64,000 bases of DNA from Lentisphaeria bacterium (GTDB lineage Bacteria; Verrucomicrobiota; Lentisphaeria; JABSQK01; JAWLHB01). The translations under genes were made by a program, and so were the position numbers. Shown one piece after another: positions 1 to 64,000 of the stretch. The stretch covers positions 1 through 64,000 of the forward strand of contig JAWLHB010000017.1 in assembly GCA_041690595.1 (NCBI GenBank), given 5' to 3'. Below the pieces are notes generated by a model that ran no database searches, was not told the origin of the DNA, and saw nothing but the letters and a program-made list of their open reading frames with translations. Within the stretch, counting starts at the first letter, position 1; every line of letters starts with the position of its first letter.

Positions 1-570
1 GAGTAATGGACCGAGGTTTTCGGGCGACGCGCAGGAGGTGCCACTCAGGCGAGTGGCGTGCCCAGGAAGAGATTGGGAGGCTGTCCGTGGGACCGAGGAA
101 TGGACCGAGGTTTTCAGGCGACGCGCAGGAGGTGCCACTCAGGCGAGTGGCGTGCCCAGGAAGAGATCGAGAGGCTGTCCGTGGGACCGAGGAATGGACC
201 GAGGTTTTCGCGCGACGCGCAGGAGGTGCCACCCGACACGCAAGCCAGGCCGCAACAGCCCCCACGAGGTTTTCGCGCGACGCGCAGGAGGTGCCACTCA
301 GGCGAGTGGCGTGCCCAGGAAGAGATAGGGAGGCTGTCCGTGGGACCGAGGAATGGACCGAGGTTTTCGGGCGACGCGCAGGAGGTGCCACTCAGGCGAG
401 TGGCGTGCCCAGGAAGAGATCGGGAGGCTGTCCGTGGGACCGAGGAATGGACCGAGGTTTTCGCGCGACGCGCAGGAGGTGCCACTCAGGCGAGTGGCGT
501 GCCCAGGAAGAGATCGGAAGGCTGTCCGTGTGACCGAGGAATGGACCGAGGTTTTCGGGCGATGCGCAGG
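1..570. repeat. 94-bp tandem repeat array (~6 units, truncated by left edge), REP-like internal hairpin
   Basis: ATGGACCGAGGTTTTC recurs at 6, 100, 194, 353, 447, 541 (period 94, one 159 jump). Each full unit has the hairpin GCCACTC-AGGC-GAGTGGC. Confidence 0.95.
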
Positions 571-683
571 GGGAGATGCTGTCGGGGCCGGACGTTCTGG
601 GTTTGAGGTAGGCGGTTGGGGGATTGGGGATATATTGTCGATCACGGGTAGCAAGCAGCATGCAAATGAGGAGGAGAGTGGTG

Positions 684-1958
684 ATGGAGATACCGCGGTT
701 TGGTCCGGCGATGGTGGCGTCGCCGTTGAGGTCCCGGCATTTTGTGCAACCGGGAAGTCGAGTGCTGGTGAATCATGATCTGGATGCGGTGCTGAAGATG
801 GAGCGGGAGGGGCAAGCGCTGCCGTCCTATGCGTCGGCGGGGCCACGGGATCCGATTTTTCATGATCCGGCGCAAACGACGGCGGCGATCGTGACGTGCG
901 GGGGATTGTGTCCGGGTATCAATGACGTGATACGGGCAATCTTCATGCAGTTGTGGCATGGCTATGGGGTGCGACGCATCCTGGGTTTGAAGTATGGCTT
1001 TCAGGGGTTGAATCCGGCGTGCGGCCATGAACCGATCCGGTTGGACCCGGATGAGGTCGATGACATTCACCAGCAGGGCGGCTCGATTCTGTCGTCATCG
1101 CGAGGGCCACAGGATCCACGGATAATGGTGGATTTTCTGGTCGAGCGGGGAATCAACATTCTTTTCACGATCGGGGGAGATGGAACGCAACGGGGCGCCA
1201 AGGCGATCAGCGATGAAGTGAATCGGCGGGGGCTGCCGATCAGCATCATCGGGGTGCCGAAGTCGATCGACAACGACATCAGCTGCATTGACCAGACCTT
1301 TGGGTTCGAGACGGCGGTGTCGGAGGCGAGTCAGGCGATCGTGTCGGCGCACAATGAGGCGAAAGGTGCGCCGAATGGGGTTGGCATCGTGAAGCTGATG
1401 GGCCGACATTCGGGTTTCATCGCGGCATGGGCGACGCTGGCCTATTCGGAGGTGAATCTGACGCTGGTGCCGGAGATCGCGTTCAAGCTGCATGGCAAGG
1501 GAAACGTGCTGGATTACGTGGAGTGGCGACTGCGGAATCGGCGGCATTGCGTGATTGTGGTGGCAGAGGGTGCGGGTCAGGATCTCTTCGGGGCGAGTTG
1601 CGGCAGGGACGCATCGGGGAACAACCTGCTGCAGGATATCGGGGTACTGCTGAAGGAGGAGATCAAGACGCATTGTTCGGCCTTGGACATGGAAGTATCG
1701 ATCAAGTATATCGACCCCTCGTACATGATCCGCGGGGTGCCGGCGACAGCCGGGGACTCGGTCTATTGCCTTCGCCTGGGGCAGCATGCCGCGCATGCGG
1801 GGATGGCTGGCTACACGGATATGCTGGTGGGCTCGTGGCACGGGCATATCACGCATGTGCCGCTGCATATGGCGACGGCGGAGCGCAAGCTGCTGGATCC
1901 ACATGGGTGGGAATGGCAGACGGTGCTTCGGGCCACGGGTCAGCCGGACTGGAGATAG
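684..1958 (+). CDS. pfkA: ATP-dependent 6-phosphofructokinase (group X-like)
   Basis: Motifs TCGGLCPG, SSRG, GGDGT (Gly indicates ATP donor), PKSIDND, KLMGRHSG, YIDPSYMIR. Start set at ATG 684 after GGAGGAG, in frame with ORF 624..1958. Confidence 0.92.
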   Translation: MEIPRFGPAMVASPLRSRHFVQPGSRVLVNHDLDAVLKMEREGQALPSYASAGPRDPIFHDPAQTTAAIVTCGGLCPGINDVIRAIFMQLWHGYGVRRILGLKYGFQGLNPACGHEPIRLDPDEVDDIHQQGGSILSSSRGPQDPRIMVDFLVERGINILFTIGGDGTQRGAKAISDEVNRRGLPISIIGVPKSIDNDISCIDQTFGFETAVSEASQAIVSAHNEAKGAPNGVGIVKLMGRHSGFIAAWATLAYSEVNLTLVPEIAFKLHGKGNVLDYVEWRLRNRRHCVIVVAEGAGQDLFGASCGRDASGNNLLQDIGVLLKEEIKTHCSALDMEVSIKYIDPSYMIRGVPATAGDSVYCLRLGQHAAHAGMAGYTDMLVGSWHGHITHVPLHMATAERKLLDPHGWEWQTVLRATGQPDWR

Positions 1959-1977
1959 ACTCGGAGTTGCTTGCTCA

Positions 1978-2006
1978 TTGATCCTGCCGCGGATTTCCAC
2001 TATGTT
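1978..2006 (+). promoter_or_regulatory. sigma70-like promoter for the ABC operon
   Basis: TTGATC-N17-TATGTT, ~37 bp upstream of ATG 2043. Confidence 0.45.
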
Positions 2007-2042
2007 GGAATGACAGAGACAAACGGCAAGGCAGGAGGCAAC

Positions 2043-3290
2043 ATGGGCAGGCAGTTGATCGGTATCGGCATCGGGATCATCGTCATTGTGGTGGCGCTGG
2101 TACTGCTGCGCCCTGGCCCGGCGACGAACGAGGAGCCTGGGCATCGGCGGCTGGTGGTGTCGTCGCGGCTCTGGTCGCAACCGCATGAGCGGCAGTTCGT
2201 GTTGGAGTCGATCATCGGTCCTTTCGAACGGGAGCAGAATTGCACGGTGGAGCTGCAGGTGTTTGACGATGTGAAGCAGTTGCAGCGGATGAAGGTGCAG
2301 CAGACAAGCGACACGGTGGGGACGGATGTGGCGATCGTGTATGTGTCGCGCATGGCGAACTGGGTGGAGGACGGGCTGGTGGTGGATCTTCGGCCGTATG
2401 AGACGGCATGGGAGGGACGGTCGTTTGTGGAGGCATTCGAGAGCATGACGACGTTCGCGGGGAAGCGGTACTTTCTGCCGATCGGGGCTGACGATTACCT
2501 GCTGTGCGCAAACCGGGAGGCGCTGAAGTATCTGCCGGAAGGTCTTGACGCGCAGAATCTGAGCTGGCACCAGCTGGTGCAATGGGCGCGACGGATTGCC
2601 GAGGGGGAAGGGGAAGGGAAGTTCGCGGTGACGGGCGTCGCTCAGAAGATGCTGATCTATCAGGTGAGCGCGGCGATACTCTCGTACGGTGGCGGCTTCC
2701 CGGATGTGGCGTCGCCGGAGGCTATCCTGGCCTGGCGTGTGCTGACGGGACTGCATGGGGCGCTGACGCCGGCGGTGGGAACTTACGATACGGTGGTGCC
2801 GGCGATGAAACGGGGGGAGGCCTGGCTGACGGTGACGCACAACGCGCGCGTCGGCGAGATCCATGCTTCGAACCCGACGCAGTACGTGGTGGCACCGGCG
2901 CCGCATGGTCCGGCGGGACGGGGCTCGGTGGCGGGAGTCAGCGGCGTTGGCATCGTGCGGGGGGCAGGTCAACCGGAGCTGGCGGCGGCCTTCCTCGGGT
3001 ACCTGACGCGGCCGGATATCCAGATGAAGCTGGCGATCGGAACAGGTGGTTTCATTCCGACGGTGACGGAGGCGGTGAAGGAGCTGGGTGATTCCGTTCA
3101 GGAACAGGTGATCGCGAAATCGATGCAGGTTCTTGAGGAGGGTAACCTGGCGTACATTCCGGCGGTGCAGAACTGGAGCAGTGTGAAGATCGTGTATGAT
3201 GAAGCGTTCCGGAAGGTGGTGATGCGGGATGGGGAGGTCGACGTGGAGTACCTGCGTGCCGCGCAGGAGACGATCGACACGTTCCGCTAG
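2043..3290 (+). CDS. sugar ABC transporter substrate-binding protein
   Basis: N-terminal hydrophobic anchor, family-1 SBP-like sequence, first gene of an SBP-permease-permease-ATPase cluster. RBS GGAGG before ATG 2043. Confidence 0.85.
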   Translation: MGRQLIGIGIGIIVIVVALVLLRPGPATNEEPGHRRLVVSSRLWSQPHERQFVLESIIGPFEREQNCTVELQVFDDVKQLQRMKVQQTSDTVGTDVAIVYVSRMANWVEDGLVVDLRPYETAWEGRSFVEAFESMTTFAGKRYFLPIGADDYLLCANREALKYLPEGLDAQNLSWHQLVQWARRIAEGEGEGKFAVTGVAQKMLIYQVSAAILSYGGGFPDVASPEAILAWRVLTGLHGALTPAVGTYDTVVPAMKRGEAWLTVTHNARVGEIHASNPTQYVVAPAPHGPAGRGSVAGVSGVGIVRGAGQPELAAAFLGYLTRPDIQMKLAIGTGGFIPTVTEAVKELGDSVQEQVIAKSMQVLEEGNLAYIPAVQNWSSVKIVYDEAFRKVVMRDGEVDVEYLRAAQETIDTFR

Positions 3291-3312
3291 GAGAGAGGCA
3301 AAGGTTGCTTGC

Positions 3313-4206
3313 ATGATGGCTGAGGAACGACAACCGAGGCGACTGAAGGAGGCGCTGCCCTATCTGCTGATCGCACCTGTGCTGCTGTATTACCTGGCTT
3401 TCTGGATGAGGCCGGTGCTGGCGGCGCTCTACCAGAGCGTGGCCGATGCGGATGGGAGCTTCACGCTGCGCTACTACCAGATGCTCTTCGAGGACCCCTA
3501 TTTCGTGCGTGGAGCAGTGAACACGGGCATCATCGTGCTGATCTCGGTTAGCTTGGAATTCGTGCTGGCGTATGGGCTGGCGCTGCTGATCAACACGCGC
3601 TTTCGCGGGTCGACCTTCTTCCTGTTCCTGGCGTTGATTCCGATGGCGCTGCCGCCGGTGGCGGTCGGGGCCATGTGGGCAAGCGGACTGGCAACGTATG
3701 GTTGGCTGAATAGCCTGCTGGTGCACCTGGGCCTGCTCGGTGTCGATGAACGGATTGCCTTTCTGGCGGGGGGCGAAGCGCGATCGCTGGCCGTGATCAT
3801 CCTTGTCGACGGGTGGCAGGTGGTGCCGTTCATGATGATCCTGCTGCTGGCGGGGCTGCAGAACCTGCCGCGGGAGACGGTTGAAGCTGGGCGGGTCTTT
3901 GGGGGGAGCCAATGGACGGTGATCTGGAGGATTGTCACCCCGCAGTTGCGGGCCACGATCCAGACGGCGCTGCTGCTACGGATCATCGCGGCGATCCAGA
4001 TCTGGCTGATTATCGTGATGCTCTTTGGCTTTCGCCGGGTGCCGGTGCTGCTGGAGGAGGTGATGTACTACCAGGAAGAACTGGGCGGGCCGCTGTATCA
4101 GCGCATCGCCATGGCGTATGCGGTCATCGTGGCGGTCATCGTCTCGACGGTCGCGGTACTGTACCTGAAGGTGTCCGGCGGGGGACGACAGGAGGTGAAC
4201 GAATGA
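3313..4206 (+). CDS. sugar ABC transporter permease (MalF-like)
   Basis: Multiple TM helices and EAA loop (LLAGLQNLPRETVEAGRVFGGS). Confidence 0.9.
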   Translation: MMAEERQPRRLKEALPYLLIAPVLLYYLAFWMRPVLAALYQSVADADGSFTLRYYQMLFEDPYFVRGAVNTGIIVLISVSLEFVLAYGLALLINTRFRGSTFFLFLALIPMALPPVAVGAMWASGLATYGWLNSLLVHLGLLGVDERIAFLAGGEARSLAVIILVDGWQVVPFMMILLLAGLQNLPRETVEAGRVFGGSQWTVIWRIVTPQLRATIQTALLLRIIAAIQIWLIIVMLFGFRRVPVLLEEVMYYQEELGGPLYQRIAMAYAVIVAVIVSTVAVLYLKVSGGGRQEVNE

Positions 4207-5252
4207 AGCCGGAATCGCTGCGCATGCTCCGACGGCTGGCCCGCACGACGACGCTGTACATCGTGGTAACCGGGTTGGCGGTGATCATCCTGACGCCAGT
4301 GTTTCTGCTGGTATCCCTCTCGTTCATGTCGGATCTGGAGGCGTACAATGAATGGCCGATGCCGCTGATGCCGGCCGCCGGCATCGCCTTTCGCGTGGAA
4401 GCAACGGAGGCTGGATACGTCCTGAGCGTGCGAAAGGTGGATGGCAGCTTCCAGAGCCTGATCGAGGGCACGGATGCCGAGGCAATGGCGGCGTTTGCCA
4501 GGCGCAAGACGAATTGCGGGCTGACGGCGGGGGAGCTGCGGCAGGCGATGTCGGAAGCGCCGCGAGAGTGGTCGCCCCAGCGGGAATGGCTGGCGAACTA
4601 CCGGACCTTCTTTCAGGTCTCGCCGGGAGCGTATGCGGCCTTGTGGCGAAGTGTGTACGTGGCACTGGTGACAATCGGCCTTTCGCTGACGATCGGCGGG
4701 CTGGCGGGCTATGCCTTTGCGCGGTACCGGTTTGTGGGACGCAAGGGGCTGAAGCTGGGGGTGCTGTTCGTGCGGATGTTCCCTGGGGTGAGCATCGCGA
4801 TACCGATGGTGATCATCCTGGGGAGCATCGGGCTGTACGATCGCCCACTGGGGCTGGCGCTGGTCTACGCGGTGGGGCAGATCGGGCTGACGGTATGGAT
4901 CACCGCGAGCATCTTTCTGGGTATCCCCCGGGAACTGGAGGAAGCGGCCCATGTTTTTGGCGCAAGCGCGGTCGGGGCCTTCTGGCATGTGACGTTGCCG
5001 CTGGCACTGCCCGGTCTGGCGGCGAGCGCCATGTATGCTTTCATCGCGTCCTGGAACGAGACGATCCAGGCGTTGGTGCTGACTCAGTTCAACCCGACCT
5101 TTCCGGTAGTGGTGTACCAGGCACTGCTCGACTCCAGGAGCATGGTGCATCTGGCGGCGGCGGGAAGCGTCGTCATGGCCTTGCCGGCCGTCATCTTCAC
5201 CTTTCTCATCCGCCGCTACATGGTGAGCATGTGGGGCGGTGTCAATGTCTGA
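4203..5252 (+). CDS. sugar ABC transporter permease (MalG-like) with enlarged first periplasmic loop
   Basis: AGYAFAR and IPRELEEAAHVFGAS EAA motif. ATGA overlap with the upstream stop. Confidence 0.9.
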   Translation: MKPESLRMLRRLARTTTLYIVVTGLAVIILTPVFLLVSLSFMSDLEAYNEWPMPLMPAAGIAFRVEATEAGYVLSVRKVDGSFQSLIEGTDAEAMAAFARRKTNCGLTAGELRQAMSEAPREWSPQREWLANYRTFFQVSPGAYAALWRSVYVALVTIGLSLTIGGLAGYAFARYRFVGRKGLKLGVLFVRMFPGVSIAIPMVIILGSIGLYDRPLGLALVYAVGQIGLTVWITASIFLGIPRELEEAAHVFGASAVGAFWHVTLPLALPGLAASAMYAFIASWNETIQALVLTQFNPTFPVVVYQALLDSRSMVHLAAAGSVVMALPAVIFTFLIRRYMVSMWGGVNV

Positions 5253-5270
5253 CTCTTACCGCGTGACAAC

Positions 5271-6350
5271 ATGCCCGACCTGAATCTGCGAAACATCTCC
5301 AAGCGCTATGGACGCGACTCCTGGGCGCTGCACCCTATCGACCTGACGGCACGTGACGGGGAGTTTCTCGTCCTGCTCGGTCCGTCCGGCTGTGGGAAGT
5401 CGACGACGATCCGGATCATTGCCGGGCTTGTCGAGCCGACGAGCGGCACCGTCCACGTCGGCGACCGGGAGATCACGGATCTGCCGCCACGCAAGCGTCG
5501 CCTCAGCATGGTCTTCCAGAACTATGCGGTCTGGCCGCACATGACGGTCTACGACAACGTGGCCTTTCCGCTCCGGCTTCAGAAGCGTCCAAAGACGGAG
5601 ATCGACCGCATGGTTCGGGAGATGACGGAGCTGGTGGCGATCGAGCATCTGTTGACGCGACGGCCGGATCAGCTGTCAGGCGGTCAGCGGCAGCGGGTGG
5701 CATTGGCGCGGGCGCTTGCAGTAGAGCCGGAAGTCTTCCTCATGGATGAACCGCTGTCGAACCTGGATGCGAAGCTGCGCGGGCAGATGCGAACGGAGCT
5801 TCGGGCCATTCATCAGCGAACCGGGGCGACGACGGTGTTCGTGACGCATGACCAGGCGGAAGCGATGAGTCTGGCAGACCGCATCGTTGTCATGCACGAG
5901 GGCCGCATCATTCAGGTCGGAACACCCGAGGAGATCTATTCGCGCAGCGCCAGCCGTTTTGTCGCGGCCTTCATCGGGTCGCCACCCGCGAACTTCTTCG
6001 TGGTGCAGGTTCGCGGCGGGAAGCTGGTTCATAACGCCTTCACGGTGGAACTGCCGGCGAGCTGGCAGTCGGCTGCAGCCGGCCAGGAGGGGCGCGAGCT
6101 GGAGCTGGCGGTGCGCCCGGAGGACCTTCTGCCAACGCACGAGAGCGATGCCCACCTGAGCCGCGCGATCAGCGTGGTGGAGCCCCAGGGATCGCACCAG
6201 ATTGTGGCCTTCATGCTCGGAAAGGAGATGGTGAAGGCGATAGCTCCCGCTTCCCCCAGACTCGCGCCTGGAGCTGTCGTTCACCTGCGGTTCAGGCTGG
6301 AGCACCTGATGTTGTTCGATTCGAGAACGGGCGAACGAGTGGAGCCATGA
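5271..6350 (+). CDS. sugar ABC transporter ATP-binding protein (MalK/UgpC family)
   Basis: Walker A GPSGCGKS, signature LSGGQRQR, Walker B FLMDEPLSNLD, VTHDQ, FIGSP. Confidence 0.95.
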   Translation: MPDLNLRNISKRYGRDSWALHPIDLTARDGEFLVLLGPSGCGKSTTIRIIAGLVEPTSGTVHVGDREITDLPPRKRRLSMVFQNYAVWPHMTVYDNVAFPLRLQKRPKTEIDRMVREMTELVAIEHLLTRRPDQLSGGQRQRVALARALAVEPEVFLMDEPLSNLDAKLRGQMRTELRAIHQRTGATTVFVTHDQAEAMSLADRIVVMHEGRIIQVGTPEEIYSRSASRFVAAFIGSPPANFFVVQVRGGKLVHNAFTVELPASWQSAAAGQEGRELELAVRPEDLLPTHESDAHLSRAISVVEPQGSHQIVAFMLGKEMVKAIAPASPRLAPGAVVHLRFRLEHLMLFDSRTGERVEP

Positions 6351-6505
6351 GAGCCGTCGATCTTTCTACTCGTTAAGGTTTGGCAAAGTGGCCATGGGGC
6401 AGTATTTTACTTGTTCAGCTCACAACTGCTGTCTTCAGTTGTGGTGCTGTCGATTTTCGATGGATCATGATTGCGGGAAACTTTTGGACAGGGGATTAGG
6501 ATACA

Positions 6506-7387
6506 ATGACTGAGGAACGCAGAGAATTGAACGTGGGCCTGGCCAGGATGCTGTGCGGCGGCGTCATCATGGACGTCACAAACGCGGAGCAGGCGAAGAT
6601 CGCGGAAGATGCGGGTGCCTGTGCCGTGATGGCGCTGGAGAAGATACCGTCGGACATCCGCAAGGAAGGCGGTGTGGCTCGCATGACGGATCCGGAGCTG
6701 ATCGTGCAGATCAAGGGAGTGGTCTCGATCCCAGTCATGGCGAAGTGCCGTATCGGCCATTTCGCGGAAGCGCAGATCCTGCAGGCGCTGGGCATCGACT
6801 TCATCGACGAAAGCGAAGTGCTGACTCCGGCGGACGAAGCGCACCACATCGACAAGTGGCAGTTCGACGCGCCCTTCGTCTGCGGCGCGACCTGTCTGGC
6901 GGAAGCGCTGCGGCGCATCGGCGAAGGCGCGGCAATGATTCGCACCAAAGGCGAAGCTGGAACCGGCAACGTGATCGAAGGTGTACGGCACATGCGCAGC
7001 ATCATCCGCGAGATGAAGGTACTGGCGCAGTTGAGCGCCTCCGATCTCTACGCTGAGGCGAAGCGGCTTCAGGCGCCTCTGCATCTGGTGCAGCAGGTAG
7101 CCAAGACCGGAACGCTGCCCGTGCCGAATTTCGCCGCGGGCGGAGTGGCGACGCCGGCCGATGCTTCGCTGCTCATGCAGCTTGGGGCTGAGTCTGTCTT
7201 TGTCGGTTCGGGGATCTTCCGTTCATCGAATCCGCCGAAGTTCGCGCGGGCGATCGTGGAAGCGGTAACGCATTTCAACGAGCCGCGGAAGCTGCTGGAA
7301 GTTTCGCGGGGCCTTGGGATGGCGATGCCCAGCCTGTCGATGGAACAGATCGGCGAAGACCAGAAGCTGCAGACGCGCGGCTGGTAA
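6506..7387 (+). CDS. pdxS: pyridoxal 5'-phosphate synthase lyase subunit
   Basis: [39 protein letters not shown]-terminal RGW. Confidence 0.97.
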
Positions 7388-7402
7388 GCGATCGGGGCCT
7401 TC

Positions 7403-7978
7403 ATGAAGATCGGAATACTGGGGCTGCAAGGATGTTGCGAGCCTCACCGCCGGAAATTTGCCGACTTGGGGATAGAGACCCAACGGGTGATCTATCCTGT
7501 TGACCTTTTGGAGGTTGACGCGTTGGTGATGCCCGGCGGTGAGAGCACGACCATGCTCAAGACCGCCAAGAGCGGACTGTGGGAGGCGCTCGAGAGCTTT
7601 GGCCGGGAGAAGCCGGTGTGGGGCATTTGCGCCGGCTGCATTCTGATGGCGAGTGAGGTGCATCACCCGGAGCAGAGATCGCTCGGGCTCATGGATATCA
7701 CGGTAAGCCGCAATGCCTATGGCGCGCAGCTTGACAGCTTTATTGCGGAAGTGCAGATCGAGCTGTCACCGGTGACGCCGGTGCGCGCGATCTTCATTCG
7801 GGCTCCGCGGATCACGCGGATCGGTGCTGGGGTGCGGGTTCTGGCCAGCCACGGCGGCGACCCGATCATGGTCGCGTCAAATCGTCACCTGGCAAGTACC
7901 TTTCATCCGGAACTGACAGACGGTCATATTCTGCATCGGTATTTTACAGAACATGTGGCCGCCAGCTGCGCGAACTGA
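7403..7978 (+). CDS. pdxT: pyridoxal 5'-phosphate synthase glutaminase subunit
   Basis: PGGESTT, GICAG (catalytic Cys), RNAYGAQ, FIRAP, FHPEL. Directly follows pdxS. Confidence 0.96.
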   Translation: MKIGILGLQGCCEPHRRKFADLGIETQRVIYPVDLLEVDALVMPGGESTTMLKTAKSGLWEALESFGREKPVWGICAGCILMASEVHHPEQRSLGLMDITVSRNAYGAQLDSFIAEVQIELSPVTPVRAIFIRAPRITRIGAGVRVLASHGGDPIMVASNRHLASTFHPELTDGHILHRYFTEHVAASCAN

Positions 7979-8027
7979 GCGCCCCGCTTCCACACCATTG
8001 AATGAAGCTTTTTTTGGCAAGTGGACC

Positions 8028-8055
8028 TTGCTATTCGAGGCAAAGCAGCTAAGGT
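8028..8055 (+). promoter_or_regulatory. possible sigma70-like promoter for tRNA-Lys/rpmB
   Basis: TTGCTA-N16-TAAGGT upstream of the tRNA. Confidence 0.3.
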
Positions 8056-8082
8056 ACTTGGCTTTACACCGCGACTTTCAGC

Positions 8083-8158
8083 GGGATGGTAGCTCAGTCG
8101 GCAGAGCAACGGCCTTTTAAGCCGTGGGTCCTGGGTTCAAGTCCCAGCCATCCCACCA
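8083..8158 (+). tRNA. tRNA-Lys (anticodon UUU)
   Basis: 76 nt. Acceptor stem GGGATGG/CCATCCC, anticodon arm ACGGC-CTTTTAA-GCCGT, T arm CTGGG-TTCAAGT-CCCAG, encoded CCA. Confidence 0.97.
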
Positions 8159-8216
8159 GTATATCTATGGAGAGGCGACAGCGCCTTCATTCGGAAACTT
8201 ACAAGAGGCAACCCCG

Positions 8217-8444
8217 ATGGCAAAGTGTTACTCGTGCGACAAGCAGTGGACGACTGGCGGCAGCATTACCCGCCGCGGTCTCGCCAAGAAGAAGGGCGGT
8301 ATCGGCATGCACGTCGTCAAGAACGTGAAGCGCACCTTCAAGCCCAACCTGCAGCCCTGCCGCATTCGCGAAGGCACGACCGTCAAGAAAGTGATGGTCT
8401 GCACATCATGCATCCGTTCGGGTAAAGTCGCCAAGGCCGTCTGA
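8217..8444 (+). CDS. rpmB: 50S ribosomal protein L28 (zinc-binding form)
   Basis: MAKCYSC...RRGLAKKKGGIG...KRTFKPNLQ...VCTSCIRSGKV. RBS GAGG before ATG 8217. Confidence 0.93.
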   Translation: MAKCYSCDKQWTTGGSITRRGLAKKKGGIGMHVVKNVKRTFKPNLQPCRIREGTTVKKVMVCTSCIRSGKVAKAV

Positions 8445-8640
8445 CGGTCAGCCTTTTTCCGAATGGGGCGGCGACTGCCGTTGCGATGATTTGAGACGCC
8501 GACGGATCCACTGGGTCCCCGGCGTTTTCTTATTGGCGGCCTTGGCTGCATCCCCAGCAAGGGATTGTCAGCCGCGGGGAGAAAAGAAAGCCCCCGGCTG
8601 CACGAGCCGAGGGCATGATGGATCACGCGGAAGCGAGGGC

Positions 8641-9312
8641 TCAGACCCTGGCAAGATAGCCGGAGAGGCGCTGGCGCAGATTGGCGATGTTGGTCGCCTT
8701 GTCCCGCGAAGCATCGATCCGCAGCAACTTGCCGCGCTCCTCGTAATATTCGATCAGCGGCTTCGTCTCGCGATCATAAACCGCAAGGCGCTCGCGCACC
8801 GATTCTTCGTTATCATCGGGGCGATGATAGAGATCCTTGCTGCCGCACTGGTCGCAAACGCCATCCTTCTTTGGAGGGCTGTAGGCAAGATGATAGATCT
8901 TGTTGCAATTTCGGCAGATGCGGCGCCCGGTCAAACGCAGAATGAGGACGTCCTCCTGCACGTCGAGCAGCACGACCGCATCGAGCTTCATCGTCAGCTT
9001 GCCAAGGGTCTCTTCGAGCAGCTCCGCTTGGCGGATCGTGCGGGGATACCCGTCGAAGATGAAGCCTTTTACCTGCTCCGCATCGACACTGGACAGGTGA
9101 TTCTCGACCAAGTCAGCCACGATTTCGTCAGAAACCAGTCCGCCTTGCTGGACGATGCTTTTCACCTTTTCCCCCAGCTCGCTCCCCTTCTTGATCTCGC
9201 CGCGCAACAAATCTCCCGTAGACAAATGCTCGAGCTTGTCCTGCCAGCAGATGGCTTCCGAGAGCGTCCCCTTGCCCGATCCTGGTGGCCCCAGGAAAAC
9301 GAAGTTGATCAT
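8641..9312 (-). CDS. adk: adenylate kinase with zinc LID
   Basis: GPPGSGKGT, HLSTGDLLR, FDGYPRT, LID CRNC/CDQC, RPDDNEE. Confidence 0.97.
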   Translation of the reverse strand: MINFVFLGPPGSGKGTLSEAICWQDKLEHLSTGDLLRGEIKKGSELGEKVKSIVQQGGLVSDEIVADLVENHLSSVDAEQVKGFIFDGYPRTIRQAELLEETLGKLTMKLDAVVLLDVQEDVLILRLTGRRICRNCNKIYHLAYSPPKKDGVCDQCGSKDLYHRPDDNEESVRERLAVYDRETKPLIEYYEERGKLLRIDASRDKATNIANLRQRLSGYLARV

Positions 9313-9368
9313 GCTGTAACCTCCCTTGTCAACTTTCCTGAACTACATTAGCGCAGATACCAAGTAGG

Positions 9369-9397
9369 AATATAGGCTGCATTGCCCCGTTTGTCAG
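9369..9397 (-). promoter_or_regulatory. sigma70-like promoter for adk
   Basis: Minus strand CTGACA-N17-TATATT, divergent from the purA promoter. Confidence 0.45.
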
Positions 9398-9445
9398 ATC
9401 GAATTGCCGCTCTTTTTGGCACAACTGCTTCAACTTCCGAACAGC

Positions 9446-9473
9446 TTGACCCCTTGGCGCGAGAGCTTATATT
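9446..9473 (+). promoter_or_regulatory. sigma70-like promoter for purA-cdsA
   Basis: TTGACC-N16-TATATT (or N18-TATTCT). Confidence 0.45.
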
Positions 9474-9562
9474 CTACCTTTGTGCTGCAACTCCATGCTG
9501 GCGGCAATTCGCGCCCTTCGAGCGCCCCGATCCGCCGGCTTACTTTCATTCATTCAGGATAA

Positions 9563-10846
<1,284 letters not shown>

Positions 10847-10870
10847 CGTCAAGCAGCAGGGAGGCACGCA

Positions 10871-11764
10871 GTGCTACGCTACAGACTCATGAGTGGTTCC
10901 GCACTGATTGTCTTCCTGGCGATCATGGTCTTTGTCCGCTCCGCCATCGCCGACGTGCTGATGGCGGTGTTTGCGGTTGCCGTGCTGGTAACTTCCCTGC
11001 GAGAGTACTTCAACATGACGGCTCGTATGGGAGCGTCCGGCCATTACGGGCTGACGCTCCCCATCAGCCTGGCCCTCTTGGCGGCCGCTTTTCCGCCCGT
11101 TCGGCAGAGCCTGGCCCTCGATCCGTATATCACTCTGGTCTTTCTGATCTTTCTTCTCTTCAGCTTCGGACTGATCTTCCGCCAGCGCAATCCAGAGGGA
11201 TTCCGTGCGGCCACGCTGGGTTTCCTTGCCAGCGCCGGCGGTTTGCTTTACCTCGGCGTTACGCTCGTCTTCCTGGTTCGTGTGTACTATCTTGCCGACG
11301 AGGGGTCACATAGCCCCTATCTCTTCTTCTTTCTGGTACTGGTAACCAAGTGTGGCGACATCGGCGGCTTCATTCTCGGCAGCTTGTCCGCCAAGCGCAT
11401 CGGCGGCAATCACAAGATGGTCCCCTTCCTCAGCCCGAAGAAGAGCTGGGAAGGCTATCTCGGCAGTATCCTGCTGAGCGGTCTAGTCGCGTGGGCGCTG
11501 TACGCGTGGCTCGGTACTCACTTCATGATCAATGGACGCCCGGCCATGAGCACGTTGAGCTCCATTCTCATCGGCATCGTCTTTGCCACCGTCGGTTTGG
11601 TTGGCGATCTGGCCGCTTCCGCTCTCAAGCGGGCGTCGGGTGTGAAGGACTCCGGACATTTGCTTCCCGGCATGGGGGGTGTCATCGACGTCATTGACAG
11701 CCTCGTCTTCGTCGGCCCCCTTTTCTACTGCTACCTGGCGTGGGTAAGTGGCAGCCCCAGCTAG
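10871..11764 (+). CDS. cdsA: phosphatidate cytidylyltransferase
   Basis: Polytopic membrane protein with SPKKSWEG and GDLAASALKR..GVKDSG..LPGMGGVID. GTG start after GGAGG. Confidence 0.92.
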   Translation: MLRYRLMSGSALIVFLAIMVFVRSAIADVLMAVFAVAVLVTSLREYFNMTARMGASGHYGLTLPISLALLAAAFPPVRQSLALDPYITLVFLIFLLFSFGLIFRQRNPEGFRAATLGFLASAGGLLYLGVTLVFLVRVYYLADEGSHSPYLFFFLVLVTKCGDIGGFILGSLSAKRIGGNHKMVPFLSPKKSWEGYLGSILLSGLVAWALYAWLGTHFMINGRPAMSTLSSILIGIVFATVGLVGDLAASALKRASGVKDSGHLLPGMGGVIDVIDSLVFVGPLFYCYLAWVSGSPS

Positions 11765-13746
11765 GAGCTGGCCGTCATGGCATCATGCAGAAGTTGCTGC
11801 GTACGGATGATCTCCGCGACGCTCCAAGCCTGCTGAATGGCGCCATTCGGGCGATGCGGCGGCTCCGCATCGAAGATCTCTGAGACGCAGAACAGTCCGG
11901 CCTCACGCGGGTGCTGCTGAAACAGGGGCTCAAAGCAGTCCCAGAGCCCCTCGGCAACCGTGGCCGGATGCGATGCGATCCGCAGGGCAGCCTCCACATA
12001 ATGGCCGACGAGCCATGGCCAGACCGTTCCCTGGTGATAACTGCTGTCACGCTGCGCCGGGTCGCCTTCATACCACCCCACATAATCGGGATGGTCAGGA
12101 GAGAGCGTCCGCAGGCCGAAAGGCGTCACCAAGTCATCGCGCACACGGCGGACGACGCCGCGCATGGCGTTATCGTCAAGCGGAGAATGGGGCAGCGAGA
12201 CGGCAAAGATCTGGTTCGGGCGAACAGAGATATCCGGCCCCTCCGGTCGCACGCAATCTGCCAGGTATTGACGATCCGGCAACCAGAAAGTCGGCATGAA
12301 GGCGGCTTTGGCCGCGTCGCGAATCTCTACCAGGCGCCGATCCTTCTCATCCGTGAACTCCAGATAGAAGCACAAGGCATTGTACCACAAGGCATTCAGC
12401 TCCACCGCGAGGCCGTGCCGCGGGGTCACCGGTCGCCCATTCACCAACGCATCCATCCACGTCAACTGCGTATGCTCGTTGCCGACGCTGATCAATCCAT
12501 TCTCCTGGGGTACCACGAACTGGACACTGCCCTCGGCAAATGCCCGCAGGATGCGCCCCACCCCATTGAGCAGATTTGCTTCCACGCCATCGCGATCATT
12601 CGTATAGCGCAGGTACATCTGCGTCGCCCAGACATACCAGAGCGACGCATCCACGGAGTTGTAAGCATGATTGTCCCCCGCCGTGGCCAGGTAGTTCGGG
12701 ATCAAGCCACCCCGTACATGCTTGCCATACGACGTCAGGATCTGCATCGCCTCTTCGTTGCGCGCACACGCCAGGGTCAACCCCGGTAGTGCAATCATCG
12801 TATCCCGTCCCCACTCCGCAAACCAGTGGTAACCGGCTACGATGGACATTTCCTGGCGCGGATTGCGAATGATGAGCGACTCCGACCGTGCCTTCAGCAT
12901 CCGCAGCAAGGCGTCGTCCGACGCATATCGCTTCAACGCCTGCTCGCGGCGCCGCAGTTCCCGCTCCCAGGTCACGCTGGGTTGCTCCCGCGCCTCGTCA
13001 ATCGACGCGCGCACGATCACCGCTTCCCCAAGCTGCAGATCGATCGACAGTATACCTGGGCAAAAGAGATCCTCCTGATAGTCCAGGCCACGCTCCTGCT
13101 CCTCGATATACTCCAGATTGTAATACCAGTTACCCTGCTCAGTCCACTGCCGCGCCCGGTCGGCAGTCACGTAGAGCGTCGGCATTCCCACATAGGGAGT
13201 GATCGAGAAGCCGTTTGCTTCCTTCCTCGTGCTGCCGTTGATCGCATGATTGGCGCGGATTGTGGTGTGAAAATCGCGATAGGCGAGCAACGGCCTGAGG
13301 CACAGCAGCACATCCTCCGACGCACTCAACAGTTCATAGCGCACCAACACGACGTTTTCGCCGCGCGGCACCATGATCGAGCGTTCCAGCCGTATGTCAC
13401 CAAGCCGATATATCGTCTTCGGGTGAATGCCGCAGCTGATCTGTTCGACATAGTTGTGCCCGGATGGATAATAGACCCCCGGATACTTGTTCAGATTGAA
13501 ATCGAAGCCGGCCTGCCGAACCACCAACTCCGTCTCGAGCTTGGAGAGCAGGACAAACTTGCCCTCCGGTTGCGCCAGGGAGCAAACCAGCAATCCGTGG
13601 TATTTGCGCGTATGGCACTCATACAACGTGCTCGAGGCATAGCCGCCAAGGCCATTCGTTTCCAGCCACTCATGACTCAATACCTGCTCAAGATCCAGGC
13701 ATTGGTCATTCGTGACCGAGAACGCAGCTTCTGACGAGGTCGACAT
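11761..13746 (-). CDS. glycogen debranching enzyme / amylo-alpha-1,6-glucosidase (GDE_N + GDE_C)
   Basis: EWLETNGLGGYASST, AGYHWFAEWGRDTMIALPG, LTWMDA, RPNQIFAVSL, YHQGTVWPW, QAWSVAE. Its stop overlaps the cdsA stop in the palindrome CTAG. Confidence 0.93.
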   Translation of the reverse strand: MSTSSEAAFSVTNDQCLDLEQVLSHEWLETNGLGGYASSTLYECHTRKYHGLLVCSLAQPEGKFVLLSKLETELVVRQAGFDFNLNKYPGVYYPSGHNYVEQISCGIHPKTIYRLGDIRLERSIMVPRGENVVLVRYELLSASEDVLLCLRPLLAYRDFHTTIRANHAINGSTRKEANGFSITPYVGMPTLYVTADRARQWTEQGNWYYNLEYIEEQERGLDYQEDLFCPGILSIDLQLGEAVIVRASIDEAREQPSVTWERELRRREQALKRYASDDALLRMLKARSESLIIRNPRQEMSIVAGYHWFAEWGRDTMIALPGLTLACARNEEAMQILTSYGKHVRGGLIPNYLATAGDNHAYNSVDASLWYVWATQMYLRYTNDRDGVEANLLNGVGRILRAFAEGSVQFVVPQENGLISVGNEHTQLTWMDALVNGRPVTPRHGLAVELNALWYNALCFYLEFTDEKDRRLVEIRDAAKAAFMPTFWLPDRQYLADCVRPEGPDISVRPNQIFAVSLPHSPLDDNAMRGVVRRVRDDLVTPFGLRTLSPDHPDYVGWYEGDPAQRDSSYHQGTVWPWLVGHYVEAALRIASHPATVAEGLWDCFEPLFQQHPREAGLFCVSEIFDAEPPHRPNGAIQQAWSVAEIIRTQQLLHDAMTASS

Positions 13747-13766
13747 ATCTCACCACCCTTTTAGCA

Positions 13767-13815
13767 GAAAAGAGCCCACGACGCGCATGCAACATCCGAC
13801 ACCGGGGCTCTTTTC
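13767..13815 (-). terminator. intrinsic terminator-like inverted repeat
   Basis: Perfect 11-bp inverted repeat GAAAAGAGCCC...GGGCTCTTTTC, giving a short U tract on either strand. Lies downstream of the small ORF. Confidence 0.55.
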
Positions 13816-13874
13816 AGTTGGCGCCGCCAAGCGATCCATGGGCATGATCGGTGGCAGACTCCGGTCTTCAGCCG

Positions 13875-14069
13875 TCAGCTCTTGCGATTCGCTTCCAAGT
13901 ACTCACCCAGGACCTGCCGCCCTTCATTGGTGTCCGTCCAGTACTCAAAGCCCTGCTGCCGCAGCTGCGCAAGCAAGGCCATCCATTCCTCGTGATTCCA
14001 GCTCTCCCGGCTCTTTAGCCAGGCGAGCATCTCTTTCTTCGGTAGACGGGGTGCTTTCTGTGCGGTCAT
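13875..14069 (-). CDS. small hypothetical protein (64 aa, predicted helical, Trp-rich)
   Basis: GAGGA RBS before ATG 14069, protein-like amphipathic sequence, terminator-like hairpin downstream. Confidence 0.7.
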   Translation of the reverse strand: MTAQKAPRLPKKEMLAWLKSRESWNHEEWMALLAQLRQQGFEYWTDTNEGRQVLGEYLEANRKS

Positions 14070-14186
14070 CGTCGAATTCCTCATGATGTTCACGCTCGTA
14101 AAATGATTATGGGTCTGATGTACTATGAACAATCTCGGCCCGCATACGTTAAAGATAATTCATTTTGCCGCTGAAGCAACCGAAAC

Positions 14187-14906
14187 TCAACTTCCGGCAG
14201 CACATTGACCGCTCGTCTGCAGTGGATGCGTAAGACCAACAGTCAACTCTCCCTTCCAGCTTCGCGAACCATGCGCCGCCAGCAGCTCCGCCGCACTCCC
14301 CCTCAAGACCTCTTCATGCAGCTTCGTCGCCTCACGTACGATGGCCACCATGGTCTCCCCCCCCAATTCCTCCACGATCTCCGTCAGCAGCTTGCTCATC
14401 CGATGTGGCGATTCGAACAGAAAGACCGTCCGGCTCGATGCAAAAAGCTGCCGAAGCATTGATCGGCGTTTGCCCGACTTCATCGGCAGAAAGCCGCCAA
14501 AAATGAAGTCCGAGATCGGAAATCCGCAGGCCACCACCGCGAAGGTGAGTGCCGATGCTCCCGGAATGATGATGGGCTCGATTCCCGCCTCCACGGCATC
14601 GCGCATCAGCAGGTAGCCAGGATCCGAAACAGCCGGTGTACCCGCATCCGTAAGTACCGCGATCCGCCGCCCCTGTTGCACCTGCTCCAGCAACTGATGC
14701 GTCTTGCCGTGCTCGTTATGGGAGTGGTAGCTCGTCGTGGCGCACGATATCTCAAAGTGAGTCAACAGCTTGCGCGCCCGCCGGGTATCCTCAGCCGCCA
14801 CCAGGTCCGCCTCCCGAAGCATGCGCAGCGCCCGCAGCGTTATATCTTCCAGATTCCCGATCGGACTGGCAATCAGCGCCAGCCATCCACCTGATCCATC
14901 ACACAT
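14187..14906 (-). CDS. rsmI: 16S rRNA (cytidine1402-2'-O)-methyltransferase
   Basis: SPIGNLEDITLRAL, AAEDTR, DAGTPAVSDPG, IPGASA, FESPHR, REATKLHEE. Confidence 0.95.
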   Translation of the reverse strand: MCDGSGGWLALIASPIGNLEDITLRALRMLREADLVAAEDTRRARKLLTHFEISCATTSYHSHNEHGKTHQLLEQVQQGRRIAVLTDAGTPAVSDPGYLLMRDAVEAGIEPIIIPGASALTFAVVACGFPISDFIFGGFLPMKSGKRRSMLRQLFASSRTVFLFESPHRMSKLLTEIVEELGGETMVAIVREATKLHEEVLRGSAAELLAAHGSRSWKGELTVGLTHPLQTSGQCAAGS

Positions 14907-14932
14907 TGCCTTTCTCCCATCGATTGTAATAT

Positions 14933-16225
14933 TTACCCCATGTAGAGTCCGCCATCGACGGAGATCTCCTGCCCTGTCAGGTAGGAGGCGCCTGGAGAAA
15001 CCAGGAATGCCACCACATCCGCCACTTCATCAGGTCGTCCGAAGCGACGCACTGGGATCTCCCGCATCAGATCCCGCTTGCGCTTCTCATTGATCACGGA
15101 AGTCATCCGCGACTCGATGAAGCCGGGGCTCACGGCGTTAACCAGAACGCCGGACCCGGCCAGCTCTCGTGCGATCGCACGCGTAAAGCCGCCAATCCCT
15201 GCCTTCGCCGCGCTGTAATTGGCTCGACCAGCCCCGCCAAGCCTTCCGGCATCCGACGTAATATTCACAATCCGCCCGGCCCGCTGCCGTGCCATCAGCA
15301 GCCCCGCCGCACGCGTGACGTAGAATATCGACGATAAGTTCGTGTCGATGACGCTCCGCCACTGTTCGTCACTCATGTAGGAAAGCAGCGCGTCCTGAAG
15401 AATTCCCGCATTGTTCACCAGGACATCCAGCCGCCCGAAGCGTTCGTGAACCGCCTGCACCAGCCCCTTCGCCGCCGCCGAATCCGTCAGATCCGCGCTG
15501 AAGCTGCCAGCTTTAGCGCCCTGATCTTCCAGTTCACGGCAAAGTGTCTGTGCTGCCGTGTCCTGTCGGAAGTAATGCAGGGCGACGCTGAAACCATCAG
15601 CCGCCAGCCGTCGCGCAATGGCTTGACCGATATCACCAGTCGCACCCGTTACCAATGCCACCCGTCCAGTCGACTCACGTGGCGGTTCGGCCCAGACCGA
15701 GGCCGCTGGCTCCTCGGCAAGCGTCTCGGTCTCCTGGCGCGTCGCCAGGTAAGCCTCGACATCCTTTCTGTGGATGACTCCGCCACCGACAGCCTTCGCC
15801 ACTGCCTCCAGATCCACCTCGTGTTTCTTGGCAAAAGCCCGCGCCGCGGGGGCAACCCGCAGTCGTTCCGGCGGCGTCGTAGCCGGCGCTGACGCATCTG
15901 GCATCACCGCGCCCGGGTCGCCTCCGCCAGCCAGAAGAGCTGCGTTTTCCGATTCCACATTCGGCACTTTAGTGCCCTCGGCGCCCAATGCCGCCAGAAT
16001 GTAACCAACCGGAATGGTGCTTTTCTCCTCCGCATAAACAGCCAGCAGCGTACCGCTGAAGGGTGACTCATACTCCACCACGGTCTTGTCTGTGATTAGC
16101 TCCACCAGCGGCTGCCCCTTTTCCACCTTGGCCCCTACCCGCAACAACCAGCTGCCGATGGTTGCTTCATCCATATTCTCATAAAGCTTTGGCAGTCGAA
16201 AAAGCTCCGTTCGTTCCTCTGGCAT
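14933..16225 (-). CDS. fusion protein: lipoyl domain + peripheral subunit (E3)-binding domain + FabG-like SDR
   Basis: Lipoyl [37 protein letters not shown]...[46 protein letters not shown] before ATG 16225. Confidence 0.9.
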
Positions 16226-16268
16226 CACAACATGCTCCTCGTGTTTGATCTCTCCAGCGCAGCCATGC

Positions 16269-18008
16269 CTAATCCCGAGGCGCTGCTCGCAGATTCGGCG
16301 CGAACCCCAGCAGCACCGCTCCATTGCCACTTTCGCCGCGCAGATCCAGCAGAATCACGAACTCCTCCGGCAACAGGTGCGGAAAGCTCAAGATGGGAAA
16401 GCGGCTCACCAGTCGCTTGTCTGTGAAAATAAAATTCACCTGCTTGATCTGACAATATGCGATCAAGTGGCCGGAATTGAAAGGGAAGCCGCGCGGGATG
16501 AAATAGTCGCCTCCCGCATAGTAAGCCACGGCAGGATTCTCACACATGATGACTGGCGTCCGACCGCTGTGATAGTTGATCAACGTGGAATGCAGCGGTT
16601 CCTGCTCCGCCGGCACCAGAGCCTCTCCCTCTTCCGAGATCCAATCTGCCGCGACATGCACCGCCTGCCATTCGTCACGTTGTTTCTCCGACTTATACTG
16701 CCACAGCCGATCTGTACCATTGTAGAGACACACCAGCACAACGATCACCGTCGCCCCCTGCACCCCCTGCCAAACCCGACTACTGAAGCGCGTCCGAATC
16801 CACTTCCCGAAGCTCAATATGCCACACGCCGCCCACCCCAGAATCAACGGCGCCACCATCACGACATAACGGACATTCAACCACCCGATCGTCACCACCA
16901 TCAGCAAGAGGCATGACACTACCAGCCCCGCCAGCAGCAACTCCTCCCGCAGCCATCTGCCGTGGCGTACCCGCCAGATGATCACCCCGATTCCTATCAT
17001 GAGATACAGTGATCCCAGACCATTGATGATCTCGTTGATGATGGATCGATAGATATGAGCGATTCCAGTTGGCTCCCGCCTCAGAAATTCCGGGCTCAGC
17101 ATACGGTCAGGATCCGCGTGGCCAATGCGCAGCAGTTGCCTGTCCCAGTGCTGCCGCCAGTTGAAAAAGGCATACATCTCTACTCGCCGTATGGCATCGT
17201 CAGGCATGCCGGCCTCCCCGATCAACCCAAGTCGATCCAGCGGCCGCCCAAGACGATCCAACAATGCCGAATGTCGCATGTCCGTAACCGGGTACCCGGA
17301 GCAGCGATAGACATAGGCAATCCAAGGCGCCAGAACGATCGCCAGCAACATCGTCAGCAGCAGGGTCCGAAAAGGAAACGCCATCATCTTCGCGCCACCT
17401 TGCGGATGGCGCATCTCCGTAACCAGCAGGATCGCAAACGCCACCACGCCCACGCCAAGTCCCCCACCCCACGTCAGCGATAGTCCTGCCACACCAAGGC
17501 AGACCAACAGCGGCGGCCACCACTTTCGTTCCCGCAAAAACACGACCAGCCCATACGCTATCACCAGAAAATAGAAGATCTTGGCGCTCTCCCGAAGCCC
17601 CGTCGAACTATAAGATAACAGGCTGGGGAACAGGACCATCAACCAGACGCTCAATGCAGCGGCGGGGCGACCGAAAACCCGCTTCATCAACAGAAAAAGC
17701 GGAAAGACTGAAAGCGCCAGATAGAGCGACGATGTCGCCTTCGCCGCTACATATCCATCCATCCCCAGCCACACGAAGGGAGCACCACTCAGGATGAAGA
17801 GCGGCGGTATCCTCGGGTAAAAGGCCTGCGACCAGTTGCCGGCGCCAAGCTCACGCATCATCGGTGCATAGTACATCATCACATCGGGGAACGGCCGCTT
17901 GTCCAGCACCACCACAGGCAGGCAGATCAGAAAAACAATCCCCGCTGATAGCAGACAATACTGCCTGTCGCTCAACTTGCGGTATAGCTGCAGGCAGTAC
18001 TCAAGCAT
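16269..18008 (-). CDS. GT-C-fold membrane glycosyltransferase (GT39/ArnT/PMT_2-like)
   Basis: Many TM segments, Asp in the first outer loop (PDVMMYY), YPRIPPLF, soluble C-terminal domain. Located among glycosylation genes. Confidence 0.65.
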
Positions 18009-18122
18009 ATCGGTCTATACCGTTATCGCAAGTGACCGTCCCCGCCGGTTCCTCGGCCAATACACAAGTTCCACTGCCGCGCAAGGTCAAATCCCACATG
18101 GCCACTCCCTCTGCTGCCACCA

Positions 18123-19577
18123 TCAACATGCGCCCTTCCCGTGTAATACCACCCAGCCCGTTCTGGCCAGAATGTGGAGATCAAACCACAGGGACCAATT
18201 CCTTACGTAATATACATCCATAGCCAGCCGTTCCGAAAAGCTTACATCATTTCTGCCGCTAACCTGCCATATTCCCGTTATCCCCGGACGCACACGAAGA
18301 ATCACCGGGTCCGACTTCTCCATCATCCCCACTTCGCTTGGCAGATAGGCCCGCGGCCCTACCAGACTCATCTCGCCCCGGATCACATTCCATAGTTGCA
18401 GCAGCTCGTCAAGGCTGTATTTCCGCAGCAACCGCCCTACCCGCGTCACCCGCGGATCGTCACGCAGCTTGTGAAACGTCTCATACTCATCGCGTCGCGC
18501 CGGATCTTCCGACAGAATTCGCTCCAGCTGCTCTTCCGCCCCGACGCACATGGTACGGAATTTGTACGTCTTGAAGGTCTGCCCACCGCGCCCCATCCGT
18601 TCCTGCGTAAACCAGATGGGCCCCGGAGAATCCAGCTTGATCAGCAGACCTACCAGCATCAGCAAGGGCAGAATCGCCACCCCTCCCACCAGCGTCAGCA
18701 CCAGATCGATGCAGCGCTTCGCACGGCAAGGTCCAGGCAGCAAGAGCTGTTCCCGCACTTCCAGCCCAAGCACTCCACCAAGATCCTTTGCCACAACCCA
18801 CAGGGTGCTCAGGGCAAACAATTCTGGGATGATCAGCAGGTGCGGAAAAAGCTGGCTGTACCGCACCAGCACCTCATCATGGCGCTCGCGAGGCAACTCA
18901 GACATTGCCACGATCGCATAGGGAACCCCCTCCCGCGCCAGCTCCGGCGCCAGACTTATTCCCCCGATTACCGGAACCCCGGCCACATCTTGCGGCAGAT
19001 CTTTTCGGTCATCCAGAACCGCCACGATTTTCAGGCCGAGACCAGGCGCTCGGCGCAGCGCCGAAATCACCCGGCGCGCTGTTGCCCCAGCTCCTACCAG
19101 CACCGCTGGATGCCCCCACCAGCTCCGATGCGCGAACGCCATCCGCAGGAAGCCGCGAAACGATGGCACCGTCAACAGGCCGATCAACCAGGACATCAGC
19201 CAGACCGCTCGCGAGTATACCTCCGTCCCACCCGCCAGAAAGCTCGACGCCGCCAGCCCCAGAAACATCAGCGTGGTGCACACCGTCAACCGCCGCAGCT
19301 CTTCAACCGGCCCTAACGCCACCCCGGGATACAGCACCACCCCAGGATACAGATCCACTGCCGCATAGATCAGGATGAAGACGAAAAGCACCGGAAACAG
19401 CCGCACGTAAGATTGCGGGAGCAGCACCCCGAGATCATACAGATCCCGCAACGCCAGGCTGATCCCGATCGCCACCATCAGCGCCACCAGATCGGAGACG
19501 ATCAGCAGCAACACGGTCGCATAAGGGCGCGTCGAGATTGTCAGTAAGGGCACTCGTGCCAGCATCTTTTTTTCCAT
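18123..19577 (-). CDS. wbaP: undecaprenyl-phosphate sugar phosphotransferase (WbaP family)
   Basis: N-terminal TMs, Rossmann-like VLVGAG domain, then [54 protein letters not shown]. Confidence 0.88.
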
Positions 19578-19626
19578 GGCTGTCGTACTCTAAGACCTTC
19601 CAAACCTAATGCAATAACAAACGCTG

Positions 19627-20448
19627 CTAACCTTTTCCAGGATAGCCGATTCCCCACTTCCGCAGGTACCGGAACCAGGAGGAAAGATGAATGCGAGTCG
19701 CCTTGCTCAGGTAAAACGCATACCACGGTCGCCGCGCGCTTTCCCGGTTGTGATTGTGCAGGATCTCCGCCGAAGGATTGTACATGACCTTCCAACCATG
19801 CTGGTGGAAGCGACGGCAGAGATCCGTATCCTCGAAGTACAGAAAGAACCCCTCGTCAAAGCCACCCGCCTCCCTCAGCGCGCTGCGACGCATGAACAGA
19901 AACGAACCCAGCAGCCAGTCCACCTCCTGCAACCTACCGAAATCTGCATCGCACATCTTGAACCGCGCCAGATCGCAACGCGCCAACCGAATGCGCCCCA
20001 GCGGAGTCCGCCTGTACACCGGCGTCATCACGCTGTGCCAGCGAAAGCAACTCCCTTGCACACTCAGGTCCGGATTCAACTGCCGTGGCCCAACTACACC
20101 GACCTCTGGATGTGCCTCCATGTACTTCCACAATACCTGAAACGTGTCCCGGCGGGCAAGCGTATCTGGATTCATCACGACCACGTACTTACCGCTGCTC
20201 TCTTCGATGCCGACATTGTTCCCGTGACCAAGACCCAGATTCTTGCTCAACTGCACAAAGCGCACCTCAGGAAAGCCCGACCGTAGATCAGCGCCGATGC
20301 TCTCGCCTGACGCATTGTCCACCACCACCACCTCTATCCCAAGTTGCCGCCCATCCGACACCTCCAAACCCGAATCAAGGATCGATCGCACGCAGCGCAG
20401 GGTGTCTGGCCCTGATTTGTAGTTGACAATGACGACCGAAATGTCCAT
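19627..20448 (-). CDS. glycosyltransferase family 2
   Basis: ISVVIVNY, VVVDNAS, NLGLGHGNN, MNPD, GGFDEGFFLYFEDTDLC. Confidence 0.92.
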   Translation of the reverse strand: MDISVVIVNYKSGPDTLRCVRSILDSGLEVSDGRQLGIEVVVVDNASGESIGADLRSGFPEVRFVQLSKNLGLGHGNNVGIEESSGKYVVVMNPDTLARRDTFQVLWKYMEAHPEVGVVGPRQLNPDLSVQGSCFRWHSVMTPVYRRTPLGRIRLARCDLARFKMCDADFGRLQEVDWLLGSFLFMRRSALREAGGFDEGFFLYFEDTDLCRRFHQHGWKVMYNPSAEILHNHNRESARRPWYAFYLSKATRIHLSSWFRYLRKWGIGYPGKG

Positions 20449-20541
20449 ACGGAATCTTGCCTATTGCTCCGATAACGCACTGTCGACAAAGCATAAGCGC
20501 CGCGTGAGACTTGGTGCCTGCACGCGGCGCACAATCCTCTT

Positions 20542-20564
20542 CTGCTGTCTTGGTTCGACAGCAG
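20542..20564. other. 8-bp stem-loop just downstream of the protease stop
   Basis: CTGCTGTC-N7-GACAGCAG. No U tract follows on the minus strand, so it is not a classic terminator. Confidence 0.4.
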
Positions 20565-20575
20565 CCTCAAGATCT

Positions 20576-23500
20576 TTACTCGTTGTCCGTTACGATGATC
20601 GTTGCCACGCCAGGGGTATGATCAGTGGTGTTCGCGCGGATCACTACCGGCTTGTCTCCGTCCGCGATGATATCGTCAATCGCGTCGATCGCAAAAGTCG
20701 TCGACGACGCTGCGGGTGGTATGGTCACCCTCGACGGAATGTTAATCTCGGTGCTGTCCCCATTCGTGAGGATCACGGTAAGCGGTACCAGCGGCCGCGT
20801 CGAGCGGGTGATTGTGCCTATCGATACATTCGTCCCGCCGGCCTCCGAGACCATGCTGTTGGTCAGCGTCAGCGTCAGCTTCTGTTCGATGTACCCCTTC
20901 TCCAGCAAAATACTCCGTACACCCTCTAGTATCTCCTCCGGTGTCACGTTCGGCTTGTTAACCTCGATCGTCCGCCGCTCATCGATAGTTGCGCCCAGAC
21001 TGCCGAACTCCACGCGTTCATTCGGCATGTTACTGTCGAAGATGAAGCCATTCAGCTTGGTCGCCACGAAGCCGCGATTCATGCCAAACTTCAGGCCGGT
21101 CGAGTTGGTCGTTCCGAACAACGTACGGAATCGCCATGTATCCGCCAACAGGTCCTTTGGCGGCGTATCTACATAGTCTGCCGAGGCCAGCACCTGCACA
21201 TTGCTAGCGGCGGCCTTCGCCACAAACTTCTGCACGGCAATCCCACCAGCTTCCGTCATCGTCCCCCAGTGCTCTTCATGAAACACCGGTTCGCCATTGA
21301 GATTGCTGTAGTACATGATCGCCTTCATGTTCCGATTGCCGCGATCATCCACCATCATGCCGTTACGGTAGCTGTTCAACACGCTGCTGTCACCACGCCC
21401 CGAGGTCGACTGCTGTACCGAGTACACGATAGCATCCCGGCTATATGGATCCGTCCCACTGAGAAAGTGGAAATAGTTCGGCACGTTGTCAAGATTCTCG
21501 TCTCCATTCGGATTGATCACATCCAGATTCGCGTTATTGCCGAAGAAGAACCGCTCCCAATCATCAGGAAGTCCATCACCCGCACCACCGTTATCCGTAT
21601 CCGGTCGCCCTTGGATGGAAAGCTTCATGTGAGTAATCTCTCCGCGGCCAGATGCAGATGCATTGCGGACTGTCAGCTTCCATAGACCTCGCGACGGTTC
21701 CCCGTAATGCCGAACCGATCGGAATGGCCAGAAAGACAGGCCTGCTCCGTGTTGACCAACAGAGCCCGGAGCCGCTTCACTGAGTAGACTTGTCGTTCCA
21801 TTCGGGGATGTGAGCACAAATTCGTATTGGTGCCAGCTGTGATGTTCCGCACCAGGAAAGACAGACATCTCGATGACCACCTCGACGTGCTCCACGAAGA
21901 GATTGTCCATATTGTCAAACTCGAACTCATTTGCGATGGTTTCCTCAGGACCCACTAAAACCAGGTTCGAATCCGCCAACTCCAGGACTCTGCTGGTGCG
22001 CGGCCCTGTCGAAATAAAACTCTCCGCGCGATGCACCGCGGCCTCCGCATCCACACGCCCGAAACCATACAGATTGTTGTACCAATACGTGTGTCCGAAA
22101 AGCCCATCTTCAGTGATGTATTCATACGTCAGTCCATCTTCCCAGCCAGGGTGGCTCGGATCGTTCTGAACTGCCGTTGTCAGCAGGATATGCTGAACAT
22201 CCTGCCACGTCAGCGTAGGATTCGCCTGAAGCATCAAGGCCACCACTCCAGAGACAAGGGGGGCTGCCGAACTCGTACCGCCAAAAAACCAGTCATAATT
22301 GCCTGGATCGTTACCGGCGTCGTCCATGAAGTCGGTCGTCAGGATGCCGAGGTTGCCCCCGTTCGACGGGGCGTTGATCAGATTCGCGGTGCCTGGATTG
22401 GAATAGTATGCATGCGTACCAAAGTTGTTACTCGCAGCTACCGTAATGGTATAGGGTGAATTCGTATAGGTCTGGTAGTTCACATCGTCCCAATCCTGAT
22501 AGCCGTTGCCGCCGGCCCACACGATGATGTTGCCAAGACCATTCCGACCTGTCGTGATATCCTTGCGGAAAGCCGCGTGAACCGCCGGCGGCGCAAAATA
22601 CGGATTATGAAATCCTATGGAGTAGCCCCAGCTGTTATTGTAAATGTCCACCGCGGTGTTGAGCCGCTGCTGCGAATCCGCTTCCTGATCAGAATCTGCC
22701 TCAAAAAGACCATTTCTGAATACCTGATGGTTGATCATGACCGCTCGCGGCGCCACCCCGATGATGCCCACGCGATTGCCACCTATCGCACCAATGACGC
22801 CAGCTACCGCGGTTCCGTGATTGCCTGTCGACAACCTGCTGTCAATTACACCGCTGGTGCTCTGCGTATAGTCCTTGAAATACGCTCGCCGAACATTGTA
22901 CCACAAGTCCTCGTGCTCGGCCTCAATCTGATCGTCTACCACGGCAATGACTTCATTCGGTGACCCAGTGTACGTGTTCCAGATGCTCCCGATGTTGGCG
23001 TCCGCCCTGACGGCCCCGAACTCGCGCCCCGGGTTCCGCAGATGCCATTGATCACTGAACAGCGGATCGTTAATCACAAAGCCGCTGCTGGTGCTGTTGC
23101 CCGTGTTTATATGGTTCGGGTACGCGTAATCAACCTCTGCATTCTCAGCGATGTCGTTGGCAAGACTCAATACCTTGAAGGCATCCGCCACTGTGTAGAT
23201 GCGAATATAATCTTCAATGCTGCTGATCCGGCCCTTGCCCAACCCATAGCTTTCGGCAACTTTCGCTATACGGCTCTCATTCCAGTCCTCCGGGAAATGA
23301 ACGATGATCTCGCCAGTAGTGATCAACCGCACTTCGCCACCAAGCTTCAGGACCGGCACCACCTTACTGCCGCCCGTCTTCGCCGCAAGCTCCTGCCGTG
23401 ATGAGGTCGTGCTCGCCTTCGCGTCCGGCACCGTCACCACAAGGTACTTCGACGTGGCCACCAGTACGTTCGAATCGCCACTGCTGACGCCAAGGCGCCC

Positions 23501-23692
23501 ACCTTCTGGAGCACCTTCGTCCATCGAGTCGCCAAGGACGGCCACTTCGTCCGCCGCAATCGATACCTGCAGCTTCTGCTTGCCATAACGAATGTAGCTC
23601 TCGGACCCGGCTTCCAGGGACATGCCCACCACCAGCCCCGCCATCAGGCAGAGACGGCGGATCCAGCGGTTCAGACCAAGCGTATCTTTCAT
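20576..23692 (-). CDS. secreted S8 (kexin/furin-like) serine protease with P domain, Ca-binding-like motif, unknown shared domain and C-terminal Calx-beta-like domain
   Basis: Signal peptide, prodomain, triad IAVVDD / NHGTAVAG / GGTSSAAP, oxyanion WAGGNG, P domain (VEHVEV...GEPSRGLWKLTV), GDGLPDDWE, terminal IDAIDDIIADGD...IVTDNE. Start 23692 has a GGAGG RBS. Confidence 0.92.
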   Translation of the reverse strand: MKDTLGLNRWIRRLCLMAGLVVGMSLEAGSESYIRYGKQKLQVSIAADEVAVLGDSMDEGAPEGGRLGVSSGDSNVLVATSKYLVVTVPDAKASTTSSRQELAAKTGGSKVVPVLKLGGEVRLITTGEIIVHFPEDWNESRIAKVAESYGLGKGRISSIEDYIRIYTVADAFKVLSLANDIAENAEVDYAYPNHINTGNSTSSGFVINDPLFSDQWHLRNPGREFGAVRADANIGSIWNTYTGSPNEVIAVVDDQIEAEHEDLWYNVRRAYFKDYTQSTSGVIDSRLSTGNHGTAVAGVIGAIGGNRVGIIGVAPRAVMINHQVFRNGLFEADSDQEADSQQRLNTAVDIYNNSWGYSIGFHNPYFAPPAVHAAFRKDITTGRNGLGNIIVWAGGNGYQDWDDVNYQTYTNSPYTITVAASNNFGTHAYYSNPGTANLINAPSNGGNLGILTTDFMDDAGNDPGNYDWFFGGTSSAAPLVSGVVALMLQANPTLTWQDVQHILLTTAVQNDPSHPGWEDGLTYEYITEDGLFGHTYWYNNLYGFGRVDAEAAVHRAESFISTGPRTSRVLELADSNLVLVGPEETIANEFEFDNMDNLFVEHVEVVIEMSVFPGAEHHSWHQYEFVLTSPNGTTSLLSEAAPGSVGQHGAGLSFWPFRSVRHYGEPSRGLWKLTVRNASASGRGEITHMKLSIQGRPDTDNGGAGDGLPDDWERFFFGNNANLDVINPNGDENLDNVPNYFHFLSGTDPYSRDAIVYSVQQSTSGRGDSSVLNSYRNGMMVDDRGNRNMKAIMYYSNLNGEPVFHEEHWGTMTEAGGIAVQKFVAKAAASNVQVLASADYVDTPPKDLLADTWRFRTLFGTTNSTGLKFGMNRGFVATKLNGFIFDSNMPNERVEFGSLGATIDERRTIEVNKPNVTPEEILEGVRSILLEKGYIEQKLTLTLTNSMVSEAGGTNVSIGTITRSTRPLVPLTVILTNGDSTEINIPSRVTIPPAASSTTFAIDAIDDIIADGDKPVVIRANTTDHTPGVATIIVTDNE

Positions 23693-23751
23693 TAGTTTCC
23701 TATCCTCCAGTTGTGAGTCGAAAAGCTTAAGTGTTCTCTCGCGGCCTTCAT

Positions 23752-23760
23752 AGTATAGCA
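23752..23760 (-). promoter_or_regulatory. possible extended -10 promoter for the protease
   Basis: Minus strand TGCTATACT, between the giant gene stop and the protease start. Confidence 0.35.
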
Positions 23761-23769
23761 CCTTCGTCA

Positions 23770-26700
23770 TCAGTTGCTCGGTTTGTAGCCATTAACATTC
23801 AGCAACTGCAACAAATCCTGCACCGCATCATTCGCGGACTTGCCGCCAATGATCGAATCGATGGTCATGCCACCGTCCAGTGTCAGCTTGATCGTGTACA
23901 TCGACCAGGTGTTATCCGAACGATCCATCCGGAACTCATGGCCGCCAAGGCTCGGCGCAAGCTCAACCGTGTGGCTGCCACCGATTCCGGTGTACACGCT
24001 TGCCGCACCTTCCAGAATGCGCCACTTCTCGCTGGTGGCACTCAGGGTCGACGAACCGAGAACCTGGTAGCGGTGCTGCTGGAAGACCTTCTGCGTATTC
24101 AGCATGTCGCCCTGCGACCAGTCCTCCATCCGGTACCAACGATTGTTACCGGTTGCACCATAGAAGATAGCCATGACTGTCTGGCGCTGCGTGTCCACAA
24201 CCAGGAAGCCATTCTTGTTCACCGCACTCAATCGGCCACCACCGATATCGTTGCCGGTTACCGACAGACGATACACGGCCGCACAATCTTCCGTGCTCGC
24301 CGACGGTTCAACCGTGCCTTCATAGCCGACTGGCGAGATTGCCGTCAGTGCGAGGCTGGTACTGCCCATGTTCACATAGCTGTGCCCTTGCAGCATCTCA
24401 CCGAAGACCCGCACCGCGTTGTTGATATCCCACTTGTCGACGACCGTCGTCAGGCTGTCGGAGAAGCGGGCGGTAATCGCTACCTGGCGGTGGAAGCCTG
24501 GTGCCAACTCGATGCTGTCCAGCTTGCCGCTGAACGACTGCACCACATCCTCCCGCTTCCCGCTGGACAACCGGATGCCCTGGCTCACCCCACCATACAG
24601 GTAGCGGAATGTCTGCACATCTCCATCCACTGATGTGCTCGTCGCCACATCGTACAGGCTCCGCGATCCAATGTCCGTGGTGCTGATCTTCACATCCGAC
24701 CAGTCTTCCACGCGATACACATTGCGACCGTTTTCGCTGCTTGTCAGCAACGCCGATACGCGGTCATACTGACGATCCACCAGCAGCCAACCACGGGTGC
24801 GACTGCGCTTGTAGCTGTTGTTGCCAAAGTCCGTCATGTCCAGATCGAGGCTATAGACCACCACCGTCGAGTCGAATTCCGCTACGGTCAGATCCACCTG
24901 CCGGCTTTCGCTCGCGCCCGTGCTCACGTTCAGGAACGAGATCGTGTCCTGGTAGCTGCCGAAGGCGTAGCTCTCCGCTGCATCGTTGATCGTCACCGCA
25001 ACGGTAGCGGTCTGCCCGCCTTCCAGCACGCCCGTCTCCGGCGTTACGTCCAGCCAGTCCGCCTGCTTCACCGCACGCCAGGCAAGCTCGCCTTCGCCGG
25101 CATTATGCAGCGTGTACGTCTTTGTCGACGGCGTGAACGGTCCACCCGTCATACCCGCGGATTGCAGACTCTCCGTCTCCGCCACGATCAACAGCCCGAG
25201 TGGCGACGCGGAGGTCAACGTCAAGTTTACGTTGCAACTCGTTGTTCCCTGATTGTTCGTCGAATTCGTGAACGTCACGCCGCTCGTATGAACGCACGGA
25301 TATACTCCATCCGGCGAACGCAGCAGACGCGCACTGCCATTTACCGACACCACCACCGTCGTTGACTGCCCAGGCTGCAACTCTCCATTCACCGTCGAGA
25401 GCGTTACCCACGAATGGTTGCGGCTCACGTTGAAGAACAGAGGCATGCTGCCCGTATTCTTCAGAACGTACGACTGCGAGCTCGGCAGGAACGGACCGCC
25501 CTGTACGCCAGTCGGCGCAAAGTCCCCAACCGGCGATACCTGCAGATTCCCGCCATTCAGGCCCGTTATCGTCAGTTCCACATTGCGTTCGGTATCTCCC
25601 AGCCCCGGACTGCCGGCAGTCACGTTGCGGAACCGGATCAACTCTGGGTAGACGCCGGCGCTGAGCTGTTCCGCCCCTGTGCCAATGCTTACCGTCACCT
25701 CGGCCGATTCATCGGGGGCCAGTGTGCCCGAATCGATGCTGAAGATCAGCCATGGCGACTGCGACGCAGCTTCTACGGCGAAGCTGAGCTGGGCCTTACC
25801 CGTATTCTTGACCGTGTAGACCTTCGCCGCCGGCGTGAACGGACCGAAACGACGGCCGCTCGAGATGAAGCTCTCTACAGGTGTCACCACCAGCACGCCA
25901 GGATCACCCGTGATGTTCAAGGTTACCTGACGCTCCGGCACTCCACCTAGACCATTCGCCGTATTGAAGAAGCGGATTGTCTCATGATACGAGCCAACAG
26001 GCAGCTGCTGCGCAAACCGGTTGAAGATGACCTCCACTTCAACGGACGCACCCTTCGGCAGCACACCACTGCGAGCCGACAAGCTCAGCCAGGAGACAGT
26101 GTTCACCATCTGCGTCGACCAGGAAATCTCGTCGTCACCTATATTGGTTATGGTATACGTGGACGACCCTGGTTCTATTGCAGTGCCCTGCAGCGCCGTG
26201 CGAACGATGGCATCAGCCGGTGTCACATCCATGATGCCGCCAGTGCCCGTGGTCACGTTCAACGTGATCAGACGCACTGAATCACCATAGCCACTCGCTC
26301 CGAACGTCACATTCTGGATCAGCAACGAGTCATTGTAGATCCCAACCGGCTTGATTGTCGCCTCCTCATTGACCGTCACGGTCACCGTTGTCTCTTCGCC
26401 CGGCAACAGTGTGCCCGACGTCGTCGACAGCGTTACCCAGCTCGAATTCTGCTGCAGCGACACCTGCCAGTCCAGAACCTGCTCGCCAATATTCTTCAGC
26501 ACGTAGGCACCTGCCTCGCTTCCAAGCACACTCCGATCGTACTGCGGCGTATTGATCACAATCGACGACGTCGGCGTCACGTTCAGAATGCCAGGATTCC
26601 CTGTCACCGTAATGCTCGCACTACGCGTGGTGGTGCCGAATCCGTCGTTCACATTCACGAACTGCAGCAGATTCTGATACTGCCCCACCGCCAGACGGCG

Positions 26701-29700
26701 CGCATAGTGATTGACCACTACCGTCACCGTCGTCGCCGCGTTCGGCTCCAGAATTCCCTGTGTGTTCGAAAGCGTCACAATATCGAGGGACCCATCGCCA
26801 AATTCCGACAGCGGACTCCAGTTGGAAGGCATGCTGCCAACCGACCAGACCAACGGTGCTCCGCCGATATTCGTCAGCGTGTACACGATGGACGGAGGCG
26901 TGAATGGACCACCCGCGGGACCTACCGAATCCAGCCCCGCAAGCTCAGTCACCTTCAAGAAGCTGATCGAATTATCCACCACCGAAAGCACCACGATGCG
27001 CTCCAGCGTCAACCCTTGATTCAGATCCGTGAAGATGATCTTCGCCTGGTAGCTGCCAGGAGGAAGAACCGTGCCCATCGAATTGAGGCTGGCAATGATC
27101 TCCGTCGAGCTGTGGGCGGCAAGAACGCCACTGTCGCCAGTCAGCGTCAACCAGCCATTCAAGGCAGGATTCACATTCGTATACTGAACATCCGCCGTCC
27201 ACTGCAGGCTCAGACCGCCAATATTCGATAGCGTATACATCTGAGAAGATGGCGTGAACGTCCCATACTGCTCACCATTGATCATGAAGGCAGTGGTTGG
27301 ATTGACCCTCAGCTCGCCATAGTTCTCACCTATCGATACCACCACCTGACGCGTCGTCGTACCATGCGTCGACGTGACATTCGTGAAGGTGATCGTGCGC
27401 GTGTACGTGCCGATGGCCAATGCGTCCGCTTCTCGATTCAGTGTCACCGATACGGTCTGGTCGGCATCCGGCGCCAAGCGACCGCCCACGCTCGAAAGCG
27501 TCAGCCAATCTGTCGCCGGCGTTACCACCGCCTGCCAATCCAGCGAAGCCAGACCGGCATTCTGAACGGTCCAGAACTCGCTTGCTCCTGATACGGCCCC
27601 CTGCAGACCATTCACCATCAGTGGCGCCACGGGGTTGACGGTCAGGAAGCCGCTGCTGCCATCTTCAACCGTCAGGATCACCGCGAACGTCCGGGTCGCG
27701 CCGAAGGTAAGATCCGAGATCACCAGCGTCTCGCTGTAACTTCCCGGCTCCAGCACCGTCGCCGGCCTCGTCAAACTCACCTGCAACGCATACGTCGTGT
27801 TCGGCTCCAGTGTGCCGCCAAAGCTCGACAGCGCGAACCAGTTACCGCTGCCACTGGCCGACCAGTCCACTACGGCTGTGCCGGCGTTGGTTAGCGTGTA
27901 ATAGCCACCGCTGATCAACTGGAACGGGCCCGGCAGGGTCCTGTCCGCTTCCGCGGAGTAAGGACCAATCCAGACAGTCGACTCTATAGGCGCTATCAGC
28001 AGTTCACTGTTCGCGGCGTTGACCGTAAGTGCCACCCCACGTGTCGTCGTGCCGAATCCGCTGCTGACGTTCGTGAAGGTCACCGTGTCTGCATACGTCC
28101 CGGCCCCCAGACCGTTCGCCAGCGAGTTCACCTGCACGGACACCGTAATACCCTCACTTGGATTCAGCGTCCCGGAGGTGCTCGACAACGAGATCCACGG
28201 CTCCACCTTGCTTGCCGTCCAGATCAGCGGACGATTCCCGCTGTTCTCCAGCCAGTATTCTCTTGAGGACGGTACGAATGGACCGCCGGCGATTCCTGTC
28301 GAATTCAACGGCAGGCTGTCACGTACCTCAAGCTGCGCGGGCGTACGATGCAGCACGGTCAGCACCACGTTACGCGTCGTGCTGCCATTGTTGCTCGTCG
28401 TGTTCGCAAAGCTGATCGTCGCTTCGTACGTGTTCTCCGGCAGCAGATCGGCGCTGTCATTAATCAATGCCGTCACGGTCGCTGTCGCACCCGGCTGCAA
28501 GTAGCCACTGTCGTTCGAAAGCGACAGCCAGCTCGCATTCTCGCTCGCCGTCCACGCCAGGGCATCGCCGCCGATATTGCTCAGCACGTAATCTGTAGTG
28601 TCCGCACTCCAGGGCCCACCTTCCTGACCACTTGTCGACCATATCGTCAAGCCAGGCTTCACATCCAGATGTCCGGGCTGATCCGTCACGGTCAGTGTCA
28701 CCACGCGGGTCGTGTCGCCCAACTGATTGCTGGTATTCGAGAAGATCAGGGTGTCGCTATAGGTGCCGACGCTCAAGGTCTGATTCGCTACCGCGCTGTT
28801 GATGCTCACTGTCACCGGCACCGTCTGTGATATCGCCGATCCCGCGGGCAGAATACCACCCGTCGAGGAGAGCGATATCCAACTCGACCCATTCAAGCTC
28901 CGCACTGACCACTCAATCGCCTCGCCACCAATGTTCGTCACGTTGTATGTGGCATTGCCTGGCGTGTACGGGCCTCCCGTACGGCCAAAGCTGGAGAACT
29001 GCGACGGGCCCGCGACGTCGAGGAAACCAGGAACGGTATCCAGAATGGTCATCCGCACTGTACGCAACGTGCTGCCATTGCCATTGGTCAGGTTGTTGAA
29101 CGAAACCAGATCCGTATAGACTCCCGGAGACTGCTGATGCGCCGCACTGCTCAGGGAGATCGTCACATTCGCGGATTCATTCGGCAACAGCGCCCCGCCA
29201 AAGCTCGAAAGTGTGATCCACGGCATGTTCCGCGTCACATTCCAGTCCAAGGGCTGACCACCTGTATTCGTTACCGTGTACGTCGTCCACGTCACCGAGA
29301 AGGGACCATTCTCACTGCCGGTGATGATGAAGTCCGTGTTCGGAGTCACCTCGATCGCTCCTGCAGTGTCATTGATCACCAACGTGATCGCACGACTGGT
29401 GCTTCCCTGGCCAGTTGTCTGATTGTAGAAGGTCACCGTCGCCGAGTACTGACCCGCTGCCATCCCGCTGATCTCGCTGTTGAGCATGACACTTACCGTA
29501 ACCTGCTCACCGGCATCCAGCGTTCCACCTGCGTTGCTCAAGCTCACCCAGGTCGGGGTCAGGCCGCTTCCGTCCTTCACGACCGCATTCCAGGCAAACG
29601 GACTCTGGCCGCTATTCCCCAGAACGTAATCCTTGCTCGTCTCTTGGAACGGCTGGTTTACGCCACCGAAGACCTGCAGACCTGTCAGCGGTTCTACCGA

Positions 29701-32700
29701 CAGCAGTCCGCTGTCCGGCTCCCTGACACGCAGCACAACCGGCACACTTACCGTGCCGAGACCACCCGTCAGATTCGTAAAGGTCAGCGTCGTCACGTGT
29801 GTGCCCAACGGCAGACTGAACGAGTTCGTATTGAATGCCGCACGCACCGTCACCGACTGTGTCCATTCCAGAATACCAGAGGTTGACGAGATCGTCAGCC
29901 AGTCCGTATCGCTGGTGATAGCCCAGCTCAACGTCTGGTCGCCAGTGTTCGACAACTTGAAGTCGATAGAACTCTCCGTGAACTCGCCATTCACTGGATT
30001 CAACTCAGACGAAGCCGAACTCCAGTCAACAAGCAGGGTCGCGGGATTCTCCACCAGCGTCAACACCACACTGCGATTGGTGCTGCCGTATCCGGTATCC
30101 GCATTGGCAAAGACCGTCGTGGCTGTATAGGCACCCACTCCAAGCTTGCCGGATTCGCCGTTGATGCTGACCGTTACCGTGGCTGATGCCGACGGCTCAA
30201 GCACACCACCGGAGCTCGACAGCGATACCCACCCCAGCGCCTGATCGTGCAGGACCGCGGCTGTCCACGCCAGCGACTCATGACCGCTGTTCCGCAGCGT
30301 GTACGCCTTGGCCACCACGGTCGCATCGCCAACCTTCTTCACCGCTTCCAGGCCACTGGTATCCTCGACCACCAGGAAGCCGATCGACGCATCGAAGACT
30401 TCCAGCGTGATGCTGCGCGTGCTGGTGCCATTACCATTCGTCTCATTGGTGATGCGCAGCGTATCCGTGTAGATACCCGGCGTCAGCAGCTCAGCCAGAT
30501 TCGTCAAGGCTACCGTCAGCGTAGCAGATTCGCCAGTCGGCAAGCTGCCCCCTGTCGTCGACAGACTCACCCAGCCTTCGCTGCTTGATGCCGACCAGTT
30601 CACGATCTCGCCACCAGTATTCTTCACCACGTAAGACTTCGTGCCGTTGGCAAACGGGCCACCGATCGCACCAGTCGCCTCGAACGGCGCGCCATCCGTT
30701 ATCTCCAACTGCCCAGGCTGCGAATTCACCAGCAACACCGCCGAACGGGTCGTGCTGCCAACCCCGTTCGTCTCATTCGAGAACTGAATCAGCTCCACGT
30801 AGTTGCCTGCATCCTTGCCCATCGCATCGCTGGTGACGCGCGCGGTCACCTGCATCTCGCTGTCAGCTTCAAGATAGCCGCGGACGCTGTCCAGCGACAA
30901 CCAGTCCGCCACTTCACTCGCCGTCCATTCCAGCGGCAGACCACCTGCGTTCTTCAGCGTGTAGGTGAAGCTCGCCGGCGTAAACGGACCGCCAATCTCA
31001 CCCGTGCTGATCCACCCTTCTTCGCCGCTTACTACCAACTGGCCAACTGCCGGCTCGTACAGATCCAGAACCACTGCAACCTGCCTGGTGCCATTCTGGT
31101 TTGTCGCGTTGCTGTAAATAACCGTCGACGTGTAGACCCCCGCATCCAGCTGGTTCGCAAGCGCGTTCACCCGCATCGTCACCGTCACCGAGTAACCGGG
31201 CAGCAGCGTTCCGCTCTGCGCCGACAGCGACAGCCAACTTGCCGACGAACTTGCCGTCCACTCCAGCTCACGGCCGCCAACATTCCTCAGCACGGTCGGG
31301 CCGATCAAATCCAGCTCGTTGTCCAGGTCACCTGGGCTCCCTGCGAAGTGGCGGCCTACCAGTCCGTCAATCAACAGAACGCCAGCTTCCTCGCTCACGG
31401 TCAGTACCACAGAACGACTGGTTGAACCATTGCCGTTCTCACGATTGCTGAAGTAGATCGTCTCCGTGTAAACGCCCGGAGCAAGCTCGCGAGCTGACGA
31501 GTTGATCTGCACCTGCACCTGTGTTGTCCAATCCGGCGCCAGACTTCCACCAACGCTGCTCAGCGTCAGCCAGGGCGCGCTTGCGCTCGCCGACCACTGC
31601 AGGGTGGTAGCACCCGTATTGGACAGCTCATATGGCATGATGTATGGCGCGAACGGACCGCCAGGCGCCCCGATCGAGGAAAGGCCGGCATTCGGCGTGA
31701 CCAGCAGATAGCCGCTGTCCGCACGGCGCAGATCGAGCGAAACGATCATGATCGAGGATGTCCCGGCAGTCACATCCGAGAACGTCAGCGTGTCTGTGTA
31801 GGTAGCGGGAATGTCGAGCAGATGCGACTCACTGTTGAAGCTCGCGCTTACCAGCAGCTCCGCGTCCGGTTCCAGCACGCCACCCGTTGTCGACAGCGAC
31901 AACCAGGACGACTCGTTGGCCGCCGTCCAGACCAATGCCAACCCACCGCTGTTCTTCAAGGTATAGCTGAAGGAAGTCGGCGCGATGGCGCCATGCACGG
32001 TGCCGACAGCCAACCCGGGATTCGCCCCTTCGACTTCCAACACGCCCGGATCGTCACTGATGTTCACTCGGATCGTCCGGCTCTGGTTGCCCAACTGGTT
32101 GTTCGTGTTGCCGAAGTGCACCGTATCGCTGTAGCTGCCCGCCCCAAGATCGTAGATAGAGGAGTTGATACGCACCGTCACCACGACCTCACCCAGCGAC
32201 TCCAGAGTACCGCCAGTCGCCGAAAGACTGAGCCAACTCGCCAGCTTCTCCGCCGTCCAGGACAGCGGCGCACCACCCGAATTCTTCAGCGTGTACGCGA
32301 TCTCGTTCTCCAGCAGCGTACCACCAAGCCCGAACCCTACGGACAGGTTCTCGGCAGGCGTAACGCTCAGGAACTGCGCCGTCGGATCCAGCACTTCCAG
32401 CACCACTTCGCGTACGAAGAAGTTGTTCTCCGAGCCAGCCGTGCTGTTACCGAAGCTCACCACCGCCGTATGCACCCCAATGCCCAGAGTCTGCGCATCG
32501 CGATTGATCGAAACTGCCACATCGACCGTCTTGTCAACCATCAGCTGACCAGTGGTGCCCGACAGGCTCACCCAGTTCGCACTGGCGCTCGCTGTCCAAT
32601 CCAACTCCATGCCACCGATGTTCGACAACTGGTACACCTTCGTGATCGCGCCAACCTGGCCGCCGAATGCCATCGTGCCCGTCAGGCCGATTTCATCCGC

Positions 32701-35700
32701 CACCTGCAGTATGCCGGCTTCTTCCGTCACCGTCAGCACCGCGGGACGCATCGTGCTGCCATACCCGGTCGTTACGTTGCTCAACAGAATCGTTGCACTG
32801 TATACATTCACCGGCTGGCTCTTCGCCGCCTGTGTCAATCTCACTTCAATCAAAGCCGACTGATCCGGGTCCAGAACACCACCCGCCGACGACAGCGACA
32901 GCCACGCCGGTGCCGGCGACGCAAATCCTGCCGACCAGCTCAGCGGCTGCTCGCCCGTGTTCTTCAACGTGTAGCCCTTGGTCAAGTTGCTGAACGGACC
33001 GCCAAACGCGCCGGTCGCGCTGAATCCGGCGGCGTCATCCACCGTCAGGAAACCAAGGCTCGGATCCTGAACATCCAGAATCGCGGTGCGACTCGTCGTC
33101 CCCAGCCCCGTCAGCTGATTGATGAAGAAGATCGTGTCGCTGTACGTTCCGGTGCCGAGTACGCGCGAACCACTGTTGATCGATACCCGCACCCGCACCG
33201 TCTCGTCGGTCATCAAAGTTCCCGACTCGCTCGACAGGCTGAGCCATGCCGCGTTCGACACGGCCGACCATGTCAGCGGCAGACCGCCGGTGTTCGACAG
33301 GTCATAGATCATGAACTCGCCACTCAGATCGGTGTTCTCCGCGCCGCTGGCAACGAAGTCTGTCTCCGGCGTCACCGTCAGGAAGCCAGGCTCATCGTTG
33401 ATGACCAGAACCGCCGAGCGACTGGTGCTGCCATGACCATTCGTGGCATTGCCAAACAGGATGATCGCCGTGTAGACGCCTTCGCCCAGATCCAGCGCTT
33501 CGCGCGTCAAGGCCACATCCACCGCGGCATTTTCACCAGCTTCCAGCGAACCTGCGCTACCCGAAAGTGCCAGCCAACCAACATTCGTGCCGGTCAGCTC
33601 AGCCGTCCAGTTCATACGGTCGCCGCCAGTATTGGTCATCGTGTAACTCATGCGGTTCACGGTGAACTCTCCACCGCTTGGCCCGGCACTCCGGAAGCCA
33701 TCCAGCTGATCGATCGTCAGGAACGCCGCAGACGGATCCTGTATGTCGAGCACCGCAAAGCGCGTCGTTGTGCCATTGCCACCCGCCGCATTGAACGTGA
33801 TCACATCCGTATAGATGCCAGGTGTCAGCAGACGCGCCGTGTTGTTGATCGCGGCTACCACCTCGTCGATGTCGCCAGGCAGCAAGGTCCCACCCGCATT
33901 CGACAGGCTCAGCCAGGTCGCGCTCTTCTCCGCGCTCCAGTCGATACTGACTCCACCAGGATTCGACAAGGTGAACCTCGCGTCACTCAGGTTGCTGGTA
34001 TCGCCACCAGCCACGCTGCTGGCCGTCAGCCCATCGGGACCCTCGACCACCAACTGACCCGCCTCCTGATTCACCGTCAGGATGATTGAACGCGTGGTAC
34101 TGACCGCTGTCGTCACATTCTCGATCGTCAGCGTCGCACTGTACACGCCCGTCGTCAACGCGTTGGCTGATGGATTCAGTACCACGTCCATTGTGGCGCT
34201 TGCTTCACCATCCAAGGCGCCTGCACGCTGCGAGAGACTGACCCACGACGCATTTACCGACGCCGACCAGGTCAACTCGCTGTCGCCCGCATTCGTCAGA
34301 ATGTACGCCCTGTTCGTCGGCAGGAACGGACCGCCTTCCTTACCATGAGCACTGAAGCCTTCGCTATCTTCCACGATCAGCAGGCCAGTCGTGATCTGCT
34401 GCGCCTCGAGGACCACCGCGCGAGTCGTCGTGCCGTTGCCAGTATCCACATTGCTGAAGATCAGCGTATCCGTGTGAACGCCTGCTCCAAGCGCATGCGC
34501 CGCAACATTCACCGCCACCATCACCTCTACGCTCTCACTCGGCAGCAGTGATCCAGCCGTTGACGACAGCGACAGCCAGTTGGCCGTCTTGCCGGCGCTC
34601 CAGTTGACCGTCATGCCGCCGCTGTTGCGCAGCGTATAGGTGGTGCTCAGCGGCGCAAAACCGCCTCCAACCACACCCGTCGTCTCAAACGGCGTCGTCT
34701 CCACAACCTGCAGATGGCCAGGATCCTGATCCACATACAGCACCAGCGAACGCGTCGTATTGCCATAGCTGTAGTCCACATTGCTGAAGAACAGCACCGC
34801 CGCATGAATGCCGGCAGACTGCTTGTTCGCTTCTGCATTGACCACTACCGACACCACCGCGCTCTGTTCTGGCTCGAGCGTGCCTTCCGCATTCGTCAAG
34901 CTCACCCACGCAGCCGTCGTCGTCACCGACCAGGTGAACGGCAGCGTACCCGTGTTCGTCACCGTATAGCTCGTCACATTGTCGCCGTCGCTATCCACGA
35001 ATGGACCGCCCAACGGACCTGTCGCGCTGAAGCCATCCGCCGGCGTTACGCTCATGAAGCCGATCGCATTGTCCTGAACATCCAGAACCAGGTCCACCGC
35101 CATGTCGCCAAGATGATTTGTCATGTTCACGAACGACAGCGTCTCTGTCCACATCGCCGGGCTCAGCCCGCGCGCCAGAACGTTGATCGAGATGTCGATG
35201 GTCTTGCTTTCATCCCGCTGCAGCGTACCGCTTGTCTCCGAAACCGACACCCAGGCCGCGCCACTGCCAACTACTGACCATGCCAGCTCCATGTCACCAA
35301 CGTTCTCGATGGTGTACTGGAACACGGACGGACTGAACGCCCCATACTGCGCCCCCGTACTGAACATCGTCTCCGCTCCGTCGACTGCCAGCTTCGCCGG
35401 CGCCGTCGAGACCGTCAACAACAGCGGACGAGTCGTGTCACCCTGATGGTTCGTGCTGTTCGTGAAGATCACCTCGCCTGTGTAAACGCCATCTGCCAAC
35501 GTATTGGCGACGCTGTTCACATCGACGGACACGCTGATCTGCTCGCCGGCTTCCAGGCGACCACCCTTATCGGAGATGCTGACCCAGTTCGCACTGCCTT
35601 CCGCCGTCCACAGCAGGTACTGGCTGCCAACGTTGCGCAAGGTATAGGTGATCGTCGGATCGTCGTTATTGGCCGTGCGGAACGGTCCCTGGAACGGTCC

Positions 35701-38700
35701 TGAAGCCGCCAGACCCGCGGTACCAGTGACCTCCAGATGGCCTATCGCACCATCTTCAACCGTCAGGGTCACCAGACGCTCTTCCACACCACCAGTGCTG
35801 CTGAAGACCAAGGTGTCCGTATACGTACCGGCACTCATGGCATTCGCACTGCTGTTGATGAATACCGTAACATCGGCAATACCCTTGAGGTCAAGCGTGC
35901 CCGCCGTGCTGCCCAAGGTCAGCCAGCCAGCCGTCTTGCTCAGTGACCAATCGATGGCCGCACCACCGGTGTTCTCCACAGTGTAAACGAAGCTCGACGG
36001 AATGAAGCCGCCGCCCTGCGGACCGGTTGCATTCCCGATCTCCTCCGGCGTCACCGTCAGCAGGCCCGGGCTGTCCAGTAACGTCAACACCGCCGCGCGG
36101 CTCGTCGACCCCACACCATCCGTCGTGTTGCTGAAGAGGATCGTGTCGCTGTACACCCCAGCCGACAGATTCTTCGCCGATCCCGTGATCACCACCGTCA
36201 CCTTGGTGCTTACGCCCGGTTCAAGCGTACCGCGGTCATTCGAAAGCGTCAGCCAGGATGCACCATTCAAGGTGGCTGCTGACCAAGTGAAGGCAGAGGC
36301 GCCTTCGTTCGTCAACGTGTACTCGGCTTTCGACGGAGCAAAGGTCGCACTACCCACCGCGCCAACGCTGCTGAATCCGTCACGTTCCGCCACCAGCAGA
36401 TAGCCCGTATCCAGGCTCTGCACATCCAGAACGAACGGCACGACCCTGTCGCCATTGCCGAACTCTACATTGGTGAAGCTGATCGCCGCCGTGTGCGTTC
36501 CAGGCAGAAGCGCACGCGCTGCCGCGTTCAAACTCGCCGTTACCGTGATCGTGGCCCCAGACGCCAACACGCCAGACGTGTTGCTGATCGAGATCCAATC
36601 CTTGTCTGAGCCGATTCTCCAGCTGAAGCTCTTGCCACCACTGTTGCTGACCAGCCAGGTCGTCGGGCTGTCGCCGACAAATGCACCACCACGCGGGCCT
36701 GATGCCGACAACGTATCCGCACCTGTCAGCGTCAACTGGCCATCGCCGCGATACATGTTCAACACCACCGCGCGATCGCCACCACCAGTGCCACTGGTCA
36801 TGTTCACAAACGAGATCGTGTCCGTATAGACGCCATCGCCAAGCGCCTGCGCAAGATTGTTGACCCGGACCACCACGTCCACCGAACTGTTCGGCTCAAG
36901 AACGCCACTCTGCGCGCTCAAGCTCAGCCAGTTGCCCGTCACCGTGGCCGACCAACCGAAGGCACTGCCGCCACTGTTTTCCAGAGTATAGGTTTGGGTC
37001 CCAGGCGTGAAAGCTCCATCCGCGGAACCAAAGGAACTGAGACCATCCAACGGCGTCACGAGGAGGAAACCGATGCCTGGATCATAGATGTCCAGAACCA
37101 CCTGACGCGTCGTGTCACCATTGCCGTTGCTCATGTTGCGGAACGTCAGCGTATCCACATGGGTGCCAACCGCCAGGTCGCGTGCCTGTGTGTTCACCTG
37201 CGCCGTTACCGTGTAAATCGTGCCCGCCTGCAGCGTGCCGCTGGTCGCCGACAACGTAATCCACGATTGCGTCTTCACCACGCTCCAGTCCACCGCTTCA
37301 CTGCCTGGGTTCTCCAGCGTGTAGCTTCTCGACACCTGCGTGAAGTTGGCATTCATGGCTTCCGTGGCGACAAAGTCTTCCTGATCGCGTACCACGATCC
37401 GGCCAGGTTCGTCGCTCACCACCACCTGCACATTCCGCGTCGTGCTACCCTGTGTTCCATTGCTCAGATTGCTGAAGACGATCGTGTCCTCATGCAGACC
37501 AACCGGCAACTGATACGTCTGGCTGTTCAACATCACCAGCACTGTCACGCTCACACCAGGATCGAGCCAACCACCAGCGGTCGACAGACTCACCCAGCTA
37601 TTCGTATGCACGGCCGACCAGCCGAAGGCATTCTCGCCTTCGTTCGTCAGGATAAACTGCATGTCTGCCTCGTCAAAGACGAACGGCCCACCAAGCTCAC
37701 CATTGACCGTGATGCCTGTCGCCGGACTGACCACCAGATAACCAAGGTCGCTCTCGCGCACTTCCAGAACGATCTCGCGGAAGGTGTCGCCCTTGCCGAA
37801 GCTGGACGCCGTGAGGTTCGCAAACTCCAGACGAGCAGCATGATCACCTGACGCCAGCGCCGCCGCCCCATCATTCAATGTCGCGGTCACCACCACTTGG
37901 CCTTGCGGCGCAAGCTGGCCATTCGTCAGCGACAAGGAGATCCAGGTCGCATCCGTGTCAACTGACCAACTCATGTCCGTTGAACCGACGTTCTCTATCG
38001 TATAGGCAAATGCCATCGGCGTGAAGGGGCCGCCCACCTTACCAGCGGCAGCGCTCACTCCCGTCTCGATCACATTCAGCTCAGCATCCGTATCGTTCAG
38101 CGTCAGCACGACCCCACGTGTCGTGTTCCCAAGCTGATTGCGCGTGTTGCTGAAGACGATCATCTCGCTGTACACGCCTTCCGCAAGCAGGCGGGCAAGG
38201 CTGTTGATGCGCACCGTTACCATCGTGCTCCCACCAGCTTCCAAGGCACCGCTGCCGCTGCTGATCGTGACCCAGTTCGCTCCAGCGACCTTCGTCGCGG
38301 ACCAGGTGATCGGCTGACCACCGGCATTCTGCAACGTATAGGTGATCTCGGCCGGCGTATAGCTCGTGGAGCCGACGTTGCCGCTGCTCAGCAGACCAAC
38401 CTCGCTCTCCTCTCCTTCAAACAGCACCTGCAGCACCCCGACGCTGTCATCCAGAACGAGCAGCTCCACCTGACGCGACGTCGTACCGATGCCGCCGCTG
38501 TTGTTGCTGAAGGTAATCGTATCGCTGTAGCTGCCCGCGGCCATCGTGCGCGCCACGTTGTTGAAGGTCACCGTCACCGTGCTCTTCTCGCCCGGAAGCA
38601 AGGTGCCACTGACGCTCGACAGACTGATCCAGCTGCTCTGCTTGACTGCCGACCAGTCCAACGGACGACCACCAGTATTCTCCAGCGTGTAGTTCCGCGT

Positions 38701-41700
38701 GCTCTCGCTCACCATGCCGGTGCTGTTAGCGATGCCGCTGAAGATGCTCGCGTTGTCTACGATCAACGACGCCGGCTGCTGGTTGATGGTCAGCACGATC
38801 GTTCTCTGCGTGCTGCCCAAACCGGTTACCGTATTCACAAAGCTGACCGTATCACTGTAGGCGCCAGCGCCATACGTATTCGCCACCGAGTTGATATGCA
38901 CTTCGACCTGCGCCTGGGCGCCGGCTTCCAGATAACCTTCGCTCGCCGAAAGGCTCAGCCAGTCAGCGCTCTTCGTTGCCGTCCACGACAGCCCTTCGCT
39001 CAAGCTCTCGTTGCTCAACGTGTAGACGATCACCTCAGGTGCGAATGTGCCCCCTTCCGGACCGTAGCTGCTCAGCGTTTCAGTATCCGGATTGACACTC
39101 AGGAAGCCCAGCGGCGCATCCAGCACATCCAGCGCCACATTCCGCACTGCTGTGCCAAGGTCGTTTGTCGTATTCTGGAAGGTCACCAGATCCGTCGCCG
39201 TACCGACCGGCAACTGCACACTGGCCAGGCCGTTGATCGAAACCGTGATCGTGATCTCTTCGTCAGCCAGAAGCGTACCGCGGGTGTCCGACAGCGTCAG
39301 CCAATCCCGCAGATTGTCAGCCGTCCAGCCTATCGCCTGACCACCAATGTTCTTCAACGTGTACGTCGCGCTACGCGGCAGGAACTCCCCGCCAAGCGCT
39401 CCGCTCGCCTTGAATACACCGCCGTCAGCCTCGACTTCATCACTGTTGGTCACTTCCAACTGCCCAGGCTCTTGAGAGATTATCAACAGAACCGAACGCA
39501 CCACATCACCGTTATGGGTGCTCCTGTTGGCAATGCGAATTACCTCTGTGTAGCTGCCCGCGGACAAAGCCTTGGCCTGACTGTTGATCGATACCGTCAG
39601 CTCCGTACTCTGACCGGCTTCCAGACGTCCTTCCGTGGCCGACAACGACACCCACACCTGACCGACTTGCTTGTCTGCAGACCAGTTGAAGCCTTCACCG
39701 CCTGAATTCCGCAGGGTGTACGTCATCGATCCGTCGATCTTGCCGCCCAGCGAACCCACGACCGTCAGTTCCGCTGCCTCTTCCACCACCAGTACGCCCA
39801 AGTCAGGATCCTGCACGTCGAGCACAATCTGACGCGTCGTATCGCCGATGTGCCGCGTTACGTTGGTGAAGCTCACCACACCCGTATAAGCATTCGGCGT
39901 CAGCGCCTGCGCCGCCACCAGATTCAAGGTCAACGAGACACTTGTGGTGCTGTTCGGCGGCAGTACCCCGTGATCGGCCGACAGTGTCGCCCAATCAACG
40001 TTCGCACTCGCCGTCCACTCCATCTCCTCGTAGCCCTTGTTCTCAATCGTGTACGTTGTCCCCAGCGGATCAAAGGTCCCGCCGAGCTCGCCTGTGCTGA
40101 CGAATGGATCGGTTTCGTTGCCGCTGACCACCAGATTCGCTTCTTCGTCACTGACGGACAGCGCCACTGTGCGCGTCGTCGACCCAAGCGCATTCTCCGT
40201 CACATTCACAAAGCGCAATGTATCCGTGTAGGCTCCCTTGATCAGATTCAACGCCAGGCTGTTCAAGCGTACCGTCACCGTCGCCGTATTATTCGGTTCG
40301 AGGATGCCACCAGCAGTTGACAGGCTCACCCAATTCGCGTCATGATCCACCGACCACTCAAGCGCTTCACCGCCGGTGTTGCTCACGATGTAGATGGTAC
40401 TGCCGTCCAGCATGGTGCGATCCATAAGGCTTACCGCGGTTTCCCAGCCCTCCAGAGGCGTCACCGTCAGGAACCCAGCCGCCGCATCCTGAACTTCCAG
40501 CGTCAGCAGACGCGTCGTCGAGCCGTTGCCATTCGTGCTGTTGGCGATCTCCAGCACGGCTCCGTAGGTGCCCGCTCCGAAGGCGTCAGCGGCGCTGTTG
40601 ATCGTGACCTGTATGTCGGCCGTCTTTCCGGGCAGTAGTGAGCCCGTCGTCGCGCTCAGCGAGATCCAACTCGCACCACCACGACTGGCTGTCCAATCCA
40701 GCGCCCGACCGCCAACGTTCTCCAACGTGTACGTCGTGCTTGCCGGCGACCAGTCGCCATAGGCTACACCCGTGCTCGTGAAGGCAGTCACCGGTGTAAC
40801 CGTCAGCATCGCCTCTTCATCACTTACCGTCAGGATCACTGCACGAGCCGTGTCGCCTGTCCGGTCGGTGATGTTGTAGAAGTACAACGTATCTTGGTAG
40901 ACGCCCGGGTTCAGGGCGCTGATCTTGCTCGCGTTGAAGGTAATCCGCACCTCGGTATCCCGCCCGGCTTCCAAAGCGCCGCGGGTACCGGAAAGGCTGA
41001 ACCAGTCCGCGCTGAACTGCGCCGACCATTCCAGCGGCTTGCCGCCACGGTTCGTCAGCGTGTAGGCGGTTGCGCCTGTCGGCACCACCATGTTACTGCC
41101 AAACTCGCTGATTCCGCTTACATCATCCGTTCCCGTCACTTCCAGGAAGCTGATCGACGGATCCCGCACTTCCAACGCCACATTGCGTGTCGTATCGCCA
41201 TTACCATTGCTGGTATTCGTGAAAGCAACGACGCTGGTATGAATGCCAATTCCCAACTGCACATTGGCTTGGCTGTTGATACTTACCCTGACTTGCTCGG
41301 TACCCCCGGACAGCAGCGTACCACCCGTCGCCGAAAGCGACAACCAGCTCGCGCTATTGATTGCCGACCAGTTCAGCGTTGTGCCGCCGGTATTCGTCAA
41401 CGTGTACACGCGCTCGGCCGGTTCGAAGGAACCACCAAGAGGACCGCTCGACTCCAGACCCGCATCCCCAGATACCAGCAGCGAAGCAGGCTCTTCCGTC
41501 AACCGCAGAACCACCATCCGTGTCGTATTGCTGGGATGCGGAGGAATTCCGATCTCAGCGAACCTGATCGACGCGGTATGCGTTCCGGCAGCCATCAGAT
41601 TCGCACTATTGTTGATCAGCGCCTTGATCGTCGTCGAGCTGTTTGCCTGAAGAATACCGCGCGTCGAGGACAGCGAGACCCAGCTCTGGTTCACTGCCGC

Positions 41701-44700
41701 CGACCATTCGATCGGAAGGCCACCGATATTCTCGATGACGTAGTCAATACCTTCAGGTGCAAACGATCCGGTACCGACATCGCCATAGCTGTTCAGCGAA
41801 TCGTTCGGCGTCACCACAAAGAAGCCGCGATCGGGACTCAGCACTTCCAGGTAAACCTTGCGGCTGGTATCACCCAACCCCAAACTCGAACCTAGTGTAA
41901 CATTGGTGAAGGACAGCGTCCCCACATGAGTCCCAACCGGCAGCCCCTTCGCCACTTCATTCAGCGACACACTCAGCAAGGTGGTCTCATCTGGCTGCAG
42001 ACGGAACCCTTCATGTGAAACTGATGCCCATGGTGCATCAAACGTTACCCTCCACTCAAGCTGCAGGTTGCCGATGTTGCGCAACGTGTAAGCCTGTGAG
42101 AGGTCGAAGCTCTTGCCCGATATCACACTGAAATGAAGCGCTTCCGTTTCATCAACCGACAATTCGCCTCGCTTGTCGGCAACATCTATGAAGACATTGC
42201 GCGTTGTATTGCCATGCCCATTGTCCACATTGTTGAAGAGCAACTGCTCCGCATGAACACCAGGCTCGAGTGTGCCGTCAAAGGCCGGTTTCGCCAGCCG
42301 TACCTCTACCGAAATGGACTCGCCAGGCTCCAGATTACCATCCAGAGACGTCAGGCTGACCCAGTTCGTATTCAGACCGCGACGAACTTGCCAGTGCAGC
42401 GTCGAACCACCGATATTCTGAACGGTCCACGACTCCGAACTCGGCTGATAGTCATCGGCAAAATCGCCAACGAACCTCGCATCCTCGGGTCCGCTGACCA
42501 GCATCATCGGCGCCACCGACGACAGCACTTGCAGCACCGCATCGCGATCTGTCGTTCCGATTCCACTTCCCGTACCGTTCGTGAAGTGCACCAGAGCGGA
42601 ATAGCTATTCTCCGCCAGCGTCGCGGCAACGCTCGTCAATTCGACTACCACTACCGTGCTGTCGCCCGGCAGCAGCTGACCTTCCGTGCTGGAGAGCGAC
42701 AGCCAGGAAGCCGTGGCTTCCGCCGTCCATTCCAGTGGCGCACCACCAGTATTGGCCAGGAGATACGATTTGCTCGACGGCTGGAAGCTGCCACCCACCT
42801 TACCGTACGAGGTGAATGCATCCTCACTACCGCCTGCCGTGGTCACCGAAAGCACCGACTCTTCGCTGCTCACCGTCAGAGAGAGTGGACGCGTTGTCGT
42901 GCCTTCACCACTCAACGTATTGATAAAGCTCAGCGTGCCATTGTAGATGCCCGGGCTCTTCGAGTTCGCCACGTTGTTCACGCTGGCCACCACCGATACC
43001 GTATCGCCTACTTCCAGGACACCCGCACTCGACGACAGACTCAGCCAGTCCACGTCCGTGGTCGCCGACCAGGTCAGACGCTCCCCACCCATGTTCTCCA
43101 GAACGTAGCTCTGGCTGTTGGACTGGAAGGGTCCCCCTACTTGACCGAATGCAGTGACCCCAACCTGAGGCGTCACATCCAGGAAACCAAGCGCTGGATC
43201 GAACAGCGAGAATACCACATCGCGGGTCGTGTCACCATTCGTGCTGCCCACGTTGTCAAACGTCAGGACTGCCGTACGCACCCCGGGCGTCAGGAACTGG
43301 CTTGCCTCGTTTGTCAGCAGCACCTGCACCGTCTGCGACTGCAACGGCAACAGACTGCCGCCCGTGGCCGAAAGCTTGACCCAGGACTTACTGGAGCTCG
43401 CCGACCAGTTGAGTACCTGACCACCCGTGTTCGTGATCACGTACGAGGTGAGGGACTGCGTGAAAGTACCGCCTACTGCACCACTGATCTGCACACCCTC
43501 TGCTTTGTCCAAGGCAAGAATCGCCGGTTCCTGGCTAACCGACAACAGCAGGCGACGCTCCTGCACGTTGCTCAGCGGCGTCGGCGTGTAGAAGCGGATT
43601 CTGCCTGCGTAGGGCAAGGCCATCGCTGGCAGTGTCCTGGCGATCGGGCTGATCTGAGCCACAACCTCATAGCTCTCTCCGCCAAGCAGGTTACCTTCGT
43701 GTGTCGACAGACTTATCCAACTCACGTCAGCAGTGACAGACCAGCGAATCGACTCTTCGCCCGTGTTCGTCAGCGTATAGAGCACCTGCGTCGGCGTGAA
43801 GGGACCACCTACCACTCCAAAGCTGTTCAGCGTCGTACTTGGCGATATATCGAGGAAGGAAGCATCACGTGGACGCAGGTCAAGCCGAAGCTCACGCGTG
43901 GTATTGCCAAGTCCGTTCGCTGAACCAACCGTCGTATTGTCGAAGGCAAGATCCAGTGTGGCTCCAGGCGCGGCCATGGTCGATACGCTTGACTGAATGA
44001 TCTGCACAAAGATCGTCGTCTCACCAAACGGCGGCAGCACACCGCGATTGGCTGACAACGTAGCCCAGGCCGGCATGACCGTCGGTATCTGCCAGGACAT
44101 GATCTCCGTACCAAGGTTCCTGATCGTGATATTGTGCCTGTCCGGGCTAACCTCGTCGCCCACTGTGCCAAACGTAACGAACGGACCGCTTTGCACCACT
44201 TCCAGTTCAGGCTGCTTGTTCATCACCGCCAGGCTGACGCCGCGGGTCGTGTCGCTCGCTGGATTATCCAGGCACCTGAAGAGAACTGAGGTCGTATAGA
44301 CGCCCTGTTCAAGCAGCGCCGCGCTATTGCTTATCCGCACTACCACCTGGGCAGATTGGAGCGGCTCCAGTTCCCCAATGGTTGCACTGGCCGTGACCCA
44401 ACTGCGAAGCGGGGAAATATTCACCCTCCACCGGGCGCGAGCACCACCTGTATTGGTGATGGTGTACGTCGTCTCCTCCGGCAGCCAGGGCCCTTCATAT
44501 TCCTGACCACTGGCAAAGAAGCCTTCGGCCGGATCCACGGTGATGAAGGCGATTGAAGCTGGCTGCAACTCGAGGATCGCCCGGCGCATGATATCTTCCG
44601 TGCCACTGCCAGGTGCTCCAAAGAAGATCGACGCCGATTGCGTCGAACCAGTCAGTGCCTTCGCCGCGGAGTTGAACGAAACCTCTACCGTGGTGCTCTT

Positions 44701-47700
44701 GCCAGGCAACAATTGGCCGGCCTGCGTAGAAAGCGTCAGCCAGCTCACGCTGGTGTAGGCTGTCCACGTCAGCGTCTCGCCACCCATATTGCTCACGGTG
44801 TAAATCTTTGAACTCACGCCGACGAAGTTGCGGCTGTCATCCAGTACTCCCAGCAGATGGTCGTTGGTCGGATCGTCGTCGCCATCGCTCACGGCAAGCA
44901 TCCCCTCCTCATCACTCACCGTCAACTGCACAAAGCGGTCGACGCTCAGTCCATTGGTGCTGTCGGTGAAGGTGATGATGGCGCTGTGGAAGCCGGCCGC
45001 CAGTGAGTTTGCGCTGTTGTTCAGCGAAATCGTCACGTTCGTCTGACCACTCGGGGCAAGCGTGCCTGTGCCATGACTGAAGCTTACCCAGTTCTGGTTC
45101 TTCGATACAGACCAGTTCAGGTTCTCGCCGCCCAGATTTTCCAACTGATACGTCTCAGACGATGTGAACGGACCATTGACCTTGCCGAACACCGTCAATG
45201 CGGTCGACGGCGTTACCGACAGGAAGCCGGTTGATGCGTCGAAGACCTCCAGAATGACGTTGCGCACGATCGTGTTGCTCGGCTCCAACTGATTCACAAA
45301 GCTGATCGTCGCCGTGTGAACGCCCTGAGCCAGGGTCACTTCCGCGCTGTTGCGCAGATTCACCGTTACCACTTCGCTGGCGCCCGGCAGCAGATAGCCG
45401 TCCGTGCTCGACAGCGTGAACCAGTTCGAGGAGTAACCGATCGACCAGTTCACGATCTCTCCGCCACTGTTGGACAACACGTAGCCCTTGTTCGCTGGCG
45501 TGAAACTTCCACCCAACGGACCGCTCGCCTGGAACGTATTCACCGTATCGCCTGCCGGCAAACCAACGCTCAGAATGCCCGGATCACCGTTCACCATGAG
45601 CGTAACGCTACGCGCCGTCGTGCCGAGCTGTGTGGTCGTATTCTCAAAGCTGATCAGCGCACTGTAGTTGCCGCCGGCAAGCATCCGCGCCGAGCTGTTG
45701 AAGGCAAGCGAAACCGTGGCGCTCGCGCTCGGCTCAAGGCGACCACCCTGACTCGACAGTGTGAACCAGTTCGCCGCTGTTGTCGCCGACCAGTCAATCG
45801 CCTGGCTGCCGTCATTCCTCAGCGTGTACACATTGCCACTGCCGCTGAAGGCAAAGTCGCCACCAACTGCTCCTGTCGCCAGAATCCCGGTTGACGGGCT
45901 CACCGTCAGATGGCCTTCGCCACCTTCTTCAACACGCAGTACCAGCGTCCGAAGGATGCTTTCGCCACTCGTCCCGTTCGTGAAGGTAAGCGTCACGGAA
46001 TACACGCCGGCCGACAGATCGCGAGCACGACTGTTGACCGCGATATCGACCAGCTCGCTTGCCGTCGCTTCGAGTTGACCACCGGACGAGGAGACATGCA
46101 GCCAGTTCGGCATGCTCGAAAGCCCGATCGACCAGCTGATCGGTGCACCACCGCTATTGGAAACCGTGTAGGTGATGCTCATATCCGACCGATCCGTCAA
46201 GTCCTCGCCCTCGATCATGCTCAGATCCAGATTGCCATTGGGCGAGACGGCCAATTCGCCCGCTCCGCCACCGACTCGCAGAATCACGGTACGGGTCGTA
46301 CTGCCAAGGCTATTGGTCATGTTCGTAAACTGCACGGCGGCCGTATAGACACCCGCACTCAGGGTGTTGGCGCCACTGGTTACGCGCACAGTCACCGTGA
46401 CCGTGCCATCGCCCTGCAACTGACCACTGCTGCTGGAGATGCTCACCCAGCCAATACTGGCGTCCGCAAGCTGCACGCTCCACGACATCGGCTCGTCACC
46501 GATGTTCGCCAGCATGTAGCTCTGCGCGATGTCGCTCAGCACCCCGACACTCATCGAGCCATCCAGATCCTGCGCCGGGCTCACCGTCAGGCTCGCCGCG
46601 TCCAGCGCCGCAACCTGCAGCTCCACATCGTAGCTGTACGAGGTCGTTCCGGTCGCATTGCTTATTACCAGCGTGTCCGTATAGGTGCCGGCTGTCTTGA
46701 AGTTAGCCGCCGATGTGAGCGCCACCGTCAGATTGAAGGTGTCGCCGGTACCCAACACTCCACTCTGCGCACTGAGCATCAGCCAATCGGCGTTGCCGGT
46801 CAGGTTCGCCGACCAGCCAAGTTCGCCGATGCCGGCGTTCGTCAGCACATAAGTCCAATTCGCCGCGACGAACGGCCCGCCAGTCGGACCAGCCGACAGC
46901 ATCTGGGAATCGCCCGTCACGTCCAGCAGAGGCACCGTCTGACCGACCGACAGCAACGCCACGCGCGTCGTGTCGCCGAGACCTGCAGTCGTCATGTTGT
47001 TAAAGCTGATGAGACCGGAGTAGTTCCCCACCCCCAGCAACTTCGCACGCTGATTCAGCGATACACTTACAATGATCGAGGCGTTCGGCTGCAGCAGACC
47101 CGTATGGCTGCTCAGCGTCACCCAGTCCATCTCCGCGGCGACCGACCACGCCAGCGTCGAGTTGCCATTGTTGGTCAGCGTGTAGCTCTTCGTGCCGCCG
47201 CTGAACGGACCGGCAACAGGACCGACCGCCACCAGGTTCGCCAGATCCGTGACCGTCAACACGCCGCTCGTCGGCGCATCCAGTTGCAGGACCACGATAC
47301 GTCCCGTCACCAGAACGCCGTCCATGTAGAAGCCGATGGTCTCCGTGTACGTGCCGGCTGCCTTGATATTCGCTTCACGCGTCAACGTTACCGAGATCCC
47401 AGCACTATCGGCCGTCTCAGTCGCACTGAACGGCGCCAGCGTACCTTCCGAGAAGGAGAGGCGCAGCCAATCGGCGCCACCCGCCAGGGCCGCGCTCCAC
47501 GACAGCGGCTCACCGCCAACGTTGTTAACGGTATACACAGTGCTCAGGCCCGCAAGCGCATCACCAACCTCGCCGTTCACCTGCCAGTTGCTGTCGGTGA
47601 CCACCGTCATCGCCGCCGGCGACTCACTGATCGTCAGCTGAATCGGTCGAACCGTCGAGCCAAGGCCCGAACTCGACTCCAGAACCAGCGTATTCGTCAG

Positions 47701-50700
47701 CACCTGCGCCGTCGCATAGCCGCGCGCCGCATTGCTGAGGGAAACCGCAATCTGCGTCGACTCGTCTTTTCCGAGCACACCACCGTTGCCGGTCAGGATC
47801 AACCAGTCCGGATTGGTGTTCGCGAACGAAGCGGTCCAAGTCAAGGCTCTATCTCCGCTGTTCGTCAGCGTGTAGGCTTGTGTGAGCGGACTGAACGGTC
47901 CGCCAACCGGCCCTGCACTGATCAGCCCATTCAACTGCGCAACACTCAGATGACCGGCACTTGCCTCATTGAGGGACAAGGTCACCACGCGTTCGAAATA
48001 CTCATTGTTCGTGACGTCATGGAAGCTCACCAGGTCGGTGTAGTACCCCGCCGCCAGCGTACTGGCTGCACTGGTCAAACGCACCCGCACCCACAGAGCA
48101 GGATCCTCCGGTCTCAACGTTCCGCCAGCATCCGAGAACGACAGCCAGTCCGAGCCCTTCTCCGATCCCACCGTCCATTCCACATTCGTGCTGCCTTGGT
48201 TATCCAGCGTATAGACACGGGTATTGCTCGTGAAGTCGCTTCCCTCTAAACCACTCACCGAGAGGCCATCGATCGGCGACACCGTCAGGAAGCCGGGCGT
48301 ATCGCTGATCGCCAGCACCGCGCTGCGCGTCGTGTTGCCATTGCCTGTCGTCTGGTTAACAAAGCTGAGAGTCGAGGAATACACACCGGCGACATACGTC
48401 GCGCTGCTCGCCAGCTCGTTCACCCGCACCCTCACGACCGTGCTGGCATCACCCAGGAGCACACCATTCGATGCCGACAACGACAGCCAAGGCTCCGAAC
48501 TCGCCACCGACCACGCCAGTGACTTGCTTCCAGCGTTCTTCAGGGTGTACTGAATCGAACCACCTTCCCACGGTCCGCCTACCGGCCCGTTCGCCTGCAG
48601 CGAACCTTCTGTCACCTCCAGGAAGCCGATGCGCGTCTCCTGAACGTCGAAGTGAATGATAATCGAATTCGCCGTCAGGCCGTCCATACCGAACGCCACG
48701 GTCGCCGAGTAGCCGGCTGCGCTCAACGAGTTCGCGGCAGGCGTCAGGTTCACTTCAACTGTGGTACTCGCACCCGGACGGAGGGACCCACGAGTGGTGG
48801 ACAGACCCAGCCAGTCCGGCGTCGCGCCGCTGCTGCTTTCGATCATGCTTGTCCAGTCCATGGTCGAACCGGTATTGTTCGTCAACGTGTACAATCCGCT
48901 GGAAGGACTAAAGGGACCGCCCGCTTCGCCGGTCCTCGTGAACGCACGGTCCACTGCCACCCCCAGACTCCCGCTCAGATTGAGCAGCAGTACCGCCGTG
49001 CGTTGTGTGGTCCCCTGACCATTCGTCAGGTTATTGAACAATATCGTACCCACTTGGTCGGCAATCTGGGCATTCGTCACCGAATTGCTTGCCGCCGTGA
49101 CCGTGATTCCCGCTCCAGCAGCCAGACTGCCACCCGTTGCCGACAGGGATACCCAGGTGGGGCCATCGGCCGACCATTGAATGGTGGATGCGCCAGTGTT
49201 CCGCAGGATATAATCCCGGTTCTGCGTCGACGGGAACGGTCCTCCGACCGGACCGCTGAGCACCAGGCTGGTCGAGGGCGTAACGGAAAGCGCGCCGCCG
49301 CCAAGCGCCTGTACCGCCAACTGGGCAGTGATCGTGGCAGCCACCGTATTCGCCGTCGTATCGGTGAAGGCGATAATCGCGGTATACGTACCCGCGGTCA
49401 ACGCATTGGCCGCGGTACTCACCGTCACTTGGATATCAATATCCTCCAGACTGCTCAGAATGCCTTCGGCAGTGCTCAGCACCAGCCACTCTTCACCCGC
49501 ATTGGTGGTCACCGCACCCGACCACGTCAACGGTATTCCGCCATTGTTGGTCAGACGATAGTTGGTGGATACCGGCGTGAAGCCGCCCCCTTCCGTACCG
49601 CTTGACACAAAACTCGTGACTGGATCAACCGTCAGCACGCCAGGATCGTTGCTCGCAACCAGGGTATAGACGCGCGTTGTCGTTCCCAAACCGCCGGACG
49701 AGAGGTTCTGGAAGACGATCGCCTCCGTATAGACGCCGGCCGCCATGGTGTTCGCATTCGAATTGAGCATCACCTGTACCACCGCGGAGGCCTGCGATTC
49801 AAGATACCCGGCCGAGGACGTCAGGGTCAGGAAGCTGTCGCCTGCGTGGTACTCGTTTACAATTACTGACCAGTTGACCGGCAAGCCACCGGAATTGGTC
49901 AGCGTGTAGAAGGTACCTCCGGCAAAGCCATCGCTGTCGCTGACCGCAAAGGGGCCGCTCACCGGACCAGTCGCTGAAACGCCGCCAGCCGGTGTGACCT
50001 GCAGCGAACCCACGCTGCCGCCAAAGACATGGATACTCAGATTCCGCTCGATCTGCGACTGGTGCACACCCGCCTCGTCTGTCGTCGCAACGGTCAGCAT
50101 CCCGCCATAAACCGGATCCGGCAGCCATGTCAGGCCGCGAGCTTCCACCGGATCGATGTACACGCGCAACGCAAAGCTGCTGTTCGCCGCGACCACGCCG
50201 GTGACCGCGTTCAACTGCCATGGCTCGATGACCGACTCCGCCGTCACGTCGGCCGTCCAGTACAGGGGCAGATCACCCACGTTCTGGATGGTGTAAATGC
50301 TGTAGCTGTTGCCATCCGTGTTCCGGAATGGACCATACTGGAATCCCGTCGCGACAAAACCGGTGCTCGGGCTCAACTGCATGGTCGCGCTCTGCTGTAC
50401 CGTCAGCGTCACGGAGCGATTCAGCGTCACACCCGTATCCAGAATGAAGTAGACCGTGTCATTGTAGATGCCAGGAGACAAGGTGTTTGCCACCGCGGTC
50501 TTGATGCTCAGCGTGATATCGTCGTGACTGCCGCTTGCCAGCGTCTGATCGATGGAGTCCACCTTGACACCGCCACCATTCAACTCCAGCGCCAGCCAGC
50601 TCTGTGACTTGCGCACGCGGTATTCGCTGACCGCCGTGCCGAAGTTCGTCAATGAGTACGTGAATTCCGCGTCCGTGCCCTGGCCGGTGGCGGCGTTGGT

Positions 50701-53700
50701 CCAACCTTGCACGCCTCCCTCTGGACCGTAGGCCACAAAGGAATTCTGCGGCGAGAGCATGAGCCCCTCATTCGCCTCAATGGTCAGGCGAACCACGCGA
50801 TCCACGTAATTGCCCACCCCTTCCGGGCTGCCACGTTCGAAGAAGCGCAGCGTTACCGTGTGCGTCCCGATCGGCAGCGCGTTCGCTATCGTCGGGTCCA
50901 CCGTCACCGTCATGAAATCGATCTCGAACGGCTTGATGCTGGCGTCATTCGGATTGAACGCCGTCAGGAAGTTCGTCGAAGATGCACCGACCACCTGCAT
51001 CGACCAGTCAACGGATGTGGCACCATCGTTGAACAGCGAAAACTCGATGCTGTGTTCGTCCACGCCAATGTCGTTCTGCACATCCGTGAAGCTGAGGGAC
51101 GACTCATCGTTGGGCATGACCGCCAGCCAGAAGCCGGTGTTCGCGAAATCTTCCAGCATCACGTTATCGATGAACCAGCCAGACTGCATGCTCCTGGGCA
51201 TGAACGGACGCCAATCCTTGGGCGGCGTGCTGAAGGTGTCGTTATCCGGATGCGGCCCTGTCGCGAAGACGAAGCGGAAGCGGACGACCTGCCCAGCATG
51301 AGAACTCAGCGGAATCCTGCTATCGATAAAGCCGGCACTGGGATTGGTGGCAACCATGCCAAATTGCGAACCAGACTCCGGGAATCCATAGACATGCGTG
51401 GAGAGTACTCCGGGGAGCGGTACCGGTATCCACTCACCACCATTCACCTGCTTCTCCAAACGGGCGCCGTCCCAATAGAAGGTCGACCGAAGCGTCCATT
51501 CCGCTGGCCACGCAGCCCCCACCCCAGGCTCAGTTGCCGCGCTCGACGTGTGGTTCCGATGCGCGCTGTAGAGCAGCCCGCTCGACCCATGCACGACCCA
51601 GACGCCGGCGACATAAGGCAAGCCCGAACCCCAGACCGACGCGAACTGCGCCCTGTCGTAATCGTAGAACGCATTCGGTATTTCAAGCTTGTGCGAGAAA
51701 CGGAAACGCGGATCCACGGAATTTGACGGTACGCGGAAGTGCGGCGTGTACAGATACGAAATACTTGCCTCGTCAGTGGAGCCACCACCGCTCCAGTAGC
51801 CGTCGTTCAGATCGGTCGTCCGGCTGACGCCCCAAAGCCGCTCTGTCGTTGGCCCAAGCGTACGGTCCACATCAAGATCTGTATTCGACGAATCCCGCGG
51901 ACCCGTAACGTTGTTAAAGCTGACATTGGACATGCTGGGAGGCGTGTGACTGTGCACGATGAACTGCCGAGTGATCGTGTTCAGCGTGGTCTCGTCCCTG
52001 ATCGTCAAGGTAACAAGATCAAAACCTAAGGGCAGCGCGGCAGCCAGCAGGGAATCCGTTACCAGAGTGATGTCTTGAGTAGCAAGGGGACCGAGGTTAA
52101 CCGGCGAAGCAGTCGCAAGCGTAAGCCAACCGTTATTCGCGCTCAACGTGAATGACACGTTCCGTGCGTCGACGAGGTGGGTATTGCGAACCGTAAAGGT
52201 CAAGTCTCCGCCCACCACAGGTGTAAAGGTACCATCCTGCCCGACGAACATTTCCCAAGAGCGCCCATTGGCGTCATCGGGATCCGTTGTATCTATTTCA
52301 ATGAAATCAACATCAGCACTGGCAATCGGATTAATCAAGAACTGATAAACGCCCTCTTGCAAGAAGAACGTCAACTGGTCACCGGCACGGAAAGGCATCA
52401 CACCATCGGGTGCATCAATGTCAATCGTGACACCATCAGCCGCCCCAATCGGATACGTAATCGTTGTAGTGAGTCCGTCCCCCAACCAAGTTGGCGTCGT
52501 GGTCGAAATGATCTCGCCGACACTGGGTTCCTGATCTTGGAAGACATAGGCTCCATCTATCCAACCGTCGCCAAGTGCATTGACGAAGGTAATGGTGCGG
52601 AAAGCGCTTAGGGTCAAATCCTTGCCGAAGCCGCCTGGCGTATCCATAAGGAAATAGCCGGAGTTGTTGTCGGGCGTACTGGGTCCAGCCGCAGCGATGA
52701 GAGCATCCGTGTCAGACTTCCACACGGATTCCACGTCGCCGTATTGCCAGAGGCTGTGGGGGAAGGGCAGAACAGGATGATTGCCTTCCGTCTCCCATCC
52801 TTCTGCCAACCCGTCGCGGTCTTCAAAGGTGATGAAGTAGGGGAAGCGATAAACGGGGTAGACATTCAGCTCGATATTCGCTGTCGCCACCGTCTTGGCA
52901 TCACTCTCATTCACGAAGCTCAGGAATGCCCGGTACCTTCCGGCATCCAGAGTGGCGGCACCGGCCGCGGCTTTCGCGGTCAAGGTAACCGATTGACCCG
53001 GAGCCAGTGTACGATCCGCCACCACCGATGCACCGACCGTTACGCTGGTCGCTTCATAGGTAATATCCCAGTTGCTCACATCGACCCAGGCAACGCTGCT
53101 GTTGTCGATGATGGCCGTGTTGACGTTCCACACCAGATCCTGCGTACCAAGATTGGTCAGCGTATAATCCTTTCCGGTCGGGCTCCAGTCCGCCACCACG
53201 GTCCCTTCGATCCCGTGCAGGACAAACGCTTCGACCGGAGTCACGGACAACGGATTGTTGCCGGCGGCTTCCACGACGTGGAGGACAACGGTCACGCTCA
53301 TCGGCAGCCCAGTGGCGATCTGGCCGCTCGTGTTGTTGCTGAAGCCGATGGACGAGGTGTAATAGCCCGCTTCCAGTGTGGAAACAGCCGCGCCAAGACT
53401 CACCGTAACATTCGTCGTTGCGCCGGCGGCAAGTGTGCCGGAGGTGCTTGAGAGCGTCAACCAATCTGCTGGCTCCTGCATCGCCCAGGACATGGTGCTG
53501 CCACCGCTGTTACGCAACGTGAAGGTGTCATAGCCGCGGATGAAGCTGCCAGTCGCACCACCGGCAGGACCGGCAATGTTCAGCGTATCGCTCGGCGAAT
53601 ACGTCAACTCCGCCGGCGCCGTCACGTTCAACGCCACCGTACGCATGGTGTTGTTGCCCTGATTGTCGGTAAACTGCAGCGTCGTCGAATAGGTTCCCGC

Positions 53701-56700
53701 TGTGAGGTAGGTGGCCGTCGGTGCGACCGAGACCGCTACCTGCGCAACACCGGCACTGCCGCCATCCACGCCATTGAACGGCACCAGATAACCGTTCGTC
53801 GCGGACAGGATGAGGAACTGGTTCCCCGGCAACGCCAGATCTTGGACCGTCCACTCGAGGGTCGTCTCGCCATCGTTGCTCAGCGTATAGAGGTTCGAGG
53901 TACTAAAGGCCGTATCGAGGACAAAGGGTCCGCCCTGTGGCCCGATAAACGCTTTGATGCCGCTTTCCGGCGATACCGCCAGCTCGCCCGGATCCGACGG
54001 ATTGACCGTCAGTGAGATCAGGCGAGAGGTGACATCCGTTGATTCCCCGGCATAGGCAAAGTAAAGCGTCGTCTGCGTCAGCGAATTGGCGTCGATCGTG
54101 GCGGCGTCGCCCGTAAGCACCACTGTTATCACAGCACTGCCGCCAGGAAGCACGGAACCCGAGTTGGCGGTGATGGCCACCCAGTCTGCCGCGTCACGCA
54201 ACTCGGCCGTCCAGTTGAACGCTGTGCCACCCAGATTGCTGATGGTGTAACTGGCGGAAATTGACCCGGTCGAGGCGAAGGTAAAGGGACCGCCCGCGTC
54301 ACCGGACGCATTCAACGTGTTGATCGGGCTGACCACCATGACGCCGTCACCCGAAAGAATGTCCAACTGGACCAGGCGAGTCGCCACCTCTTCCCCGCCG
54401 GCATTGAAGCTGAGGGTCGTCGTGTACGGGCTGCCGACAGCCGTCTTGGCATAGGCGGCCGCGGAGAGACCGACCGTGATCTGCGTGGTCGCGCCACCAG
54501 CCAGTGAGCCCGACTGCGCGCTGATTGCCAGCCAGTCCGGAGCATTGTCGGTTGACACCGACCAGGCGACGAGAGCCACCGAGTTGTTCGTCAGATCGTA
54601 GGTCTGCGAAGATGGCGTGAACGGACCACCTTGTGAGCCGCTGCTCAGCATACCGGTTCCTGGCGATACCGCAAATTCTCCAGACGGAGACTCGATGACC
54701 AGCACCACGCTGCGCTGCGCCACGCTGACACCATCGACACCGAAATCGACGGTGGCGGTGAAGATCCCAGACGGCATCAGCTTGGCCACGGCCGTATGCG
54801 AAACAAGCAGGTCAATTGTGCCATTCGGCTGCAGTGTGCCGGCATCCGCACTCAGGGAGAGCCAATCGTAGCTGTCCAGCTTGCTGATCGCTGCCGTCCA
54901 GTTCGCCTGCTGACCGCCGCTGGCAGTCAGCGTATAAGGCTGGGACGATGGCGTGAAGGGTCCACCCAAGGTGCCGCTGCTCGTGAAGGCAGACTGAGGC
55001 GTCACCGTCAGCAGCCCTACCGCCGAGGCATCGTAAATGGTCAGCATGACGATCGTCGAATCAATCGCTTCATCGCCATCGTAGAAGGTCACGATCGTCG
55101 AATACGTGCCTGCGCTGAGGCTATTGGCATTGGCGTTAATGCCAACCGTGAGGTTATAGGACATGCCATGACTCAGCCGCCCTTCCTGACCGGAAAGACT
55201 GACCCAGTTGCCATTCACCGTAGCCGACCAATCAACCGGAGCGTCGCCCAAGTTCCCCAACAGGAAGTTCTTCGTTGCCGGGCTGAAGGGACCACCCTCT
55301 ACGCCGGTGGAAAGCAGACCGCCGGTTCCATGGTCGACGATCAGCTGGGCTGGGTTCAGCGGCGCCACATGCAGCGTAACGGCTCGTGTCGTGCTGCCGA
55401 TCTCGCTGCTCTGGAATTCAATGATCGTCGTGTAAGCGCCAGGAGTCAGATTGTCAGCAATCGCGCTTGTCCCGACGGTAACTATCGTCGAGTTGTTACC
55501 GATCGTCGAATCGCTGGGCAGCAGGATACCACCAAGCTGCGACAGCGTCAGCCAAGTGGCTGTCGGATCAACGACCGCCGTCCAGGTTACCGCCGAACCT
55601 CCGATGTTCTGCAGCGTGTAGGAGGCTGTCGAGAAGGCGAATGGCCCGCCTTCGGTACCATTGGCCGTCGTGTCACCAAAGGGACTCGCCACTAGCTGGC
55701 CGGTATCCGAAAGCATCGTGACCTCGATCATCCGCGTCGCGAAGAGAATACCCTCGGCATAGAAGTTCAGGTCGCTCGTCCAAGCGCCCGCATCCAGCGA
55801 CCGTGCCTCACCATTGGCGAAGATGGAGATCGTGGTTGGCGTCGTCAGATTGTCCAGAATACCGCCCGTCTGGCTAAGGCTCACCCAGTCGACGGCAGGA
55901 GAGACTTCCACACTCCACCGGACCGGCTGTGTACCACTGCGACTGATGGTGTAACTCTGCGCCGACGGCGTGAAGCCGGCCAGCGGAGTGCCGGTGGCGA
56001 TGTAACCCGCGTCCGGCGTCACGCTGAAGACGCTCGAAGCCGGCTCCTGGATGCTCACCGAAATCGCCCGCGTCGTCACGTTCGTGTCGTCATTCTTGTT
56101 GGCAAACTGGATCGTGTCGCTGTACGAACCGGCTTCCAGGCCGCGGATACCCGCTGTGGTGCTTACGGAAACAGTCGTGCTGCCACCGGTCAGCAGGGTG
56201 CCCGAGGTTGTGCTCAGGCTCAGCCAGTCGTAGCCGTTCAACGTCGCGGCTGACCAGTCCACCGGCGTGCCACCAATATTGCTCAATTCGTAGCTGCGGT
56301 TCGTCAACAAGCCCGCGGCCCCTTCGTCTCCGGAAATGTTCCACGTATCGATCGGCGTGACGACCAGTTGGCCTTCGCTGTTGATCACCTGCAGACTCAT
56401 CTCGCGGGTAGCCATAGTCTGACCGGCGCCGTTGAACCAAAGCGTCGTTGTGTAAGTACCCTCGGCCTGCGCATAAGCATTAGCATTGAGAGCTACCGTA
56501 ATGGAGATCTCACCATCTGCAGCCAGGGTACCCGCCTTCGCCGAGAGGGAGAACCAAGTCGCGGACAGATCACTGCTCTCGATGCTCCACGCGATGGGAA
56601 GATCGCCTGTATTCTCAAGTCCGTACCCGGTGCTCGTCGGGTTGAAGGTACCGTTCTGCGAGCCGATCGACGAGAAACTGCTCGCCGGCGATACCACGAG

Positions 56701-59700
56701 CAGACCGGGCTGCTCGTCCAGTACCGTCAGGATCACCTCACGCACCGCGTCGTCACCAGCTCCTGCGCTGGACTCGTTCGTGAAGAGAATCGTATCGCTA
56801 TAGACGCCGACATTCAGAAGGTCGGACGGCTGACACATCGACACCGTCACCGTCTGCTTCGCACCAGGAAGCAGATAGCCGGAGGTGCTCGACAAGCTGA
56901 TCCAGTTCGCACTGTTCACGATCGCCGCGGACCAGCCAATCTCTGTCGCACCGATGTTCTCCAGCATATAGTCGAACGTTCCAGGTGTGAAGGTCCCGCC
57001 GACCGTGCCACTGGGCATAAACGCATCGGCCGTGGTGACCCGCAGTTGGCCTTCGCCGGTCAGCACCGTCAAACGCACTTCACGCGTCGCCACCACCGTC
57101 GTGCCGCTACGAAACTCGATTGTCGTCGTATGCAGCCCGCCCGCCAACTGATCAGCCAGCGAATTGATGGAGACCGTTATGCTCTGCTCGGAGCCGCCGA
57201 GCAGCGTGCCCGAACCGGTCGAGATGCTCACCCAATTCGCACCTTCCACATTTGCCACGGAATAGGCAACCGCTACAGCGCCGTCATTGCTGAGCGTATA
57301 GCCCAGTCTATTCGGGCTGAAGCCACCGCCCTGTGGGCCGACCGAAAGAAGGGCATCCGCCGGCGAAACCGTGATCGCCTGCTCGTCGCTACCCGTCACG
57401 TTCAGCACCAGCGTGATCGACGTGTTGCCAAGATCGTTCGACATGTTGAAGATATTGACAGCTATGGCATGAACGCCTTCACCCAATTGCAACGCCTGCG
57501 CATTTGGCACCGCGTCGACAACCGTGCTCCGGTTCGCTTCCAGCACACCGGCATCGGCGCTCAGCGTCAACCAGTTGCCACCAGTCGTGGTTGCCGACCA
57601 AGCCACCGAACCGCCACCTTCGTTCGCCAGCGTGATCGGGATGCTTGTCGGCGTGAAGATAACCCCATCAACCGCCCGGGTGTAGGCATCCGCGGTGTTG
57701 GTGACGTTGAGGAAACCATTGCCGCCAAGAACTGTCAAGTCGACACTGAGGGTGACAACCGGTATACCAGCCGCATTGAAGGTCAAGGTCTGCGTGTATT
57801 CGCCCACATTTAGTGCATTGGCAACTGACCGCAGCCTGACGGTTATCTGAGCGCTGTCACCGCCAGTCAGTATTCCCTGTGTGCTGCTGATCGCCACCAG
57901 CTCCTCACCGGCGACCTCCACACTCCAGGAAAGCGGCTCTTCGCCGCCGTTGCTCAGCTGGTACACCTTGCTGGAATTGCTGAAGGGTCCGCCATAGGCG
58001 CCACTGCTGGCGATTCCCGAGGCCGGGCTGATCACCAACTGAGCAGGCGTATTCGCATTGACGATCACCAGCACAACCACGTTGGTCGAACCAACCCCAT
58101 TGCTGTTGTTGGTGAAGGCGACAGTCTCACTGTAAGAACCAACGGCAAGAGTCTCCGCCGTGCGATTCAGCGACAGGGTCACGGTGCTCTCCTGATCGCG
58201 TTGCAGAGTGCCGCCAAAGCTCGATATGCTGAGCCATGAGACATTACCGATCGCTTCGGCAGACCAAGTCAGTGTGTTGCCGCCGACATTGCGAACCGTA
58301 TACTCTCTGGAACGGTCGTCGAACATGCCACCCTCAGAGCGAATGGCTATGAAATCAGCGCCGTCGTCGACTTCAAGAATGCCTTCTCCATCGATCAGGG
58401 TCAACAGGATTGGCCGAGTGGTAATCTCGAGTGCATTGGCACTGAAGATCACGGTATCGCTGTACTGGCCTACGGTCAACGTGCTGGCATTGCTGTTGAT
58501 GACGACGCTGACGGTCGCCGAAGTATCGGGCTCAAGCGTTCCCTGTGTGCTGGAAAGGCTCAGCCAAGTGGATGCGCCGGCAAGTTGAGCACTCCAGTCA
58601 AGCGCGGTGCCACCTTCGTTCTTGAGCGTATAGGTGATGCTGTTCGAGGTCAGCGATTGCCCCACTCCCTCAACCACCGAAAGCCCGGCGATCGGGTCCA
58701 CCGTCAACTGACCGGGACTCTGCGGGAGGACCGAAAGAACCACATTCCGCTGCGCATTGCCAAGGCCGTTCGTGTTGTTGTAGACGAAAAGCGTATCGGT
58801 ATGCGAACCAATGGCTTGCGTGCGCGCATTTGAATTGGTGCTGACGATCACGGAGGTGCTCCCGCCAACAGGCAGATAGCCCGACGAACTCGACAACGTC
58901 AGCCAGTTGGCACTCTTCGCGATAGACCAGTCGATCGGCGTAGCACCAGGATTGGACAGTGTCAATGTGTGCGACGGCGGCGCAATGGCCTGGTTGTATT
59001 CGCCGCTGAAGAGCATGTTCACTTCACCAACCGTCAGAGATCCAGCTTCATCCAGAATATGAAGACTGATCGGTCGAGTATCGACTCGAACGTTATTCAG
59101 GTAGAAGTCGATCATGCCAGCCTGCACGGAGGCCGGCTCATCATTGGCATTGCTGTTGATCGAAAGCTCAACATCCACTGAGGCGTTGGGTTCCAGGCGG
59201 CCATGCTCGCTGGCAAGGGTCACCCAATCGACATTACGGATACCAACGGACCAGTTCAGCGACTCACCGCTGATGTTTCGGATTGTATACGTATCGTTAT
59301 TCATCACGAAGCTTCCGCCTACCGGTCCCTGGGCCATGACGCCAGTCTCCGGCAATACACTGATCTTTGCCGCTTCGAGCGGCACGACCACCATCCCAAT
59401 CTCGACGTCATTGTAGTTGGTCGCGTCAGCAGCATTCGTGAACGACAGGGATACGGGCTGTGAGCCAGCCAGCAACTGACTGGCGCGGCTGTTCACCACA
59501 ACATTGACCAGCGTACTCCGGCCTGGCTCCAACACGCCGCCAGTACTTGACAGCGTCAGGAACGGCGGGCTCGTCACGTATTGCGGCGTCAATGCCCAGA
59601 TCAGAGTCTCCCCGCCGGCATTCTTGACGCTGTACGTGAAGCTGGTTGGCGTGAAAGGTCCACCGACATAACCGGTGATTCCAACGTCACCACGCTCACT

Positions 59701-62700
59701 GATGAAGCCGGTCGACGCTGTCGTCACCTCAAGTTTCGCATCATCCTTCAGCAGTTTCAGGCGCAGATCCCGCTGCGTCACGGGCGTGATGCCGCGATCC
59801 CACAGAATCTTGCCTTCGTACAGGTCGTCTCCGAAGAAGGTATTGATGTCGTGACGGAGGAAGACGGTAATCGTCTCAGACTCCCCAGCTTCCAGGTAAC
59901 CCCAAGTCTTGTCATACCGGAATGGAGCAGTATTGCCGGAAGTGCGAAGTACCCATTCGAGTGTCCCACCGCCGGTATTCGTTACCGTGTACGTAGCAGG
60001 CTCACGGTTGGAGGTGAAGCTGGTCGATCCTTCCTTCCCTTCGAAGAGCAGCCCCTCTTCTGGAGTGACCGTCATGTTTGGCGGAAGTGCCGCATTCACG
60101 GCGAGATTCACTTCGCGATAATCGGTGCCGCTGCCATTGCTCTGGTTGACGAAGTTGATCCGCAGGCTGTGCGCCCCAATGCCCAAGGTGTTCACGACTG
60201 AGGGCACCAGGCTTGCAGTCAGCGTTATGCGGTCGCCAACGCCCAAGGTTCCCGAGGTCGCCGAAATGCTGACCCAGGTATTGCTGGTATTCGCGGACCA
60301 CAGGATCGCACTGCCACCTGTGTTCTTAATCACGTACGTCTCGAAAGCCGCCTCGGAATGGAACTGACCAATCTCAGTGCTGATCGTGAAGGCCTTCTCC
60401 GCCGGCTCAACTACCGAAAGCGCCCCCTGACCAGTGAGGACGTTGACGCTGACCATGCGTTCTGCCACAGCCAGACCAGCCGCGCCGAAACTCAGCGTCG
60501 CGACATTGCTGCTAGCACTGAGACTGAAGGCTGCGCTGTTGAGCGAAACCTTGATAGCCGCGCTGGTATTCGGCTCAAGCTCGCCCTTGTTGCTGGAGAG
60601 CGTCAACCATGGTGCGGAGGAAATCGCGGTCCAACTGATCGCCGTGCCACCAATATTACTGATGGTATAGACATCGTCAGCCTGCTGCAGGGTGAAGGGC
60701 CCGCCAACTCCGCCGACGTAGCTCAGGTCGCTCTCCGGTGTAACCGCCAAACGTCCGGGCTGCGGCGGCGACACATCCAGCTTCGCCTCACGAATCGTGC
60801 TGCCGGCGCCAGTGGTCGTATTCGCGAACGTCAACGTCAAATCATAAGAACCAACCGCCCTTTGGTTGGTTTCGTCATTGGTCGAGACATTGACGATCAC
60901 AGAACCCTTCGCTTCGAGTGTTCCCGCGGTACTCGATAACGTCAACCAGGAATCACTTGCCGCTGCAGACCATGTTATGCGCTGGCCACCGGTGTTGGTC
61001 AATTCGTATTGCTTGCTGCTTCTGGGGATCAGGCCTTGGGTCCCGCTGATCGCGATGTTCTCCGGCGTCAGAGCCGGCAGGGCACGCACTTCGAGCAAAC
61101 CCGGATTCCCGTCGATCAGAAGTCCGATCTCGCGTGACGAATGGTAAACACCATTCTGGTAGATGTTCAGCGTGGCTGCATGAGCACCGTCCGGCAAGCT
61201 GTAGGCAGATGAGTTGGCAGATATGACCAGCTCCGTGCTGCCGCTCGGCTGCAGTATGCCTGATCGGTTGTTGATGCTGAACCATGTGGCCGACGTACTC
61301 ACCGACCAGGCAACGCCGACACTTCCGGAGTTGGTAAGCGTGTAGCGGTCAAGAGCTGCACCAGTGAGCGAATCCGCCCGGTAGACAAAAGGTCCGCCGA
61401 TCGGCCCGGAAAGCTGCATGGCCTGCTCAGGCTGAACGACCAATCTTCCTGGCGCATACGGACGAACACTCAGGAAGGCACCCTGCGTGAATCCGGTACC
61501 ACCGGGCCAGGATACCGAAATATTGGCGGTATAGGGGCCTGGAGCGAGTGTACGTGCGACTGCATCATTGATACCTACGGTCACAATCGTACTTGCATCC
61601 GGCATCAGGGAGCCGCGATAGTTGAAGAGGCTGAGCCATGGCTGGTCTACCGACAAAGTGTAGAGGGTCTCGATCCCACCTGTGTTCTTCAGGCTGTAGC
61701 TCTTGGTCAACGGAGCGAAGGGACCACGCTCGAAACCACTGCTGATCAAAGCAACATCTCCCGCAACCGGTGCCATTTCGATTTCCGCACTGTTGGGAAG
61801 AATGTTGATGAAAGCTGGGCGATAGGCCACATCAACGCTGGCGAATGGATCGCGAATAAATCTGATCATCTCAGTATAGACGCCAACATTCAGCTTCTTG
61901 GCGTTGGCATTGATGCTTACTTGTAACTCTACAGATTGTTTCGGAAGCAGGAAACCTTCCCGTGTGTCCGTTGAAAGCCAGGAAGCCAGTGCCCGAATCT
62001 GATACTCGATAATGGTCCCGCCTGGATTGGTAAGCGTATAGATCGTGCTCTCGGGACTGTAGGGACCGGTAAACCGTAGACCGCTGCTCACCAGATCACC
62101 TTGATCACTGCTCACAACCAGATAGCCGGGTTCAGCCTGCAGAACGACGAGGCTCGCATAGCGCTCCCCATCCCCATTACCATTCGTCGTGTTCAGGAAG
62201 CTGACCGTTGCCTGATAGCTGCCAACCGCCAGCGTCTCCGAGTTGCTGTTCAACGCGGCCGCTATCGTCACGCCTTCTCCAGGCTCAAGCGTTCCTGAAC
62301 TGCTGCTCAGGCTGATCCAGTTGACATTCGGCGAAGCATTCCAGTTCACCGCCGTGCCACCGATGTTGCGAAGGTAATAGACCGCGTTGTCTGGCGCAAA
62401 ATCGCCGTACCTTAACCCACTGATCTGCCACACGGCATCATTCTGCGCGTCAGTGATCTCAAGCGTACCAACATCGTCCACGACGGTCACGTCGACGGTT
62501 CGGCCGGTAAGGTTGATGCCATTCTGGAAGAACGAAACCACATCCTGATGATTGCCGACAGCCAAGGTGCTGGCAGCCGCATTGAGGCGTACCGTGACCG
62601 TCGCGGTGCCGGTCGGTTCGAGGGTGCCACCAACGCTTGAAAGCGAGAGCCATGCGGCGGTCGCGCCTGCACTCCATTCCAGCGAGGTGTCGCCCTCATT

Positions 62701-64000
62701 GCTGAGAATGTAAGTTTTCTCATTGGGCGTGAAACGACGAACGGTGTCGAGCGGAGAGACGCCACTGCTGTAGCGCCAGCCGAAGCTGATCAACCCGGTT
62801 GCGTCGTTCAGAATCAATCGACCGGGCAGCGAACGTTCAACGGTATAGTTGACCTCGAAAGCGGCACTGCCTTGATCATTGCTGGTATTGGTGAAGGAGA
62901 TCAGGTTGCTGTAGGAACCGACCGCAAGCATGCGGGCATTGCCATTGAAGCGCACCTTGACGTCAATGCTGGCACTCGGCTCGAGTATACCGGCCGTGGC
63001 CGACAGGGTCAGCCAGTTCGCGTCGAGCGCAGCCTCCCAGGTAATCGTCGAATTACCGATATTCTGCAGCGAGTAGATATGTTCAGCCACCGGCACTTGG
63101 CCGTATTCGCCGGAAAGGACCAAGTCGCCCGACCCTTCAACAACCAGTACGCCACTCTCGTCATACGCAGTCACACTTATTTCGCGACGAACAATGCTGC
63201 TTGAGTCAGATATGAACTCGATAAAACCGGAGGTAACGCCAGCAGGCAACTTGTTCGTCTCTACGTTGAAGGTGACATAAACTTCAGCGGACGCATCGGG
63301 CTCCAATGTGCCCGTGCGACTGGAGAGGCTCACCCAGTTTGCGGTAGTAGCAGCGGTCCAGTCCAGCGCGGTAGCACCATTGTTTCTCAGCGTATAGCTC
63401 CAGACGGATGGATCGAAAGATCCGCCAATCGGACCGCTGGCCAGGAAACCCTCCTCCGGCGAGACTTCCAAGTGTCCAGGATCCCGAGGCAGGACTGTCA
63501 ACTGAATGACGCGTTGCGTATGACCGAGCCCCGTGGATGTCGTGAACGCAAGAATATCTGTATAGACCTTGGCGGTGAGCAAGCTGTTCGCAATGGAATT
63601 GATGCTCACCTGGACGATTGCTTCCGCGCCTGGCTCGAGCACACCGCGATTGCTTGAAAGGCTGTACCAGTTCTGGGCGGTTACCTTTGCGGCGGTCCAA
63701 CTCAGCGCGGTATTGCCGCCATTTCGCAAGGTGTACTGAATACTGCTGTCGGAGAAGGCACCACCAATGGGACCGAATGCTTGCAGCGGCGCTGCCCCAG
63801 TCACTTCAAGGATACCTTCCTGATCCTGAATACTGATGCTCACCTGGCGGCGCGCAACTTCCAACTGGCCAGCAAAGAAGACAAGCTGATCGGTGTGGTT
63901 ACCAATGGGAAGCGCATTGGCTGCCTTCGAGGTCACTACACTTACCGTTGTCGATGCATCCGGCTCCAAACGGCCACCCTGAGTGGAAAGAACAATGTTG
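23770..64000 (-). CDS. giant BACON-like repeat surface protein (>13,400 aa, 5' end outside the window)
   Basis: Uninterrupted frame. The last bases read NIVLSTQGGRLEPD, so the TTG at 63969 is internal. Unit of ~110 aa: YTLxNxGGxxLxWSA...WLSLS...GxLxP...VxVxxN...GxYxDTIxFxN...TRxVxLxV. Confidence 0.95.
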   Translation of the reverse strand, partial: NIVLSTQGGRLEPDASTTVSVVTSKAANALPIGNHTDQLVFFAGQLEVARRQVSISIQDQEGILEVTGAAPLQAFGPIGGAFSDSSIQYTLRNGGNTALSWTAAKVTAQNWYSLSSNRGVLEPGAEAIVQVSINSIANSLLTAKVYTDILAFTTSTGLGHTQRVIQLTVLPRDPGHLEVSPEEGFLASGPIGGSFDPSVWSYTLRNNGATALDWTAATTANWVSLSSRTGTLEPDASAEVYVTFNVETNKLPAGVTSGFIEFISDSSSIVRREISVTAYDESGVLVVEGSGDLVLSGEYGQVPVAEHIYSLQNIGNSTITWEAALDANWLTLSATAGILEPSASIDVKVRFNGNARMLAVGSYSNLISFTNTSNDQGSAAFEVNYTVERSLPGRLILNDATGLISFGWRYSSGVSPLDTVRRFTPNEKTYILSNEGDTSLEWSAGATAAWLSLSSVGGTLEPTGTATVTVRLNAAASTLAVGNHQDVVSFFQNGINLTGRTVDVTVVDDVGTLEITDAQNDAVWQISGLRYGDFAPDNAVYYLRNIGGTAVNWNASPNVNWISLSSSSGTLEPGEGVTIAAALNSNSETLAVGSYQATVSFLNTTNGNGDGERYASLVVLQAEPGYLVVSSDQGDLVSSGLRFTGPYSPESTIYTLTNPGGTIIEYQIRALASWLSTDTREGFLLPKQSVELQVSINANAKKLNVGVYTEMIRFIRDPFASVDVAYRPAFINILPNSAEIEMAPVAGDVALISSGFERGPFAPLTKSYSLKNTGGIETLYTLSVDQPWLSLFNYRGSLMPDASTIVTVGINDAVARTLAPGPYTANISVSWPGGTGFTQGAFLSVRPYAPGRLVVQPEQAMQLSGPIGGPFVYRADSLTGAALDRYTLTNSGSVGVAWSVSTSATWFSINNRSGILQPSGSTELVISANSSAYSLPDGAHAATLNIYQNGVYHSSREIGLLIDGNPGLLEVRALPALTPENIAISGTQGLIPRSSKQYELTNTGGQRITWSAAASDSWLTLSSTAGTLEAKGSVIVNVSTNDETNQRAVGSYDLTLTFANTTTGAGSTIREAKLDVSPPQPGRLAVTPESDLSYVGGVGGPFTLQQADDVYTISNIGGTAISWTAISSAPWLTLSSNKGELEPNTSAAIKVSLNSAAFSLSASSNVATLSFGAAGLAVAERMVSVNVLTGQGALSVVEPAEKAFTISTEIGQFHSEAAFETYVIKNTGGSAILWSANTSNTWVSISATSGTLGVGDRITLTASLVPSVVNTLGIGAHSLRINFVNQSNGSGTDYREVNLAVNAALPPNMTVTPEEGLLFEGKEGSTSFTSNREPATYTVTNTGGGTLEWVLRTSGNTAPFRYDKTWGYLEAGESETITVFLRHDINTFFGDDLYEGKILWDRGITPVTQRDLRLKLLKDDAKLEVTTASTGFISERGDVGITGYVGGPFTPTSFTYSVKNAGGETLIWALTPQYVTSPPFLTLSSTGGVLEPGRSTLVNVVVNSRASQLLAGSQPVSLSFTNAADATNYNDVEIGMVVVPLEAAKISVLPETGVMAQGPVGGSFVMNNDTYTIRNISGESLNWSVGIRNVDWVTLASEHGRLEPNASVDVELSINSNANDEPASVQAGMIDFYLNNVRVDTRPISLHILDEAGSLTVGEVNMLFSGEYNQAIAPPSHTLTLSNPGATPIDWSIAKSANWLTLSSSSGYLPVGGSTSVIVSTNSNARTQAIGSHTDTLFVYNNTNGLGNAQRNVVLSVLPQSPGQLTVDPIAGLSVVEGVGQSLTSNSITYTLKNEGGTALDWSAQLAGASTWLSLSSTQGTLEPDTSATVSVVINSNASTLTVGQYSDTVIFSANALEITTRPILLTLIDGEGILEVDDGADFIAIRSEGGMFDDRSREYTVRNVGGNTLTWSAEAIGNVSWLSISSFGGTLQRDQESTVTLSLNRTAETLAVGSYSETVAFTNNSNGVGSTNVVVLVIVNANTPAQLVISPASGIASSGAYGGPFSNSSKVYQLSNGGEEPLSWSVEVAGEELVAISSTQGILTGGDSAQITVRLRSVANALNVGEYTQTLTFNAAGIPVVTLSVDLTVLGGNGFLNVTNTADAYTRAVDGVIFTPTSIPITLANEGGGSVAWSATTTGGNWLTLSADAGVLEANRSTVVDAVPNAQALQLGEGVHAIAVNIFNMSNDLGNTSITLVLNVTGSDEQAITVSPADALLSVGPQGGGFSPNRLGYTLSNDGAVAVAYSVANVEGANWVSISTGSGTLLGGSEQSITVSINSLADQLAGGLHTTTIEFRSGTTVVATREVRLTVLTGEGQLRVTTADAFMPSGTVGGTFTPGTFDYMLENIGATEIGWSAAIVNSANWISLSSTSGYLLPGAKQTVTVSMCQPSDLLNVGVYSDTILFTNESSAGAGDDAVREVILTVLDEQPGLLVVSPASSFSSIGSQNGTFNPTSTGYGLENTGDLPIAWSIESSDLSATWFSLSAKAGTLAADGEISITVALNANAYAQAEGTYTTTLWFNGAGQTMATREMSLQVINSEGQLVVTPIDTWNISGDEGAAGLLTNRSYELSNIGGTPVDWSAATLNGYDWLSLSTTSGTLLTGGSTTVSVSTTAGIRGLEAGSYSDTIQFANKNDDTNVTTRAISVSIQEPASSVFSVTPDAGYIATGTPLAGFTPSAQSYTISRSGTQPVRWSVEVSPAVDWVSLSQTGGILDNLTTPTTISIFANGEARSLDAGAWTSDLNFYAEGILFATRMIEVTMLSDTGQLVASPFGDTTANGTEGGPFAFSTASYTLQNIGGSAVTWTAVVDPTATWLTLSQLGGILLPSDSTIGNNSTIVTVGTSAIADNLTPGAYTTIIEFQSSEIGSTTRAVTLHVAPLNPAQLIVDHGTGGLLSTGVEGGPFSPATKNFLLGNLGDAPVDWSATVNGNWVSLSGQEGRLSHGMSYNLTVGINANANSLSAGTYSTIVTFYDGDEAIDSTIVMLTIYDASAVGLLTVTPQSAFTSSGTLGGPFTPSSQPYTLTASGGQQANWTAAISKLDSYDWLSLSADAGTLQPNGTIDLLVSHTAVAKLMPSGIFTATVDFGVDGVSVAQRSVVLVIESPSGEFAVSPGTGMLSSGSQGGPFTPSSQTYDLTNNSVALVAWSVSTDNAPDWLAISAQSGSLAGGATTQITVGLSAAAYAKTAVGSPYTTTLSFNAGGEEVATRLVQLDILSGDGVMVVSPINTLNASGDAGGPFTFASTGSISASYTISNLGGTAFNWTAELRDAADWVAITANSGSVLPGGSAVITVVLTGDAATIDANSLTQTTLYFAYAGESTDVTSRLISLTVNPSDPGELAVSPESGIKAFIGPQGGPFVLDTAFSTSNLYTLSNDGETTLEWTVQDLALPGNQFLILSATNGYLVPFNGVDGGSAGVAQVAVSVAPTATYLTAGTYSTTLQFTDNQGNNTMRTVALNVTAPAELTYSPSDTLNIAGPAGGATGSFIRGYDTFTLRNSGGSTMSWAMQEPADWLTLSSTSGTLAAGATTNVTVSLGAAVSTLEAGYYTSSIGFSNNTSGQIATGLPMSVTVVLHVVEAAGNNPLSVTPVEAFVLHGIEGTVVADWSPTGKDYTLTNLGTQDLVWNVNTAIIDNSSVAWVDVSNWDITYEATSVTVGASVVADRTLAPGQSVTLTAKAAAGAATLDAGRYRAFLSFVNESDAKTVATANIELNVYPVYRFPYFITFEDRDGLAEGWETEGNHPVLPFPHSLWQYGDVESVWKSDTDALIAAAGPSTPDNNSGYFLMDTPGGFGKDLTLSAFRTITFVNALGDGWIDGAYVFQDQEPSVGEIISTTTPTWLGDGLTTTITYPIGAADGVTIDIDAPDGVMPFRAGDQLTFFLQEGVYQFLINPIASADVDFIEIDTTDPDDANGRSWEMFVGQDGTFTPVVGGDLTFTVRNTHLVDARNVSFTLSANNGWLTLATASPVNLGPLATQDITLVTDSLLAAALPLGFDLVTLTIRDETTLNTITRQFIVHSHTPPSMSNVSFNNVTGPRDSSNTDLDVDRTLGPTTERLWGVSRTTDLNDGYWSGGGSTDEASISYLYTPHFRVPSNSVDPRFRFSHKLEIPNAFYDYDRAQFASVWGSGLPYVAGVWVVHGSSGLLYSAHRNHTSSAATEPGVGAAWPAEWTLRSTFYWDGARLEKQVNGGEWIPVPLPGVLSTHVYGFPESGSQFGMVATNPSAGFIDSRIPLSSHAGQVVRFRFVFATGPHPDNDTFSTPPKDWRPFMPRSMQSGWFIDNVMLEDFANTGFWLAVMPNDESSLSFTDVQNDIGVDEHSIEFSLFNDGATSVDWSMQVVGASSTNFLTAFNPNDASIKPFEIDFMTVTVDPTIANALPIGTHTVTLRFFERGSPEGVGNYVDRVVRLTIEANEGLMLSPQNSFVAYGPEGGVQGWTNAATGQGTDAEFTYSLTNFGTAVSEYRVRKSQSWLALELNGGGVKVDSIDQTLASGSHDDITLSIKTAVANTLSPGIYNDTVYFILDTGVTLNRSVTLTVQQSATMQLSPSTGFVATGFQYGPFRNTDGNSYSIYTIQNVGDLPLYWTADVTAESVIEPWQLNAVTGVVAANSSFALRVYIDPVEARGLTWLPDPVYGGMLTVATTDEAGVHQSQIERNLSIHVFGGSVGSLQVTPAGGVSATGPVSGPFAVSDSDGFAGGTFYTLTNSGGLPVNWSVIVNEYHAGDSFLTLTSSAGYLESQASAVVQVMLNSNANTMAAGVYTEAIVFQNLSSGGLGTTTRVYTLVASNDPGVLTVDPVTSFVSSGTEGGGFTPVSTNYRLTNNGGIPLTWSGAVTTNAGEEWLVLSTAEGILSSLEDIDIQVTVSTAANALTAGTYTAIIAFTDTTANTVAATITAQLAVQALGGGALSVTPSTSLVLSGPVGGPFPSTQNRDYILRNTGASTIQWSADGPTWVSLSATGGSLAAGAGITVTAASNSVTNAQIADQVGTILFNNLTNGQGTTQRTAVLLLNLSGSLGVAVDRAFTRTGEAGGPFSPSSGLYTLTNNTGSTMDWTSMIESSSGATPDWLGLSTTRGSLRPGASTTVEVNLTPAANSLSAAGYSATVAFGMDGLTANSIIIHFDVQETRIGFLEVTEGSLQANGPVGGPWEGGSIQYTLKNAGSKSLAWSVASSEPWLSLSASNGVLLGDASTVVRVRVNELASSATYVAGVYSSTLSFVNQTTGNGNTTRSAVLAISDTPGFLTVSPIDGLSVSGLEGSDFTSNTRVYTLDNQGSTNVEWTVGSEKGSDWLSFSDAGGTLRPEDPALWVRVRLTSAASTLAAGYYTDLVSFHDVTNNEYFERVVTLSLNEASAGHLSVAQLNGLISAGPVGGPFSPLTQAYTLTNSGDRALTWTASFANTNPDWLILTGNGGVLGKDESTQIAVSLSNAARGYATAQVLTNTLVLESSSGLGSTVRPIQLTISESPAAMTVVTDSNWQVNGEVGDALAGLSTVYTVNNVGGEPLSWSAALAGGADWLRLSFSEGTLAPFSATETADSAGISVTLTREANIKAAGTYTETIGFYMDGVLVTGRIVVLQLDAPTSGVLTVTDLANLVAVGPVAGPFSGGTKSYTLTNNGNSTLAWSVAAEMDWVTLSSHTGLLQPNASIIVSVSLNQRAKLLGVGNYSGLISFNNMTTAGLGDTTRVALLSVGQTVPLLDVTGDSQMLSAGPTGGPFVAANWTYVLTNAGIGELGWSANLTGNADWLMLSAQSGVLGTGDTFNLTVALTSAANFKTAGTYTDTLVISNATGTTSYSYDVELQVAALDAASLTVSPAQDLDGSMSVGVLSDIAQSYMLANIGDEPMSWSVQLADASIGWVSISSSSGQLQGDGTVTVTVRVTSGANTLSAGVYTAAVQFTNMTNSLGSTTRTVILRVGGGAGELAVSPNGNLDLSMIEGEDLTDRSDMSITYTVSNSGGAPISWSIGLSSMPNWLHVSSSGGQLEATASELVDIAVNSRARDLSAGVYSVTLTFTNGTSGESILRTLVLRVEEGGEGHLTVSPSTGILATGAVGGDFAFSGSGNVYTLRNDGSQAIDWSATTAANWFTLSSQGGRLEPSASATVSLAFNSSARMLAGGNYSALISFENTTTQLGTTARSVTLMVNGDPGILSVGLPAGDTVNTFQASGPLGGSFTPANKGYVLSNSGGEIVNWSIGYSSNWFTLSSTDGYLLPGASEVVTVNLRNSAEVTLAQGVHTATISFVNQLEPSNTIVRNVILEVFDASTGFLSVTPSTALTVFGKVNGPFTSSETYQLENLGGENLNWSVSKNQNWVSFSHGTGTLAPSGQTNVTISLNNSANSLAAGFHSAIITFTDSTNGLSVDRFVQLTVSDEEGMLAVSDGDDDPTNDHLLGVLDDSRNFVGVSSKIYTVSNMGGETLTWTAYTSVSWLTLSTQAGQLLPGKSTTVEVSFNSAAKALTGSTQSASIFFGAPGSGTEDIMRRAILELQPASIAFITVDPAEGFFASGQEYEGPWLPEETTYTITNTGGARARWRVNISPLRSWVTASATIGELEPLQSAQVVVRISNSAALLEQGVYTTSVLFRCLDNPASDTTRGVSLAVMNKQPELEVVQSGPFVTFGTVGDEVSPDRHNITIRNLGTEIMSWQIPTVMPAWATLSANRGVLPPFGETTIFVQIIQSSVSTMAAPGATLDLAFDNTTVGSANGLGNTTRELRLDLRPRDASFLDISPSTTLNSFGVVGGPFTPTQVLYTLTNTGEESIRWSVTADVSWISLSTHEGNLLGGESYEVVAQISPIARTLPAMALPYAGRIRFYTPTPLSNVQERRLLLSVSQEPAILALDKAEGVQISGAVGGTFTQSLTSYVITNTGGQVLNWSASSSKSWVKLSATGGSLLPLQSQTVQVLLTNEASQFLTPGVRTAVLTFDNVGSTNGDTTRDVVFSLFDPALGFLDVTPQVGVTAFGQVGGPFQSNSQSYVLENMGGERLTWSATTDVDWLSLSSSAGVLEVGDTVSVVASVNNVANSKSPGIYNGTLSFINTLSGEGTTTRPLSLTVSSEESVLSVTTAGGSEDAFTSYGKVGGSFQPSSKSYLLANTGGAPLEWTAEATASWLSLSSTEGQLLPGDSTVVVVELTSVAATLAENSYSALVHFTNGTGSGIGTTDRDAVLQVLSSVAPMMLVSGPEDARFVGDFADDYQPSSESWTVQNIGGSTLHWQVRRGLNTNWVSLTSLDGNLEPGESISVEVRLAKPAFDGTLEPGVHAEQLLFNNVDNGHGNTTRNVFIDVADKRGELSVDETEALHFSVISGKSFDLSQAYTLRNIGNLQLEWRVTFDAPWASVSHEGFRLQPDETTLLSVSLNEVAKGLPVGTHVGTLSFTNVTLGSSLGLGDTSRKVYLEVLSPDRGFFVVTPNDSLNSYGDVGTGSFAPEGIDYVIENIGGLPIEWSAAVNQSWVSLSSTRGILQANSSTTIKALINNSANLMAAGTHTASIRFAEIGIPPHPSNTTRMVVLRLTEEPASLLVSGDAGLESSGPLGGSFEPAERVYTLTNTGGTTLNWSAINSASWLSLSATGGTLLSGGTEQVRVSINSQANVQLGIGIHTSVVAFTNTSNGNGDTTRNVALEVRDPSISFLEVTGTDDVSGISEFGSNMVVPTGATAYTLTNRGGKPLEWSAQFSADWFSLSGTRGALEAGRDTEVRITFNASKISALNPGVYQDTLYFYNITDRTGDTARAVILTVSDEEAMLTVTPVTAFTSTGVAYGDWSPASTTYTLENVGGRALDWTASRGGASWISLSATTGSLLPGKTADIQVTINSAADAFGAGTYGAVLEIANSTNGNGSTTRLLTLEVQDAAAGFLTVTPLEGWETAVSLMDRTMLDGSTIYIVSNTGGEALEWSVDHDANWVSLSTAGGILEPNNTATVTVRLNSLALNLIKGAYTDTLRFVNVTENALGSTTRTVALSVSDEEANLVVSGNETDPFVSTGELGGTFDPLGTTYTIENKGYEEMEWTASANVDWATLSADHGVLPPNSTTSVSLTLNLVAAQALTPNAYTGVVSFTNVTRHIGDTTRQIVLDVQDPDLGVLVVEEAAELTVVGSLGGKIDGSMTYTLRNSGGEGFNWSADKQVGQVWVSLSATEGRLEAGQSTELTVSINSQAKALSAGSYTEVIRIANRSTHNGDVVRSVLLIISQEPGQLEVTNSDEVEADGGVFKASGALGGEFLPRSATYTLKNIGGQAIGWTADNLRDWLTLSDTRGTLLADEEITITVSINGLASVQLPVGTATDLVTFQNTTNDLGTAVRNVALDVLDAPLGFLSVNPDTETLSSYGPEGGTFAPEVIVYTLSNESLSEGLSWTATKSADWLSLSASEGYLEAGAQAQVEVHINSVANTYGAGAYSDTVSFVNTVTGLGSTQRTIVLTINQQPASLIVDNASIFSGIANSTGMVSESTRNYTLENTGGRPLDWSAVKQSSWISLSSVSGTLLPGEKSTVTVTFNNVARTMAAGSYSDTITFSNNSGGIGTTSRQVELLVLDDSVGVLQVLFEGEESEVGLLSSGNVGSTSYTPAEITYTLQNAGGQPITWSATKVAGANWVTISSGSGALEAGGSTMVTVRINSLARLLAEGVYSEMIVFSNTRNQLGNTTRGVVLTLNDTDAELNVIETGVSAAAGKVGGPFTPMAFAYTIENVGSTDMSWSVDTDATWISLSLTNGQLAPQGQVVVTATLNDGAAALASGDHAARLEFANLTASSFGKGDTFREIVLEVRESDLGYLVVSPATGITVNGELGGPFVFDEADMQFILTNEGENAFGWSAVHTNSWVSLSTAGGWLDPGVSVTVLVMLNSQTYQLPVGLHEDTIVFSNLSNGTQGSTTRNVQVVVSDEPGRIVVRDQEDFVATEAMNANFTQVSRSYTLENPGSEAVDWSVVKTQSWITLSATSGTLQAGTIYTVTAQVNTQARDLAVGTHVDTLTFRNMSNGNGDTTRQVVLDIYDPGIGFLLVTPLDGLSSFGSADGAFTPGTQTYTLENSGGSAFGWSATVTGNWLSLSAQSGVLEPNSSVDVVVRVNNLAQALGDGVYTDTISFVNMTSGTGGGDRAVVLNMYRGDGQLTLTGADTLSASGPRGGAFVGDSPTTWLVSNSGGKSFSWRIGSDKDWISISNTSGVLASGATITVTASLNAAARALLPGTHTAAISFTNVEFGNGDRVVPFVLDVQSLDTGYLLVAERDGFSSVGAVGSATFAPSKAEYTLTNEGASAFTWSAATLNGASWLTLSNDRGTLEPGVSTKVTVVITGSAKNLSAGVYSDTILFSNTTDGVGSTSRAAVLTLLDSPGLLTVTPEEIGNATGPQGGGFIPSSFVYTVENTGGAAIDWSLSKTAGWLTLGSTAGTLDLKGIADVTVFINSSANAMSAGTYTDTLVFSSTGGVEERLVTLTVEDGAIGHLEVTGTAGLAASGPFQGPFRTANNDDPTITYTLRNVGSQYLLWTAEGSANWVSISDKGGRLEAGEQISVSVDVNSVANTLADGVYTGEVIFTNSTNHQGDTTRPLLLTVSTAPAKLAVDGAETMFSTGAQYGAFSPSVFQYTIENVGDMELAWSVVGSGAAWVSVSETSGTLQRDESKTIDISINVLARGLSPAMWTETLSFVNMTNHLGDMAVDLVLDVQDNAIGFMSVTPADGFSATGPLGGPFVDSDGDNVTSYTVTNTGTLPFTWSVTTTAAWVSLTNAEGTLEPEQSAVVSVVVNAEANKQSAGIHAAVLFFSNVDYSYGNTTRSLVLYVDQDPGHLQVVETTPFETTGVVGGGFAPLSTTYTLRNSGGMTVNWSAGKTANWLSLSSTAGSLLPSESVEVMVAVNVAAHALGAGVHTDTLIFSNVDTGNGTTTRAVVLEAQQITTGLLIVEDSEGFSAHGKEGGPFLPTNRAYILTNAGDSELTWSASVNASWVSLSQRAGALDGEASATMDVVLNPSANALTTGVYSATLTIENVTTAVSTTRSIILTVNQEAGQLVVEGPDGLTASSVAGGDTSNLSDARFTLSNPGGVSIDWSAEKSATWLSLSNAGGTLLPGDIDEVVAAINNTARLLTPGIYTDVITFNAAGGNGTTTRFAVLDIQDPSAAFLTIDQLDGFRSAGPSGGEFTVNRMSYTMTNTGGDRMNWTAELTGTNVGWLALSGSAGSLEAGENAAVDVALTREALDLGEGVYTAIILFGNATNGHGSTSRSAVLVINDEPGFLTVTPETDFVASGAENTDLSGEFMIYDLSNTGGLPLTWSAVSNAAWLSLSSESGTLMTDETVRVRVSINSGSRVLGTGTYSDTIFFINQLTGLGTTSRTAILDVQDPSLGFLTVDDAAGFSATGAFGGPFSNLTKGYTLKNTGEQPLSWSAGFASPAPAWLSLSSAGGVLDPDQSALIEVRLTQAAKSQPVNVYSATILLSNVTTGYGSTMRPAVLTVTEEAGILQVADEIGLTGTMAFGGQVGAITKVYQLSNIGGMELDWTASASANWVSLSGTTGQLMVDKTVDVAVSINRDAQTLGIGVHTAVVSFGNSTAGSENNFFVREVVLEVLDPTAQFLSVTPAENLSVGFGLGGTLLENEIAYTLKNSGGAPLSWTAEKLASWLSLSATGGTLESLGEVVVTVRINSSIYDLGAGSYSDTVHFGNTNNQLGNQSRTIRVNISDDPGVLEVEGANPGLAVGTVHGAIAPTSFSYTLKNSGGLALVWTAANESSWLSLSTTGGVLEPDAELLVSASFNSESHLLDIPATYTDTLTFSDVTAGTSSIMIVSLDLRRADSGYLLVTPNAGLSSIGAPGGPFAPYIMPYELSNTGATTLQWSASASAPWLTLSSVGGSLAPDWTTQVQVQINSSARELAPGVYTETIYFSNRENGNGSTSRSVVLTVSEEAGVLLIDGLVGRHFAGSPGDLDNELDLIGPTVLRNVGGRELEWTASSSASWLSLSAQSGTLLPGYSVTVTMRVNALANQLDAGVYTSTVIYSNATNQNGTRQVAVVLDLYEPAVGQLVVSGEEGWISTGEIGGPFTPASFTYTLKNAGGLPLEWTASEVADWLSLDSVRGYLEADSEMQVTARVTSDAMGKDAGNYVELIQFSNETNGVGSTTRSAVLLVNSQPGQLEITDGAPFEATGAIGGPFANGTKSYVVKNTGGEIVNWSASSSEGWVSLSTTGGSLPTGESATLTVALTNLAELLTPGIYTDTLRITNETNGNGTSTRSITLEVFDASIGFLVVEDTSGLEAVKKVGDATVVAKAYTLRNSGHESLAWTAAVLHDQALGWVSLSSSGGVLEPSASATVTVSINGESGKLGVGAYTATTVFANADTGYGSTNRSVVLTLVENPATLLVDWSSASSELNPVNGEFTESSIDFKLSNTGDQTLSWAITSDTDWLTISSTSGILEWTQSVTVRAAFNTNSFSLPLGTHVTTLTFTNLTGGLGTVSVPVVLRVREPDSGLLSVEPLTGLQVFGGVNQPFQETSKDYVLGNSGQSPFAWNAVVKDGSGLTPTWVSLSNAGGTLDAGEQVTVSVMLNSEISGMAAGQYSATVTFYNQTTGQGSTSRAITLVINDTAGAIEVTPNTDFIITGSENGPFSVTWTTYTVTNTGGQPLDWNVTRNMPWITLSSFGGALLPNESANVTISLSSAAHQQSPGVYTDLVSFNNLTNGNGSTLRTVRMTILDTVPGFLDVAGPSQFSSFGRTGGPYTPGNATYNVTNIGGEAIEWSVRSLNGSSWISLSSTGGILPAGSAISQTVPVTVSINSAVANQTLSVGTYSDTLIFSNTSNQLGDTTRVVTLTVTDQPGHLDVKPGLTIWSTSGQEGGPWSADTTDYVLSNIGGDALAWTASENASWLSLSNDSGYLQPGATATVTALINDSADLLPENTYEATISFANTTSNNGSTTRNVVLTVLHRTPAQLEVRDSLPLNSTGIAGGPFVPSSREYWLENSGNRPLIWTASKVEPWISLSSTSGTLNPSEGITVSVQVNSLANGLGAGTYADTVTFTNVSSGFGTTTRGVALTVNAANSELLIAPIESTVWIGPYSAEADRTLPGPFQLISGGYYTLTNAGTAVVDWSASGSGNWFALSSFGGTLEPNTTYALQVSLTRPATVLEPGSYSETLVISDLTFGATRTFAVILTVEDGSSGFLTVNPVAPLMVNGLQGAVSGASEFWTVQNAGLASLDWQAVVTPATDWLTLSSVGGRLAPDADQTVSVTLNREADALAIGTYTRTITFTNVTSTHGTTTRQVVVSIGENYGELRVNPTTAFMINGEQYGTFTPSSQMYTLSNIGGLSLQWTADVQYTNVNPALNGWLTLTGDSGVLAAHSSTEIIASLNSMGTVLPPGSYQAKIIFTDLNQGLTLERIVVLSVVDNSISFLKVTELAGLDSVGPAGGPFTPPSIVYTLTNIGGAPLVWSVGSMPSNWSPLSEFGDGSLDIVTLSNTQGILEPNAATTVTVVVNHYARRLAVGQYQNLLQFVNVNDGFGTTTRSASITVTGNPGILNVTPTSSIVINTPQYDRSVLGSEAGAYVLKNIGEQVLDWQVSLQQNSSWVTLSTTSGTLLPGEETTVTVTVNEEATIKPVGIYNDSLLIQNVTFGASGYGDSVRLITLNVTTGTGGIMDVTPADAIVRTALQGTAIEPGSSTYTITNIGDDEISWSTQMVNTVSWLSLSARSGVLPKGASVEVEVIFNRFAQQLPVGSYHETIRFFNTANGLGGVPERQVTLNITGDPGVLVVTPVESFISSGRRFGPFTPAAKVYTVKNTGKAQLSFAVEAASQSPWLIFSIDSGTLAPDESAEVTVSIGTGAEQLSAGVYPELIRFRNVTAGSPGLGDTERNVELTITGLNGGNLQVSPVGDFAPTGVQGGPFLPSSQSYVLKNTGSMPLFFNVSRNHSWVTLSTVNGELQPGQSTTVVVSVNGSARLLRSPDGVYPCVHTSGVTFTNSTNNQGTTSCNVNLTLTSASPLGLLIVAETESLQSAGMTGGPFTPSTKTYTLHNAGEGELAWRAVKQADWLDVTPETGVLEGGQTATVAVTINDAAESYAFGSYQDTISFLNVSTGASESRQVDLTVAEFDSTVVVYSLDLDMTDFGNNSYKRSRTRGWLLVDRQYDRVSALLTSSENGRNVYRVEDWSDVKISTTDIGSRSLYDVATSTSVDGDVQTFRYLYGGVSQGIRLSSGKREDVVQSFSGKLDSIELAPGFHRQVAITARFSDSLTTVVDKWDINNAVRVFGEMLQGHSYVNMGSTSLALTAISPVGYEGTVEPSASTEDCAAVYRLSVTGNDIGGGRLSAVNKNGFLVVDTQRQTVMAIFYGATGNNRWYRMEDWSQGDMLNTQKVFQQHRYQVLGSSTLSATSEKWRILEGAASVYTGIGGSHTVELAPSLGGHEFRMDRSDNTWSMYTIKLTLDGGMTIDSIIGGKSANDAVQDLLQLLNVNGYKPSN
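24870..64000 (-). repeat. protein-level tandem array of roughly 110 BACON-like beta-sandwich domains
   Basis: Count estimated from length (~33 units in 52860-64000, ~78 in 24870-51150). Units are diverged at the DNA level. Confidence 0.85.

Follow-up and report, generated by a model that had tools for sequence, protein, structure and literature searches.

The gene located at positions 14933–16225 on the minus strand of the window (the whole 64,000-nucleotide stretch of Lentisphaeria bacterium DNA analysed here) was confirmed to encode an E2-like head, formed by a lipoyl domain and a peripheral-subunit-binding domain (PSBD), on a ketoreductase body, and this fusion is real and conserved. The protein is a specialised paralogue of FabG. 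At a probability of about one half, we propose that it is the arm-and-reductase subunit of a type-II FAS/PKS-like module that has no E2 core and is primed by a 2-oxoacid. The initial annotation had recognised the lipoyl domain, the PSBD and a complete FabG-like SDR in one frame, and all three were found again by Pfam, PDB alignment and AlphaFold2, as well as in other members of the family. It had also stated that no characterised protein with this architecture was known; none was found in the full-text literature outside subscription journals, and the same search gave no publication that deals with fusions of lipoyl/PSBD to an SDR or with ketosynthases primed from a lipoyl arm.

The reading frame comprises 430 amino acids without internal stops, the stop codon being at 14933–14935. 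The ATG at 16225 is backed as the start by a Shine-Dalgarno sequence, GAGGAG, read directly 9 nt upstream (16235–16240, minus strand), and by the N-termini of the homologues. With an alternative GTG start at 16330, the gene would overlap the upstream gene, which ends at 16269. All domains lie on the minus strand. Residues 9–80 (15986–16201) form the lipoyl domain, identified by Biotin_lipoyl PF00364 (46.5 bits, cut-off 22.1), by alignment with E2 lipoyl domains in the PDB and by a beta-barrel in the AlphaFold2 model (block pLDDT 94–98). The predicted lipoylation site, Lys47 in the TDKT turn, is encoded at 16085–16087, exactly where the initial annotation had placed it. A disordered, Ala/Pro/Gly-rich linker follows (residues 81–124, 15854–15985; pLDDT below 50 at residues 104–118) and leads to the PSBD (residues 125–167, 15725–15853). 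Although E3_binding PF02817 scored 19.2 bits over residues 125–157, under its cut-off of 23.7, this region was still read as a PSBD because residues 10–181 match the E2p 9y7v_D along its lipoyl domain as well as its PSBD (87.2 bits in the PDB sequence search), because 22 of the 120 homologues among the matches listed have a precomputed PF02817 assignment, and because the model folds it into three helices (126–134, 139–146 and 153–167; block pLDDT 90–96). Further PDB matches through the lipoyl/PSBD region were 3duf_I and the E3BP entries 1zy8_K and 6h60_A. The alignment of family members gave the PSBD motif P126-A-A128...H152..D155, in which P126, A128, H152 and D155 are invariant.

After a second disordered linker (residues 168–187, 15665–15724; pLDDT below 50 at residues 169–182), residues 188–430 (14936–15664) constitute the FabG-like SDR ketoreductase, which matched adh_short_C2 over residues 196–427 with 214 bits. 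The SDR motifs named in the initial annotation were present in the translation: the Gly-rich dinucleotide motif extends from T193 to G200 (15626–15649), and the N-S-Y-K tetrad is complete, with N296 at 15338–15340, S324 at 15254–15256, Y337 at 15215–15217 and K341 at 15203–15205. These four catalytic residues, D46 and K47 of the lipoyl turn, and also G194 and G200, are invariant in the 21 family members aligned. The invariance of K47 argues for a working arm. The E2 enzymes of PDH and BCKDH (PDB 9y7v, 3duf) have in common with the window protein the N-terminal lipoyl domain with its DK-turn Lys, the flexible Ala/Pro linker and the PSBD. However, they carry a C-terminal PF00198 acyltransferase core, for which Pfam gave no match in the window protein, the SDR being found instead; the window protein has no E1 or E3 genes in the window, and its PSBD shows its own invariant His152/Asp155 motif.

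As regards the reductase, its best PDB match was the Thermus FabG 2ph3_A (237 bits) and, like FabG (TIGR01830; PDB 2ph3, 4rzh, 1i01), it has the full SDR fold and the tetrad. It scored 284.7 bits with the TIGR01830 equivalog, under the cut-off of 297.75, and passed the looser FabG subfamily model NF009466 (257.9 bits, cut-off 222). Unlike FabG, the window protein carries a 187-residue lipoyl-PSBD head, sits outside the fab cluster, shows S-D-A-G behind its catalytic Ser, where FabG has S-V-V-G, and has no Arg in its Gly motif. The canonical FabG of this genome is encoded on another contig, at C9:169426–170139 (334.6 bits, above the cut-off), where it adjoins an ACP (C9:170277–170480) and FabF in a fab set spanning C9:169426–171820. 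The presence of this canonical FabG in the fab cluster makes the window gene a FabG paralogue, and its identity as the housekeeping FabG was ruled out. The homologues of the window protein are named only "FabG" by NCBI and JGI. Automatic annotation masks the architecture, and the metabolic models of such organisms tally an additional "FabG" whose name is probably wrong.

The lipoyl and SDR architecture was present in each of the 120 best-listed clusters at 90% identity, the query included, that is, in at least 119 other protein clusters, with lengths of 410–542 amino acids; clustering at 50% gave seven full-length representatives within the best 150. In addition, the junction check proposed in the initial annotation was carried out on public reads, where a 318-nt contig of a public run covers 15512–15829 with five differences and no gap. 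These public contigs are of low depth, come from a single sediment study and include no record that spans the whole gene. The 120 clusters, coming from independent assemblies, together with the junction-bridging contig ruled out an assembly artefact or a one-off chimera. Some members carry tandem PSBDs, in two or three copies (P0009 and P0004), which fits the docking of more than one partner. When the contigs of the genomes were searched with the family alignment, ordinary FabGs dominated and fusions were found at two of 80 loci (L071 and L072, from Lentisphaerales and Lentisphaeria MAGs). In genome G007, a lipoyl-PSBD and a GspD secretin share an open frame, but this was not taken as a real fusion.

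The survey of the phylum covered 401 sampled genomes, from which 30 loci were fetched; a lipoyl-PSBD followed by this SDR was found at 20 of these loci, in one frame at eight of them and as separate, adjacent genes at the other 12. In two genomes (G262 and G392) both halves lie in the same frame with a stop between them. In the SDR tree, both forms group together in one clade, to which the genome's own FabG does not belong (SH-aLRT 92); both this tree and that of the E1 proteins considered below (SH-aLRT 93) are of moderate support, with long branches, and come from a quick search. The S-D-A-G signature after the catalytic Ser was seen in 7/7 fused and 5/7 split SDRs, the housekeeping FabG having S-V-V-G. 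The Arg of the Gly motif TGxSRGIG, which has a role in NADPH binding, is absent from all 21 aligned fused members (TGATGDIG in the window protein), whereas the split SDRs have Arg (7/8) or Lys (1/8) at this position. Fused and split forms may therefore differ in cofactor use.

The genes of the split-form clusters encode a giant protein, lipoyl-PSBD, ketoreductase (KR), ketosynthase (KS), an inactive KS partner, E1 alpha, E1 beta, GT2, ACP and an exosortase-type alpha/beta hydrolase, and the KS with its partner and the E1 genes were present in seven of the 12 split-form loci. At one of these loci (L049), Pfam identified the KS, the KS-like protein, E1_dh, Transket_pyr/C, GT2, PP-binding and the hydrolase, and no E2 core (PF00198). 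The KS is FabF-like and has an intact Cys-His-His, which is absent in the partner. The giant protein, of about 2000 amino acids, is unannotated and secreted, and could not be assigned to any known family; weak leads point to 3-keto-disaccharide-hydrolase-like lectin folds (Pfam 18.6 bits, below the cut-off), and the ESM Atlas gave scores of 0.94–0.95, a recognition below the usual level. Among the 401 genomes, all 20 that have the lipoyl-PSBD and the SDR also carry the giant protein and the special KS. The giant protein occurs in 23 genomes, including these 20, and a KS match of at least 210 bits in 25, including those 23, a count in which the threshold was chosen after the score gap was seen and the related genomes are not independent. 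Within one family (f7), the same six of 14 genomes carry all three components.

Searches for an E2 core gave nothing in G277 (92% complete) and G307 (89% complete). Both genomes retain the fusion, the KS and the giant protein, and G277, where E1 was searched for, also has E1. An E3 search of G277 gave no match at E≤1e-60, which could reflect either an incomplete assembly or re-oxidation by different means. The related genomes suggest that the window gene is part of an undescribed pathway by which carbon from 2-oxoacids would reach a small synthase of the fatty-acid or polyketide type, with no E2 enzyme involved.

In the window's own genome the set is dispersed over contigs C17, C15, C29, C40, C12 and C57, so its linkage rests on the relatives. 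The earlier statement that no E1, E3 or ACP gene lies nearby holds, as the matches to E1 (tblastn), E3, E2 core and PP-binding were all located off the window contig (C17). The giant protein is encoded at C40:14075–20269, and the KS, at C15:47978–49903, is a protein of 642 amino acids in which the KS is fused to half of the inactive partner. An orphan AmcB-like ACP on C12 scored 43.5 bits, below the cut-off. An orphan E1 alpha/beta pair on C29 is 47.5 and 50.8% identical to the cluster E1, and its E1 beta falls together with those of the clusters in the E1 tree; the best E1 beta of the f7 genomes is 41–43% identical to it, lower than the 47–51% of the cluster E1s. The pair is closest to PDH-type models, with scores under the cut-offs (309.2 vs 393.85, and 315.3 vs 321). 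No E2, lipoyl or E3 genes were found in the 9–20 kb around the best E1 alpha/beta pair, either in this genome or in the four other fused-type genomes fetched. The loading of the arm by a TPP-dependent E1, as envisaged in the initial annotation, is thus plausible in view of the E1 pair of the E2-less clusters and the grouping of the orphan E1 beta with them. An HI0933-like flavoprotein encoded directly downstream of the C29 E1 beta was considered as a dihydrolipoyl oxidase and discarded, being absent beside E1 in the four other fused-type loci and in 20 cluster loci.

The same genome also has three canonical E2s (PF00198 on C39, C43 and C42), several other E1 pairs and three E3s, and the PSBD could therefore dock on ordinary complexes. 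LipA and two LplA/LipB-type enzymes are encoded as well. Since each of the five fused-type genomes examined also has GcvH, lipoylation enzymes in a genome are not a specific sign of the fusion's own modification. In addition, a single polypeptide of E1alpha-E1beta-lipoyl-FabH composition is encoded at C42:8992–12312. Like the window protein, it has a lipoyl arm wired to a condensing/FAS enzyme without an E2 core. However, its arm is fused to E1 and KAS III, whereas that of the window protein is fused to a KR and accompanied by a PSBD, and the KS that goes with the window family is of the FabF type and has an inactive subunit.

According to the mechanism that we favour for this module, the orphan E1 alpha/beta of C29, which is nearest to the pyruvate/acetoin type, would dock on the PSBD, decarboxylate a 2-oxoacid and reductively acylate the lipoyl group on Lys47. 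The swinging arm would pass the acyl to the KS Cys, directly or via the hydrolase-fold proteins, with neither E2 nor CoA taking part. Condensation with malonyl-ACP would give 3-oxoacyl-ACP, which the fused KR would reduce to 3-hydroxyacyl-ACP, and E3, at the same PSBD, would return the dihydrolipoyl arm to its oxidised state; the NADH of the E3 step could fund the KR step, which would make the module redox-neutral. FabG enzymes are tetramers, and so the KR would double as an oligomeric hub, taking over this role from the E2 core. Least certain is the final step, which would probably yield a short 3-hydroxyacyl group attached either to a surface glycan or to the giant secreted protein. Five enzyme systems are known from textbooks to use lipoyl swinging arms and, to our knowledge, the arm of 2-oxoacid dehydrogenases always gives its cargo to an E2 core. 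The fuller proposal is that, in Lentisphaeria and neighbouring classes, E1 charges a KR-borne lipoyl arm which primes a type-II KS independently of CoA and E2, the KR tetramer being the hub of a mini "dehydrogenase-synthase" with redox balance through E3, and that the hydroxyacyl decoration is tied to the conserved giant secreted protein; for this whole chain, which we advance tentatively, the odds fall somewhat short of even. If it is true, a conserved family annotated everywhere as "FabG", with an arm and a docking domain on a fatty-acid-type reductase and with a KS and an E2-less E1 as companions, would represent a new CoA-free coupling of central 2-oxoacid metabolism to acyl-chain building. 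It would also give a function to the orphan E1 pair and hint at an unknown surface modification tied to the 2000-residue secreted protein.

The initial annotation had assigned another role to the arm, that of an ACP-like carrier of the SDR substrate. E1 or KS would then load a 3-oxoacyl on dihydrolipoamide and the fused SDR would reduce it in cis. The covalent fusion of arm and KR in eight of 20 genomes would favour such delivery, and the window without an ACP, the changed cofactor/Gly motif of the fused clade relative to FabG and its distinct S-D-A-G pocket signature could be read in the same way. However, the gene set has its own KS with an intact catalytic triad and a dedicated cluster ACP, the orphan AmcB-like ACP occurs in the own genome, the nearest matches of the SDR are true ACP-dependent FabGs, and E1 yields a plain acyl thioester and not a 3-oxoacyl, unless the substrate is a 2,4-dioxoacid. 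With an own KS and a cluster ACP, it is simpler to assume that the substrate of the KR is ACP-bound 3-oxoacyl and that the arm delivers the primer only. We regard the carrier role as unlikely.

Still less probable is that the head works as that of E3BP (protein X) of eukaryotic PDH, a lipoyl and PSBD adaptor that does no acyltransferase reaction itself. The reductase would be merely anchored to PDH/OGDH-type complexes or to E3, for instance for local NADH, and no acyl would be transferred to the KS. The alignment of the N-terminus with the E3BP didomains (1zy8_K, 6h60_A), the three E2s and three E3s of the own genome and the tandem PSBDs of some members agree with such an adaptor. Nevertheless, E3BP keeps an E2-like inner core, whereas the body of the window protein is an unrelated and catalytically complete ketoreductase; the fusion is kept in G277 and G307, where no E2 core was found, and the lipoyl Lys is invariant. 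An adaptor also does not explain why the family occurs so strictly together with the special KS and the giant protein, or why it clusters with an E1 that lacks an E2.

Similarly small chances were given to a catabolic module of the acetoin type, in which the SDR would oxidise a diol or hydroxy compound to an alpha-hydroxyketone or diketone, E1 would cleave this product onto the arm and the acyl would enter metabolism, an order of reactions known from butanediol dehydrogenase and acetoin dehydrogenase. The sub-cut-off, PDH-type scores of the E1 pair would allow it, the acetoin E2 model PRK14875 is likewise touched by the E1-lipoyl-FabH relative in its lipoyl region, butanediol-dehydrogenase models score 194.5 bits on the SDR, and the alpha/beta-hydrolase proteins of the clusters resemble AcoC, which is a hydrolase-fold protein. 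However, FabG models stand far above BudC (284.7 vs 194.5 bits), there is no CoA-acyltransferase, and the KS, ACP and glycosyltransferases of the clusters indicate biosynthesis. Finally, the chances that the gene is an artefact, a one-off chimera or a housekeeping FabG with a decorative tail are practically negligible, as the "FabG" names in the databases and the pass with NF009466 are outweighed by the 120 clusters from independent assemblies, the contig across the junction, the canonical FabG in the fab cluster and the conserved N-terminal domains with K47.

The link to the neighbouring glycan genes suggested in the initial annotation was not supported by comparison with the relatives. The window gene is flanked by a GT-C-like gene and rsmI; the only neighbour shared is rsmI, with one relative (G352), and the window GT2 (19627–20448) is 26–30% identical to the cluster GT2, a 42% identical copy lying on C10. 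Given this poor sharing of neighbours, the adjacent glycan genes are not claimed as partners of the fusion. A glycan link is suggested, from gene content, by the GT2, GT4 and Wzy genes of the split-form clusters, and by those only.

Among described systems, the best non-FabF matches of the KS, the inactive subunit and the orphan ACP were AmcF, AmcG and AmcB of the type-II-PKS-like set for cispentacin (NF058662, NF058659 and NF058660), all with scores under the cut-offs (196.5 vs 325, 36.5 vs 80, and 43.5 vs 80). We know of no lipoyl or E1 component in the cispentacin Amc pathway. In quinocarcin-type systems, PDH-like E1 and lipoyl parts (QncN/QncL/QncM) reportedly bring a two-carbon acyl unit to an assembly-line ACP. 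Unlike the window protein, this route is said to keep an E2-type acyltransferase and to have an arm that is not fused to a ketoreductase.

The gene at 14933-16225 (-) is an open reading frame of 430 residues that fuses a lipoyl domain, a peripheral-subunit-binding domain (PSBD) and an SDR. A GAGGAG at Shine-Dalgarno position (16240-16235) precedes the start ATG at 16225, which lies 43 nt from the stop of the upstream gene. In the family alignment the homologues start 8-10 residues ahead of a conserved 12-residue block and, because of this, the coordinates given in the initial annotation are right. Pfam detected Biotin_lipoyl at residues 9-80 (46.5 bits), a strong SDR match at 196-427 (214 bits) and E3_binding at 125-157 with 19.2 bits, below its cut-off of 23.7. 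A PDB search aligned residues 1-182 without break across both domains, lipoyl and PSBD, in E2p chains of known structure and in E3BP (9y7v_D, 87.2 bits; also 3duf_I and 1zy8_K). This continuous alignment indicates that the PSBD, already proposed in the initial annotation, is real despite its sub-threshold score. An AlphaFold2 model built from 21 family sequences (mean pLDDT 89) contained a beta-barrel at residues 7-81, a three-helix PSBD at 126-167 and a Rossmann SDR at 189-425, with two disordered linkers between the three domains. The nearest NCBIfam model for the SDR was FabG TIGR01830 (284.7 bits, just below the 297.75 cut-off), and the nearest solved structures were genuine FabGs (2ph3_A, 237 bits). 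An rsmI-like methyltransferase (14187-14906, -) follows the fusion by 26 nt; this adjacency, also present in G352 (locus L045), is the only one of the gene's neighbourhood conserved with another genome.

A search of 5.8 billion proteins returned lipoyl and SDR domains within 410-542 aa in all of the 120 best clusters, the query included. The few named ones, which come from MAGs of Lentisphaerae, Lentisphaeria and Victivallales and from one of Rhodothermales, were labelled "3-oxoacyl-ACP reductase FabG", and clustering at 50% left 7 full-length representatives among the best 150. D46, K47, P126, A128, H152, D155 and the SDR tetrad were invariant in the 21 aligned members, some members of the family carrying two or three tandem PSBDs. 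In addition, a public sediment run supplied a contig of 318 nt that spans 15512-15829, including the second linker, and shows 5 differences but no gap. An assembly artefact or a one-off is ruled out by the 120 clusters of the same architecture and by this independent contig. A housekeeping FabG is also ruled out, since a canonical FabG that exceeds the cut-off is encoded beside ACP and FabF on another contig (C9:169426-170139) of this genome (8.1 Mb, 97% complete); the fusion gene is therefore a specialised paralogue. The protein falls outside the E2s because it has no E2 core, and its score, context and Gly motif set it apart from the FabG equivalog. An unnamed family is the best place for it. 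Full-text searches covering few subscription journals found no literature on the architecture, in agreement with the initial annotation, which knew of no characterised example.

When the N-terminal 182 residues were searched against 401 genomes of the phylum, 20 of the 30 best loci presented a lipoyl-PSBD followed by a FabG-like SDR. Eight of them had a single open frame of 421-473 aa (this genome, one of the same order and six of one family, f7), and the other 12, spread over seven other families, had two separate genes. In G262 (L046:10022-11443, +) and G392 (L047:8138-9397, +) both parts are in frame, with a stop and a short spacer between them, an arrangement in which losing one stop could be enough to produce the fused form. 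The stand-alone lipoyl-PSBD proteins of Lentisphaeria, a class name that like the others rests on few named homologues, have 164-178 aa and 52-61% identity to the head of the fusion. In the SDR tree, which as the other tree used here comes from a quick search and has long branches, fused and split forms made one clade (SH-aLRT 92; fused alone, 100) apart from the genome's own FabG. Both forms have S-D-A-G after the catalytic Ser, whereas FabG has S-V-V-G; TGxSRGIG is retained in the split SDRs, but its Arg is lost in the fused clade.

Flanks of up to 20 kb around 20 of these loci were fetched, and their ORFs were clustered and annotated by Pfam and NCBIfam. Split-form genomes share a cluster encoding a family-less protein of 1900-2230 aa, lipoyl-PSBD, SDR, a FabF-like ketosynthase (KS), a KS-like partner without the Cys and both His, E1 alpha, E1 beta, GT2, ACP and, lastly, an alpha/beta hydrolase whose closest model, at 150.6 bits and short of the cut-off, is "hydrolase 2, exosortase A-associated". 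An E2 core is absent from the cluster. The KS with its partner and the E1 genes were found at 7 of the 12 split-form loci. At 3 of 7 fused-type loci a KS of 640-667 aa follows the fusion, and in G400, also fused-type, the giant-protein gene does so directly.

Of the 401 genomes, 23 encode the giant protein, among them all 20 with the lipoyl-PSBD/SDR pair; 25, including those 23, have a KS match of at least 210 bits, a threshold set post hoc at a score gap. These counts comprise related, non-independent genomes from ten GTDB families. Within f7, pair, giant protein and KS are all in the same 6 of 14 genomes. In its 23 genomes, the giant protein is always accompanied by the lipoyl-PSBD/KS set.

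In the genome studied the parts of the pathway are present but dispersed over contigs. The giant protein (C40:14075-20269; L061:9073-15270, -) is a secreted protein of 2065 aa with a signal peptide and no hydrophobic or transmembrane segment; it matched no Pfam or NCBIfam family and gave weak lectin-fold leads only. The KS (C15; L060:8976-10904, -; 642 aa) carries one half of the inactive partner as a fusion, its C-terminal roughly 240 residues corresponding to the N-terminal half of that protein (AmcG-like, 36.5 bits), a separate gene in split-form clusters. In Lentisphaeria the pathway has its two gene pairs each in fused form. A lone AmcB-like ACP gene lies on C12 and a 42% identical GT2 copy on C10. 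A trio on C57 (L070:3144-6053, -) is reminiscent of the hydrolase pair associated with exosortase A: it comprises a hydrolase-1-like gene (TIGR03100, 62.6 bits), a gene for a 409-aa uncharacterised protein and a hydrolase-2-like gene (TIGR03101, 118.9 bits), both scores lying below their cut-offs. An E1 alpha/beta pair on C29 is not accompanied by genes for E2, E3 or lipoyl proteins, and in the E1 tree its beta subunit is placed among those of the clusters and apart from the genome's four others (SH-aLRT 93). The locus of the best E1 pair likewise lacked E2, E3 and lipoyl genes in the 4 other fused-type genomes fetched, and searches of G277 (92% complete) and G307 (89% complete), which retain the fusion, gave no E2 core. 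LipA, two LplA/LipB-type enzymes and three E3s are encoded in the genome studied.

The simplest scheme using every conserved part has about an even chance (roughly 0.5) of being right for this protein. The PSBD would dock E1, which would reductively acylate the lipoyl arm at K47; the acylated arm would prime the KS, and this would condense the primer with malonyl-ACP. The resulting 3-oxoacyl-ACP would be reduced by the ketoreductase, here fused to the arm, and E3 would re-oxidise the arm. FabG-type enzymes are tetramers, as we assume for the fusion; four arms would then be set on the tetramer and the reductase would stand in for the E2 core. Everything in this scheme beyond domain presence and gene co-travel we infer. 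More tentatively, its product might be a short 3-hydroxyacyl group, destined for a glycan or for the giant protein. We also considered that the ketoreductase acts on a substrate carried by the lipoyl arm itself, as the initial annotation had it, that the protein is an E3BP-like adaptor, and that the genes form a catabolic acetoin-type module.

Elsewhere in the genome, C42:8992-12312 (L067:5993-9313, +) encodes a single polypeptide of 1106 aa with E1 alpha, E1 beta, lipoyl and FabH-type KAS III parts, the last exceeding the PRK09352 cut-off with 250.8 bits. It lacks an E2 core and is a second protein of this genome in which a lipoyl arm is wired to a FAS enzyme. In G007 (C3; L153:8638-11278, -) a lipoyl-PSBD shares an 840-aa open frame with a GspD-type secretin, by a missing stop or a true fusion; it lies directly downstream of the giant-protein gene, and no SDR adjoins it. 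Finally, an open frame at 23770-63999 (-) continues past the edge of the window and has at least 13,409 aa. BACON_2 and HYDIN/ASH-type Ig-like repeats, dozens in number, make up the 9,999 aa that were scanned. The stop of the frame and the start of a 1064-aa subtilase/P-domain protein (20576-23770) overlap.
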